A stretch of 30,887 bases of DNA, taken from assembly GCF_003334405.1 (NCBI RefSeq), contig NZ_QOWM01000028.1. The stretch is one strand, 5' to 3'. This document shows positions 1 to 30,887 of this stretch, piece after piece; within the stretch, counting starts at the first letter, position 1; each line of letters opens with the position of its first letter. Below the pieces are notes generated by a model that made no database searches, was not told the origin of the DNA, and saw only the letters and a program-made list of their open reading frames with translations. A program made the position numbers and the translations under genes. This DNA comes from Escherichia coli. Its GTDB lineage: Bacteria > Pseudomonadota > Gammaproteobacteria > Enterobacterales > Enterobacteriaceae.

Positions 1-57
1 TTTCTCTTCAACCGAACCGGCTGTTTGTGTGAAGTGATTCACATCCGCCGTGTCGAT

Positions 58-115
58 GGAGGCGCATTATAGGGAGTTCTCCGCAGGCCGCAATAGAAAA
101 ATTGCAGAAAAATGA
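58..115 (-). promoter_or_regulatory. rrnE P1: rRNA operon P1-type promoter (rrnE P1-like) with A/T-rich UP element, transcribing leftward out of the window
   Basis: Minus strand reads TTGCGG-(16 nt)-TATAAT followed by GCGCCTCCATCGACACGG (GC-rich discriminator), i.e. the canonical rrn P1 core 'CTCCCTATAATGCGCC'. The -10 is the complement of 66..71, the -35 the complement of 88..93, with an A/T-rich UP-like tract at about 94..115. Divergent from purH as in E. coli. Confidence 0.7.
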
Positions 116-264
116 CTGACTGCTGCATTCCCCAGCAAAAGCCCGCTTTATACCTTTTTACGCACAGAGTTATCCACAATCATCAATGTAATTTCTGTAT
201 TTTGCCCACGGTAACCACAGTCAAAATTGTGATCACCATTGAAAGAGAAAAATTCGCGAGCGTT

Positions 265-280
265 GCGCAAACGTTTTCGT
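265..280 (+). promoter_or_regulatory. PurR operator (pur box) in the purHD control region
   Basis: GCGCAAACGTTTTCGT matches the 16-bp PurR box consensus (AcGcAAACGTTTtCnT) and is followed immediately by TACAAT (281..286), a plausible -10. It lies about 110 bp upstream of the purH ATG. Confidence 0.65.
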
Positions 281-317
281 TACAATGCGGGCGAAAAATA
301 AGGATGCCCCGTTAGGG

Positions 318-355
318 GCGTTAGCTGAGTTTTTCGCGAAAAATTCAGCTAACGC
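318..355. repeat. 38-bp near-perfect palindrome (GCGTTAGCTGAgtttttcgcgaaaaatTCAGCTAACGC) in the purH 5' leader
   Basis: Read directly from the sequence: 11-bp arms GCGTTAGCTGA / TCAGCTAACGC around a 16-nt centre that is itself near-palindromic. It ends 32 bp upstream of the purH ATG. Confidence 0.8.
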
Positions 356-387
356 TCTCTGTAATAGTCAAATCCAGGGGATTTACC

Positions 388-1977
388 ATGCAACAACGTC
401 GTCCAGTCCGCCGCGCTCTGCTCAGTGTTTCTGACAAAGCCGGTATCGTCGAATTCGCCCAGGCACTTTCCGCACGCGGTGTGGAGCTGCTGTCTACAGG
501 GGGCACTGCCCGTCTGTTAGCAGAAAAAGGTCTGCCGGTAACCGAAGTTTCCGATTACACCGGTTTCCCGGAGATGATGGATGGACGCGTGAAGACCCTG
601 CATCCGAAAGTACATGGTGGCATTCTGGGCCGTCGCGGCCAGGACGATGCCATTATGGAAGAACATCAGATCCAGCCTATCGATATGGTGGTTGTTAACC
701 TGTATCCGTTCGCCCAGACCGTGGCCCGTGAAGGTTGCTCGCTGGAAGATGCGGTTGAGAACATCGATATCGGCGGCCCAACGATGGTGCGCTCCGCCGC
801 CAAGAACCATAAAGATGTCGCAATCGTGGTGAAGAGCAGCGACTATGACGCCATTATTAAAGAGATGGATGACAACGAAGGATCGCTGACGCTTGCAACC
901 CGTTTCGACCTCGCCATCAAAGCCTTCGAACACACTGCCGCCTACGACAGCATGATTGCCAACTACTTCGGCAGCATGGTTCCGGCTTACCACGGTGAAA
1001 GCAAAGAAGCCGCCGGTCGCTTCCCACGCACGCTGAACCTGAACTTCATTAAGAAGCTGGATATGCGTTACGGCGAGAACAGCCACCAGCAGGCTGCCTT
1101 CTATATAGAAGAGAATGTGAAAGAAGCCTCCGTTGCTACCGCAACCCAGGTTCAGGGTAAAGCCCTCTCTTATAACAACATCGCCGATACCGATGCGGCG
1201 CTGGAGTGCGTGAAAGAGTTCGCCGAGCCGGCATGTGTGATTGTGAAGCACGCCAACCCTTGCGGCGTGGCTATCGGCAATTCCATTCTTGATGCTTACG
1301 ATCGCGCGTACAAAACCGACCCAACCTCCGCATTCGGCGGCATCATTGCCTTTAACCGCGAGCTGGATGCGGAAACCGCACAGGCCATCATTTCTCGTCA
1401 GTTTGTCGAAGTGATTATTGCGCCGTCCGCCAGCGAAGAAGCCCTGAAAATCACCGCCGCCAAACAGAACGTACGCGTTCTGACCTGCGGTCAGTGGGGC
1501 GAGCGTGTTCCGGGCCTCGATTTCAAACGCGTGAACGGCGGTCTGCTGGTTCAGGATCGTGACCTGGGGATGGTCGGTGCGGAAGAACTGCGCGTGGTGA
1601 CCAAACGTCAGCCGAGCGAACAGGAACTGCGTGATGCGCTGTTCTGCTGGAAGGTGGCGAAGTTTGTGAAATCCAACGCTATCGTCTATGCCAAAAACAA
1701 TATGACTATCGGCATTGGCGCGGGCCAGATGAGCCGCGTGTACTCCGCAAAAATCGCCGGTATTAAAGCGGCCGATGAAGGCCTGGAAGTGAAAGGTTCC
1801 TCGATGGCTTCTGACGCGTTCTTCCCGTTCCGCGACGGTATTGATGCCGCCGCCGCTGCGGGCGTGACCTGCGTAATCCAGCCTGGCGGTTCTATCCGTG
1901 ATGACGAAGTGATTGCCGCCGCCGACGAGCACGGTATTGCGATGCTCTTCACCGACATGCGCCACTTCCGCCATTAA
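388..1977 (+). CDS. purH: Bifunctional AICAR transformylase / IMP cyclohydrolase
   Basis: 529-aa ORF starting [27 protein letters not shown], with MGS-like and AICARFT domains recognisable. Length equals E. coli PurH. purD follows 11 bp downstream. Confidence 0.97.
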
Positions 1978-1988
1978 TGGAGCAATAG

Positions 1989-3278
1989 ATGAAAGTATTA
2001 GTGATTGGTAACGGCGGGCGCGAGCACGCGCTGGCCTGGAAAGCGGCCCAGTCGCCGCTGGTTGAGACTGTTTTTGTTGCTCCGGGTAATGCAGGCACTG
2101 CACTGGAACCCGCGCTGCAAAACGTTGCTATTGGCGTGACCGATATCCCGGCGCTGTTGGATTTCGCACAAAACGAAAAGATTGATCTGACCATCGTCGG
2201 CCCGGAAGCGCCGCTGGTGAAAGGCGTGGTCGATACCTTCCGCGCCGCCGGGCTGAAAATCTTCGGCCCAACCGCAGGTGCGGCCCAACTGGAAGGCTCA
2301 AAAGCGTTTACCAAAGATTTCCTGGCCCGCCATAAGATCCCTACGGCGGAATACCAGAACTTCACCGAGGTAGAACCTGCGCTGGCGTATCTGCGTGAGA
2401 AAGGCGCGCCAATCGTCATTAAAGCGGACGGTCTGGCTGCCGGGAAAGGCGTTATCGTGGCGATGACGCTGGAAGAAGCGGAAGCGGCTGTTCACGATAT
2501 GCTGGCGGGCAACGCTTTTGGCAACGCGGGTCATCGCATCGTTATCGAAGAGTTCCTCGATGGCGAAGAAGCGAGCTTTATCGTGATGGTGGACGGCGAG
2601 CATGTGCTGCCGATGGCTACCAGCCAGGATCACAAACGCGTAGGCGATAAAGATACCGGACCAAACACCGGCGGGATGGGCGCTTACTCCCCCGCGCCGG
2701 TAGTAACCGATGACGTTCATCAGCGCACCATGAAACGTATTATCTGGCCAACCGTGAAAGGCATGGCGGCGGAAGGCAACACCTACACCGGTTTTCTCTA
2801 CGCGGGCCTGATGATCGACAAACAGGGCAATCCGAAGGTTATTGAATTTAACTGCCGCTTTGGCGATCCGGAAACCCAGCCGATTATGCTGCGCATGAAG
2901 TCCGATCTGGTTGAGCTCTGCCTGGCGGCCTGTGAAAGCAAACTGGACGAGAAAACGTCCGAGTGGGATGAACGCGCTTCTCTCGGCGTGGTGATGGCTG
3001 CGGGTGGATATCCGGGTGATTACCGCACCGGTGACGTGATCCACGGCCTGCCGCTGGAAGAAGTGGCAGGCGGCAAAGTGTTCCACGCGGGCACAAAACT
3101 GGCGGATGACGAGCAGGTAGTGACCAACGGCGGGCGCGTACTGTGCGTCACCGCGCTGGGTCATACCGTGGCAGAAGCGCAGAAACGCGCCTATGCCTTA
3201 ATGACCGATATCCACTGGGACGACTGCTTCTGCCGGAAAGATATCGGCTGGCGCGCTATCGAACGCGAGCAGAACTAA
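1989..3278 (+). CDS. purD: Phosphoribosylamine-glycine ligase (GAR synthetase)
   Basis: 429-aa ORF starting MKVLVIGNGGREHALAWKAAQSPL, an ATP-grasp protein. Length equals E. coli PurD. Operonic with purH. Confidence 0.97.
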   Translation: MKVLVIGNGGREHALAWKAAQSPLVETVFVAPGNAGTALEPALQNVAIGVTDIPALLDFAQNEKIDLTIVGPEAPLVKGVVDTFRAAGLKIFGPTAGAAQLEGSKAFTKDFLARHKIPTAEYQNFTEVEPALAYLREKGAPIVIKADGLAAGKGVIVAMTLEEAEAAVHDMLAGNAFGNAGHRIVIEEFLDGEEASFIVMVDGEHVLPMATSQDHKRVGDKDTGPNTGGMGAYSPAPVVTDDVHQRTMKRIIWPTVKGMAAEGNTYTGFLYAGLMIDKQGNPKVIEFNCRFGDPETQPIMLRMKSDLVELCLAACESKLDEKTSEWDERASLGVVMAAGGYPGDYRTGDVIHGLPLEEVAGGKVFHAGTKLADDEQVVTNGGRVLCVTALGHTVAEAQKRAYALMTDIHWDDCFCRKDIGWRAIEREQN

Positions 3279-4600
3279 CGCGACAGTTTTGCCAATAGCG
3301 TTTTGCGCGTGATCCCTAACTGACGGGCGGCTTCGGTTTTGTTGCCGCCCGTTTTCTCCAGCGCCGCCAGAATCACCTCTTTTTCCACTTCCACCAACGG
3401 CTGAATATCCTGACTTTGTCCCAGCGGGATCGGCGTACTGGCAATCGCCAGCGGCAGCTCGCGTTCGGAAATATATTCCCCGGTCAGCAGCACCACTGCC
3501 CGTTCCACCGCGTTTTCCAGCTCACGAATATTTCCCGGCCAGTCGTAATGAATCAACAGATCCATCGCCTGGGGCGTAAAACCTTTTACCGCCTTGCGAT
3601 TACGCTCGGCAAAGCGCTGCAGAAAATGGCCAGCCAGCAGAGGGATATCTTCCCGCCGTTGCCGCAGCGATGGTACTTCAATCGCCACCACATTCAGGCG
3701 ATAGTAGAGATCCTGGCGAAAACGCCCGGCATTCACCTCTGCGGCAAGATCGCGATGGGTCGCCGCAATCAGCCGGACATCAACCGAGATAATCTGGTTG
3801 CTACCGACACGCTGAACTTCGCGCTCCTGAATCGCACGCAGCAGACGCACCTGCATCATCGGCGAGATATCGCCAATTTCATCGAGAAACAGCGTGCCGC
3901 CGTCCGCCTCAACAAAGCGCCCTTCCCGGCGTTTATCGGCTCCAGTAAACGCCCCTTTTTCGTGACCGAACAATTCAGATTCCAGCAAGGATTCGTTGAG
4001 TGCCGCACAGTTGAGCGTTACCAGCGGTTTTTCGCTACGTGCGCTACTGGCGTGAATCGCCCTGGCGACCAGCTCTTTACCGGTGCCGGAATCGCCGTGG
4101 ATCAGTACCGTGGCTTCCGATGGCGCGACGAGGGCGATTTCACTGAGCAGGTGTTGCATCGCCGGGCTTTTACCGACCATACCGAACTGGCTGGCAGTCA
4201 CCGCAGGTGTTTCAGCATCAATACTGTGCGTATGCGCGAGCGCTTTTTCCAGCGTCGCCTGTAGGTTATCGAAATCCAGCGGCTTGATGAGATAATCCAG
4301 CGCCCCAGTTTTCAGTGCCTCTACCGCCGTCTCGACGCTGGAGTACGCAGTCATAATCAGCACCGGAATTGCCGGGTTTAACGCTTTGATCTCTTTCAGC
4401 GTGGCGATGCCGTCCATCTCCGCCATTCGCACATCGCAAAGCACAAGATCAAAAACCTGTTCCCGCACCTGCTCCAACGCCTGTCGCCCGCTGTTCGCCA
4501 GCGCGACGTTATAGCCCCAGCCGCGCAGTAAAGCCTGCAAAATAGTGCAGTGGCTAATGTCATCATCCACCACCAGAATATCGATATTATCGTGCGTCAT
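3275..4600 (-). CDS. zraR: Sigma54-dependent two-component response regulator (NtrC family)
   Basis: 441-aa ORF with a receiver domain ([13 protein letters not shown]...), an AAA+ sigma54-activator core ([14 protein letters not shown]) and a C-terminal HTH. ATGA overlap with upstream zraS. Confidence 0.95.
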
Positions 4601-5994
4601 CCTTGTGGGTCCTTACGCGTAATATTGACCGGAAGCCAGAGGGTGAACGTTGAGCCTTTTCCCTCCTGGCTTGCGACCTGAATTGTACCACCGTGTTGTT
4701 CAACAATATTATGCACGACCGCCAGCCCCAATCCGGTGCCTTCGGCTTTAGTGGTGAAGTACGGAGTGAAGATGGCATCAAGCTGATCTGCCGCAATTCC
4801 CTTACCGCTGTCGGTAACGCTGATTTTCACGCCCGCGCCGCTTTCGCTGGCCGTCACGCTAATCACGCCATGCTGACCAATCGCCTGAATAGCATTGAGA
4901 TAGAGATTCAACAGGACCTGAGTCAGCCTGTCCGGGTCGGCCTGAATTTCCGGTAATGTGTCGTTGGCGGTAAAGCGTAACTGGATCTCCCGGCTGTTTG
5001 CATCCTGACTTACCAGCTGTAATGAGTGGTTAATCAGCGTGTTGAGATCCACCGCCTGCAAAGCCAGATGCGTTGGCTTAACCAGTTCCAGCAACTCGCT
5101 TACCACGCGGTTTAAACGGTCGGCCTCTTTCGCCATCACCTGCGCCAGTTGATGCGCTTCTCCCCCTGCAGGCGCGCGCTCGGCAAAGTATTTCGCCAGT
5201 CCTTTAATCGAGGAAAGTGGGTTACGGATTTCGTGGGCAACGCCTGCCGCAAGATGCCCCAGCGCCACCAGCTTCTCTTTGCGCTTCATTTCATCTTGTA
5301 GAAGCTGGCGCGAGCGCAGATAGCGGCGATACCAGAAGAATGACAATACGCTTGCCAGCAAGACCGTCGCCAGGGCGAAGAGGATAATCAGGGTATTGCG
5401 CTTTTCCCCACTCTGGGTTGCAACCAGATCACTGGCATCAACGGCGATAAAAATAGCCTGTTGTGCATCTACTTGTGGCACAGCTTTGCCGTTACAGCGC
5501 GGCATATTGTGCATTCCATGCCGCCAGGGCGCTGACATTGGCTGGAACAAACGATAGACCTCAAGTGCAGGCGTAGTTTCCGTTTTCCCAAGCAGCCGCC
5601 AGCGGGAGTTTTCCTCTGGCTTTAATTTCTGCATTTCATCCGGCGAATAGAGCGCACGCCCGACCTTATCGGGGTCGCTATGAAGAATAATGATGCCCTG
5701 CGCATCGGTGACTGCGAACCACAACACTCCCGGCTGTCCCGCCATCTCTTCCAGAAGCGCCTGTTGCTGTACATGGTGCATTCGCATCCCCATCCCTACG
5801 CGGCTTCCCGACTCCAGAGCGCGGATAAGCACATTACCTTTTTCCAGTAATGCCTGGCGGTCTGCCTCGCTTGCCCGCCCATAATCACGAATCACAGTTA
5901 CCGCAAACAATCCCACCAGCCCAACAATGACCACGGGGAGGATCGCGCTTAACCATTTAGCTAAGGAGTCTTTAGAACGTTGCATAAAACGCAT
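4597..5994 (-). CDS. zraS: Sensor histidine kinase of the zinc/envelope-stress two-component system
   Basis: 465-aa ORF with an N-terminal transmembrane segment, periplasmic domain, second TM, an H-box (HEIRNPL) and an HATPase_c region (GTGLGLAVV). The 3' end overlaps the zraR start by 4 nt. Confidence 0.95.
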   Translation of the reverse strand: MRFMQRSKDSLAKWLSAILPVVIVGLVGLFAVTVIRDYGRASEADRQALLEKGNVLIRALESGSRVGMGMRMHHVQQQALLEEMAGQPGVLWFAVTDAQGIIILHSDPDKVGRALYSPDEMQKLKPEENSRWRLLGKTETTPALEVYRLFQPMSAPWRHGMHNMPRCNGKAVPQVDAQQAIFIAVDASDLVATQSGEKRNTLIILFALATVLLASVLSFFWYRRYLRSRQLLQDEMKRKEKLVALGHLAAGVAHEIRNPLSSIKGLAKYFAERAPAGGEAHQLAQVMAKEADRLNRVVSELLELVKPTHLALQAVDLNTLINHSLQLVSQDANSREIQLRFTANDTLPEIQADPDRLTQVLLNLYLNAIQAIGQHGVISVTASESGAGVKISVTDSGKGIAADQLDAIFTPYFTTKAEGTGLGLAVVHNIVEQHGGTIQVASQEGKGSTFTLWLPVNITRKDPQG

Positions 5995-6024
5995 CTTCTT
6001 CTTTGCCTGCTCATCCCTTTCTGA

Positions 6025-6043
6025 CAGCAGAAATCATGCCATC
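6025..6043 (-). promoter_or_regulatory. Candidate sigma54 (-24/-12) promoter for zraSR
   Basis: Minus strand reads TGGCATG-ATTT-CTGCT, with GG and GC 12 nt apart as in the consensus TGGCACG-N4-TTGCW. It lies about 30 bp upstream of the zraS ATG. Confidence 0.5.
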
Positions 6044-6092
6044 TTTTATCAGCGCTTACCCTGCGCTGTAACACAAAGGCTTAAGTTTCAAT

Positions 6093-6138
6093 GAGTAAAA
6101 ATGACTCGCTACCCGCAGCAGGCGAGTCATTTTTACTC
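6093..6138. promoter_or_regulatory. Perfect 17-bp inverted repeat separated by 12 bp; probable ZraR enhancer (UAS) shared by the divergent zraP and zraSR promoters
   Basis: GAGTAAAAATGACTCGC (6093..6109) and GCGAGTCATTTTTACTC (6122..6138) are exact reverse complements. They sit between two divergent sigma54-type promoters, as expected for an NtrC-family activator site. Confidence 0.65.
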
Positions 6139-6180
6139 GTTTATCATGCCAGATTACCCGTCATATCAGCGTTTCATCGT

Positions 6181-6197
6181 TGGCACGGAAGATGCAA
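6181..6197 (+). promoter_or_regulatory. Sigma54 (-24/-12) promoter for zraP
   Basis: TGGCACG-GAAG-ATGCA matches TGGCACG-N4-TTGCW with correct GG/GC spacing. It lies about 35 bp upstream of the zraP ATG, with a GGAGG RBS at 6220..6224. Confidence 0.7.
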
Positions 6198-6231
6198 TAC
6201 CCGAAGTAAGACAACCACTGGAGGATTAACC

Positions 6232-6657
6232 ATGAAACGGAACACGAAAATTGCCCTGGTAATGATGGCGCTTTCAGCAATGGCGATGGGATCGACATCT
6301 GCATTTGCTCACGGCGGACACGGTATGTGGCAGCAAAATGCCGCGCCTTTGACCAGCGAACAACAGACAGCGTGGCAGAAAATCCATAATGACTTTTACG
6401 CTCAAAGCAGCGCACTGCAACAGCAACTGGTGACGAAGCGTTATGAATACAATGCCCTGTTAGCCGCGAACCCACCGGATAGCAGCAAAATTAACGCGGT
6501 CGCCAAAGAGATGGAGAATTTGCGTCAGTCGTTAGATGAGTTACGGGTGAAACGAGATATCGCGATGGCTGAAGCGGGTATTCCGCGCGGAGCCGGAATG
6601 GGCATGGGCTACGGCGGCTGCGGTGGTGGCGGTCATATGGGTATGGGCCACTGGTAA
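6232..6657 (+). CDS. zraP: Periplasmic zinc-binding chaperone / signalling-pathway modulator
   Basis: 141-aa product MKRNTKIALVMMALSAMAMGSTSAFA... with a signal peptide and Gly/Met/His-rich termini. Start chosen at the ATG behind a GGAGG RBS and downstream of the sigma54 promoter; the longer ORF from 6091 would begin inside the ZraR inverted repeat. Confidence 0.9.
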   Translation: MKRNTKIALVMMALSAMAMGSTSAFAHGGHGMWQQNAAPLTSEQQTAWQKIHNDFYAQSSALQQQLVTKRYEYNALLAANPPDSSKINAVAKEMENLRQSLDELRVKRDIAMAEAGIPRGAGMGMGYGGCGGGGHMGMGHW

Positions 6658-6658
6658 A

Positions 6659-7360
6659 TCAGAACGTTTTCTCGTTGGGTTGCCAGCGACAGAAATCAGA
6701 GTTTGCCACTAACAGTAATTGCGAACCTTCGGGCGCTTCCAGCCATGCCACGCTGACATCAACAGAAGAGCGGCTCTGGCGGCGCTCGATATGCGCTATC
6801 GCCTGCGAATCTAAATCAGGTTTAATGGTTTGCCCTTCGCAGGTGGTCACGGTCTGTTCCATCGCATGCCAGCGCCCCTGGCGCAGCACGACTCTCCCCT
6901 GACGTAAGGCATCGCTAATCTGGCGGATCTGATCAGCACGATAACGGTATAAATCGATTTGGTCGTTAGAAAGCTGCTGCTTTTCCCCATCGGATTCACG
7001 TTGCATAAAGCTCAGATCACCGCGATCGTCAAAACGCGCGCGAATATTCACCGGCGGTTTGCTGTAAACATTGATATTGATGAGCGTGAGGTTATCGCCC
7101 TGCCAGCGATACTCTCGCGTCGTGGTATCGCCACTGCGCCACGGGCTAAACACGGCAAGCAGATGCACATTATCGCCGCTGTCTTTTCGCCAGATGCGTA
7201 CCGCGCCCTGGTCTTCAGCAAATCCACTGGCGGTAAAGGGAGGAAGTGAAGAGTTATGACTACAGGCAGTGAGAAGCAGAGCGCCAGCCAGCATCAATGA
7301 TCGACGCCAGAAAGACAAAAGGGGTGAAACCACCCCTTCGTTAAAACTGTTCACTGCCAC
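6659..7360 (-). CDS. yjaH: Uncharacterised putative lipoprotein (DUF1481 family)
   Basis: 233-aa ORF with a GTG start 6 nt after the hupA stop. N-terminal RR...LMLAGALLLTAC looks like a signal peptide with a lipobox (LTAC). Exact start is uncertain; the E. coli annotation is about 231 aa. Confidence 0.8.
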   Translation of the reverse strand: MAVNSFNEGVVSPLLSFWRRSLMLAGALLLTACSHNSSLPPFTASGFAEDQGAVRIWRKDSGDNVHLLAVFSPWRSGDTTTREYRWQGDNLTLININVYSKPPVNIRARFDDRGDLSFMQRESDGEKQQLSNDQIDLYRYRADQIRQISDALRQGRVVLRQGRWHAMEQTVTTCEGQTIKPDLDSQAIAHIERRQSRSSVDVSVAWLEAPEGSQLLLVANSDFCRWQPNEKTF

Positions 7361-7366
7361 GCAATC

Positions 7367-7639
7367 TTACTTAACTGCGTCTTTCAGTGCCTTGCCAGAA
7401 ACAAATGCCGGTACGTTAGCTGCGGCAATTTTGATTTCTTTACCGGTCTGCGGGTTGCGGCCAGTACGCTCAGCGCGGTGGTTCACTTTGAAGGTACCGA
7501 AACCAACCAGTTGTACAGCATCGCCTTCTTTCAGAGACTCAGTAATTGCAGCCAGAGTGGACTCCAGAGCAGCTTTAGCCTGGGTTTTGGACAGTTCTGC
7601 TTTCTCTGCAATTACATCAATCAGTTGAGTCTTGTTCAT
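7367..7639 (-). CDS. hupA: DNA-binding protein HU-alpha
   Basis: 90-aa [93 protein letters not shown], the HU-alpha sequence. Confidence 0.97.
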
Positions 7640-7734
7640 AAGTTATCCTTACAATGTGTTTATCGCTTGCTAAGCATCGAGTGCGACGGAAATGCCAGAA
7701 TAGCACTCTCCTGCATACACGCACCGATAGCCAC

Positions 7735-7775
7735 TTTTTTTCGCCCCCCAAATGTAGACCAGACGGGGGGCGAAA
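7735..7775. repeat. GC-clamped stem-loop (11-bp stem TTTCGCCCCCC / GGGGGGCGAAA, 15-nt loop) in the yjaG-hupA intergenic region
   Basis: Inverted repeat read directly from the sequence; preceded by T7 on the plus strand. It is not followed by a U-tract in the direction of yjaG or hupA transcription, so it is not a canonical intrinsic terminator. Confidence 0.6.
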
Positions 7776-7825
7776 GGGAAGACTCCAGGTACGACAAATC
7801 AGGCGTTAAATCACGTTTTCTGGTC

Positions 7826-30887: not shown

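Follow-up and report, generated by a model that had tools for sequence, protein, structure and literature searches.

The window analysed in this study is a stretch of 30,887 nucleotides that as a whole extends from purH through tufB, and the present analysis concerns the DNA at its left end. Positions 1–600 are 100% identical to E. coli K-12 MG1655; a match to them is present in all of the complete E. coli genomes (5,426/5,426) and covers at least 80% of the length in 5,419. In the K-12 record, a 16S-tRNAGlu-23S-5S operon on the opposite strand adjoins the left edge of the window. The 16S 5' end of this operon lies 228 bp before window position 1, and the genes beyond it are yjaA, yjaB, and metA, which identifies it as rrnE. 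Given the complete identity with K-12 and the position of rrnE directly left of the window, the rRNA promoter found here was assigned to rrnE. We are highly confident that positions 1–387 represent the E. coli K-12 control region between the leftward rrnE and the rightward purHD, and we infer that the elements in it form one architecturally constrained unit.

The first-pass annotation of this DNA had described an rrn P1 promoter adjoining the PurR-controlled purHD promoter. This is the rrnE P1/purHD locus, which is known. The coordinates given there for the −10 (66–71), the −35 (88–93), the UP region, and the PurR box (265–280) were all correct, and the distance of about 320 bp from P1 to the start of purH amounts to 322 bp from the −10 to the ATG at 388. 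The claim had been made dependent on an rRNA operon lying on the left; such an operon is present in K-12, and the claim survives. The statement that the upstream activating DNA of P1 is also the upstream region of purH holds by geometry. The annotation was nevertheless incomplete, as it omitted the double DnaA box (158–178), a conserved 15-mer (122–136), and the hairpins of the purH 5'-UTR (306–353). For E. coli K-12, publications already exist on rrnE P1, the pur box of purHD, and the DnaA site, and their identification adds nothing new. The features of the region are as follows.

1–56, minus strand: first ~56 nt of the P1 transcript (P1–P2 leader), from the sequence
57–65, minus strand: putative P1 start, A at 57 (by analogy), with the GC-rich discriminator GCGCCTCC
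66–71, minus strand: P1 −10 TATAAT, invariant in 114 of 114 distinct upstream modules
88–93, minus strand: P1 −35 TTGCGG, 16-bp spacer; TTGNNN kept across loci
95–117, minus strand: A/T-rich UP-element region by composition, about −38 to −60 of P1; mean column identity 0.75
122–136, no strand assigned: 15-mer GCTGCATTCCCCAGC, centred at −72 of P1, candidate Fis site I position; mean identity 0.96 over 114 distinct modules
148–153, no strand assigned: TTATAC, invariant block (113 of 114 distinct modules); mean column identity 1.00
158–178, plus strand: double DnaA box tTTACGCACAgagTTATCCACAa, composed of TTACGCACA (158–166), gag, and TTATCCACA (170–178); published ChIP-seq and conservation
181–246, no strand assigned: spacer of the Escherichia/Citrobacter/Kluyvera/Pseudocitrobacter group, longer by 53–75 bp than in most Enterobacterales, from comparison
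247–261, plus strand: GAAAAATTCGCGAGC, an A-tract and the conserved CGAGC, putatively at the purH −35/proximal-UP position
265–280, plus strand: PurR operator (pur box) GCGCAAACGTTTTCGT, by motif; the same 16-mer is listed by PurR ChIP-chip
281–293, plus strand: purHD −10 TACAAT (281–286) and GC-rich discriminator GCGGGCG, by conservation; putative start at ~293/294
306–353, plus strand: purH 5'-UTR hairpins, GCCCC-GTTA-GGGGC (306–319) and the long stem GTTAGCTGAG...TTCAGCTAAC (320–353), by RNA folding
376–390, plus strand: Shine-Dalgarno AGGGGA (376–381) and purH ATG (388–390), from sequence and annotation

The sequence TTGCGG-N16-TATAAT-GCGCC exactly matches a P1-type core, with GCGCC as the discriminator, and the pattern TTG-N19-TATAATGCGCC occurs only once in the 30.9-kb window. 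The start at A57 was placed by us by analogy with rrnB P1. Positions 94–117, where an UP element is expected (−37 to −60), contain 75% A+T, and the A-tracts of this predicted UP element are conserved. In K-12, P2 (TTGACT..TAATAT) lies just left of the window. A generic sigma-70 scan of positions 1–600 reported zero promoters, because the scanner required 4/6 matches at the −35 and TTGCGG shares 3/6 with TTGACA; since P1 falls below this threshold, we rejected the result of the scan as evidence against it. According to Maeda et al. (2015), rrnE surpasses the other six rrn promoters in strength under every condition tested, has five Fis sites in earlier work and >8 by gel shift, and is the operon most reduced upon fis deletion.

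Positions 1–94, comprising the P1 core and the early leader, are found in two places per E. coli genome, and positions 95–290 are single-copy. The boundary of the rrn repeat is thus located at about the −35/UP junction, which is why draft assemblies break at the P1/purH locus. Three mechanically predicted ORFs in the region (112–315 on the plus strand, 39–179 and 148–270 on the minus strand) were rejected, because conservation is block-wise and the spacer insertions of 53–75 bp are not multiples of three.

On the purH side, the operator GCGCAAACGTTTTCGT has one mismatch to the 16-bp imperfect palindrome ACGCAAACGTTTTCGT and is the sole site within 3 mismatches of the pur box in the 30.9 kb. 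In PurR ChIP-chip (Cho et al., 2011), the site listed for purH-purD is this very 16-mer, and PurR occupied it only with adenine supplied. The pur box is conserved among the enterobacterial genome loci and overlaps the core promoter, directly abutting TACAAT at 281–286. This hexamer is itself conserved, and the 7 nt that follow it average 89% G+C while varying in sequence, which amounts to a conserved, putative GC-rich discriminator at the purH promoter. At the −35 position, the conserved CGAGC is unlike TTGACA and is preceded by a conserved A-tract; no −35 element is recognisable. No purH entry was found in the supplements of two TSS data sets. A GC-rich discriminator in combination with a poor −35 is typical of promoters that are kinetically rRNA-like and sensitive to supercoiling and ppGpp, and by analogy we infer that the purH promoter may be of this kind. 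CRP binding upstream of purH and a two-fold repression of purH by CRP have also been claimed (2023; PMC10199772); only a CRP half-site, TGTGATCAC (229–237), is visible, within the spacer of the E. coli clade.

For the two hairpins of the purH leader (306–353), RNA folding gave a z-score of −4.2. Across 14 genera, the long stem retains its base, GTTAGCTGA/TCAGCTAAC, through compensatory changes, and its apex is variable (34 to >60 nt). The GCCCC 5' arm of the first hairpin can alternatively pair with the G-run of the Shine-Dalgarno sequence. Terminator-like matches on the minus strand at 319–306, which corresponds to this first hairpin, and at 272–252 were not above shuffle expectation and were rejected. 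An Rfam search of positions 1–387 returned no RNA family. Elsewhere in the window, Rfam matches were obtained for a TPP riboswitch before thiC (plus strand, 11640–11740), for the sRNA sroH between thiH and yjaZ (plus strand, 17433–17593), and for "Pseudomonas sRNA P26" in the rplL-rpoB intergenic region (minus strand, 26929–26990).

Between the two promoters, at −101 to −121 of P1 and about −115 to −135 of purH, lies the double DnaA box. Box 1 matches TTATCCACA at 7/9 positions and box 2 at 9/9, the two being separated by a 3-bp spacer, and box 2 is the sole perfect DnaA box in the window. A DnaA ChIP-seq peak 124-fold over the control, comparable to that at polA, has been reported at this site, and chromosomal mutagenesis with ChIP-qPCR revealed that both boxes and their 3-bp spacing are required for DnaA binding (Stringer, Fitzgerald and Wade, 2024). 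The qPCR primers of that study match window positions 90–109 and 191–210. The site was also detected in a second DnaA ChIP-seq study, and the other six rrn operons were without a DnaA peak (Stringer et al., 2024). DnaA is, after PurR, the best-documented protein bound in the shared DNA. The 2024 study attributed the site to purH by proximity, and transcription of purH or rrnE was measured in neither ChIP-seq study. Added here are the conservation and the fixed position of the site across Enterobacterales. Among 114 distinct modules, box 2 is perfect in 108 (mean column identity 0.99) and box 1 has a mean column identity of 0.89, whereas the 12 bp next after box 2 have a mean column identity of 0.41. 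Box 2 lies 104 bp from the P1 −10 in every one of the 114.

Fis candidates in the upstream region of P1 were sought over positions 95–300 with the pattern GnnnRnnWnnYnnnC and with the full consensus. The scan gave 10 matches, compared with 6.8 ± 2.4 in shuffled sequences; this is no enrichment, so Fis sites II–V cannot be placed by such a scan. The 15-mer at 122–136 is the only strongly conserved candidate in the P1 upstream region; it agrees with the Fis motif at 4/5 critical positions and is regarded here as a candidate site. It is centred at −72, which, following Aiyar et al. (2002), we take to be the position of Fis activation. The invariant TTATAC block at 148–153 might be a partial third DnaA box or a part of a Fis site. 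At the purH −35, GAAAAATTCGCGAGC matches 5/5 critical Fis positions, and its G at −7 is not conserved. The Fis sites of rrnB P1 are located at −71, −102, and −143. In the geometry of the short spacing class described below, GAAAAATTCGCGAGC would be centred at −143 of rrn P1, presumably the position of rrnB Fis site III.

A PurH-based scan of species-representative genomes yielded 80 loci, and a DNA-pattern scan of metagenome contigs yielded 120 further loci. In 48 enterobacterial drafts, the contig ends 155–674 bp upstream of purH, as expected since assemblies break at the rRNA operon; in the longer contigs of Pantoea IMH and Tatumella, a full 16S is found upstream of purH in the E. coli orientation. 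The P1 core was present in 42 of the 49 enterobacterial genome loci, the contigs of the other 7 stopping before the expected position, and in every metagenome purH locus with enough upstream DNA. No rrn sequence was found in the 3 kb upstream of purH in Vibrionaceae, Pasteurellaceae, Aeromonas, Shewanella, and others. In Vibrionaceae, Pasteurellaceae, and other groups without an adjacent rrn, DnaA boxes upstream of purH are no commoner than chance.

The spacing census included 130 enterobacterial loci (120 distinct sequences), which are not independent of one another. Spacings between the P1 −10 and the pur box fell into four classes only:

144–146 bp, 87 loci
198–199 bp, 10 loci
207–210 bp, 27 loci
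219–220 bp, 6 loci

In most Enterobacterales the pur box begins 145 bp from the P1 −10, which places the purH −35 at about −147 to −152 of rrn P1; the promoters are separated by ~183 bp in these bacteria and by ~236 bp in E. coli. This close spacing reinforces the view that P1 and purH have their upstream DNA in common. Within the short class, the spacing between P1 and the pur box has an sd of 0.40 bp vs 27.4 bp for the spacing between the pur box and the ATG. The latter takes 34 distinct lengths, from 91 to 279, across all classes.

The additional DNA of the Escherichia/Citrobacter/Kluyvera/Pseudocitrobacter group is placed directly after TTATCCACA and before GAAAAATTCGCGAGCG. This clade spacer forms 17 clusters below 88% identity, which are barely alignable and yet keep their length. 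A tandem duplication of 11 bp is found in the 220-bp class; relative to the 209-bp class, E. coli is shorter by 10 bp. In 59/59 sampled E. coli genomes, the segment corresponding to window positions 60–290 is 231 bp long. Of the 19 substitutions in the O157:H7 allele, 18 fall within about 186–247, with no indel, and outside the spacer the allele is nearly identical to K-12, with a single G-to-C at 142. Its spacer is more diverged from K-12 than that of E. albertii, which points to import of a short patch or to unusual mutation pressure.

The length classes differ from the short one by +54, +64, and +75 bp, that is, by about 5, 6, and 7 turns, in steps of about one helical turn. These turn-sized classes are suggestive of phase conservation. 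They may derive from only 2–3 indel events, and statistical support for the phasing is accordingly modest. Judging from the sequences compared, the geometry linking the two promoter modules is under a real constraint. A rigid, turn-quantised spacing speaks for some face-of-helix constraint, which diffusing supercoils alone would not impose, and it suggests that the proteins of the upstream block (DnaA and/or Fis) may act in a face-of-helix-dependent manner on the purH promoter and possibly on P1.

In the explanation that we favour, rrnE P1 is a classic rRNA promoter, whose UP element would serve the alpha subunits of RNA polymerase and which Fis would activate at the conserved 15-mer at −72. 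A DnaA dimer is bound at the double box between the two promoters, and PurR with its corepressor occupies the 16-bp operator, which fills the −35/−10 spacer of purHD, thereby blocking RNA polymerase. The DNA from P1 to the DnaA box forms a rigid block, whose distance to the purH promoter is fixed in most Enterobacterales and otherwise changed by about 5, 6, or 7 turns. We also put forward a more far-reaching, tentative model, which at present we consider unlikely to be correct, in which rrn P1, Fis site I, the double DnaA box, and purHD constitute one helically phased nucleoprotein unit across Enterobacterales, and in which DnaA, possibly together with Fis, co-ordinates the synthesis of rRNA and purines with the state of the replication initiator. 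In such a phased unit, rrn P1 may be no less a target of the DnaA site than purH.

The main rival of the phased unit is plain adjacency, in which the two promoters are regulated independently and the spacing reflects densely packed independent sites and a few chance indels; we regard this as a serious possibility, although short of an even chance. Each promoter has its own complete regulators (UP, Fis, ppGpp, and NTPs for P1, and PurR for purHD), the unconserved spacer of 53–75 bp fits between the modules, and our literature search found no paper naming rrnE and purH together. Adjacency is also favoured by a natural insertion: in E. coli EP91B (NZ_CP149810.1), an IS3-family transposase at 2630–3940, corresponding to about window positions 180–188, sits between the DnaA box and the purH promoter and separates the modules by about 1.3 kb. 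As the insertion is tolerated in this one isolate, the arrangement is not essential. However, the 16 variable nucleotides of the short class and the hypervariable spacer of the long class keep their length while the length of the nearby leader varies widely, and the packing of sites leaves a spacer that is free in sequence and fixed in length unexplained. Somewhat more doubtful, in our view, is a coupling through supercoiling or Fis, in which heavy leftward transcription of rrnE would supercoil the shared DNA negatively and/or purH would be modulated directly by the Fis array of P1, so that purHD output follows the activity of the rRNA promoter. The divergence of the promoters at the separations given above, the conserved GC-rich discriminator and poor −35 of purH, and the full agreement of GAAAAATTCGCGAGC with the critical Fis positions are consistent with it. 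Set against this are the lack of enrichment of Fis-like matches, the unconserved −7 G of that candidate, and the helical phasing, which the diffusion of supercoils does not require; the literature search found no experimental data on such coupling.

Two further explanations concern the DnaA site itself. It may functionally belong to rrnE P1 or to both promoters, which would tie the output of rRNA to replication-initiator status. The invariant distance to the P1 −10 points in this direction, while the distance from the box to purH differs by 53–75 bp between clades, and the 2024 assignment to purH followed proximity only. The absence of the boxes upstream of purH in groups without an adjacent rrn also agrees with it, although lineage and rrn adjacency are confounded in this comparison, both being specific to Enterobacterales. 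Given that no DnaA peak occurs at the other six rrn operons and that DnaA targets cluster in nucleotide metabolism (nrdA and nrdD, with guaB claimed earlier), which favours purH, we consider a role at P1 improbable. Far less credible still is that the site acts as an element of the DnaA cycle like DARS or datA, making use of Fis binding nearby and of the negatively supercoiled DNA upstream of rrnE. Its ChIP signal (124x) is similar in size to those of polA and DARS, and at DARS2, Fis is published to contact DnaA directly in a complex stimulated by supercoiling. Nonetheless, the locus contains only two boxes, both direct, with no inverted box and no IHF-like motif in 130–250, and for want of the inverted third box we set the DARS or datA reading aside.

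Overall, the useful result of our analysis is comparative: throughout a bacterial order, a strong DnaA site keeps its position between the promoter of an rRNA operon and a purine operon, and the spacing between the modules is kept within 1 bp or shifted by whole turns, while the sequence of the spacer is highly variable. If the phased unit is true, ribosome synthesis and the supply of purines would be linked with each other and with the status of the replication initiator, and this link is directly testable, as the DnaA-box mutant strains DMF69–81 exist.

Among known systems, rrnB P1 resembles rrnE P1 in its 16-bp spacer, TATAAT, GC-rich discriminator, and A/T-rich UP region, in a candidate activator site that precedes the UP element by one turn, and in driving an rRNA operon with a second promoter, P2, some 120 bp further downstream. 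The upstream region of rrnE P1 differs in containing a divergent protein-coding promoter and in having a double DnaA box in the place of rrnB Fis site II, at −101 to −121. The double DnaA boxes at polA, nrdA, mioC, DARS1/2, and datA (Stringer et al., 2024) likewise consist of two direct 9-mers 3 bp apart, with a perfect TTATCCACA as the downstream box and with both boxes and the spacing needed for binding, whereas the rrnE/purH site sits between two divergent promoters.

The guaBA promoter is a purine-pathway promoter with a PurR operator over its core and reported DnaA, Fis, and CRP inputs; it also has an UP element and growth-rate-dependent control. The purHD promoter is similar in its PurR and DnaA sites, the claimed CRP effect, the upstream A-tract, and the GC-rich discriminator. 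The DnaA box of guaB lies over the core promoter and found no confirmation in ChIP-seq (Stringer et al., 2024), whereas the DnaA boxes of purHD are located far upstream and are common to an rRNA promoter.

As regards torsional coupling, the locus may be compared with ilvY/ilvC-type pairs, in which back-to-back promoters are likewise a few hundred bp apart and one of them is very active. Divergent promoters coupled by supercoiling include ilvY/ilvC and leu-500 with its divergent partners. At rrnE/purHD, in contrast, only the geometry and the GC-rich discriminator are seen, and the turn-quantised spacing points to protein-DNA geometry over torsion alone.

Follow-up and report, generated by a model that had tools for sequence, protein, structure and literature searches.

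The leader of the purHD operon of Escherichia coli carries a 38-nt palindrome that is very probably a selected RNA hairpin, folding on the sense strand of the purH transcript. Compensatory changes in its stem and an excess of G·U over A·C pairs on that strand point to this reading. We call the hairpin P2. Its role can be proposed with less confidence: a mechanism of docking or transcript stability is tentative, with the balance lying somewhat against it, and the overall explanation, which blends the hairpin and this mechanism, is about evenly poised between right and wrong. purHD is a textbook PurR-regulated operon, and P2 would add to its expression a post-transcriptional layer that does not depend on PurR. 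Post-transcriptional control of E. coli purHD is mentioned neither in a 2024 review of purine pathway regulation (PMC10912719) nor in a study of the PurR regulon (PMC3159470). The hairpin itself was found undescribed in Rfam, in the RefSeq annotation and in the searchable literature; the purHD sequence papers of 1989-90, which possibly note a dyad symmetry, lie outside that search.

The palindrome and its surroundings

The DNA analysed (the window) is a stretch of 30,887 nt in which purH, the first gene of purHD, occupies 388-1977 on the plus strand with its ATG at 388; this frame of 529 aa is present in the ORF list and is named purH by RefSeq. All leader features described here lie on the plus strand. 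The PurR operator (pur box) of purHD, GCGCAAACGTTTTCGT at 265-280, is the reverse complement of the ChIP-defined purH-purD site ACGAAAACGTTTGCGC (PMC3159470) and stands outside the hairpin. The -10 hexamer TACAAT of the promoter (281-286) abuts it. A PurR box was present in 40 of the 51 purH upstream regions scanned, mostly from Enterobacterales, and a -10 hexamer (TACAAT, TAAAAT or TAGAAT) directly adjoins the box in every leader examined; a simple sigma-70 scan returned no consensus promoter. From the geometry of the promoter alone, we infer that purHD transcription would start at about 293; the supplementary transcription-start tables searched do not contain a purH 5' end. Provided that this start holds, the palindrome would fall at about +26 to +63 of a leader of about 95 nt. 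RefSeq annotates no feature between the 16S rRNA gene, which we take to be rrsE, and purH. The beginning of the window presumably lies inside the rrnE P1 promoter, on the minus strand, and the Rfam scan gave a partial Ysr197 match near it.

The earlier note had described a near-perfect palindrome of 38 nt with perfect 11-nt arms, placed between the PurR box and the purH ribosome-binding site, and had judged it unlikely to arise by chance. All three points hold. The palindrome (GCGTTAGCTGAGTTTTTCGCGAAAAATTCAGCTAACGC, 318-355) has the box and hexamer upstream (265-286) and the Shine-Dalgarno sequence AGGGGA, the purH ribosome-binding site, downstream (376-381), 21 nt beyond its end. A repeat search returned it as overlapping 22-nt arms (318-339 and 334-355) that are 95% complementary, and the outer 11 nt of the arms pair perfectly. 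Its 17 pairs, one of them G·T, are arranged about a CGCG centre, and the only position that is not Watson-Crick, G329/T344, becomes a G·U pair in RNA. Inverted repeats with arms of at least 19 nt at an identity of at least 95% occur only twice in the whole window, here and at 6090-6141. The RNA fold of 290-400 has a z of -4.2, and none of 200 shuffled sequences folded equally well. As a stem-loop, P2 consists of a sequence-conserved lower stem (318-328/345-355), the G329·U344 wobble, an upper stem (330-334/339-343) and the CGCG loop (335-338), with a folding energy of -22.5 kcal/mol on the sense strand compared to -18.6 kcal/mol on the antisense strand. The conserved pyrimidine tract UCUCUG (356-361) follows immediately 3' of P2, and its UCU is invariant across families. 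This tract resembles the start of a boxA and also an anti-Shine-Dalgarno tract; both readings failed their tests.

Two smaller hairpins can be drawn on either side. The G+C-rich P1 (CCCC-GUUA-GGGG, 307-318; -6.8 kcal/mol by RNAfold) abuts P2 with no spacer, and a P1-like hairpin lies 0-1 nt from P2 in 51 of 66 distinct contexts. Compensatory variants of P1 occur (CACC/GGUG at locus L009, CCUC/GAGG at locus L010), and an Enterobacter-like clade has only a weak P1, with a C·U mismatch in 10 of 24 sequences. The minimum-energy fold also includes a candidate hairpin P3 (AAAUCC-AGG-GGAUUU, 370-384), which encloses the Shine-Dalgarno sequence. P3 is 100% identical in the 24 Enterobacteriaceae sequences, hence gives no covariation signal for or against it, and it is missing outside this family.

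Among complete E. coli genomes, the region 150-450 was found in 5420 of 5426, and its 71-nt core is at least 99% identical in 5333. In the one variant inspected, the stem is intact: C335T falls in the loop and G302A in the single-stranded 5' part. A repeat element (REP/BIME, ERIC and the like) was rejected as the identity of the palindrome, since there is one locus per genome in the 5420 genomes; its apparent occurrence in two places reflects the two strands of the same palindrome. A loose motif search over 202 loci returned purH leaders only, together with a chance match that forms no hairpin and lies about 6.1 kb away in four loci, within a coding region that we take to be zraP.

Covariation and the strand that folds

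A protein-anchored scan gave purH loci from 80 species, and a metagenome scan that used the PurR-box/-10 pattern and was blind to the hairpin gave 80 more loci with 66 distinct downstream sequences, two of which are not purH. In total about 100 purH leaders were compared. The arrangement of PurR box and -10 hexamer upstream of the hairpin is conserved across them. The leaders of Enterobacteriaceae, Erwiniaceae, Yersiniaceae and Pectobacteriaceae always contain 5'-GGG-GCGUUA-NN-UGA ... UCA-NN-UAACGC-UCU-3', in which the segment between the arms varies in sequence and in length, so that the hairpin measures from 38 nt in Escherichia to 102 nt in Rahnella. Erwiniaceae and Yersiniaceae have an extra apical sub-hairpin similar to CUCUAUAUAGAG. 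The 38-nt hairpin of Escherichia looks like a truncated version of the longer form of its relatives. Absence or degeneration in close relatives, which the earlier note had named as the observation that would speak against a function, was not seen; the element is conserved in at least four enterobacterial families.

The same note had proposed to align leaders and distinguish compensatory change, expected of an RNA structure, from strict conservation, expected of a protein site. The changes are compensatory. Our alignment (A1) takes 17 nt from either end of the hairpin for 58 distinct lower stems; it is anchored at the base and contains no gaps. In it 88.2% of the cells are paired, compared to 26-41% when the partners are slid by 1-3 columns; the 5' boundary was chosen by best pairing, which gives a slight bias towards structure, and it always fell on the conserved GCGTTA-type motif. 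Double-sided compensatory changes occur in 11 of the 17 pairs, and the covariation score was reached by none of 500 shuffles, a statistic that overstates independence because the sequences share ancestry. At pair 7, 28 sequences have G-C, 22 have C-G and 5 have U-A. Pair 8 can be C-G, A-U or G-C and is mismatched in 31 of the 58. Pairs 12-17 covary freely, pairs 3-6, 9 and 11 are near-invariant, and the lower 11 bp with the flanking GGG and UCU are conserved in sequence in Enterobacteriaceae, Erwiniaceae, Yersiniaceae and Pectobacteriaceae. The same helix was recovered independently by MAFFT and RNAalifold from 24 full Enterobacteriaceae leaders. On these alignments, the element has the compensatory substitutions expected of a conserved cis-regulatory RNA structure in the generic sense.

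The mismatches indicate which strand folds. Transitions in a Watson-Crick pair yield G·U or A·C equally readily, and only an RNA read from one of the strands favours G·U. Read on the purH sense strand, A1 contains 76 G·U against 19 A·C cells, and the Enterobacteriaceae alignment 40 against 0 over four columns; it is because of this excess that we take the sense strand as the folding strand. The bias is strong in Enterobacteriaceae and weaker elsewhere (11 to 6 in other families). Of 35 distinct hairpins, 28 have the better fold on the sense strand.

These data bear on whether the palindrome acts as DNA, either as the operator of a dimeric factor other than PurR, as the earlier note had suggested, or, beside the strong and divergently oriented rrnE promoters, as a cruciform or a sink for supercoils. 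In favour of such a role, the palindrome looks perfect, its centre is A+T-rich and it follows the promoter by about 30 bp; upstream of purH there is a divergent rrn operon in E. coli, Pantoea and Tatumella, and RbsR and PhoP are given in the literature as further regulators of purHD. A dimer would, however, have half-sites at a fixed spacing and conserve their sequence rather than their complementarity. Here the conserved halves, GCGTTA and TAACGC, remain complementary, but the distance between them differs among leaders by more than 60 bp, unfit for a dimer touching both, and the interior changes sequence yet stays complementary. The RbsR consensus (of the GCGAAACGTTTCGC type) resembles the PurR box and not the palindrome at 318-355. 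A cruciform needs both strands to fold, against the observed bias of wobbles to the sense strand. The wobble asymmetry and the variable length therefore exclude an operator with fixed spacing and argue against a cruciform, and we hold an element acting at the DNA level to be highly improbable.

A comparable hairpin is present beyond the Enterobacterales. The purH leaders of Vibrionaceae and Ferrimonas have a long hairpin of their own, 5'-GGUAUUUACCAAAA ... UUUUGGCAAAUAUC-3', with a variable apex of 43-125 nt. It also covaries: 8 of 18 pairs change on both sides, and 87.8% of the cells are paired compared to at most 46% when slid. Pair 8, counted from the basal G-C, is open in 8 of the 10 sequences, where most often A faces C. 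Both groups have the same layout of 7 bp, a mismatch-prone pair 8 and a conserved block. The hairpin of Vibrionaceae and Ferrimonas is apparently analogous to the enterobacterial P2, by homology or by convergence. Aeromonas and Shewanella leaders, which were left out of the alignment, contain a long hairpin in their folds; the purH leaders of Pasteurellaceae are short and have no hairpin.

Possible roles of the hairpin

In the reading that we prefer, P2 would be a stem-loop of the roughly 95-nt 5' untranslated purHD leader, with P1 directly before it. The most likely role of P2 would then lie in its lower stem, as a structural element or a sequence-specific docking site that decides what becomes of the transcript. 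This stem may be read by a protein or a ribonuclease or, with less likelihood, by a small ligand. In addition or instead, P2 may stand as a stable barrier on the way from the 5' end to the ribosome-binding site, restricting 5'-end-dependent decay or the access of RNase E. Pairs 3-6, 9 and 11 hardly vary, nor do the flanking GGG and UCU, next to an upper stem that covaries freely, and this suggests recognition beyond mere stability. The lower stem might also be conserved because a closing helix evolves slowly or because a signal at the DNA level overlaps it. The published 3'-end and RNase III site data that were searched assign no site to the hairpin.

The earlier note had also offered an mRNA hairpin affecting translation or stability of purHD. 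The RNA structure is supported by covariation, but in silico the hairpin makes no difference to the accessibility of the ribosome-binding site: the predicted opening energy is 7.0 kcal/mol in the wild type; deletion of P2 gives 6.8, deletion of P1 together with P2 gives 6.9, and disruption of one or the other arm gives 7.0 and 7.6. These predictions suggest that P2 is an autonomous module that would not act through occlusion of the ribosome-binding site.

A regulated translational switch is another reading. The C-run 307-310 would pair either with the G residues at 315-318, forming P1, or with the G-run 377-380 of the Shine-Dalgarno sequence; G 314-318 may instead extend P2 through the UCU tract (355-358), and a ligand or protein stabilising this extended P2 would free CCCC to sequester the ribosome-binding site. 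Such a purH-specific sensor would be functionally analogous to the ZTP riboswitch, of which purH is the main target in other phyla (PMC10912719). The RNAalifold consensus of the 24 Enterobacteriaceae leaders is exactly this fold, with CCCC paired to the Shine-Dalgarno G-run and GGG paired to UCU as an extension of P2 (6-9 with 78-81, 13-17 with 56-59). Minimum-energy folds of single sequences alternate between the two states, which have similar energy, the variable column 16 (G/U) is a bulge in the switch fold and a mismatch in P1, and the parts that would switch, namely GGG, the base of P2 and UCU, show the strongest conservation of all. Yet neither the long-range helix nor the P2 extension has double-sided covariation, while P1 has one compensatory pair, the A-U of L009, and every C-run can pair with every Shine-Dalgarno sequence. 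Leaders from outside Enterobacteriaceae have a strong P1 (-6 to -10 kcal/mol) and just three G in the Shine-Dalgarno sequence. The equal accessibility predicted with or without the hairpin also weighs against a switch, as do the absence of the conserved unpaired junction nucleotides typical of aptamers and of any Rfam match. We regard the switch as unlikely. The same low confidence applies to a wider proposal, in which P1-P2 with GGG and UCU would be the sensing part of a purH-specific riboregulator that no catalogue lists; this regulator would be of ancient origin in Gammaproteobacteria, the Vibrionales having a form homologous to that of the Enterobacterales. Binding at the lower stem and mismatch 8 would be by a metabolite of the pathway, for instance ZMP/AICAR, a folate or a purine nucleotide, or else by a protein specific to this leader, perhaps PurH itself, and would switch purHD translation or decay, in replacement of the absent ZTP riboswitch.

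The fate of the transcript might also be set by cleavage or termination at the hairpin itself. If the 17-bp duplex, coaxially stacked on P1, were an RNase III site, cleavage would reset the 5' end and half-life of the purHD mRNA. The duplex is long and near-perfect (17 bp in E. coli, 28 bp and perfect in a Yersinia, L035). Some known RNase III sites have internal loops, and the mismatches at pairs 8 and 10 inside the duplex are similar to these. Such a site would not require the sequence conservation seen in the lower stem, however, and the only site reported in the purH-rrsE intergenic region (4207874; PMC5371410) converts to about window position 46, on the rrnE side and about 270 nt from the hairpin. 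Cleavage by RNase III at P2 thus seems quite unlikely. (purHD is repressed by PurR in rich medium, so a missing RNase III signal is weak evidence.) P2 and its pyrimidine- or U-rich tail could alternatively be an intrinsic terminator that ends transcription conditionally, and some lineages do have U-rich tails (UCUUUUUAUU in Serratia grimesii, L027; UUUAUUUUUAAC and UUUCUUUGUUUUAAC in Vibrio, L052 and L070). Against this, all 83 distinct leaders from Enterobacterales score below zero by the d'Aubenton-Carafa measure (from -15 to -58, with -26 in E. coli), where the controls trpA t, his and thr gave +30 to +40, and rrnB T1 gave -25 with the boundaries chosen here. The E. coli tail UCUCUGUAAU has no U run, a simple terminator scan was silent on the plus strand, no alternative anti-terminator is evident, and purH is absent from the searched supplements of the E. 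coli 3'-end map. Attenuation is accordingly very unlikely. The last two stem nucleotides and the tail (GCUCU...) can finally be read as a boxA bound by NusB/NusE, with the hairpin as boxB, and the order of hairpin and GCUCUUUA matches that of boxB and boxA in rrn leaders. Dickeya and Brenneria (GCTCTTTAAAG, GTTCTTTAATG) reach 10/11 to the consensus GYTCTTTAANA (PMC5725501), and Serratia and Rahnella reach 9/11, but none of about 94 leaders is a perfect match, and E. coli with all Enterobacteriaceae (GCTCTCTGTAA) scores 8/11 with a C at position 6. In the suhB boxA, the C4T/T6C double mutation abolishes the recruitment of SuhB, T6C being one of its two changes (PMC5725501). Two nucleotides of the purH motif would moreover be locked in the stem, and purH is absent from the supplementary files of that study that were searched. 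A Nus-factor site is, in our judgement, very improbable.

Several further identities were rejected. A scan of window 1-1200 with the Rfam 15 covariance models (E<=10) returned neither the ZTP riboswitch (RF01750) nor any cis-regulatory family; the sole match over 310-368 is a spurious mir-725 hairpin, at 23.8 bits against a gathering score of 76, and no family reached its gathering score at 20 other gammaproteobacterial purH loci. An intrinsic terminator on the minus strand (P1' and a T-rich tail), flagged by the terminator scan, has a tail that relatives have not conserved, and it is the plus strand that the wobbles favour. In a putative CsrA site (AAGGAUG at 299-306 and the Shine-Dalgarno sequence), the first GGA is lost in the E. 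coli variant G302A and absent in Serratia and Yersinia; our literature search found no support for a link between CsrA and purH. The AUG at 304 would give a leader peptide MPR-stop without usable Shine-Dalgarno spacing; by inspection, frame and length are unconserved, and some Yersinia and Serratia leaders have no AUG at the equivalent position. A K-turn or box C-D-like CUGA...UGAUG occurs in Erwiniaceae only and has the wrong bulge geometry, and mimicry of a tRNA minihelix for RNase P (7-bp stem) lacks an RCCA-like tail. Anti-Shine-Dalgarno pairing of CUCUG with CAGGG was also dismissed, as the A-to-U change in the species with CCUGGGG is uncompensated.

Significance and comparison with known systems

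A leader structure kept through the history of the Enterobacterales, and apparently of the Vibrionales too, implies a second layer of control at the RNA level. This control would fall on the enzyme that consumes ZMP, a signal of folate stress, at a step that many bacteria govern by the ZTP riboswitch. If P2 has a ligand or protein partner, it would represent a new regulatory class in the best-studied bacterium; if it is only a stability element, it would still be a useful annotation for purH reporters and 5'-UTR models, and a candidate for Rfam. P2 is a simple hairpin of notable phylogenetic depth, and its role is proposed here from its sequence and that of its relatives.

The PurR operator, of the LacI family, is likewise palindromic DNA, and the P2 arms CGTTAGC and GCTAACG match PurR half-sites at 6 of 7 positions. 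Unlike those of the true box at 265-280, these half-site-like arms face outward and stand at least 24 bp apart at a variable distance, and on these grounds we rejected a half-site role for them. The attenuators of pyrBI and pyrE resemble P2 in having a stable leader hairpin and a pyrimidine-rich tail before a gene of nucleotide biosynthesis, but the purH leaders fail the terminator score in every case (83 of 83) and have no conserved leader peptide. In the boxB-boxA of rrn and lambda nut and in the boxA of suhB, a hairpin is similarly followed by a GCUCU(U)UA-like sequence, to which Yersiniaceae and Pectobacteriaceae come close with 9-10/11; the E. coli purH motif differs in its match of 8/11, its C6 of the disabling type and its partial base-pairing. 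The ZTP (pfl) riboswitch RF01750 shares the location in the purH leader, purH being its predominant target in other bacteria (PMC10912719), whereas P1-P2 is a simple pair of hairpins without the pseudoknotted two-domain aptamer or the conserved junction nucleotides.

The ompA-type 5' stem-loops and the hp2 hairpin of rne, which is recognised by RNase E, are like P2 cis-acting stem-loops between the 5' end and the ribosome-binding site. P2 differs in its distance from the 5' end, since single strand of about 14 nt would precede P1 and of about 25 nt P2, and it has no sequence similarity to them. As in P2 with its pair 8, hp2 combines a conserved lower part with an internal irregularity, and in both the structure is kept while the apex varies.

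Long hairpins in purH leaders of other lineages

The palindromic stem-loop P2 (318-355) of the E. coli purH leader has an analog outside Enterobacterales. A long hairpin, GGUAUUUACCAAAA...UUUUGGCAAAUAUC, was found upstream of purH in Vibrionaceae and Ferrimonas (comparison loci L049-L060 and L070, at locus coordinates of about 1300-1500). Its apex is variable, the eighth pair, counted from the base, is in most cases an A·C mismatch, and covariation was present in the alignment, which covered Vibrionaceae and Ferrimonas. Outside this alignment, a long hairpin was also seen in the folds of the purH leaders of Aeromonas (L074) and Shewanella (L077). The tails of the hairpin are U-rich and terminator-like in some Vibrio leaders.

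The leader hairpins of Erwiniaceae and Yersiniaceae share at their apex a sub-hairpin of conserved sequence, YUCUNUAUAUAGAR (L021-L036, L088, L094, and similar loci), with a pyrimidine-rich 5' strand, a purine-rich 3' strand, and a UAUA tip. This element is duplicated in some leaders (L027 and L035) and is absent from the Escherichia purH leader hairpin. The enterobacterial leader of metagenome contig Ga0209371_1006275 (L156) retains both P2 and P1, the small G+C hairpin abutting P2 on its 5' side, but an insertion of about 130 nt moves the hairpin farther from the ribosome-binding site. Its distance to the Shine-Dalgarno sequence therefore need not be fixed.

Neighborhood of purH and other elements of the window

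The window starts inside the rrnE P1 promoter and leader (1-110, minus strand, …CTCCCTATAATGCGCC…). The same segment gave a partial, sub-threshold Rfam match (26.9 bits) to the Yersinia sRNA Ysr197, which probably reflects only the rrn promoter sequence contained in the Ysr197 model. Most enterobacterial contigs end 250-650 nt upstream of purH. A 16S rRNA gene divergently upstream of purH was also found in Pantoea and Tatumella (positions 1-880, minus strand, in L031 and L037), and the rrn-purH adjacency is therefore old.

A perfect DnaA-box-like 9-mer, TTATCCACA, is located at 170-178, with the upstream region of rrnE P1 on one side and the purH promoter on the other. A small palindrome centered on a GATC (Dam) site, AATTGTGATCACCATT, lies at 225-240, some 40 bp ahead of the PurR box. 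Besides P2, the window contains a single strong inverted repeat, AATGAGTAAAAATGACTCGC / GCGAGTCATTTTTACTCGTT (6090-6141), which has arms of 20 nt with 95% complementarity and a spacing of 12 nt. Judging from its position, this repeat may belong to the zraP-zraSR control region and may be a ZraR site.

A boxA-like tail

Directly 3' of the purH leader hairpin lies a boxA-like sequence (356-366; also L018, L019, and L131). The Dickeya and Brenneria tails, GCTCTTTAAAG and GTTCTTTAATG, match GYTCTTTAANA, the consensus of the NusB/NusE site (PMC5725501), at 10 of 11 positions, and the E. coli tail, GCTCTCTGTAA, is a degenerate form. Section 13 of the same paper describes putative perfect boxA sequences that precede prsA, the PRPP synthetase gene, in three genera, which hints at a possible action of Nus factors on genes for nucleotide precursors.

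What the first reader, a model, noticed from the sequence alone, without database searches (positions are those of the whole stretch)
3270..3285. Convergent purD and zraR overlap at their stop codons, leaving no room for a terminator
The purD stop (TAA, 3276..3278) and the zraR stop (complement of 3275..3277) overlap by 2 nt. Transcription from each unit must therefore terminate inside the other gene or collide, which implies obligatory antisense overlap between a purine biosynthesis operon and an envelope-stress regulator.
Basis: seen in the sequence. Interest (0 to 1): 0.25.

Follow-up and report, generated by a model that had tools for sequence, protein, structure and literature searches.

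The report
purD–zraR overlap hides a coding-embedded terminator
The E. coli genes purD and zraR do end on top of each other, an annotated arrangement already listed as a transcript overlap: purHD stops at a conserved hairpin terminator written into the last codons of zraR, and zraSR is stopped by Rho inside purD.

Summary
purD (1989..3278, +) ends TAA at 3276-3278 and zraR (3275..4600, -) ends TAG at complement 3275-3277. The stops share 2 nt and the CDSs share 4 nt, exactly as in RefSeq MG1655.

- **purHD terminator.** A 10-bp GC-rich hairpin (3322-3353, about -21 kcal/mol) plus a U-tract (3352-3357) lies on the purD-sense strand, inside zraR codons 415-426. A published 3'-end map places the purD "primary" terminus at MG1655 4204560, which is window 3360, 7-9 nt past the stem.
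- **zraSR termination.** A published bicyclomycin experiment places a Rho termination region antisense to purD at window ~3009, 266 nt past the zraR stop.
- **Prior listing.** The pair is already in the E. coli "excludome".

New here:
- All 82 enterobacterial junctions recovered (Escherichia, Citrobacter, Klebsiella, Kluyvera, Phytobacter) keep the overlap, at 4 or 11 nt.
- The six synonymous stem sites of the hairpin are almost frozen: 1 substitution step in total, against a mean of 4.2 per site in the rest of zraR.

Verdict: real, ordinary, essentially already known. No regulatory coupling between purines and ZraSR has been shown.

The parts
388..1977 (+). purH CDS (first gene of purHD)
   Evidence: ORF list; RefSeq annotation of the homologous locus
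1989..3278 (+). purD CDS, stop TAA 3276-3278
3275..4600 (-). zraR CDS (sigma-54 response regulator), stop TAG = complement of 3275-3277
3275..3278 (.). 4-nt CDS overlap CTAA; the stop codons share 3276-3277
   Evidence: Conserved as 4 nt in 64 and 11 nt in 18 of 82 enterobacterial junctions
3322..3353 (+). purHD intrinsic-terminator hairpin: arms 3322-3331 and 3344-3353 (GC core CGGGCGGC/GCCGCCCG), 12-nt loop; encoded by zraR codons T417 G418 G419 ... A424 A425 R426
   Evidence: RNA fold: 111-nt context -43.1 kcal/mol, z = -2.9; hairpin alone -19 to -22 kcal/mol in nearly all variants, -15.2 in one. Stem fourfold sites show 0,0,0,0,0,1 Fitch steps against a gene mean of 4.18
3352..3357 (+). 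U-tract TTTTCT (TTTTTT in most other genera), from zraR codons E415 K416
3352..3361 (+). Experimentally mapped purD 'primary' RNA 3' terminus (MG1655 minus strand 4204559-4204568, peak 4204560 = window 3360)
   Evidence: TRS Supplementary Data 2 and 4, PMC10687069; coordinate mapping w = 4207920 - m
3279..3360 (+). purD 3' UTR (82-83 nt), fully antisense to zraR codons 414-441
2950..3274 (-). Untranslated zraSR read-through RNA antisense to purD. Published Rho termination region peaks at window ~3009 (MG1655 + strand 4204911). C exceeds G in the windows starting 100-325 nt past the zraR stop
   Evidence: PMC7815308 Supplementary file 2: reads upstream/downstream 74/17 untreated and 172/169 with bicyclomycin, Rho score 4.28, p 5.7e-8. 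C/G counts
4597..5994 (-). zraS CDS, upstream gene of zraSR (4-nt co-directional overlap with zraR)

Best explanation
This is an ordinary, ancient tail-to-tail gene junction in Enterobacteriaceae, and the termination signals of both operons sit inside the neighbour's coding sequence. (1) purHD RNA polymerase runs 44 nt past the purD stop. It then transcribes a 10-bp GC-rich hairpin followed by UUUUCU and terminates intrinsically about 82 nt past the stop. The hairpin is spelled by the zraR codons ACG GGC GGC ... GCC GCC CGT (T-G-G...A-A-R of the Fis-type helix-turn-helix), and the U-tract by GAG/GAA AAA (E-K). Selection for termination has therefore frozen those synonymous positions. (2) zraSR has no intrinsic terminator. 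Once ribosomes leave at the zraR stop, the untranslated, mildly C-rich RNA antisense to purD is terminated by Rho some 250-350 nt downstream. (3) The two transcripts can therefore overlap by up to about 350 nt (window ~3009-3360). This is best read as a tolerated by-product of genome compaction rather than a demonstrated regulatory device. Shown: the overlap, the hairpin, its conservation, the purD 3' end and the bicyclomycin-sensitive region. Inferred: that the 3' end is made by termination rather than trimming, that the Rho-terminated RNA starts at the zraSR promoter, and that the overlap has little regulatory effect.
For: Overlap and annotation. Hairpin plus U-tract on the purD-sense strand: context fold z = -2.9; hairpin -19 to -22 kcal/mol in nearly all of the 19 sequence variants. 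Mapped purD primary 3' terminus at 4204560 = window 3360, 7-9 nt after the stem. Conservation: in 25 lineage representatives the codons ACG, GGC, GGC, GCC, GCC are 25/25 and CGT is 24/25, while the loop Thr codon uses all four bases. On a 23-lineage tree (median 21% nt divergence) the six stem fourfold sites total 1 Fitch step, against a mean of 4.18 per site over 148 sites. This is the unique gene-wide minimum, reached in 0.125% of shuffles. In a matched control, 49 Gly/Ala codons outside the stem average 4.27 steps and only 3 have zero steps, whereas all four stem Gly/Ala codons have zero. Non-enteric paralogues with the same TGGNKSEAAR peptide but different C-terminal tails (none ends like ZraR) use other codons and form only 5-6 Watson-Crick pairs. 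Most stem variants (A3323G in several lineages, C3350T in L086) keep G-U pairs only on the purD-sense RNA. zraSR side: Rho score 4.28 at 4204911 (+), antisense to purD; C exceeds G in the windows starting 100-325 nt past the stop; no significant structure just past the zraR stop (z = -0.84). Transcript overlap seen in at least 50% of 58 RNA-seq samples.
Against: The Term-seq tables of PMC7815308 list no 3' end for purD or zraR. The TERMITe and SMRT-Cappable-seq supplements do not mention either gene. The 3' end therefore rests on one data resource. The E. coli U-tract is interrupted (UUUUCU) and the loop is long (12 nt); the consensus scanner missed the site because it accepts only loops of 3-8 nt. 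One E. coli-like contig (L159) carries a stem change that breaks a pair on the purD-sense RNA. The bicyclomycin signal has roughly 800-nt resolution and low read counts, and does not show where the RNA starts. C enrichment is modest.
Confidence: 0.8

Rival explanations
1. Functional excludon. The conserved overlap exists so that purHD and zraSR repress each other, through head-on polymerase collision and/or RNase III cleavage of the sense/antisense duplex, coupling purine supply to the zinc/envelope-stress response.
For: zraR-purD is listed among 165 convergent E. coli excludons. The overlap persists in all 82 junctions across at least five genera. Converging polymerases are reported to collide and to contribute to termination at convergent gene pairs (bioRxiv 10.1101/2022.10.23.513370).
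Against: No expression or phenotype data link the two operons in any paper searched or read here. The purHD antisense covers only ~86 nt of zraR, and the zraSR antisense is removed by Rho. Conservation of the overlap is explained more simply: both CDS ends and the embedded terminator are constrained, leaving nothing free to insert or delete. The purD end slides between lineages (EQN*, EQR*, EQNS*, EKANG*), which suggests the overlap itself is not the selected feature.
Confidence: 0.1
2. The hairpin is conserved for zraR's own sake, as an mRNA stability or translation-pausing element on the zraR-sense RNA or through codon preference. The purD 3' end there is only an exonuclease stop on a longer, Rho-terminated purHD transcript.
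For: The GC stem forms equally well on either strand. The TRS method maps stable 3' ends and cannot separate termination from trimming. One variant (L159) keeps pairing only on the zraR-sense RNA.
Against: The T-run follows the stem only on the purD-sense strand. The mapped end lies 7-9 nt beyond the stem, in or just after the U-tract, as expected for intrinsic termination rather than at the stem base. No Rho region on that strand is listed near zraR. On the zraR-sense RNA the hairpin lies inside a translated ORF, so translating ribosomes should unwind it (inference). Codon preference does not explain it: C-ending fourfold sites elsewhere in zraR average 4.6 steps, and paralogues with the same peptide use other codons.
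Confidence: 0.08
3. Annotation artefact: one of the two stops is not the real end of the protein, so the overlap is only apparent.
For: 3'-end extensions account for many annotated long convergent overlaps (PMC2478687).
Against: Stop codons are unambiguous. The ZraR C-terminus ...LLAKLSR* and the PurD C-terminus ...GWRAIEREQ.. are conserved across genera, each ending at an in-frame stop. The overlap is 4 nt, far below the 60-bp range where artefacts dominate.
Confidence: 0.01

Closest known systems
Rho-independent (intrinsic) terminator
   Same: GC-rich stem, U-tract directly 3' of the stem, RNA 3' end 7-9 nt after the stem, located in untranslated RNA 44 nt after the stop codon of the last gene of the operon.
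   Different: It lies entirely within the coding sequence of the convergent gene zraR, so its stem and U-tract are also codons. The loop is long (12 nt) and the E. coli U-tract is interrupted (UUUUCU).
Rho-dependent termination of read-through or antisense RNA in E. coli (bicyclomycin-sensitive regions; PMC7815308)
   Same: zraR-sense RNA becomes untranslated after the stop, is mildly C-rich and G-poor, and shows 4.3-fold bicyclomycin-dependent read-through about 266 nt downstream, antisense to purD. PMC7815308 reports antisense sites as its largest class of Rho termination region.
   Different: Nothing unusual. The exact release sites and the rut site are not mapped.
Excludon / convergent transcript overlap (ExcludonFinder, PMC12288877)
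   Same: Convergent neighbours whose transcripts overlap; the pair is listed by name in that paper's Table 1.
   Different: From my own knowledge, classical Listeria excludons involve long antisense RNAs spanning whole neighbouring genes, with shown reciprocal expression. Here the overlap is at most ~350 nt and no reciprocity has been shown.
Bidirectional terminators at convergent gene pairs (the SEnd-seq work behind bioRxiv 10.1101/2022.10.23.513370; not readable here)
   Same: Convergent pair with a single strong stem-loop between or at the gene ends; converging polymerases may collide there.
   Different: From my own knowledge, such elements have an A-tract 5' and a U-tract 3' of the stem. 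Here the sequence 5' of the stem is GATCCCTAACTG, so the zraR-sense hairpin has no U-tract, and on that strand it lies in a translated ORF. zraSR uses Rho instead.
Short tail-to-tail overlapping gene pairs in prokaryotes
   Same: Convergent overlap of a few nucleotides sharing stop-codon bases (CTAA reads as TAA on one strand and TAG on the other). Convergent overlaps were about 7% of well-characterised overlaps in 338 genomes (PMC2478687).
   Different: None; it is a typical member.

Membership tests
Intrinsic (Rho-independent) terminator, for purHD | Stable GC-rich stem-loop in the nascent RNA | tested here: met
   10-bp stem 3322-3331/3344-3353, -21.4 kcal/mol in the window
Intrinsic (Rho-independent) terminator, for purHD | U-rich tract immediately 3' of the stem | tested here: met
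   TTTTCT at 3352-3357 in E. coli; TTTTTT in Citrobacter, Klebsiella, Kluyvera and Phytobacter. Absent on the opposite strand
Intrinsic (Rho-independent) terminator, for purHD | RNA 3' end about 7-9 nt downstream of the stem | tested here: met
   Published TRS terminus at 4204559-4204568, peak 4204560 = window 3360
Intrinsic (Rho-independent) terminator, for purHD | Termination by RNA polymerase alone, independent of Rho | not testable with these tools
   Needs an in vitro transcription assay. Indirect support: no Rho region is listed on that strand near zraR
Rho-dependent terminator, for zraSR | Read-through increases when Rho is inhibited by bicyclomycin | tested here: met
   Published data: 74/17 reads upstream/downstream untreated, 172/169 with bicyclomycin, Rho score 4.28, p 5.7e-8 at 4204911 (+) = window 3009
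Rho-dependent terminator, for zraSR | Untranslated, C-rich, G-poor RNA (rut) upstream of the release sites | tested here: inconclusive
   RNA is untranslated after 3275. C exceeds G (17-21 versus 11-15 per 50 nt) in the windows starting 100-325 nt downstream; the enrichment is modest
Excludon | Overlapping transcripts of oppositely oriented neighbours | tested here: met
   Listed in PMC12288877 Table 1; the 3'-end and Rho data imply overlap of about 3009-3360
Excludon | Reciprocal (mutually exclusive) expression caused by the overlap | not testable with these tools
   No expression data for the pair in any paper searched or read here
Bidirectional intrinsic terminator | One hairpin flanked by an A-tract 5' and a U-tract 3', so that it terminates both strands | tested here: not met
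   The sequence 5' of the stem is GATCCCTAACTG (3310-3321), not A-rich. The zraR-sense hairpin is followed by CAGUUAGGGAUC
Tail-to-tail overlapping gene pair | Two genuine convergent CDSs whose 3' ends share nucleotides | tested here: met

The most novel reading that the evidence does not exclude
The terminator embedded in zraR, kept across all enterobacterial genera sampled here, is more than a space-saving device. By fixing an ~85-nt sense/antisense duplex and a head-on polymerase conflict zone at the 3' end of zraR, purine-starvation-induced purHD transcription would lower ZraR synthesis. Conversely, Zn-induced zraSR transcription would perturb purHD termination or purD mRNA. This would be a conserved cross-talk between nucleotide biosynthesis and the ZraPSR envelope-stress system.
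Probability: 0.08. Interest if true: 0.45.

Novelty: already known. Interest (0 to 1): 0.18.

Why it matters
It matters little for new biology. The overlap is annotated in every E. coli genome, the transcript overlap has been catalogued, and both 3'-end signals already sit in published supplementary tables.

Two modest points are worth keeping.
- **Annotation and engineering.** Recoding or deleting the 3' end of zraR would remove the purHD terminator. A purD stop change from TAA to TGA removes the zraR stop.
- **Molecular evolution.** This is a clean example of a transcription terminator imposing strong purifying selection on synonymous sites of a convergent gene. Six fourfold sites show one change in total across 23 enterobacterial lineages.

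Tried and rejected
1. The consensus terminator scan did not report the hairpin, because it accepts only loops of 3-8 nt. Its minus-strand hit at 2960..2945 looked like a possible zraSR terminator, but neither its stem nor its T-run is conserved outside some E. coli, so I rejected it.

2. The genome-contig scan with ZraR was swamped by generic sigma-54 activator motifs.

3. The protein search with ZraR returned only Escherichia variants in its top 120. It was useful only for the length and stop-loss variants.

4. Supplement searches found nothing for purD or zraR in TERMITe and SMRT-Cappable-seq. No supplements are held for PMC9023263, PMC6061677 or PMC11092163. The id I tried for the SEnd-seq paper (PMC6814526) is not held.

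5. Rfam at E up to 1 found no family in 2600-3800 on either strand.

6. The purHD/terminator literature search gave nothing relevant.

7. A synonymous-constraint scan of purD found no cluster comparable to the zraR hairpin. The lowest 6-site sum was 7, at codons 290-302.

8. Tandem Repeats Finder found nothing in zraR.

Full report
**1. Observation**

The window is E. coli chromosome. The segment 2700-3900 is found at 95% identity or more in nearly all of the 5418 (of 5426) complete genomes that hold it.

The purD ORF (1989..3278, +) ends ...GAG CAG AAC TAA, with TAA at 3276-3278. The zraR ORF (3275..4600, -) ends ...AGC CGT TAG, with TAG the complement of 3275-3277. The two stop codons share 3276-3277, and the CDS coordinates share four bases (CTAA).

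RefSeq annotates the same arrangement in MG1655: zraR 4203320-4204645 (+) and purD 4204642-4205931 (-). This gives the coordinate mapping window = 4207920 - MG1655.

**2. What is there: the purHD side**

Folding the purD-sense strand just past the stop gives a strong hairpin (111-nt context -43.1 kcal/mol, z = -2.9).
- The arms are 3322-3331 and 3344-3353, with GC core CGGGCGGC/GCCGCCCG and a 12-nt loop. The hairpin alone is -21.4 kcal/mol.
- It is followed directly by TTTTCT (3352-3357).
- The consensus scanner missed it because it only accepts loops of 3-8 nt.

The element lies 44 nt downstream of the purD stop, so on the purHD RNA it is untranslated. On the other strand it is zraR codons E415 K416 T417 G418 G419 N K T E A424 A425 R426, part of the Fis-type helix-turn-helix.

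A published 3'-end resource lists an MG1655 minus-strand terminus at 4204559-4204568, with its peak at 4204560. It is classed as the "Primary" terminus of purD, with an 83-nt 3' UTR (TRS, Nat Commun 2023, PMC10687069, Supplementary Data 2 and 4). That peak is window 3360, which is 7-9 nt after the stem and at the end of the U-tract. This is the signature position of intrinsic termination. The intergenic space is indeed zero, but a terminator exists and is written in zraR codons.

**3. What is there: the zraSR side**

The zraR-sense RNA just past the zraR stop has no significant structure (z = -0.84).

Adams et al. (eLife 2021, PMC7815308, Supplementary file 2) list a Rho termination region at 4204911 (+), classed "antisense purD". 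Read counts in 800-nt windows upstream/downstream were 74/17 untreated and 172/169 with bicyclomycin, giving a Rho score of 4.28 and p = 5.7e-8. This is window ~3009, 266 nt past the zraR stop.

The zraR-sense RNA there is untranslated. It is moderately C-rich and G-poor in the windows starting 100-325 nt past the stop.

The scanner's weak minus-strand hairpin at 2960..2945 is not conserved outside some E. coli, and purD shows no synonymous-constraint cluster like the one in zraR. zraSR is therefore most likely terminated by Rho inside antisense purD. The maximal two-strand RNA overlap is about 3009-3360.

**4. Evolutionary evidence**

A fully codon-degenerate DNA pattern for the peptide [12 protein letters not shown] was scanned over metagenome contigs and gave 111 loci. 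Combined with the window and Citrobacter werkmanii L003, 82 loci have a ZraR-type C-terminus (...LLAK[L/I]SR*, one ...LLTKLLR*) and enough flank. All 82 have a convergent purD overlapping zraR, 64 by 4 nt and 18 by 11 nt.

Exact-sequence look-up of PurD proteins named the lineages:

| Overlap | Lineages |
|---|---|
| 11 nt | Klebsiella contigs whose PurD matches K. quasipneumoniae and multispecies Klebsiella entries; K. aerogenes |
| 4 nt | Escherichia, Citrobacter braakii, C. werkmanii, K. michiganensis and related Klebsiella, Kluyvera cryocrescens, Phytobacter/Metakosakonia |

The purD end slides between lineages (EQN*, EQR*, EQNS*, EQNR*, EQH*, EKANG*, EKTNG*), while zraR's CGT TAG is invariant.

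The hairpin is nearly invariant across 52 unique junction sequences, while neighbouring synonymous sites vary freely.
- **Codon counts.** In 25 lineage representatives, ACG, GGC, GGC, GCC and GCC are 25/25 and CGT is 24/25. The Thr codon in the loop uses ACC, ACT, ACG and ACA.
- **Parsimony test.** On a neighbour-joining tree of 23 lineages (median 21% and maximum 25% nucleotide divergence), 148 fourfold sites of zraR average 4.18 Fitch steps and only 13 have none. The six stem sites score 0,0,0,0,0,1 and the loop site scores 8.
- **Gene-wide rank.** The stem is the unique gene-wide minimum. The next-lowest window that does not overlap the hairpin sums to 10. Shuffling the sites reaches the observed value in 0.125% of trials.
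- **Matched control.** 49 conserved Gly/Ala codons elsewhere average 4.27 steps and 3 have zero, whereas all four stem Gly/Ala codons have zero.
- **No ascertainment bias.** The search pattern was N at every third position.
- **Paralogue control.** Non-enteric regulators with the same TGGNKSEAAR peptide but different C-terminal tails use other codons and form only 5-6 Watson-Crick pairs.
- **Strand evidence.** Most stem variants (A3323G in several lineages, C3350T in L086) keep a G-U pair only on the purD-sense RNA. One (L159) does the opposite.

Together with the mapped 3' end, this is good evidence that the structure is selected as the purHD terminator.

**5. Comparison with what is known**

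- **Gene overlap.** The junction is a typical short tail-to-tail overlap. Convergent overlaps were about 7% of well-characterised overlaps in 338 genomes (PMC2478687).
- **Excludon listing.** The pair is named among the 165 convergent "excludons" of MG1655, seen in at least 50% of 58 RNA-seq samples (PMC12288877).
- **Termination types.** The purHD element meets the sequence and 3'-end criteria of an intrinsic terminator. The zraSR side meets the bicyclomycin criterion of Rho termination.
- **Not bidirectional.** There is no A-tract 5' of the stem, and the hairpin lies in a translated ORF on the zraR strand.
- **Not an Rfam family**.
- **Polymerase collisions.** Collisions between converging polymerases are an established phenomenon at convergent pairs (bioRxiv 10.1101/2022.10.23.513370). 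Nothing here shows they matter at this locus.

**6. Verdict**

"No room for a terminator" is misleading, because a dedicated intrinsic terminator is embedded in zraR. The suggested regulatory coupling is untested and, I judge, unlikely (about 0.1).

The only new detail is the deep conservation of the overlap and the strong synonymous constraint that the embedded terminator imposes on zraR. Interest is low (0.18) and novelty is "already known".

Noticed in passing
L194 2790-2920 (equivalent to window 3275-3278): In one Logan contig the purD stop is TGA instead of TAA. This is silent for purD but turns the zraR stop TAG into CAG, so ZraR is extended to 469 aa and the CDS overlap grows to 88 nt. 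A second singleton (P0001, 456 aa) has TAG changed to a Tyr codon. These show that the shared stop bases constrain each other.
   Followed up: yes
window ~4454-4474 (-), zraR codons 43-49: E. coli ZraR occurs as 437-, 441- and 445-aa forms that differ by one in-frame 12-nt unit at the imperfect direct repeat GAGCAGGTGCGG/GAACAGGTT (EQVR-EQV). Other variants carry in-frame duplications of 7 or 18 aa, or a 7-aa deletion. Tandem Repeats Finder reports nothing there.
   Followed up: partly
window 2945-2960 (-): A terminator-like hairpin GGACGTTTTCTCGTCC plus AGTTTGCTTT lies on the zraR-sense strand inside purD, about 315 nt past the zraR stop and near the published Rho region. Neither the stem nor the T-run is conserved in other genera or in many E. 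coli.
   Followed up: yes
hit H1 (NZ_AP025180.1, strain JP538): An IS1A element interrupts zraR in this strain. The gene is annotated as two fragments: a helix-turn-helix protein and a sigma-54-interacting regulator.
   Followed up: no
window 4597-4600: zraS and zraR overlap co-directionally by 4 nt (4597..4600), as in the MG1655 annotation. This fits translational coupling within zraSR.
   Followed up: no
L090 (metagenome contig OQNO01002826.1), purD: The first ~100 residues of this PurD are much more divergent than the rest (81.5% identity overall, against ~90% for the other contigs with the 11-nt overlap). This may be recombination or an assembly chimera.
   Followed up: no
window 3316-3365, across 5426 E. 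coli genomes: The 50-nt hairpin region is found by megablast in 4865 genomes: 2035 at 99% identity or more and 2830 at 95-99% (1-2 differences). The other 561 genomes were not retrieved with this short query. The metagenome variants differ mostly in the loop (3334) and just 3' of the terminator (3362).
   Followed up: partly

Follow-up and report, generated by a model that had tools for sequence, protein, structure and literature searches.

The zraP-zraSR locus

The window analyzed here, a whole stretch of 30,887 nucleotides, is a segment of the Escherichia coli chromosome in reversed orientation relative to K-12, and 901 bp of it were 100% identical to the K-12-derived strain J53. Its genes run in the order purHD (+), zraR and zraS (-) and zraP (+), followed by yjaH, hupA, yjaG, nfi and hemE. 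According to the RefSeq annotation, positions 5995-6231 are exactly the intergenic region between zraS (ATG at 5994) and zraP (ATG at 6232). The three genes around this region encode ZraR, ZraS and ZraP orthologues in the zraP <-> zraSR arrangement, which places them in the ZraPSR system, and the RefSeq annotation was identical on this point (Table 1). zraS is the first gene of the autoregulated zraSR operon, and zraP, the main target gene, encodes a periplasmic zinc-binding chaperone that is also a feedback repressor.

We compared the ZraR translation with profile and structure collections. The protein matched the NCBIfam ZraR model over its full length (positions 1-441), its residues 141-441 matched PDB 1OJL, the ZraR structure (E = 2.7e-177), and its residues 5-439 matched full-length NtrC-family structures. 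The sigma-54 contact motif GAFTGA was present in the translation. From these profile and structure matches, ZraR has the receiver, AAA+ (GAFTGA) and helix-turn-helix domains of a sigma-54 activator.

Table 1 Features of the zraS/zraP intergenic region and its flanking genes (window coordinates).
Feature	Position	Strand	Sequence and details
zraR	3275-4600	-	NCBIfam NF007689 ZraR equivalog, 994.8 bits (cutoff 760)
zraS	4597-5994	-	Sensor histidine kinase; NCBIfam NF007688 ZraS equivalog, 841.6 bits (cutoff 479); RefSeq agrees
PzraSR sigma-54 promoter	6041-6026	-	TGGCATGATTTCTGCT; GG 6040-6039 (-24), GC 6028-6027 (-12); predicted transcription start ~6015
Left (zraSR-proximal) ZraR box	6092-6108	+	TGAGTAAAAATGACTCG; centre 6100; about -85 from predicted zraSR start, -107 from predicted zraP start
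Perfect 17-bp inverted repeat	6093-6138		Left arm GAGTAAAAATGACTCGC 6093-6109; spacer tacccgcagcag, 12 bp; right arm GCGAGTCATTTTTACTC 6122-6138
Right (zraP-proximal) ZraR box	6123-6139	-	CGAGTCATTTTTACTCG on + strand; centre 6131; about -76 from predicted zraP start, -116 from predicted zraSR start
PzraP sigma-54 promoter	6181-6196	+	TGGCACGGAAGATGCA; GG 6182-6183 (-24), GC 6194-6195 (-12); predicted transcription start ~6207
zraP ribosome-binding site and start ATG 6232	6219-6234	+	GGAGG 6221-6225; AGGAG 6220-6224; within conserved block AGGAGAA 6219-6225
zraP	6232-6657	+	NCBIfam NF008584 ZraP equivalog, 274.4 bits (cutoff 200)
Conserved block, zraSR promoter	6025-6041		At least 80% conserved in 37 non-Escherichia sequences
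Conserved block, left box core	6095-6105		GTAAAAATGAC; as above
Conserved block, right box core	6126-6140		GTCATTTTTACTCGC; as above
Conserved block, zraP promoter	6181-6197		As above
Conserved block, ribosome-binding site	6219-6225		AGGAGAA; as above
Conserved block, zraP start	6232-6240		ATGAAACGG; as above

A 188-aa open reading frame runs from an ATG at 6091 and starts inside the left ZraR box, and the earlier note had argued against it in favor of the ATG at 6232. The data upheld this choice. The 6091 ATG lies upstream of the zraP transcription start predicted from the -12 element at ~6207; the alignment over 6091-6232 was unconserved, with indels that were not multiples of three; and the ribosome-binding site and the ATG at 6232 were conserved across genera, with the RefSeq CDS starting at the same base. 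The resulting 141-aa protein, which is also the length given by RefSeq, matched the NCBIfam ZraP model over profile positions 1-145 of 145. The true start of zraP is ATG 6232. ZraP entries of 174-186 aa with an extended N-terminus occur in public collections, and in some RefSeq E. coli genomes a 'hypothetical protein' is annotated on top of the enhancer; such calls within non-coding regulatory DNA are in both cases probably artefacts of gene calling.

At the other end of the gene, the zraP stop codon ends at 6657 and the yjaH stop codon occupies 6659-6661 on the minus strand, leaving a single base between these convergent genes. A scan of 5900-6750 detected no intrinsic terminator, and zraP transcripts therefore presumably continue antisense into yjaH.

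Several features were also recorded elsewhere in the window. Upstream of purH (ATG 389) there is a PurR-operator-like sequence, gcgcaaacgttttcgt, at 266-281, followed at 318-355 by a near-perfect palindrome of 38 bp whose 19-nt arms adjoin directly; in the purH leader RNA it would fold into a strong hairpin (-35.6 kcal/mol for 295-395, z = -4.9). Three Rfam matches scored above the gathering score: a TPP riboswitch upstream of thiC at 11640-11740 (+), the sroH sRNA at 17433-17593 (+), and 'P26' in the rplL-rpoB spacer at 26929-26990 (-).

Divergent sigma-54 promoters and two mirrored ZraR boxes

The earlier note had read two oppositely oriented -24/-12 elements in the intergenic region, and pattern matches, published sigma-54 motifs and conservation all agreed with it at both coordinates. 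The pattern TGGCAY-N6-TGCW occurred three times in the 30.9-kb window against an expectation of 0.47; two of these matches were PzraP and PzraSR and the third lay inside rpoB. Both promoters have the -24 GG/-12 GC spacing of TGGCAC-N5-TTGCW, and each was conserved in at least 40 of the 42 related loci described below. Sigma-54 ChIP-seq in E. coli yielded the motifs TTGGCACGGAAGATGCA for zraP (OS38) and ATGGCATGATTTCTGCT for zraS (OS39), with listed distances to the gene of 25 and 21, respectively (Bonocora 2015, PMC4591121). Both motifs are letter-for-letter equal to those of PzraP and PzraSR in the window, and the listed distances put the transcription starts near window positions 6207 and 6015. 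Genomic SELEX with the sigma-54 (RpoN) holoenzyme gave a peak at 4199860 in the zraS/zraP spacer (PMC8743547), which converts to about window position 6083. Sigma-54 occupancy is thus documented by published data on the identical sequence (PMC4591121, PMC8743547). Near-identical motifs, together with sigma-54-dependent expression of zraP and hydHG, have been described in Salmonella (PMC3844500), and a review lists divergent sigma-54 promoters of zraSR and zraP under ZraR control (PMC4987338). A scan of 5900-6750 for sigma-70-type promoters returned none. Leonhartsberger et al. 2001 reportedly found the rpoN dependence in E. coli.

Of the three pattern matches, the one inside rpoB, TGGCACCGGGCGTGCT, is at 23536-23551 (-) on the coding strand. 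The main text of the Bonocora 2015 ChIP-seq paper makes no mention of rpoB, and the match is compatible with chance at the expected number per window; we rejected it. The sequence ATCATGCCA, which is the zraSR -24 element (6033-6041) in reverse complement, recurs exactly at 6143-6151, just past the right box. This copy reads TGGCATGAT on the minus strand, has no GC at the -12 position and occurs in Escherichia only. Direct repeats of TATCAGCG(C/T)TT lie near this copy, at 6047 and 6164.

Between the two promoters, a perfect 17-bp inverted repeat with a 12-bp spacer was found exactly where the earlier note had placed it. Its arms extend to 20 nt at 95% complementarity (6090-6109 and 6122-6141), and this 6090-6141 repeat was the top-listed inverted repeat within 80 bp across the 30.9-kb window. 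By an analytic estimate, an inverted repeat perfect over 17 bp and with a loop of at most 50 bp would be expected 9e-5 times in the window by chance. The degenerate box GRGTAAAAATGACYC, allowing at most 2 mismatches, matched at the two boxes only, against 0.12 matches expected in the window. A chance origin of the element was excluded because of these two expectations.

We then took the element apart into its two boxes. Position counts gave the ZraR box family consensus CGRGTAAAAATGACYCG, that is, C-G-R-G-T-A-A-A-A-A-T-G-A-C-Y-C-G, in which each 17-bp box holds an internal dyad, CGRGT.A...T.ACYCG, around an invariant, asymmetric A5 core. The right box is the same 17-mer as the left box in the opposite orientation, and together they make up 6093-6138, which is two-fold symmetric about an axis at 6115/6116. 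The orientation is always mirrored: in 43/43 sequences the TGAC ends point inward and the A5 tracts outward to the promoters. The centre-to-centre distance of 31 bp corresponds to about three helical turns, which places both boxes on the same face of the DNA. The geometry is that of an NtrC-type enhancer, with phased dyad sites centred at about -76 and -107 relative to zraP and at about -85 and -116 relative to zraSR. These results indicate that the unit is two 17-bp boxes of the form CGRGTAAAAATGACYCG in mirrored orientation, 31-33 bp apart from centre to centre. The simplest view of the 46 bp is a pair of dimer-type sites on one helix face, the usual assembly platform for a bEBP hexamer. Two 17-bp boxes thus describe the 'exact 46-bp symmetric site' of the earlier note better, and the exactness of its 17-bp arms is lineage-specific and not itself selected.

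The paper with the original DNase I footprint (Leonhartsberger et al. 2001, J Mol Biol 307:93) reportedly describes 'two inverted repeats separated by a 14 bp spacer'. The 14-bp gap left by two 17-mer boxes fits this spacer. A full-text literature search returned no paper for the box sequence and general statements only for a quoted ZraR footprint; in a review on Salmonella, the ZraR enhancer sequence is given as 'NK' (not known) (PMC4987338).

Binding of ZraR to this DNA and its effect on both genes have been measured in published experiments. In ZraR genomic SELEX, the zraS/zraP spacer was the single strong target, accounting for 81/86 clones (PMC8249747). The strongest ZraR ChIP-exo peak, peak_9 (signal-to-noise 73), was reported at U00096.3 4201786-4201818 (PMC7657598). 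With the zraP ATG 4201688 set to window 6232 and the zraS ATG 4201926 to window 5994, this peak converts to 6102-6134, inside the repeat and partly over each box, with the enhancer axis at 6115.5; its 33-bp resolution is coarser than base contacts or the stoichiometry per box. In a zraR knockout under ZnCl2, the log2 fold changes were -12.7 for zraP and -3.2 for zraS (PMC7657598). HydG supplied with a phosphodonor also binds the zraP-hydHG intergenic region (PMC5391612). The activator binding of an NtrC-type enhancer is thus documented by ChIP-exo and SELEX on the identical sequence, and with the collapse of zraP and zraS expression in the knockout the data supported the earlier note's view of a ZraR enhancer common to both promoters.

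A weaker ZraR ChIP-exo peak, peak_8 (signal-to-noise 34; U00096.3 4201673-4201698), converts to window 6222-6247. It falls on the ribosome-binding site and start codon of zraP, at about +15 to +40 relative to the predicted start, a place with no ZraR box. This peak may be a cross-link through a looped ZraR-RNA polymerase complex, or an artefact.

Conservation and geometry across Enterobacteriaceae

We aligned the sequences upstream of zraP from 42 loci encoding ZraP relatives in Escherichia, Citrobacter, Salmonella, Klebsiella, Kosakonia, Kluyvera, Phytobacter, Trabulsiella and Pluralibacter, which together with the window made 43 sequences. In the 37 non-Escherichia sequences, conservation of at least 80% was confined to blocks at both promoters, both box cores, and the ribosome-binding site and start codon of zraP (Table 1), and the rest of the spacer between these islands had freely diverged. 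Judged from the alignment, this pattern is a textbook phylogenetic footprint of a pair of promoters, a pair of activator boxes and one translation start.

The boxes themselves were highly constrained. The 11-bp core of the left box, GTAAAAATGAC, was identical in 40/43 genomes and its flanking G and C were invariant, and the core of the right box, GTCATTTTTAC, was identical in 42/43. The spacing of the box centres, measured in 42 genomes, was 31 bp in 25, 32 bp in 15 and 33 bp in 2, so that the gap between the 17-mers was 14-16 bp; the spacer sequence was not conserved. Among the 39 genomes with matching 11-bp cores, the perfect arms measured between 11 and 21 bp, with only 11 bp in many genera; 4 genomes had a core mismatch. 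Within the box, co-variation between positions -1 and +11 was mixed (GC 13, AT 12, AC 9, GT 7), with no strict coupling.

The distances between boxes and promoters were also kept. From the PzraSR -24 GG to the left box centre we measured 58.5-60.5 bp in every genome measured, and from the right box centre to the PzraP -24 GG 61.5-63.5 bp in 36 other Enterobacteriaceae, compared with 50.5-51.5 bp in 6/6 Escherichia sequences (the window and 5 loci). The shorter zraP-side distance of Escherichia reflects the loss of 11 bp, one helical turn, within 6139-6180. This deletion keeps the phasing and breaks the near mirror-symmetric layout of the other genera.

A search for IHF-like sites, WATCAANNNNTTR with at most 1 mismatch, between the boxes and the promoters returned 4 scattered matches in the 43 sequences, none of them in the window, and such a site is not conserved. 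Partial conservation was seen for two blocks at 6056-6077, (T)AACCCTG and ACACAAAC; they lie between the zraSR promoter and the left box, at roughly -40 to -62 relative to the predicted zraSR start. These blocks gave no match to the IHF consensus, and the equivalent stretch on the zraP side was not conserved.

Alternative readings and the bidirectional ZraR enhancer

The same 46 bp could be read as one long palindromic operator, in which each 17-bp arm is the half-site for one subunit or half a tetramer. The perfectly complementary arms of this strain speak for such a reading, as does the true two-fold axis given by the mirrored, asymmetric A5 core in 43/43 sequences. We consider it unlikely, however, since each arm has an internal dyad of its own over 17 bp, like an NtrC dimer site, and the arm distance varies from 31 to 33 bp with a free spacer sequence. 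The DNA-binding domains of the NtrC family point the same way: one Fis-type dimer would not be expected to span helix-turn-helix half-sites 31 bp apart. It is extremely unlikely that the repeat acts as a nucleic-acid structure, either as a DNA cruciform or as an RNA hairpin or terminator that insulates the divergent genes, even though a single strand folds to a 21-bp stem (-18.8 kcal/mol, z = -8.3). Arm co-variation was the decisive test, and the arms matched at 313/387 variable positions against 312.2 +/- 4.0 when partner genomes were permuted (43 genomes). Since neither arm follows changes in the other, the exact 17-bp match was not selected as a hairpin but simply results from two sites that both fit the consensus. 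The shrinkage of the perfect arms to 11 bp in many genera also argues against a structure. The repeat further lies upstream of both predicted starts and is thus transcribed from neither promoter, and it has no T-run; the terminator scan was negative and an Rfam family search of the region returned no match.

A third possibility is that the repeat is the site of another regulator, for example of the Cpx or Bae envelope-stress type drawn by the letters GTAAA, which resemble a CpxR half-site, or else the remnant of the terminal inverted repeats of a mobile element. Expression of zraP was altered in a baeR knockout as well (PMC7657598). Such an origin is nevertheless very unlikely: ZraR was itself found on this DNA by ChIP-exo and genomic SELEX, across nine genera the position of the element and its geometry with respect to both sigma-54 promoters are the same, and in E. 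coli a median of one site per genome was counted, with the element found in 5420/5426 genomes. Almost certainly, the region is a bidirectional control region, with sigma-54 promoters, for the envelope-stress and zinc system ZraPSR.

The following course of events is proposed, modeled in part on NtrC. Sigma-54 RNA polymerase would wait in closed complexes on the back-to-back promoters PzraP (6181-6196, +) and PzraSR (6041-6026, -), with the two 17-bp boxes midway between them, each probably taking one ZraR dimer. One symmetric dimer per box is what we infer rather than observe, because the A5-tract core of the box is itself not symmetric. Upon activation by periplasmic Zn2+ or Pb2+, ZraS would phosphorylate ZraR, and the box-bound dimers would nucleate an active AAA+ hexamer. 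This hexamer may loop to either promoter and open the closed complex by ATP hydrolysis. The output would be ZraP together with more ZraSR, a positive autoregulation on which ZraP would act back negatively through ZraS. The sites with their conservation and geometry, the occupancy by sigma-54 and by ZraR, and the ZraR dependence of expression are shown for this sequence, whereas the number of dimers on each box, the nucleation of the hexamer and the looping follow from the analogy with NtrC.

The arrangement resembles several known enhancers. The NtrC site is TGCACC-N5-GGTGCA, and the two strong NtrC sites of glnAp2 lie about three helical turns apart. The zra enhancer is built likewise: a pair of 17-bp dyad sites separated by about three helical turns precedes a sigma-54 promoter, the boxes being 31-33 bp from centre to centre and about 75-115 bp upstream of the start. 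ZraR, like NtrC, is a response-regulator bEBP with a Fis-type helix-turn-helix, and its score on the NtrC model, 458 bits, stayed under the cutoff of that model. The zra system differs from glnAp2 in its box, CGRGTAAAAATGACYCG, in the asymmetric, mirrored A5 core of that box, and in serving two divergent promoters.

The closest E. coli paralogue of ZraR is AtoC, the second-best NCBIfam match (500.8 bits), and AtoS was likewise second-best for ZraS. AtoC binds a pair of inverted repeats of about 20 bp upstream of the sigma-54 promoter of atoDAEB. The atoDAEB site differs from the zra element in sequence, in signal (acetoacetate) and in its unidirectional promoter. In norR-norVW, as in zraP-zraSR, the bEBP gene adjoins its target and the enhancer lies in the divergent intergenic spacer, and NorR and ZraR have been described as single-target regulators with the same gene organization (PMC8249747). 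NorR has three sites, and norVW alone is sigma-54 dependent (PMC2831303); the NorR consensus is GT-N7-AC (PMC4987338). At zra, in contrast, the boxes number two, and both divergent promoters appear to depend on sigma-54.

The element and its function are already known. The published ZraR (HydG) region, zraP-hydHG (Leonhartsberger et al. 2001; RegulonDB), is the same locus in the same organism with the same sequence, and nothing in it is substantially different; its divergent sigma-54 promoters and ZraR dependence match the published accounts (PMC4987338, PMC4591121, PMC8249747, PMC7657598). Only the parse differs, in that the 17-bp arms and 12-bp spacer of the earlier note become two 17-bp boxes with a 14-bp spacer in the same bases. 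Our additions are small and amount to no discovery: a comparative definition of the box, the mirrored orientation of the A-tracts, and the one-turn deletion in Escherichia. Their value lies in annotation quality, with the zraP start confirmed and a clean comparative definition of the ZraR box. The zraP promoter is used in zinc and lead biosensors (PMC5391612), and the minimal conserved elements and their spacing are of practical use for such designs.

The outward A5 tracts and the kept box-promoter distances also allow a more speculative reading, which we regard as possible but doubtful: together they could give the DNA an intrinsic bend of two-fold symmetry, through which one ZraR hexamer could reach either promoter without IHF. 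If this were true, the geometry of the enhancer, and not only its affinity for ZraR, would be under selection, and the 11-bp deletion in Escherichia would have retuned the ratio of zraP to zraSR output.

Follow-up and report, generated by a model that had tools for sequence, protein, structure and literature searches.

Gly/Met/His-rich tails of Escherichia coli ZraP: a conserved soft-ligand motif with a linker that varies in length between strains

ZraP is described as a zinc-dependent periplasmic chaperone and as a repressor of ZraSR, which represses only in its zinc-bound form and whose chaperone activity is raised by zinc, as stated in two articles (PMC10848872; PMC4987338). Its location in the periplasm is likewise given in reviews, PMC4987338 among them. 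Two further papers (PMC9175090; PMC3852070) mention "two zinc-binding domains" and refer for this to Noll et al. 1998 and Appia-Ayme 2012, and according to a citing paper, Cu(II) is held more tightly than Zn(II) (PMC8836040). Wang et al. (2019) found that ZraP binds Ag+ in vivo as well as in vitro, and that the protein with a Cys-to-Ser exchange loses this binding (PMC6557469). Since ZraP has a single cysteine, we infer that the mutated residue was Cys130, which would place a soft-metal ligand in the C-terminal tail. A residue-level assignment of metal ligands was not found in the open-access papers citing the ZraP work. In 2015, Petit-Hartlein and colleagues reportedly described E. coli ZraP as an octamer with four interfacial Zn/Cu sites near the N-terminus, while the C-terminus is said to be needed to polymerize dimers into this octamer (a tetramer of dimers); the same work is also said to have found that no Zra protein confers resistance to Zn or Cu. 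With metal sites near the N-terminus and a C-terminus that reportedly serves polymerization, the role of the C-tail in zinc sensing may be indirect. The His/Gly-rich ends of ZraP have been described since 1998, and metal binding and oligomerization were studied from 2012 to 2021, so this part of the picture is already known. What the present analysis adds is confined to two points, the series of tail alleles among strains and the generality of such tails across the family.

The ortholog from Salmonella enterica (STM4172; structure 3LAY) shares the helical hairpin with the E. coli protein, at 70–72% identity over the modeled core, and both have GMGYGGCGG...GGHMGMGxW and GMWQQ in common. However, the N-tail of the Salmonella protein is longer (GHHWGNNDGMW vs. 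HGGHGMW), and a further insert, YGGGYHR, sits in its C-tail, which has 29 residues after AGIP compared to 23 in the K-12 allele and ends in NW instead of HW. ATCUN (NH2-X-X-His) is an N-terminal Cu(II)/Ni(II) motif. It was considered for E. coli ZraP and rejected, as HGGHGMW has its histidines at positions 1 and 4 and not at 3, whereas X-X-H would be matched by the mature N-termini predicted for Salmonella (GHH...) and for Citrobacter (RHH...).

Beyond the orthologs, the likeness is one of fold or composition. CpxP and Spy are periplasmic helical-hairpin accessory proteins or chaperones of envelope-stress two-component systems, and ZraP resembles them down to an LTSEQ stretch at residues 40–44. 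The fold comparison with CpxP (3ITF) gave a TM score of 0.43–0.44. Membership of ZraP in the CpxP/LTXXQ family (PF07813) was rejected, with an E-value of 0.018 for the Pfam LTXXQ model; the NCBIfam CpxP model was rejected as well, since its score of 20.9 bits (E = 3e-4) lies far below the cutoff of 148 and the match covered only residues 1–34, the region of the signal peptide. ZraP is therefore related to CpxP and Spy at the level of clan or fold and is not a member of their family. Neither CpxP nor Spy is known to carry Gly/Met/His/Cys tails. The best structural neighbor of the core after 3LAY is CnrX, the periplasmic Ni/Co sensor of Cupriavidus (TM about 0.6, Foldseek probability 0.98–1.0), although the sequences are only 16–18% identical (E about 0.2–0.6). 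CnrX binds its metal inside the helical bundle and not in terminal low-complexity tails. With two M-G-M units, His and Cys in a flexible Gly-rich context, the C-tail of ZraP, a protein that binds Ag+ and Cu (PMC6557469; PMC8836040), is like the Met/His-rich soft-metal segments of periplasmic Cu/Ag proteins, such as the Met-rich insert of CueO, CusF and PcoE/SilE, and like the M-x-M "Mets" motifs of Ctr1; this is a resemblance in composition alone and not homology in sequence.

The window, i.e., the whole 30,887-nt stretch of E. coli DNA that was analyzed (NZ_QOWM01000028.1), contains the textbook zraP–zraSR locus, and the encoded protein is ZraP. The coding sequence together with 1,499 nt around it is identical to E. 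coli K-12 MG1655, and in RefSeq this K-12 locus is annotated with the same zraP–zraSR arrangement. The protein scored 274.4 bits against the ZraP equivalog model NF008584 (cutoff 200), a match that spans residues 1–141 and profile positions 1–145. Pfam PF13801 (Metal_resist; heavy-metal resistance / periplasmic heavy metal sensor) matches residues 8–120 with E = 4.8e-23, and the Salmonella structure 3LAY is matched over the full length with E = 2e-51. The gene adjoins zraSR in divergent orientation, has a sigma-54-type promoter and is preceded by the ribosome-binding site GGAGGA. Features of the locus are summarized in Table 1.

Table 1. Features of the zraP locus and their positions in the window
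Feature	Position	Strand	Remarks
zraR, sigma-54-dependent response regulator	3275..4600	-	NF007689 equivalog, 995 bits vs. cutoff 760
zraS, sensor kinase, divergent from zraP	4597..5994	-	NF007688 equivalog, 842 bits vs. cutoff 479
20-nt inverted repeat AATGAGTAAAAATGACTCGC / GCGAGTCATTTTTACTCGTT	6090..6141	.	95% complementary, zraS–zraP intergenic
Sigma-54-type -24/-12 element TGGCACGGAAGATGCA	6181..6196	+	36 nt upstream of the zraP ATG
zraP CDS	6232..6657	+	ATG 6232, TAA 6655–6657; 141 aa + stop
Predicted signal peptide, residues 1–26 (MKRNTK / hydrophobic stretch / AFA)	6232..6309	+	read from sequence
N-terminal tail HGGHGMW, residues 27–33	6310..6330	+	6/7 G/M/H/C
Helical hairpin core, residues 34–119, incl. 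LTSEQ (LTXXQ) motif	6331..6588	+	AF2, 3LAY match
C-terminal tail GAGMGMGYGGCGGGGHMGMGHW, residues 120–141	6589..6654	+	19/22 G/M/H/C
Tandem hexanucleotide ATGGGC x2 encoding (MG)2, polymorphic unit	6598..6609	+	exact tandem repeat
Cys130 codon, sole ZraP cysteine	6619..6621	+	95% conserved; lost in natural 9-bp deletion
Terminal motif H135-M-G-M-G-H-W141	6634..6654	+	strongly conserved residues
Second exact 6-nt tandem TATGGG x2, within terminal motif	6636–6647	+	repeat detection

In the intergenic region between zraS and zraP, the inverted repeat lies approximately 40 nt upstream of the sigma-54-type element. From its place between two divergent sigma-54 genes, and from what Leonhartsberger reportedly described in 2001, it is a candidate enhancer site for ZraR. 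Within the window, an exact TGGCAC-N6-TGCA (here TGGCAC-N5-ATGCA) occurs only at the sigma-54-type element, and a search of positions 5950–7000, including the gap between zraS and zraP, gave no sigma-70-like promoter. The review PMC4987338 states that the zraP promoter depends on sigma-54 and ZraR. On the other side of the gene, the convergent yjaH reading frame ends at 6659, which leaves 1 nt to the zraP stop codon. No terminator-like hairpin was found between 5950 and 7000, and transcription of zraP and yjaH must therefore each enter the other gene.

The translation of the gene reads MKRNTK...AFA/HGGHGMWQQ...GIPRGAGMGMGYGGCGGGGHMGMGHW, followed by the stop. A putative signal peptide was recognized by eye from a basic n-region, a hydrophobic h-region and a c-region with alanine at -3 and -1 of the AFA/H site. 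According to the -3/-1 rule, mature ZraP would begin at His27. The original prediction had let the mature protein begin with AHGGHGMWQQ, of which the tail stands, but not the leading alanine, as this is the predicted -1 residue.

Both tails are as rich in glycine, methionine, histidine and cysteine as had been proposed. Set against approximate E. coli proteome frequencies that were entered by hand, the share of these residues corresponds to a binomial P of 4e-5 for the N-tail and 4e-14 for the C-tail, while they make up only 4 of the 86 core residues. The C-tail also tops the G/M/H/C content among 14,685 segments of 22 residues, taken from every stretch of 150 aa or more without a stop in the six frames of the window. 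In the mature protein, the only cysteine and four of the five histidines sit in the tails. The C-tail offers Cys130, His135, two M-x-M pairs and the terminal tryptophan, and the N-tail offers His30 and, at the predicted free N-terminus, His27. This distribution agrees with the soft-metal ligand character that had been ascribed to the tails, as do the conservation described below and, in the papers cited above, the zinc domains, the preference for Cu(II) over Zn(II) and the Cys-dependent binding of Ag+.

An AlphaFold2 model built from a 77-sequence alignment contains the helical hairpin typical of PF13801, with helices at mature residues 16–52 and 58–88 (pLDDT > 90), and superimposes on the 3LAY chains with TM scores of 0.90–0.95 (normalized by target). 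For mature residues 1–6 and 98–112, the pLDDT fell below 50. Thus, both tails are predicted to be disordered, in agreement with the unmodeled ends of the 3LAY decamer, in which 77–81 residues per chain are modeled out of a construct of 175 residues; the confidence of a monomer model is, however, no proof for the oligomer.

For the comparison across genera, 74 enterobacterial cluster representatives were aligned with the window protein (75 sequences). Columns containing gaps were found in 0 of 80 positions of the core, but in 10 of 18 positions of the N-tail and 24 of 36 positions of the C-tail. Near-identical Salmonella proteins account for roughly half of this set, and with percentages that are weighted to Salmonella accordingly, the conservation in the C-tail was 99% for Met125, 91% for Tyr127, 95% for Cys130, 100% for His135, 97% for Met136, 100% for Gly137, 95% for Met138 and 97% for Trp141. 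With the same weighting, Met32 in the N-tail was conserved at 99% and GMWQQ at 93–99%, and the two C-tail blocks GMGY-GGCGG and GGHMGMGxW at 91–100%. The spacer between these blocks varies, from nothing (CGGGGHM in the window) over one extra residue (e.g., R) to YGGGYHR, and the 31 distinct C-tails differ mostly in this spacer. The alignment of C-termini from E. coli and Salmonella, which had been suggested as a check, hence places all indels outside the core, with a varying spacer and kept motif blocks. What had been called a "C-terminal repeat region" does contain repeat units, but it is not a plain repeat; it consists of a conserved motif with a variable linker.

The His-bearing segment of the N-tail behaves differently from these blocks. 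It reads HGGH in E. coli, GHHWGNND in Salmonella, RHHWGNGG in Citrobacter and RDGWGNHG in Kosakonia-type proteins, and is thus neither conserved in sequence nor constant in length between genera, which counts against a model in which the tails supply the ligands. At the resolution of 90% clusters, nearly all Salmonella C-tails are 29 residues long. One 27-member Salmonella cluster has a 26-residue tail without GMGY, and in rare Salmonella representatives (P0082, P0086, P0096, P0079 set) the tail cysteine is swapped for Tyr, Phe or Trp. In addition, three proteins from ENA metagenome contigs (P0009, P0020, P0039) are mosaics, half E. coli-like and half Citrobacter- or Salmonella-like; these could be chimeric assemblies or the result of true inter-genus recombination in zraP.

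When 1.84 billion cluster representatives were scanned in full with HMMER, 445 relatives came up, and tail statistics were calculated for 71 representatives of 50%-identity clusters that are apparently full-length and have a single core. In these distant homologs, the segment after the core is 0–120 residues long, with a median of 34. Compared to background, it is enriched 4.7-fold in Gly, 4.1-fold in Met, 2.6-fold in His and 2.7-fold in Cys. At least one cysteine is present in 55 of the 71 tails, at least one histidine in 59 and at least two methionines in 46, and the stretch of 15 residues in front of the core is likewise enriched in G, M and H. What these tails have in common is their chemistry and not their sequence (GMMGGGMMHGG..., GYGPGACWN, GHGKGHG...). 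The ZraP tails are therefore one case of a recurrent design in PF13801, a helical core with soft-ligand tails, and no peculiarity of E. coli. Some distant PF13801 proteins (P0139, P0149, P0178, P0181, P0213, P0221, P0238) carry two tandem helical cores, and in P0139, P0181 and P0221 Gly/Met-rich low-complexity linkers lie between and after the copies.

Within E. coli, zraP was present in 5,421 of 5,426 complete genomes. With counts that are identity-band proxies from short allele-specific queries, not per-genome calls, and that come from an unevenly sampled collection, the 141-aa allele with (GM)2, found in K-12 and E2348/69, accounts for approximately 3,450 genomes (approximately 64%), the 139-aa allele with (GM)1, found in E. 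coli B and NU14, for approximately 1,820 genomes (approximately 34%), and the 143-aa allele with (GM)3, found in VL46, for 80–87 genomes (approximately 1.5%). By the same proxy, a 136-aa allele as in strain 25-06685, in which a 9-bp deletion (GGCGGCTGC) drops Gly-Gly-Cys130, occurs in at least 5 genomes (approximately 0.1%), a 160-aa allele as in ET490 in 54 genomes (approximately 1.0%), and an intact tail motif in approximately 99% of the genomes with zraP. The expectation that the C-terminal tail would vary in length between strains was thus confirmed, by four in-frame alleles of 136, 139, 141 and 143 aa and by a frameshift that replaces the tail.

The in-frame series of 139, 141 and 143 aa differs by whole units, and the DNA at this site consists of exact tandem units, as is expected for slippage. 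Two or three units were found in haplotypes with A121, and one or two units in haplotypes with T121; with the number of units changing within each of the two flanking haplotypes, no fewer than two indels must have arisen independently at the site. Strain 23AR0806 was considered as a third haplotype, T121 with (GM)3, and rejected, because its 143-aa protein is the same as in VL46 and thus no independent event. Four of the at least five genomes with the Cys-less allele (L006:73-483; H146–H150) are nearly identical in size and are probably one clone.

The 160-aa allele arises from a duplication of AC after nt 362 of zraP (GGTAC to GGTACAC at nt 362–363, about position 6593 of the window; L007:73-494; H158–H182). 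Residues 1–121 are retained, and 39 unrelated, partly hydrophobic residues (PEWVTAAAVVAVIWVWATGKSERFLVGLPATEIRVCHQQ) take the place of the whole Gly/Met/His/Cys tail. Many hosts, countries and laboratories are represented among the 54 genomes, and RefSeq labels zraP of ET490 as "frameshifted". A cluster of 237 metagenome proteins (P0016) shows the same frameshift. In KFu021, a disrupted allele was found, in which an IS1A element is inserted after about codon 42 (L004:1606-2808) and both halves of zraP are annotated as pseudogene fragments. Furthermore, 25 E. coli records contain a zraP that is only 80–90% identical to that of the window, and two zraP matches lie on plasmids. A divergent metagenomic allele (P0083, L010), used as a megablast query against the E. 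coli genomes, gave no match to these 80–90% records. In a limited literature search on zraP and frameshift, no mention of the tail polymorphism was found.

With regards to the function of the tails, we consider it likely that they are disordered and carry the metal ligands, that metal is coupled to assembly, and that the length of the spacer drifts by slippage. The helical hairpin core would assemble into a barrel-like oligomer, from which the tails would extend as flexible, disordered arms bearing nearly all soft and borderline metal ligands. We infer that the tails of neighboring subunits may donate His, Cys and Met to inter-subunit sites for Zn(II)/Cu(II) and Ag(I)/Cu(I), and that the occupancy of these sites may stabilize the dimer and the higher oligomer and thereby switch on the chaperone and repressor activities. 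Units would be added to and dropped from the ATGGGC x2 repeat and the GGN runs, presumably through replication slippage, and because the linker is unstructured, the resulting changes in tail length would be tolerated. A different division of labor is possible, albeit at less than even odds: the C-tail could mainly be an oligomerization element that takes dimers to the octamer or decamer, with the physiological Zn/Cu sites confined to the region near the N-terminus and soft ligands that are incidental or serve non-physiological Ag+ only. The N-terminal sites and the C-terminal polymerization that Petit-Hartlein and colleagues reportedly observed would fit this reading, as would the 3LAY decamer with its unmodeled tails and the Gly/Tyr/Met-rich low complexity, which makes the tails plausible self-association elements. 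Yet Ag+ binding is abolished by the Cys-to-Ser exchange (PMC6557469), and Cys130, His135, Met136 and Met138 are kept at 95–100% while the Gly spacer varies, which would be needless for a pure "sticky tail". Methionine, histidine and cysteine are also enriched besides glycine in the distant homologs, and the metal and assembly roles are compatible with each other and not mutually exclusive.

That Cys and His are so strictly conserved, and that Ag+ binding depends on the Cys, would also be left unexplained if the tails were client- or partner-binding arms, with Met/Gly-rich segments that hold on to unfolded proteins of the envelope or to the ZraS periplasmic domain, and with metal acting through the core only. 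We regard such arms as unlikely, and direct contacts of the tails with clients or with ZraS were not found in the open-access papers citing the ZraP work, even though other chaperones use flexible Met-rich segments to bind hydrophobic clients and the ZraP tails are predicted to be disordered. The double role of ZraP as chaperone and ZraSR repressor, as stated in PMC10848872 and PMC4987338, and the partner-modulating role proposed for its C-terminal domain in the review PMC3852070 would be in line with this reading. Hardly any credence can be given to the view that the tails are neutral low-complexity sequence from slippage in GGN/ATGGGN repeats, and it was rejected because conservation across genera extends to specific Cys, His, Met and Trp residues. 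Tandem hexanucleotides, length polymorphism and the persistence of a tail-less frameshift allele in 54 genomes are in favor of neutrality, but it accounts neither for specific non-Gly residues that are conserved at 91–100% across genera nor for a compositional bias that is repeated in 71 distant homologs with unrelated tails. The functional data on the cysteine (PMC6557469) and the retention of the motif in about 99% of the zraP-bearing E. coli genomes likewise speak against it. Tails that carry metal ligands and are coupled to assembly are the preferred reading.

Beyond correct annotation, the finding matters little. The existence of 54 genomes with the frameshift and at least five with the Cys-less allele means that the tail is dispensable for the survival of those lineages, a point against the preferred reading. 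It is rather improbable that the tail alleles, i.e., (GM)1, (GM)2 and (GM)3, the Cys deletion and the frameshift, are functional and not neutral, with an altered oligomer state or an altered capture of Ag, Cu or Zn. If this were true, the activation set-point of ZraSR and envelope-stress or antibiotic tolerance would be shifted between E. coli lineages. Natural tail mutants are already present in E. coli populations and could be used as material for tail-deletion tests.

Follow-up and report, generated by a model that had tools for sequence, protein, structure and literature searches.

A class of Rho-dependent termination that acts on untranslated or antisense RNA past a stop codon was reportedly described by Peters and co-workers in 2012. 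Of the 1078 Rho termination regions in the later genome-wide data of Adams et al. 2021 (PMC7815308), 51.5% lie antisense to genes; Rho is stated there to need untranslated RNA longer than 50 nt. The junction between the convergent Escherichia coli genes zraP and yjaH resembles this class in its bicyclomycin-sensitive read-through, its C-rich, G-poor RNA, the lack of a defined Term-seq end, and the ending of the yjaH transcript more than 50 nt past the stop, within the antisense of its neighbour. It differs from the class in nothing essential, its particular traits being an intergenic region of 1 nt and a rut-like stretch that is the complement of a Gly-rich protein tail.

Three other described systems are close to this locus. 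Convergent excludons (a Listeria concept, taken up in ExcludonFinder) also consist of convergent neighbours with overlapping transcripts, and the zraP/yjaH pair itself is listed among them (PMC12288877); however, nothing in these data points to mutually exclusive expression, and yjaH does not change by 2.8-fold or more when zraP is massively induced. The overlapping bidirectional terminators of Ju et al. 2019 (ynaJ-uspE model) likewise join convergent pairs with overlapping 3' ends, but those sites are reported as Rho-independent and hairpin-encoding, whereas zraP/yjaH has no spacer, shows structure on one strand and is Rho-dependent on the yjaH strand. Finally, REP/BIME elements, which occur in 207 of the 704 convergent pairs of E. 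coli (~30%), are found at the same position after yjaH in Citrobacter, Salmonella and Kosakonia, whereas no REP palindrome lies between the convergent stops in Escherichia, where the spacer is 1 nt.

Here we analyse this junction in a stretch of 30,887 nt of E. coli DNA (hereafter, the window). Taken together, the evidence makes it probable that zraP/yjaH is a spacer-less convergent junction at the border of a zraP-zraSR cassette, with 3' ends that are Rho-dependent and not intrinsic.

Organization of the junction

On the + strand the junction reads ...CAC TGG TAA a TCA GAA CGT... (Table 1). The original prediction had placed the stops of zraP and yjaH 1 nt apart, and its coordinates and gene names proved exact against the sequence and the RefSeq annotation. 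As a matter of geometry, the transcripts of the two genes must therefore overlap. The purD/zraR pair, which had been described as the same kind of arrangement, is indeed so and is even tighter. A wrong-stop annotation artefact was ruled out: the C-terminal ends of ZraP (GHMGMGHW) and YjaH (NEKTF) are kept across genera, which indicates that both stops are genuine. The Salmonella orthologue of ZraP matches Pfam PF13801 (Metal_resist), and PF07356 is assigned on YjaH homologues. The window matches E. coli K-12 MG1655 at 100% identity, and published positions were converted as window = 4207920 minus the NC_000913.3 position, a relation verified with a Term-seq sequence string.

Table 1. Features of the zraP/yjaH junction and its surroundings (window positions unless a comparison locus, L number, is given)
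Feature	Position	Strand	Basis and remarks
zraP CDS	6232..6657	+	141 aa periplasmic ZraP; RefSeq, ORF and translation
zraP stop TAA	6655-6657	+	sequence
Lone intergenic nucleotide A	6658		sequence; separates both stop codons
yjaH stop TGA	6661-6659 (TCA on + strand)	-	sequence
yjaH CDS as annotated	6659..7354	-	DUF1481 lipoprotein, GTG start; RefSeq
Neighbouring genes	hupA 7367-7639, zraS 4597-5994, zraR 3275-4600	- (all)	RefSeq
purD/zraR 4-nt overlap (purD TAA, + / zraR TAG, -)	3275..3278		annotation and sequence; purD ends at 3278 (+)
zraR-zraS / zraP cassette	3275..6657		gene order; L013, L014, L015, L010 vs L017, L018 and the window
sigma54 -24/-12 element of zraP (TTGGCACGGAAGATGCA)	6180..6196	+	motif from sigma54 ChIP-seq (PMC4591121), located in the window
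C-rich, G-poor rut-like RNA	6498..6658	-	follows the yjaH stop directly; the opposite strand encodes the Gly/Met-rich C-terminus of ZraP
Rho termination region peak, 'antisense zraP'	6518 (NC_000913.3 4201402, + there)	-	Adams et al. 2021 (PMC7815308), Supp. file 2
Rho termination region peak, 'antisense purD'	3009 (4204911, + there)	-	PMC7815308, Supp. file 2
Imperfect stem-loop from the zraP stop codon	6652..6708	+	dG -19.2, z -2.72 (2/200 shuffles)
Inner 7-bp hairpin of that stem-loop	6672-6689	+	dG -10.1, z -3.46 (0/200 shuffles); 15 nt past the zraP stop
hupA intrinsic terminator	7315..7339; hairpin 7339-7318, dominant 3' end 7315	-	terminator scan and Term-seq
Post-yjaH spacers examined	L007 3667-3754, L018 7697-7782, L009, L011, L014, L015		palindromes

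Termination past the stop codons

A consensus terminator scan of positions 5900-7900 returned the hupA terminator as its sole site, and none at the zraP/yjaH junction. A lenient scan (stem dG <= -5 and four or more T among the 8 nt that follow, over about 400 nt past each stop) gave only weak, bulged candidates on either strand and no terminator, and 200-nt folds around the junction were no different from those of shuffles. The G+C-rich stem-loop followed by a U-tract that is proper to an intrinsic or bidirectional hairpin terminator was thus not found at the junction, nor does any hairpin with a U-tract account for the 3' ends of yjaH. The earlier claim that the intergenic gap has no hairpin is borne out: 1 nt cannot hold a terminator, and by both scans no intrinsic terminator lies nearby.

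In the data of Adams et al. (PMC7815308), a Rho termination region peaks 141 nt past the yjaH stop (Table 1), with a Rho score of 17.2 and a p value of 9e-85 obtained from one experiment with one culture and 800-nt windows. Without bicyclomycin, 444 reads in the upstream 800 nt fell to 40 in the downstream 800 nt; in the presence of bicyclomycin 294 reads were counted upstream and 456 downstream. The minus-strand transcription past yjaH therefore falls about 10-fold, and the fall is gone when Rho is inhibited. Among about 100 of the rows of that table, three scores are higher. The coordinates of these Rho regions are approximate and closer to processed ends than to the true termination site. 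The downstream 800-nt window takes in the first ~280 nt of zraS, on the same strand, and an effect of bicyclomycin on zraS transcription could add to the signal at 6518. The same source (PMC7815308) gives a second region, with a Rho score of 4.28 (p 5.7e-8), at 266 nt beyond the stop of zraR.

These data bear on the word "terminator-less", which the original prediction had applied to both junctions. It is correct in that no intrinsic terminator is present, but Rho stops the yjaH transcript ~140 nt into zraP (17.2) and the zraR transcript inside purD (4.3), and the label is misleading. No Term-seq 3' end was reported at the yjaH stop or for zraP in three growth conditions (PMC7815308), as is expected of diffuse or processed Rho-dependent ends. 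The same study gives no Rho region antisense to yjaH or to zraR; for yjaH such a result is to be expected, given the scant expression of zraP in the media used.

At the purD/zraR junction no significant terminator-like site was detected; the one site found, about 315 nt into the purD antisense, is at chance level (1 found against 1.3 expected). It is a weak terminator-like hairpin, GGACG..CGTCC followed by AGTTTGCTTT, at 2945-2960 (-), some 50-65 nt downstream of the Rho peak at 3009.

Composition of the RNA downstream of yjaH

The RNA that directly follows the yjaH stop is unusual in composition. Its C/G ratio reaches 2.38 over the 150 nt of 6647-6498 (62 C, 26 G), which no other 150-nt window of the 30.9 kb, on either strand, surpasses, and 3.0 in its best 78-nt stretch (top 0.04%); ratios of 2.05 and 2.44 were obtained for 6658-6559 and 6608-6509, respectively, on the same strand. 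YC dinucleotides have a density of 0.226 in this RNA, compared with ~0.12 in the window. Untranslated C-rich RNA of at least ~80 nt is thus available on the yjaH strand, and from its composition the stretch would be a candidate rut site. The C-richness arises because this RNA is the complement of the GGN- and ATG-rich codons of the Gly/Met/His tail of ZraP, whose last 45 residues include 13 Gly and 5 Met. It was found in every zraP-bearing genus examined (C/G 1.7-2.35 in the zraP antisense); the purD antisense of genera without zraPSR has ratios of 0.93-1.23.

Past the zraP stop, the C/G of the + strand is 1.17-1.38, below the 1.3-1.7 of the purD antisense upstream of the Rho peak at 3009; its 78-nt maximum is 1.67 (95th percentile). 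An ending of zraP transcripts by Rho is therefore plausible, and would be expected to be weaker and more distal.

The Gly-rich tail of ZraP varies in length within Escherichia (135-142 aa for the protein) through in-frame indels of GGN/ATG repeats, at about 6590-6650.

Given the 1-nt gap and the lack of a hairpin-plus-U-tract terminator, RNA polymerase that runs past yjaH transcribes zraP in antisense. The resulting RNA is untranslated, exceptionally rich in C and poor in G, and the published bicyclomycin data show minus-strand transcription falling in a Rho-dependent manner about 140 nt past the yjaH stop. On the opposite strand, sigma54-driven zraP transcripts would likewise enter yjaH in antisense and would probably be ended by Rho further in and less sharply, C/G being 1.2-1.4 there; they may perhaps be trimmed back to the stem-loop at 6652-6708. 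The purD/zraR border would be expected to behave like the zraP/yjaH border, and the overlap of transcripts would merely follow from the gene layout and have little effect on regulation.

The hupA terminator and the 5' end of yjaH

The original prediction had referred to hupA-yjaH transcripts. This needs qualifying: the majority of hupA transcripts stop at an intrinsic terminator located 39 nt inside the annotated yjaH coding sequence. The corresponding 3' end (NC_000913.3 4200605) collected 14,561-102,752 Term-seq reads across three conditions, with an intrinsic-terminator score of 5.76 and a Rho score of 0.74 (PMC7815308). A comparison of 13 loci shows covariation in the stem (GGGGTG/CACCCC, GGGGCG/CGCCCC, GGGGCT/AGCCCC and GGGGCC/GGCCCC) while the 'residues' that it would encode change, which places the constraint on the RNA. 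The annotated GTG start of yjaH is doubtful; an in-frame TTG at 7318-7316, which is TCG in one Citrobacter, would give the protein a typical lipoprotein signal (MSFWRRSLMLAGALLLTAC). Expression of yjaH must depend on read-through of the hupA terminator or on an unmapped promoter.

The 5' region of hupA-yjaH in Enterobacter hormaechei (CP170191.1; L013 2486-2600) shows 1 difference in 113 nt from Escherichia whittamii, and YjaH of the same Enterobacter is 84% identical overall to the E. coli protein. This near-identity could reflect local recombination or strong conservation.

The zraP-zraSR region in related genera

Within Escherichia the junction is uniform. The sequence TGAtTTA is identical in 6/6 loci (three of E. 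coli and one each of E. albertii, E. whittamii and Escherichia sp.), and a 121-nt junction probe matched 5421 of 5426 complete E. coli genomes, in a single piece in the 12 of 12 matches listed. In other bearers of zraP the spacer after yjaH is longer, measuring 18 nt in C. sedlakii, 41 nt in S. enterica, with a single hairpin of 10-12 bp, and 85-89 nt in S. arizonae and other Citrobacter, with REP-type palindromes.

The zraPSR genes are present in Escherichia, Salmonella and some Citrobacter, and absent from Enterobacter hormaechei, Kosakonia radicincitans, Citrobacter koseri and the MAG UBA3516. In these four loci yjaH converges directly on purD, across a spacer of 46-87 nt that always contains strong palindromic hairpins. 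The 4-nt overlap of zraR and purD is identical in Salmonella and Citrobacter. Judged by gene order, zraP-zraSR behaves as a 3.4-kb cassette that was inserted in, or lost from, the convergent spacer. Lying in the older yjaH/purD spacer, this cassette has a tight junction at either border, which explains why two spacer-less junctions lie 3.4 kb apart. In this comparison the purD-side border is old and fixed and the yjaH-side border is spacer-less in Escherichia alone. A loss of the spacer in Escherichia would be a simpler reading than a gain of REP elements in its relatives, because every examined locus lacking zraPSR also has a hairpin after yjaH.

The REP/BIME-type palindromes after yjaH (GCCGGATG..CTTATCCGGCCTAC) were seen in Citrobacter, S. 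arizonae, Kosakonia and C. koseri. The Enterobacter and MAG spacers after yjaH carry a CCCTCTCCC/GGGAGAGGG hairpin.

zraP induction and yjaH expression

Between the sigma54 motifs at 6180-6196 (+) and 6042-6026 (-), the zraP-zraS divergent region contains a near-perfect inverted repeat, GAGTAAAAATGACTCGC...GCGAGTCATTTTTACTC (6092-6139), which we take to be the ZraR (HydG) enhancer binding site. An Rfam scan of 5500-8000 at E<=1 gave a sole match, MIR169_7 (E 0.84), on this palindrome; it was discarded as chance-level.

The sigma54 promoter that had been assigned to zraP is present (PMC4591121), and its strong induction, also part of the original prediction, is confirmed as dependent on ZraR and zinc by the data of Choudhary et al. 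2020 (PMC7657598), obtained from stranded libraries with strand-aware counting and with differentially expressed genes (DEGs) defined by |log2FC|>1.5 and FDR<0.05. In LB with 1 mM ZnCl2, the zraR knockout differed from the wild type by a log2FC of -12.7 for zraP and -3.2 for zraS. Expression of zraP is low in unsupplemented LB, to which zinc adds a ZraR-dependent induction of about 2^7-fold (PMC7657598).

One question is whether the junction works as a functional excludon, that is, as a selected switch in which sigma54-driven zraP represses yjaH and read-through from yjaH/hupA represses zraP, by interference and RNase III cleavage of the duplex, so that expression is mutually exclusive. Both yjaH-zraP and zraR-purD are included in the 'excludome' of ExcludonFinder (NAR 2025, PMC12288877), where Table 1 gives 165 convergent pairs with overlapping transcripts, the overlap being seen in 50% or more of the 58 RNA-seq sets used. 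Transcript overlap, expected for both pairs from the original prediction, is in this way already published. The listing nevertheless says nothing on function, since such a call is almost automatic for abutting genes. The fixation of the 1-nt junction throughout Escherichia would also suit a selected switch, but relatives keep a hairpin or REP spacer, so the tightness is not conserved beyond this genus.

Nor do the expression data support a strong switch. In plain LB, yjaH rose by a log2FC of 1.72 (3.3-fold) in the zraR knockout while zraP fell by 5.6 (PMC7657598). Such a rise would fit interference, but this interpretation was rejected, since hundreds of unrelated genes (mal, glp, lld and ibpAB among them) also differ in that comparison and confound it. 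Under zinc, where the zraP difference reaches 2^12.7, yjaH is absent from the 97 DEGs, which places any effect on yjaH mRNA below ~2.8-fold. The read-through of induced zraP into yjaH that the original prediction had stressed would thus be putative, and it finds no backing in this one stranded data set with zinc induction. In a macroarray of 2007 with low-shear culture (PMC1852313), yjaH and zraP were both down, a change in the same direction that also speaks against exclusion; as evidence of co-regulation this result was set aside, its strand not being interpretable. A strong excludon-type effect of zraP on yjaH is not supported, and we regard a functional excludon as unlikely. The sign of the yjaH change is opposite in PMC7657598 (LB) and PMC1852313, both of them confounded data sets.

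A conditional form of coupling can also be envisaged, in which the loss of the spacer in Escherichia made the junction a Rho-gated antisense link. Stress-fired zraP transcription from the sigma54 promoter would then invade yjaH as far as the region of the hupA terminator and reduce the amount of YjaH lipoprotein, and hupA/yjaH read-through would silence zraP and enter zraSR. If this were true, the triggers would be envelope or zinc stress on the zraP side and limiting Rho on the yjaH side, but we consider such coupling quite improbable.

RNA structure at the junction

On the + strand, an imperfect stem-loop extends from the zraP stop codon and encloses a 7-bp inner hairpin (Table 1). The sequence after 6689, CAGAAATC, has no U-tract, which excludes the stem-loop as an intrinsic terminator; pausing of polymerase or protection of the 3' end could be its role. 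No significant structure was found on the opposite (-) strand of 6652-6708 (z 0.29). Covariation of 6672-6689 within Escherichia gave no real support: E. albertii has two changes that preserve pairing, both one-sided, and in E. whittamii one pair is broken.

The presence of a moderately stable stem-loop on the zraP strand of a convergent junction brings to mind collision-driven bidirectional termination (Ju et al. 2019; Wang et al.), in which head-on polymerases set both 3' ends independently of Rho and for which sites have been reported in hundreds of E. coli convergent pairs. By its description this mechanism works without Rho and relies on an element that encodes a hairpin and makes polymerase pause in either direction, but at zraP/yjaH neither Rho independence nor a bidirectional hairpin element was found: the structure is specific to one strand (z -2.72 on the + strand vs 0.29 on the - strand), and read-through on the yjaH strand is sensitive to bicyclomycin (PMC7815308). 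Moreover, the ~10-fold drop on the yjaH strand occurs in spite of low zraP expression in unsupplemented LB, which leaves few opposing polymerases. This explanation appears very improbable. Conventional termination at cryptic intrinsic terminators shortly inside each partner coding sequence, which TransTermHP 'overlapping terminators' for 146/165 convergent pairs (PMC12288877) and the inner hairpin just past the zraP stop might suggest, is hardly credible, given that no hairpin with a U-tract occurs on either strand within 400 nt, that the tail after the hairpin is not of the required kind, and that no Term-seq 3' end lies there in three conditions, although zraP is barely expressed in those.

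Frequency and significance of stop-to-stop junctions

In order to place the junction among its like, six 50-kb stretches of the K-12 annotation were sampled, comprising 41 intact convergent CDS pairs. The gap in this sample has a median of ~54 nt and is 1 nt or less in 4/41 pairs, or 3/40 when one doubtful ORF is left out. The tight pairs are narL/ychO (0 nt), ycgR/emtA (1 nt), rfaH/tatD (-4 nt) and a pair near gadE that involves the doubtful, hypothetical ORF (0 nt); the first three are all on the ExcludonFinder list, as geometry predicts (PMC12288877). By this rough estimate, tight stop-to-stop pairs form a recurrent minority class of about 7-10% of convergent pairs.

The zraP/yjaH junction is an ordinary and already known feature, since both its overlap and its Rho region stand in published genome-wide tables, and its significance beyond annotation is small. 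What is added here is modest, namely that the rut-like stretch is a by-product of the Gly-rich tail of ZraP and that the two tight junctions are the borders of one cassette. That an 'excludon' call does not imply regulation may be a useful reminder. The junction, which we regard as probably Rho-dependent, offers a clean and well-documented example of how genes placed stop to stop are not left without termination, as Rho would act inside the neighbouring gene, and of how a coding constraint, in this case a Gly-rich tail, can provide the opposite strand with rut-like sequence for free.

Follow-up and report, generated by a model that had tools for sequence, protein, structure and literature searches.

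Operon-internal partial terminators set unequal expression of neighbouring genes at several Escherichia coli loci, including rpsU-dnaG, rplL-rpoB and rpsO-pnp. In pyrBI attenuation, which involves a UTP-sensitive pause, the open reading frame (ORF) of the pyrL leader peptide spans the attenuator hairpin. Termination-reinitiation coupling at close stop and start codons is the subject of a review (PMC5972666), and 70S scanning is among the topics discussed in a further article (PMC9031893). The hupA-yjaH junction of E. coli was analysed in a window of 30,887 nucleotides (contig NZ_QOWM01000028.1 of assembly GCF_003334405.1; all positions below are those of this whole stretch, and all features lie on its minus strand). 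It resembles the rpsU-dnaG type of terminator in having a highly expressed upstream gene, a Rho-independent terminator and a downstream gene without an evident promoter, which would be expressed by read-through; but whereas those terminators are intergenic and precede the downstream ribosome-binding site (RBS), the favoured yjaH start precedes the terminator, whose hairpin and U-tract constitute codons 8-17. As in pyrBI, translation of the ORF would start ahead of the terminator and continue through it, and a trailing ribosome is predicted to be able to block the hairpin; unlike pyrL, which encodes a short leader peptide, the yjaH ORF is a structural gene, which a ribosome could enter only after terminating on hupA and re-initiating. 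Neither a pause signal nor a regulatory input was found at hupA-yjaH. As in coupled gene pairs, the yjaH start lies 6 nt (2-14 nt elsewhere) past the stop codon of a heavily translated gene, is non-AUG and has no Shine-Dalgarno (SD) sequence; the usual coupled pairs have no intervening terminator, whereas here a strong one lies within 21 nt of the restart codon. The arrangement is a minor variation, not described before, on known mechanisms, and since it concerns one locus and all of its components are known mechanisms, its general significance is modest.

The hupA coding sequence (HU-alpha; 7367..7639) ends in a TAA at 7369-7367, as given by the ORF list and by RefSeq for the MG1655 locus, which is identical. 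After a non-coding 6-nt spacer (GATTGC, 7361..7366), the long yjaH ORF (233 aa, 6659..7360 in the ORF list) opens with a GTG (codon 1, 7358..7360), as the initial annotation had it, and a further GTG at codon 3 (7352..7354) is the RefSeq/PGAP start (231 aa). The N-terminus of the long ORF reads MAVNSFNEGVVSPLLSFWRRSLMLAGALLLTAC-S. Further along the same frame lie a TTG at codon 15 (7316..7318), adjacent TTG and ATG triplets at codons 22-23 (7292..7297; TTG 7297-7295, ATG 7294-7292) and the lipobox Leu30-Thr31-Ala32-Cys33 (7262..7273), whose Cys codon (TGT, 7264-7262) falls just beyond the range 7280..7369 first described. The hupA stop, GTG 7360 and GTG 7354, ATG 7294 and the lipobox were all found where the initial annotation had placed them on the minus strand; the in-frame start candidates GTG 7333 and TTG 7318 were absent from it, and the terminator hairpin at 7339-7309, which separates the upstream GTGs from the lipobox, had been overlooked. 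Each of three candidate starts would leave its own N-terminal peptide: fMet-AVNSFNEGVVSPLLSFWR for 7360, fMet-NSFNEGVVSPLLSFWR for 7354 and fMet-SFWR for 7318.

The hupA intrinsic terminator lies within yjaH codons 8-17 (7309..7339). Its stem of 9 bp (5 G-C pairs) joins a 5′ arm, GAAGGGGTG (7339-7331), across a 4-nt loop, GTTT (7330-7327), to a 3′ arm, CACCCCTTT (7326-7318); the U-rich tail is TGTCTTTCT, and the stem's UUU stands ahead of the tail UGUCUUUCUG. The hairpin has a folding energy of -13.9 kcal/mol and was the sole terminator-like site found by a terminator scan of 6400-8000. Across 80 aligned sequences, 99.7% of stem cells were paired, against 44-69% in slid controls, and compensatory double-sided changes (C-G to or from U-A, and G-C to or from U-A or U-G) were seen at two stem pairs, in 8 and 12 sequences. 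Scanned against Rfam at E<=1, the stretch 6400-8000 returned no match, so the terminator region is not a described RNA family. A second helix suggested upstream by the single-sequence fold, in which GUUAAG at the hupA stop pairs with UUUAAC and the first GUG occupies a small loop, was rejected because it showed no covariation and one of its pairs was broken in 29/80 sequences. Immediately ahead of the hairpin, codons 4-7 (7340..7351) carry the motif AACAGTTTTAAC, whose AAC, AGT and TTT are identical in 72-78 of the 80 sequences, third positions included and with no codon periodicity. A related AGTTTTAA stands ahead of the hairpin in Pantoea, where it is outside the yjaH ORF, and the sequence comparison suggests that the motif probably belongs to the hupA 3′ end.

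This terminator is used in vivo. The supplementary tables of a Term-seq study (Adams et al. 2021, eLife, PMC7815308) list an RNA 3′ end at MG1655 4200605 on the plus strand, which corresponds to window position 7315 when converted through the hupA and yjaH offsets within the same table; the RNA ends ...CACCCCUUUUGU, 6 nt past the G+C stem. In supplementary files 1 and 3 of that study the end has scores of 102752, 27872 and 14561 in three conditions, together with an intrinsic-terminator score of 5.76 and a Rho score of 0.74 ('No'). A Rho-independent 3′ end from the literature thus adds to the G+C stem-loop with its U-tract and to the compensatory changes, and the terminator is real and conserved. 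The same tables class the 7315 end as 'internal' to yjaH, at position 39, as for other catalogued ORF-internal ends, and this 'ORF-internal' end is the hupA terminator. ORF-internal ends are usually read as signs of a mis-annotated start; for yjaH, the comparative data given below argue for a real, conserved overlap and against mis-annotation of the upstream start. The table passages inspected list no further same-strand 3′ end between 4200605 and 4208031, including beyond yjaH, and the DirectRNA-seq window counts in supplementary file 3 (379, 401, 349 and 274) have an ambiguous column order from which no read-through fraction is derivable. The 7315 end is given, without discussion, in the supplement of this study only; the paper was not among the results of a full-text search on the gene name. 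Since most hupA transcripts probably end at 7315, YjaH would be made only from the read-through minority.

To compare the junction across species we used 81 Enterobacteriaceae loci (80 distinct sequences for per-codon counts), which were found with a 9-sequence alignment query that returned Enterobacteriaceae only; more distant lineages were fetched singly. The hupA-yjaH spacer is 5, 6, 7 or 8 nt long in 26, 51, 3 and 1 of the 81 loci, and with this variation in length it is not under frame constraint. By contrast with the spacer, the distances within the ORF are nearly fixed when the hairpin is anchored on CCCCTTT: start to hairpin is 36 nt in 80/81 loci and 39 nt in one, hairpin to Cys is 60 nt in 79/81, with single cases of 57 and 63 nt, and all start-to-Cys indels are multiples of 3. 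Codons 2-15 lack protein-coding periodicity (entropy 0.26/0.31/0.34 by codon position), their conservation being at the nucleotide level, so that the RNA element alone can account for it, which weighs against an upstream start; a third-position excess starts only at codon 16. From there on, Trp18 is present in 79/80 sequences and Arg19 (encoded synonymously by CGT or CGC) in 77/80, Arg20 is retained where residue 19 is Cys, and every sequence inspected has at least one Arg at positions 19-20.

At least one upstream GTG or ATG is retained in all 81 species, which is weak evidence alone because only ~0.25 species would be expected to have lost both; for the same reason we set aside the 'either/or' keeping of the two GTGs as an argument. 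Codon 1 is GTG in 72/80 sequences, ATG in 4 and GTA in 4, and codon 3 is GTG in 75/80, GCG in 4 and GTA in 1. Codon 3 is the sole upstream start, codon 1 being GTA, in two Salmonella enterica subspecies (L028, L037) and two Leclercia (L031, L034). GTG 7333 (codon 10) was rejected as a start: it lies within the stem and is specific to the E. coli clade (GTG in 8/80 sequences, GCN in the others). Codon 15 is TTG in 71/80 sequences (72/81 loci) and TCG in 9/80, the latter spanning two genera, Citrobacter and Kluyvera. In three Kluyvera (L064, L066, L075) there is no canonical in-frame start from the hairpin to 4 codons before the Cys, and these species retain Arg19/20 and an intact gene. None of the 81 species lacks both an upstream start and TTG15.

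Beyond these 81, the hairpin also lies within the ORF in nine lineages (Atlantibacter, Dickeya, Proteus, Morganella, Edwardsiella, L088, L089, L090 and L093), all of which read its 3′ arm as CCC-CTT-TTN in the same frame, with hairpin-to-Cys distances of 16, 18, 20, 24 and 25 codons. An in-frame ATG or GTG lies 2-14 nt past the hupA stop in 8 of the nine, Morganella having TTG only; codon 1 is the sole upstream start in Atlantibacter and Edwardsiella. In L090, where the equivalent of codon 15 is TTA (as it is in L089; seven of the nine have TTG), the upstream GTG is the sole canonical start that leaves an n-region. L093 has a positive n-region (M-K-K-I-I-R) upstream of the hairpin; against the upstream start, Morganella has only its TTG there and L089 has a good downstream ATG (MQRLL...). 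By contrast, where the terminator is separate (Pantoea, L091 and L094), yjaH follows a spacer and begins with an ATG of its own, preceded in L094 by GGAG-N7. An in-frame ATG or GTG that is open into the hairpin was found in 10/13 lineages (9 of them genuine) against 2.6 expected, with a Poisson-binomial P of ~1e-5 that is optimistic, since the 13 lineages are not phylogenetically independent. A start and frame are thus conserved across enterobacterial families, and the ORF together with its start appears to be held in frame through the hairpin, with codons 1-15 presumably translated.

The initial annotation had described a charged n-region, a hydrophobic core and an L-T-A-C lipobox, and the comparison bears this out as a conserved lipoprotein-type signal peptide. 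Trp18-Arg19-Arg20 (7301..7309) form the positive end of the n-region, residues 21-30 are hydrophobic, and the L-[TS]-A-C motif is conserved at L in 78/80, T/S in 78/80, A (Ala32) in 80/80 and C (Cys33) in 80/80 sequences; Cys33 is also kept without exception by 24 diverse DUF1481 homologues whose identity falls as low as 27%. At +2 stands Ser34 (75/80) and not Asp, and by the +2 rule Ser at this position predicts outer-membrane sorting. YjaH is accordingly like Lgt/LspA/Lnt lipoproteins in its positive n-region, hydrophobic core, L-[TS]-A-C motif and Cys at +1, and from its sequence it is predicted to be a lipoprotein precursor that would be lipid-modified; literature searches on yjaH and DUF1481 returned no relevant report of lipid modification. 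DUF1481 (Pfam PF07356) matches residues 44-229 over model positions 1-186 of 186 (i-Evalue 1.1e-72), NCBIfam models gave no match to YjaH, and a fold search of the YjaH model against the PDB gave no significant match. In the AlphaFold2 model (mean pLDDT 90.1), residues 1-13 are disordered, residues 14-31 form a helix and the folded domain begins at 42. The Cys is residue 33 from GTG 7360, 31 from 7354 and 19 from TTG 7318, the first two near the upper limit of about 15-35, and homologues with separate terminators have signal peptides of 17-20 residues. With an upstream start, the YjaH n-region, at ~20 residues, would be far longer than in usual lipoprotein signal peptides, would contain Glu and Pro and would be partly dictated by RNA structure and not by protein function. 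A 32-residue lipoprotein signal peptide with such a 20-residue n-region is atypical, which counts against an upstream start.

None of the start candidates has a usable SD sequence, which fits re-initiation after hupA: GTG 7360 and GTG 7354 have best anti-SD duplexes of -1.4 and -1.5 kcal/mol, compared with -5.9 for the hupA start. As had been anticipated, any RBS would lie within hupA, since positions -20 to -1 of GTG 7360 are in its coding sequence, and there is no SD pairing there; initiation at either GTG would then have to depend on ribosomes arriving from hupA. The distance from stop to restart codon (6 nt in E. coli, 5-8 nt in the 81 loci, 2-14 nt in the distant lineages) and the lack of an own RBS are those of a coupled pair. 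The 'tight translational coupling to hupA' proposed at the outset does not hold as stated, because a functional hupA terminator stands 21 nt downstream of the GTG; given the very strong 3′ end at 7315 in the Term-seq tables, coupling would be possible on read-through transcripts only. The supplements of INRI-seq, TRAINSPOTTER, TetRP and Giess et al. 2017 contain no yjaH entry that maps its start. The choice of start had also been regarded as unsettled from sequence. The comparison excludes ATG 7294 and favours 7360/7354 over TTG 7318, making the upstream start adjoining the hupA stop the best-supported initiation site by comparative evidence; 7360 and 7354 remain inseparable, with 7360 most likely the (ancestral) start and 7354 an equivalent neighbour that may act as an alternative or back-up.

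On the explanation that we favour, ribosomes that have just finished hupA would most likely begin yjaH by termination-reinitiation at one of these two GTGs. The ORF would then pass through the Rho-independent terminator, its arms and U-tract specifying residues 8-17 (E-G-V-V-S-P-L-L-S-F) within an n-region of unusual length, followed by W-R-R, the hydrophobic core and L-T-A-C; the resulting lipoprotein signal peptide would have 32 residues, ahead of Cys33 and with Ser at +2. The ribosome would have to unwind the hairpin on read-through transcripts, and the terminator would act as an operon-internal attenuator that ties low YjaH to very high HU-alpha expression. We consider this explanation reasonably probable.

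Placing the main E. coli start at TTG 7318-7316 instead, so that translation gives MSFWRRSLMLAGALLLTAC with an 18-residue signal peptide, MSFWRRSLMLAGALLLTA, ahead of the Cys, would turn the 14 upstream codons into untranslated hupA 3′ UTR that is open by chance. Coding-type third-position variation does begin at codon 16, right after this TTG, the codon is present in 72/81 Enterobacteriaceae and 7/9 distant embedded lineages, the hairpin phase CCC-CTT-TTG is exactly that which frames UUG, and the signal peptide would match the 17-20 residues of separate-terminator homologues; it is also the NCBI start for some Atlantibacter proteins (219 aa) and one gene caller's start for P0066. The SD-like AAGGGGUG upstream of it (-7.6 kcal/mol), however, forms the 5′ arm of the hairpin (-13.9 kcal/mol), with 12 nt between its end and the TTG. 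Moreover, 9 Enterobacteriaceae species carry TCG at this codon and L089 and L090 carry TTA, although the gene is intact in them; neither Kluyvera nor L090 offers a substitute start. Chance openness leaves unexplained both the stop-free in-frame ATG or GTG by the hupA stop in 9/13 lineages, against 2.6 expected, and the positive n-region upstream of the hairpin in L093, and we judge this start unlikely. Initiation at both sites, by re-initiation at the upstream GTG and at TTG 7318, would yield two precursors of the same mature lipoprotein, with selection keeping either route and different lineages relying on different ones; cleavage at Cys33 would make the two products equivalent in function. 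Both codons are widespread and not universal, none of the 81 species is without both, and database annotations are already divided between them; but this proposal is less parsimonious, has no direct evidence and meets the same problem of TTG accessibility, so that we give it little weight.

A start at ATG 7294 (or TTG 7297), with a mature protein that is not a lipoprotein or has a minimal signal peptide, would use the strongest E. coli start codon and lie beyond the mapped 3′ end at 7315. Codon 23, however, is Met in only 13/80 sequences (Ala in 25, Thr in 21 and Trp in 8) and codon 22 is TTG in 17/80; there is no SD (-1.5 kcal/mol); and, as the initial annotation had foreseen for the ATG, too short an n-region would be left, the ATG giving MLAGALLLTA, 10 uncharged residues before the Cys (10-11 for ATG or TTG). 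The conserved W-R-R and the exclusively 3n indels between hairpin and Cys imply that codons upstream of ATG 7294 are under frame constraint, and we excluded it as the main start, there being hardly any chance that this reading is correct. It is likewise improbable that the hairpin is no terminator for yjaH transcripts, with yjaH having its own promoter and the 7315 end being a processing product. A sigma-70 promoter scan of 6400-8000 found 0 sites, which is uninformative because the hupA promoter, which must exist there, was also missed, and an insensitive scan leaves room for an own promoter. Yet the stem-loop and U-tract, the tabulated score of 5.76 and Rho independence, and a 3′ end 6 nt past the stem are the signature of intrinsic termination; a promoter upstream of the GTG would still require read-through of the hairpin, and the U-tract and ATG 7294 are only 17-20 nt apart.

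Returning to the upstream GTG start, the overlap itself might be functional. A re-initiating ribosome close behind RNA polymerase could melt the 5′ arm of the terminator and thereby cause read-through, and the stem and U-tract might have been co-opted ('overprinted') as Leu, Phe, Pro and Gly codons of the signal peptide, an arrangement kept in at least four Enterobacterales families; we offer this tentatively and regard it as doubtful. If it were true, yjaH transcription would be gated by its own translation initiation, in proportion to HU-alpha translation.

Taken together, these comparisons would explain why databases are split on the YjaH start (233, 231 and 219 aa, and 221, 220, 217 and 215 aa in Edwardsiella). 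A single RNA stretch would serve as both a working intrinsic terminator and signal-peptide coding sequence, a clean natural case of such dual use, and hupA-yjaH would be a simple system in which to study a translating ribosome against a terminator hairpin. The locus would also illustrate a way of tying an envelope lipoprotein of low abundance to a gene that ranks among the most highly expressed in the cell.

The yjaH gene lies downstream of hupA in the E. coli K-12-type order hemE-nfi-yjaG-hupA-yjaH/zraP, in which hemE through yjaH are all minus-strand genes, at a locus present in 5,426/5,426 complete E. coli genomes. The hupA stop (TAA, 7369-7367) is followed by a 6-nt spacer and the GTG at 7360 that opens the longest yjaH ORF (233 aa; N-terminus MAVNSFNEGVVSPLLSFWRRSLMLAGALLLTAC-S), while a second in-frame GTG at 7354 is the RefSeq/PGAP start (231 aa). 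An in-frame TTG-ATG lies at 7297-7292, and the lipobox Cys codon at 7264-7262. Every feature described in the initial annotation was confirmed at its given coordinates; its list of candidates lacked two further in-frame codons, GTG 7333 and TTG 7318. At the other end of the gene, a single nucleotide separates the stop codon of yjaH (6659-6661, minus) from that of the convergent zraP (6655-6657, plus; region 6655-6661), no terminator-like hairpin was detected between the two genes in the terminator scan, and yjaH-zraP is included among the ExcludonFinder neighbouring-gene pairs with transcriptional overlap. Another start-site discrepancy is seen in zraP, for which the longest ORF is 188 aa from ATG 6091 (6091-6657, plus) versus 141 aa in RefSeq (MKRNTKIAL...).

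An intrinsic terminator of textbook form (GAAGGGGUG-GUUU-CACCCCUUU, then UGUCUUUCUG; 7339-7309, minus strand) separates the upstream GTGs from the lipobox; it is the sole terminator-like site found in a scan of 6400-8000, with a folding energy of -13.9 kcal/mol. When 81 Enterobacteriaceae loci, comprising 80 distinct sequences, were aligned, its 9-bp helix was paired in 99.7% of cells, compared with 44–69% for register-shifted control helices, and two helix positions carried compensatory double changes (C-G<->U-A in 8 sequences; G-C<->U-A/U-G in 12). Published Term-seq data (Adams et al. 2021 eLife, PMC7815308) map a transcript 3' end to MG1655 4200605(+), scored at 102,752, 27,872 and 14,561 across three conditions; its Rho score is 0.74 ('No'), and its intrinsic-terminator score of 5.76 clears the paper's predictive threshold of >3.0. 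With the coordinate convention calibrated on the hupA entry of the Term-seq table, this end falls at window position 7315 (minus), so that the RNA ends ...CACCCCUUUUGU; the terminator is, on this basis, used in vivo. The authors' pipeline classed the end as 'internal' to yjaH (offset 39), and the site is found in the supplement alone. Within the table portions examined, there was no same-strand 3' end between 4200605 and 4208031, which suggests that read-through transcripts are rare. Weaker 3' ends were listed in the hupA 5' leader (4200251/4200253, ~7669/7667, minus) and inside hupA (4200389, offset 108, ~7531, minus). The initial interpretation is thus borne out in part: the start call itself is sound, but the "tight coupling" to hupA previously proposed for yjaH must be heavily qualified, since a functional terminator intervenes.

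Directly upstream of the stem, AACAGTTTTAAC (7340-7351, minus) was near-invariant in the 80 Enterobacteriaceae sequences, synonymous positions included, and a related AGTTTTAA precedes the Pantoea hupA terminator (locus L086, about 1112-1121), where it falls outside the yjaH ORF. This motif resembles a conserved feature of the hupA transcript's 3' end, perhaps a site for RNase E, Hfq or ProQ, or terminator A/U context.

Whether the start is mis-annotated or the ORF truly crosses the terminator was tested comparatively in 81 Enterobacteriaceae species. The spacer from the hupA stop to codon 1 was 5, 6, 7 or 8 nt long (26, 51, 3 and 1 loci), and so is without frame constraint. By contrast, all length changes from codon 1 onwards were multiples of 3: the distance from codon 1 to the CCC codon of the hairpin 3' arm was 36 nt in 80 loci, the exception (39 nt) having a 3-nt loop insertion, and that from CCC to Cys was 60 nt in 79 loci, with single loci at 57 and 63 nt. 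GTG was the commonest triplet at codon 1 (72, against ATG 4 and GTA 4) and at codon 3 (75, against GCG 4 and GTA 1). A start codon was retained at one or both positions in 81/81 species, which is weak evidence alone because only ~0.25 double losses are expected.

Beyond Enterobacteriaceae, yjaG-hupA-yjaH synteny is retained (hupA-yjaH only, on three short contigs). Nine other lineages also carry the hairpin within the ORF, invariably read as CCC-CTT-TTN: Atlantibacter, Dickeya lacustris, Proteus mirabilis, Morganella morganii, Edwardsiella tarda and four metagenomic lineages. Their hairpin-to-Cys spans of 16, 18, 20, 24 and 25 codons imply several independent indels, all frame-preserving. An in-frame ATG/GTG lies 2-14 nt past the hupA stop in eight of them, within spacers that seem unrelated in sequence by eye; in Morganella the upstream start is TTG only. 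In locus L090 the sole canonical start leaving an n-region is the upstream GTG, and locus L093 encodes M-K-K-I-I-R-[hairpin: G-A-M-V-P-L-L-F]-I-S-S-L-I-T-G-C, with a positive n-region upstream of the hairpin and a hydrophobic core encoded by it. When the spacer of each of 13 lineages was shuffled, 2.6 lineages were expected to have an in-frame ATG/GTG open into the hairpin, versus 10 observed (9 meaningful; Poisson-binomial P about 1e-5, which is optimistic because lineages share ancestry). Pantoea, L091 and L094 have the ordinary layout, in which the ATG start, part of GGAG-N7-ATG in L094, follows the terminator after a spacer and the signal peptide has 17-20 residues. Dual use of the terminator as coding sequence appears conserved over at least four enterobacterial families. 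NCBI start calls differ within single genera: 233 and 219 aa in Atlantibacter (cluster P0121), and 221, 220, 217 and 215 aa in Edwardsiella (cluster P0156), several beginning within the hairpin loop.

Other evidence points against an ORF that crosses the terminator. The conservation of the extension is RNA-driven, since codons 2-15 lack the periodicity of coding sequence (entropies of 0.26/0.31/0.34 at the three codon positions) and the conserved residues E-G...P-L-L correspond to the stem arms and U-tract. AAC-AGT-TTT is near-invariant, third positions included, and a third-position excess starts only at codon 16. The support for its translation thus comes from frame and start-codon evidence rather than from selection on the protein.

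Anti-SD complementarity is essentially absent at GTG 7360, GTG 7354, TTG 7297 and ATG 7294 (-1.4 to -1.5 kcal/mol, versus -5.9 at the hupA start). An SD-less GUG 6 nt past the stop of a very heavily translated mRNA is a classic setting for termination-reinitiation, which we infer for yjaH after hupA. TTG 7318 does have a complementary AAGGGGUG (-7.6 kcal/mol), but this stops 12 nt short of it and forms the hairpin 5' arm. Moreover, TCG replaces this U-tract TTG (codon 15) in 9 species of Citrobacter and Kluyvera. Kluyvera georgiana, K. ascorbata and K. sichuanensis have no in-frame ATG/GTG/TTG from the hairpin to 4 codons before Cys, retain W-R/C-R and an intact gene, and could draw their conserved Arg n-region only from the upstream GTGs. 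We therefore regard TTG 7318 as unlikely to be the main start, and dual initiation from it and an upstream GTG as slightly less likely again. ATG 7294 is barely credible, being poorly conserved, lacking an n-region and at odds with the frame constraint on the codons before it; that yjaH has a promoter of its own, or that the 3' end arose by processing, is very improbable. The start ambiguity is narrower than initially stated, with GTG 7360 and GTG 7354 inseparable: the former is the position retained outside Enterobacteriaceae (Atlantibacter, Edwardsiella), the latter the upstream start retained in Salmonella and Leclercia.

The prediction that YjaH is a lipoprotein is sound: Ala32 and Cys33 of the lipobox (L-[TS]-A-C) occur in 80/80 Enterobacteriaceae sequences, and Cys33 is also invariant in 24 diverse homologues. 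Under the established +2 rule, Ser at +2 makes outer-membrane sorting the predicted fate of YjaH. Pfam DUF1481 spans residues 44-229, and the confident AlphaFold2 model (mean pLDDT 90.1, pTM 0.80) has residues 1-13 disordered, a helix at 14-31 and, starting at residue 42, a folded domain. Foldseek with this model gave no match at E below 0.1 among solved structures, and the modelled fold (residues 42-233, 6659-7237) appears to be without an experimentally solved relative. A 2009 functional atlas placed YjaH close to LPS-core pathways (PMC2672614). Two variant records were also seen: P0002 (300 aa, a single ENA record), in which one assembly has HupA fused in frame to YjaH (...GKEITIAAAKGVVSPLLSFWRR...), as would be expected if a deletion had joined hupA to codon 8 of yjaH, and P0005 (211 aa, 50 member sequences), in which a different N-terminus, MRCYRNLLPAC..., replaces the signal-peptide core. 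Either could be an artefact of assembly or a variant of natural or engineered origin.

Taken together, yjaH probably starts at an upstream GUG by reinitiation on hupA read-through, with translation through the terminator. hupA would be transcribed at a high level, with the majority of transcripts ending at 7315; on the read-through minority, ribosomes that had completed hupA would restart at GUG 7360 (or 7354), unwind the terminator and translate it as residues 8-17. The product would be a 32-residue (or 30-residue) lipoprotein signal peptide cleaved at Cys33, and the layout would act as an internal attenuator, holding a low YjaH output slaved to HU-alpha. In this respect hupA-yjaH would work like an operon-internal partial terminator and translational coupling combined, and would share with pyrBI-type ribosome-mediated attenuation the geometry of an ORF spanning a terminator; that translation here modulates termination is a tentative and rather doubtful proposal. 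Unlike in these systems, the hupA-yjaH terminator would form part of the downstream structural gene's own signal-peptide coding sequence, and the layout would represent a previously undescribed variant assembled from known mechanisms.

Follow-up and report, generated by a model that had tools for sequence, protein, structure and literature searches.

What is the function of the GC-rich inverted repeat that lies between yjaG and hupA in Escherichia coli? The window analysed here, a stretch of 30,887 nucleotides, is a piece of the E. coli chromosome in reversed orientation compared to MG1655. On its minus strand yjaG (7826–8416), encoding a DUF416 protein of 196 amino acids, is located upstream of the repeat, and hupA (7367–7639), encoding the 90-residue HU-alpha, is located downstream, which agrees with the gene assignment made in an earlier note on this DNA. 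The intergenic region between the two genes comprises 186 nt (7640–7825). According to the list of open reading frames, nfi and hemE are further minus-strand genes at the locus, and zraP is on the plus strand. Among 5426 complete E. coli genomes, 5421 match a 301-nt query over the region, each of them a single time, and in 5407 the identity is at least 99%; the matching stretch is annotated there as “yjaG: YjaG family protein” and “hupA: nucleoid-associated protein HU-alpha”.

The two arms of the repeat are TTTCGCCCCCC at positions 7739–7749 and GGGGGGCGAAA at positions 7765–7775, both given on the plus strand. Read on the minus strand, 7765–7775 becomes the upstream arm TTTCGCCCCCC and 7739–7749 the downstream arm GGGGGGCGAAA. 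The arms are 100% complementary and 15 nt apart, exactly as expected from the earlier description of an 11-bp stem with a 15-nt loop, and the C-run of the upstream arm occupies 7765–7770. The repeat is indeed present in the span 7735–7775 previously assigned to it, but position 7735 is the first base of a run of seven T residues (7735–7741) and not the start of the stem. Folding confirms that the stem is very stable: a 66-nt context folded as RNA gives –27.3 kcal/mol (z = –3.07) for the minus strand and –25.8 kcal/mol (z = –2.96) for the plus strand, and the element folded as single-stranded DNA gives –14 kcal/mol (z = –3.9).

A search of the 30.9-kb window for perfect inverted repeats with arms of 11 bp or more and loops of 3–20 nt lists nine, of which five are a single repeat at 6093–6138 counted at different loop lengths; five are distinct, compared to 0.2 per shuffle when dinucleotides are shuffled. 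The pattern CGCCCCCC-N10-20-GGGGGGCG is found a single time in the window, and none of 100 shuffles contains it. Under the shuffle null, a perfect repeat of 11 bp is thus unlikely to arise by chance. The element is also single-copy, with a median of one place per genome across the 5421 E. coli genomes, and the 56-nt element gives the same result in sensitive blastn. Like the REP/BIME and ERIC elements it is an intergenic palindrome in an enterobacterial genome, but it differs from them in being single-copy and in having no sequence similarity to those families. A comparison of positions 7560–7900 with Rfam 15 yields no match at the gathering score or at E ≤ 1. The longest palindrome of the window is the one at 6093–6138, a perfect 17-bp inverted repeat, GAGTAAAAATGACTCGC, with 12 nt between its arms, just upstream of zraP. 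It is probably the ZraR (HydG) enhancer-binding site in the divergent zraP/zraSR control region.

Published maps of transcript ends place the start of hupA transcription inside the inverted repeat. The sequence strings in published Term-seq tables give the relation between the two coordinate systems: the window position is 4207920 minus the coordinate in NC_000913.3 (MG1655). The hupA ATG at 4200281 then corresponds to position 7639, and the element corresponds to 4200145–4200181. Relative to the ATG, the known start of hupA p1, determined by S1 mapping and primer extension, lies at –105 (Kohno 1990; Claret 1996; compiled in Mendoza-Vargas 2009, PMC2760140), and the directed start-site mapping of the latter study likewise gives –105 for hupA (PMC2760140). 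This places the start at 4200176, which is position 7744. SMRT-Cappable-seq reveals a primary transcript of 4200175–4200605 that contains b4000 alone, with 52 reads in M9 and 45 in rich medium (Yan et al. 2018, PMC6131387); its start at 4200175 is position 7745. On the minus strand both start positions (7744 and 7745) fall on a G within the G6 run of the downstream arm. The earlier note had proposed that a lack of transcript 5′ or 3′ ends near the element would speak against it; instead, the 5′ end of hupA maps within the element.

When the minus strand is numbered from a start at 7744, each part of the repeat coincides with a part of a promoter. The putative –35 hexamer TTCCCT (7780–7775, –36 to –31) matches the consensus in three of six positions, and the upstream arm begins with the base that ends this hexamer. 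It is followed by the 18-nt spacer TTCGCCCCCCGTCTGGTC (7774–7757, –30 to –13), the –10 hexamer TACATT (7756–7751, –12 to –7; four of six matches), the discriminator TGGGGG (7750–7745, –6 to –1) and the start G at 7744 (+1), after which the transcript continues from 7743 (+2) with CGAAAAAAAGUGG. TACATT ends 7 nt before a start at 7744 and 6 nt before one at 7745, which is canonical spacing. The upstream arm (7765–7775) thus extends from –31 to –21, with its C-run at –26 to –21, and the “loop” GTCTGGTCTACATTT (7750–7764, read on the minus strand) from –20 to –6. The downstream arm (7739–7749) covers –5 to +6, i.e., the G-rich discriminator, the start and residues +2 to +6 of the hupA mRNA. The A7 run (7735–7741), seen as T7 on the plus strand, constitutes +4 to +10 of the mRNA and is predicted to be unpaired.

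The inverted repeat is thus very probably the core sigma-70 promoter of hupA (hupAp1), in which the complementarity of spacer and discriminator is a by-product, and not a terminator or a structured RNA. As a feature it is already known, namely as the mapped promoter hupAp1 (Kohno 1990; Claret and Rouviere-Yaniv 1996; RegulonDB): it has the same locus and the same –105 start, corresponds to the segment from –31 to +6, and shows no substantive difference. The complementarity itself, we infer, has no function. Points that weigh against the promoter reading are the improbability of a perfect 11-bp repeat under the shuffle null, the C-run/G-run complementarity that most genera keep, the strongly conserved spacer and the poor –35 hexamer of E. 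coli. Of the three roles suggested previously, that of a site for protein binding in the promoter region of hupA comes closest, in that the element is the binding site of RNA polymerase and extends from the final –35 base across spacer, –10 hexamer and discriminator to +6. A full-text literature search revealed no paper that names both yjaG and hupA and none relevant on the hupA discriminator. Leaving aside the Kohno 1990 and Claret 1996 originals, no paper on self-complementarity of the hupA promoter was found.

The promoter scan makes no call in the window because the –35 hexamer of E. coli is poor (three of six). At the same 18-bp spacing some orthologues have TTCACA (five of six) and are called by the scan; in the orthologous loci L036 (2137–2142) and L082 (1537–1542) the consensus scan calls TTCACA-18-TACATT as the sole promoter-like site. 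Two other candidates were rejected. The plus-strand sequence AATGTA, the reverse complement of the –10 hexamer, would form part of an antisense promoter but lacks the T at position 6. The sequence TGcTATTCT (7702–7694), considered as an extended –10 element, has its key A replaced by T in almost all other genera and is located downstream of the mapped start.

How does this promoter position relate to the possibility that the stem terminates transcription? In common with intrinsic (Rho-independent) terminators, the element is a GC-rich intergenic hairpin downstream of a gene, with a distance of 50 nt from the yjaG stop codon to the stem, and it could end either the yjaG transcript on the minus strand or an unannotated transcript on the plus strand. 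Unlike such terminators, it has no U-tract at its 3′ side on either strand. The earlier remark that an A-tract follows the stem is correct, as the sequence after the stem is A7 on the minus strand, and on the plus strand it is AAAGGGA. The loop of 15 nt, the lack of covariation described below and the lack of a mapped 3′ end also set it apart. In the terminator scan the element is not called; the only call is the hupA terminator hairpin (7339–7318, minus strand).

Term-seq tables that give the sequence around each 3′ end are available from Adams et al. 2021 (PMC7815308). The supplementary text searched contains no 3′ end at 42000xx–42001xx on either strand, although a minor end may be missed, as the text may be incomplete and yjaG is weakly expressed. 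The nearest 3′ ends listed there are 4200251 and 4200253 in the hupA leader, 4200389 inside hupA, and 4200605 at the hupA terminator. Similarly, the SMRT-Cappable-seq end table, as far as accessible, records no termination site from yjaG to hupA. In the extended-operon list of that study (PMC6131387), b4000 and b3996–b3998 are paired with a variant that comprises b3996, b3997, b3998, b3999 and b4000. By the definition used in the paper, this variant implies that one or more full-length reads extend from nudC across yjaG into hupA (nudC-hemE-nfi-yjaG-hupA). With no 3′ end listed and with read-through into hupA, yjaG has no terminator of its own at this position. The earlier judgement that yjaG does not have a standard intrinsic terminator in this stem is therefore borne out by the missing U-tract, the missing mapped 3′ end and the observed read-through. 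Its suggestion of a plus-strand terminator does not hold up, since the stem lacks a following U-tract and the accessible Term-seq tables show no 3′ end there for either strand. The available data already refute a terminator at this site, and we regard that explanation as almost certainly wrong.

The mapped start has a direct consequence for the RNA. The hupA mRNA holds only 6–7 nt of one arm (GCGAAA or GGCGAAA), and since its start is inside the downstream arm the main hupA mRNA cannot form the hairpin. In the mechanism that we propose, RNA polymerase would bind the element and produce a leader of 105–106 nt followed by hupA, with the transcript ending at the hupA terminator. Only read-through transcripts from nudC-hemE-nfi-yjaG, which are a minority, could form the hairpin, and it would not terminate them.

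Conservation across relatives distinguishes the promoter from a selected hairpin. We scanned genomes with YjaG and retained the best 80 loci, which come from about 25 Enterobacteriaceae genera; protein look-ups added four loci of greater distance, from Dickeya, Erwinia, Pantoea, and Atlantibacter. The relatives were sampled down to about 84% YjaG identity, a range outside which Yersinia, Serratia, Proteus, and Vibrio were left. In 77 of the 80 loci hupA follows yjaG, with an intergenic spacer of 185–187 nt that is almost always 186 nt. The alignments are near-invariant from the C-run to the hupA ATG, and the 55 nt adjoining yjaG vary freely. Nucleotide diversity (π) was calculated for 58 distinct Enterobacteriaceae sequences. 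In the yjaG-proximal part, which represents unconstrained upstream DNA, π is 0.195. The value is 0.198 for the –35 hexamer and 0.247 for the TTCG of the lower upstream arm, the latter including one gap column. It is 0.075 for the C-run, 0.004 for bases –20 to –13 (alignment columns 63–70) and 0.000 for the –10 hexamer. For the G-run that constitutes the discriminator and start π is 0.110, for +2 to +10 it is 0.019, and for the rest of the leader it is 0.029. The corresponding values at third codon positions are 0.39 in yjaG and 0.15 in hupA.

The –10 hexamer TACATT is invariant in all 64 aligned sequences, which come from three families including Erwiniaceae and Pectobacteriaceae. The entire “loop” is invariant in the alignment denoted A1 and is the most conserved part of the element. 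A frozen loop together with a lower stem that drifts about as fast as the unconstrained upstream DNA is the opposite of what a selected hairpin should display, where conserved pairing and a freer loop are expected. Judged from the alignments, the conservation profile is that of a promoter and not that of a hairpin. At the –35 position, TTCACA is found in 15 of the 58 Enterobacteriaceae sequences (Kluyvera and others) and also in Dickeya, Erwinia, and Pantoea, and Escherichia has TTCCCT. This drift from TTCACA to TTCCCT in Escherichia helps to create the perfect lower stem of the palindrome.

The G-run appears as GGAGGG, GTGGGG, GGAAGG and similar variants in 27 of 58 sequences, without any compensating change. 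GGAGGG, with a G-to-A change at alignment column 80 in mid-run, is present in one E. coli strain (L002, SCPM-O-B-8794) and in 19 of the 58 distinct Enterobacteriaceae sequences. The discriminator tolerates this G-to-A change even though it breaks the palindrome. A C-rich spacer and a G-rich discriminator are shared more widely, each conserved separately; a complementarity of 5–7 bp between C-run and G-run is kept in most genera, including Pantoea.

We also counted the helix itself on alignment A1, in which 62 distinct Enterobacterales rows and 11 pairs give 681 cells, and compared it with 500 shuffles. Paired cells make up 80.5%, compared to 80.3% in the shuffles, and 190 of the 500 shuffles equal or exceed the observed share. 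For covariation the score is 0.061, compared to 0.057 in the shuffles. Changes on both sides of a pair occur in 3 of the 681 cells, and five pairs depart through unpaired cells alone. In 24 of 62 sequences a G-to-A or G-to-T change in the G-run disrupts pair 60–80, at the centre of the C6/G6 clamp, with the opposite side unchanged. Pair 53–87 is broken in 43 of 62 and pair 51–89 in 32 of 62. Only six of the 62 sequences keep all 11 pairs, and predicted hairpin energies lie between –24.4 kcal/mol (E. coli) and –7.6 kcal/mol. The perfect 11-bp form thus characterises Escherichia and a few others. The conservation and covariation analysis that the earlier note had called for accordingly finds pairing no better than in shuffled controls. 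A processing or stability stem-loop, which it had suggested, finds no support, with covariation absent and with a main hupA mRNA that begins inside the downstream arm and hence has no hairpin. Nor does the element have the marks of a structured cis-regulatory RNA or sRNA: compensatory changes, an Rfam match, and both arms in the hupA mRNA are all lacking.

Both arms occur together only in read-through transcripts, and in these an RNA hairpin could act as a pause or partial attenuator, as an RNase III/RNase E processing signal, or as a 3′ stabiliser of yjaG mRNA after processing. Read-through transcripts that would contain the hairpin do exist, E. coli has a strong version of it (–24 to –27 kcal/mol, z about –3), and a weaker hairpin is predicted in most genera. 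We nevertheless find such a role improbable, as covariation is absent, the mid-stem breaks in 24 of 62 sequences are uncompensated, and the loop is more conserved than the stem. Furthermore, the accessible Term-seq tables list no 3′ ends near the element, the A-tract that follows the stem is the reverse of a terminator tail, and promoter function already accounts for the conservation. Apart from the stability of the E. coli version, nothing supports a role for an RNA hairpin.

The repeat could instead act at the level of DNA, as a palindromic operator or as a cruciform. Extrusion under high negative supercoiling would hide the –10 hexamer and switch hupA off; alternatively, the repeat would be bound by a dimeric regulator or by HU, which has a preference for cruciform DNA. 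Either variant would result in autoregulation or in activation by DNA relaxation. The repeat spans –31 to +6, the region that such a switch needs, and it contains the C-run and bases –20 to –13, whose conservation is otherwise unexplained. HU reportedly binds to cruciform DNA, in work attributed to Pinson in 1999, and a paper by Kohno from 1990 is, by its title, said to concern autogenous control of hupA; both topics are thus present in the literature. In addition, hupA is reported to be among the genes activated by DNA relaxation (review, PMC8301835).

Against this stand the cost of extrusion and the conservation pattern. The 15-nt spacer makes extrusion costly: we estimate at least +27 kcal/mol, from duplex stacking of –55 kcal/mol versus about 2 × –14 kcal/mol for the hairpins, whereas the energy released would be approximately 10 kcal/mol at an effective sigma of –0.025 and approximately 26 kcal/mol at –0.06. 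Complementarity is not maintained across genera. Neither conserved complementarity nor favourable estimated energetics of extrusion thus mark the element as a cruciform or a sensor of supercoiling. Horwitz and Loeb are said to have constructed, in 1988, a synthetic cruciform-regulated promoter with an artificially selected repeat and a short centre. The hupA element resembles it in that an inverted repeat overlaps core promoter elements, and differs from it in its centre of 15 nt, its complementarity that is not conserved, and its energetically unfavourable extrusion. We know of no regulator with a C6-N15-G6 site. A DNA-level operator or cruciform is for these reasons very unlikely in our view. 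The chance is slimmer still that the complementarity of C-run and G-run is itself functional on DNA, as a supercoil-sensitive palindrome that hides the –10 hexamer when high negative superhelicity extrudes or distorts it and is possibly bound by HU. If true, it would imply homeostatic, relaxation-activated and autoregulated synthesis of HU-alpha.

Returning to the core promoter hupAp1, the complementarity of its C-rich spacer to its G-rich discriminator would be a by-product of two separately constrained promoter segments, and in Escherichia this complementarity would have been lengthened by a few unconstrained bases. Given a weak –35 hexamer and a –10 hexamer with four of six matches, the G-rich discriminator on the non-template strand probably contributes through sigma region 1.2, and upstream activators probably matter for hupAp1, as judged from general knowledge of promoters. 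Work by Haugen and by Feklistov, both in 2006, is said to have established that contact with sigma region 1.2 is favoured when the non-template strand carries a G two bases downstream of the –10 hexamer. The element resembles sigma-70 promoters with GGG-type discriminators and long spacers in its weak –35 hexamer, 18-bp spacer, –10 hexamer with four of six matches, and TGGGGG before +1. For promoters with G+C-rich discriminators, however, activation by relaxation as reported for hupA (PMC8301835) is not the usual prediction, and an effect of the discriminator is putative.

Conservation of the spacer bases –26 to –13 far exceeds what is usual in promoter spacers, and a simple promoter reading leaves that unexplained. 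This stretch of the spacer has hardly changed in Enterobacteriaceae, and neither have the G-rich discriminator and the entire 105-nt leader, which goes past the normal needs of RNA polymerase contact. Such conservation suggests undescribed regulator sites or leader constraints in the control of hupA. A strong-looking hairpin between co-oriented genes is easily mistaken for a terminator or an RNA element, and in this case it is the promoter of the gene for a major nucleoid protein. The element has little importance beyond annotation hygiene.

The 5′ UTR of hupA (7640–7744, minus strand; 105–106 nt) is nearly invariant in Enterobacteriaceae, with a π of about 0.03 in the leader compared to 0.39 at the third codon positions of yjaG. 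Its predicted fold is no more stable than those of shuffled sequences (z = –1.2) and leaves the first 10 nt unpaired. The end of the leader near the ribosome-binding site is a RaiZ/ProQ target in Salmonella (Smirnov 2017, PMC5391140), and this is the only part of the leader with a known role. Term-seq 3′ ends are found in the leader at –28 and –30 (positions 7667 and 7669), corresponding to a leader RNA of approximately 77 nt (Adams 2021, PMC7815308). As no hairpin or U-tract precedes them, these ends may originate from processing or Rho-dependent termination. In Dickeya fangzhongdai (L081, about 1620–1745) the leader contains an insertion of approximately 125 nt with the core GAATCCCCGTGAGCTTACTTGAGTAAGTGAATGGGGTGAGCG, and the flanking leader is still conserved. 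The insertion core GAATCCCCGTGAGCTTACTTGAGTAAGTGAATGGGGTGAGCG resembles what we assume to be an ERIC/IRU element.

Upstream of the promoter, one motif stands out from the variable stretch that surrounds it. This motif, AAAACGTGA (7811–7819, minus strand), is located at –75 to –67; it occupies columns 7–15 of A1, which are invariant or nearly so, and it is also conserved in Dickeya, Erwinia, and Pantoea. It may be an activator half-site, as it resembles the TGTGA half of a CRP site. Control of hupA by CRP and Fis is reportedly the subject of Claret's paper of 1996, judging by its title. A full CRP site at 7818–7797 was rejected, as its right half is poor and not conserved. An effect of RstA on hupAp has been reported (PMC6047807), and a candidate RstA box at TACATTTGG was discarded as only a half-match. 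The 8-bp repeat AGACCAGA/TCTGGTCT was likewise discarded, as its upstream arm is not conserved.

Two further observations concern other parts of the window. The open reading frame list includes yjaH at 6659–7360 on the minus strand, with a GTG start at 7360, and both the hupA terminator hairpin and the mapped 3′ end at 4200605 (position 7315) fall within the 5′ part of this reading frame. The true start of yjaH is therefore probably further downstream, or else yjaH is read from hupA read-through transcripts. Rfam matches elsewhere in the window are sroH at 17433–17593 (201 bits), the thiC TPP riboswitch at 11640–11740 (74.8 bits), and “P26” on the minus strand at 26929–26990 (74.5 bits).
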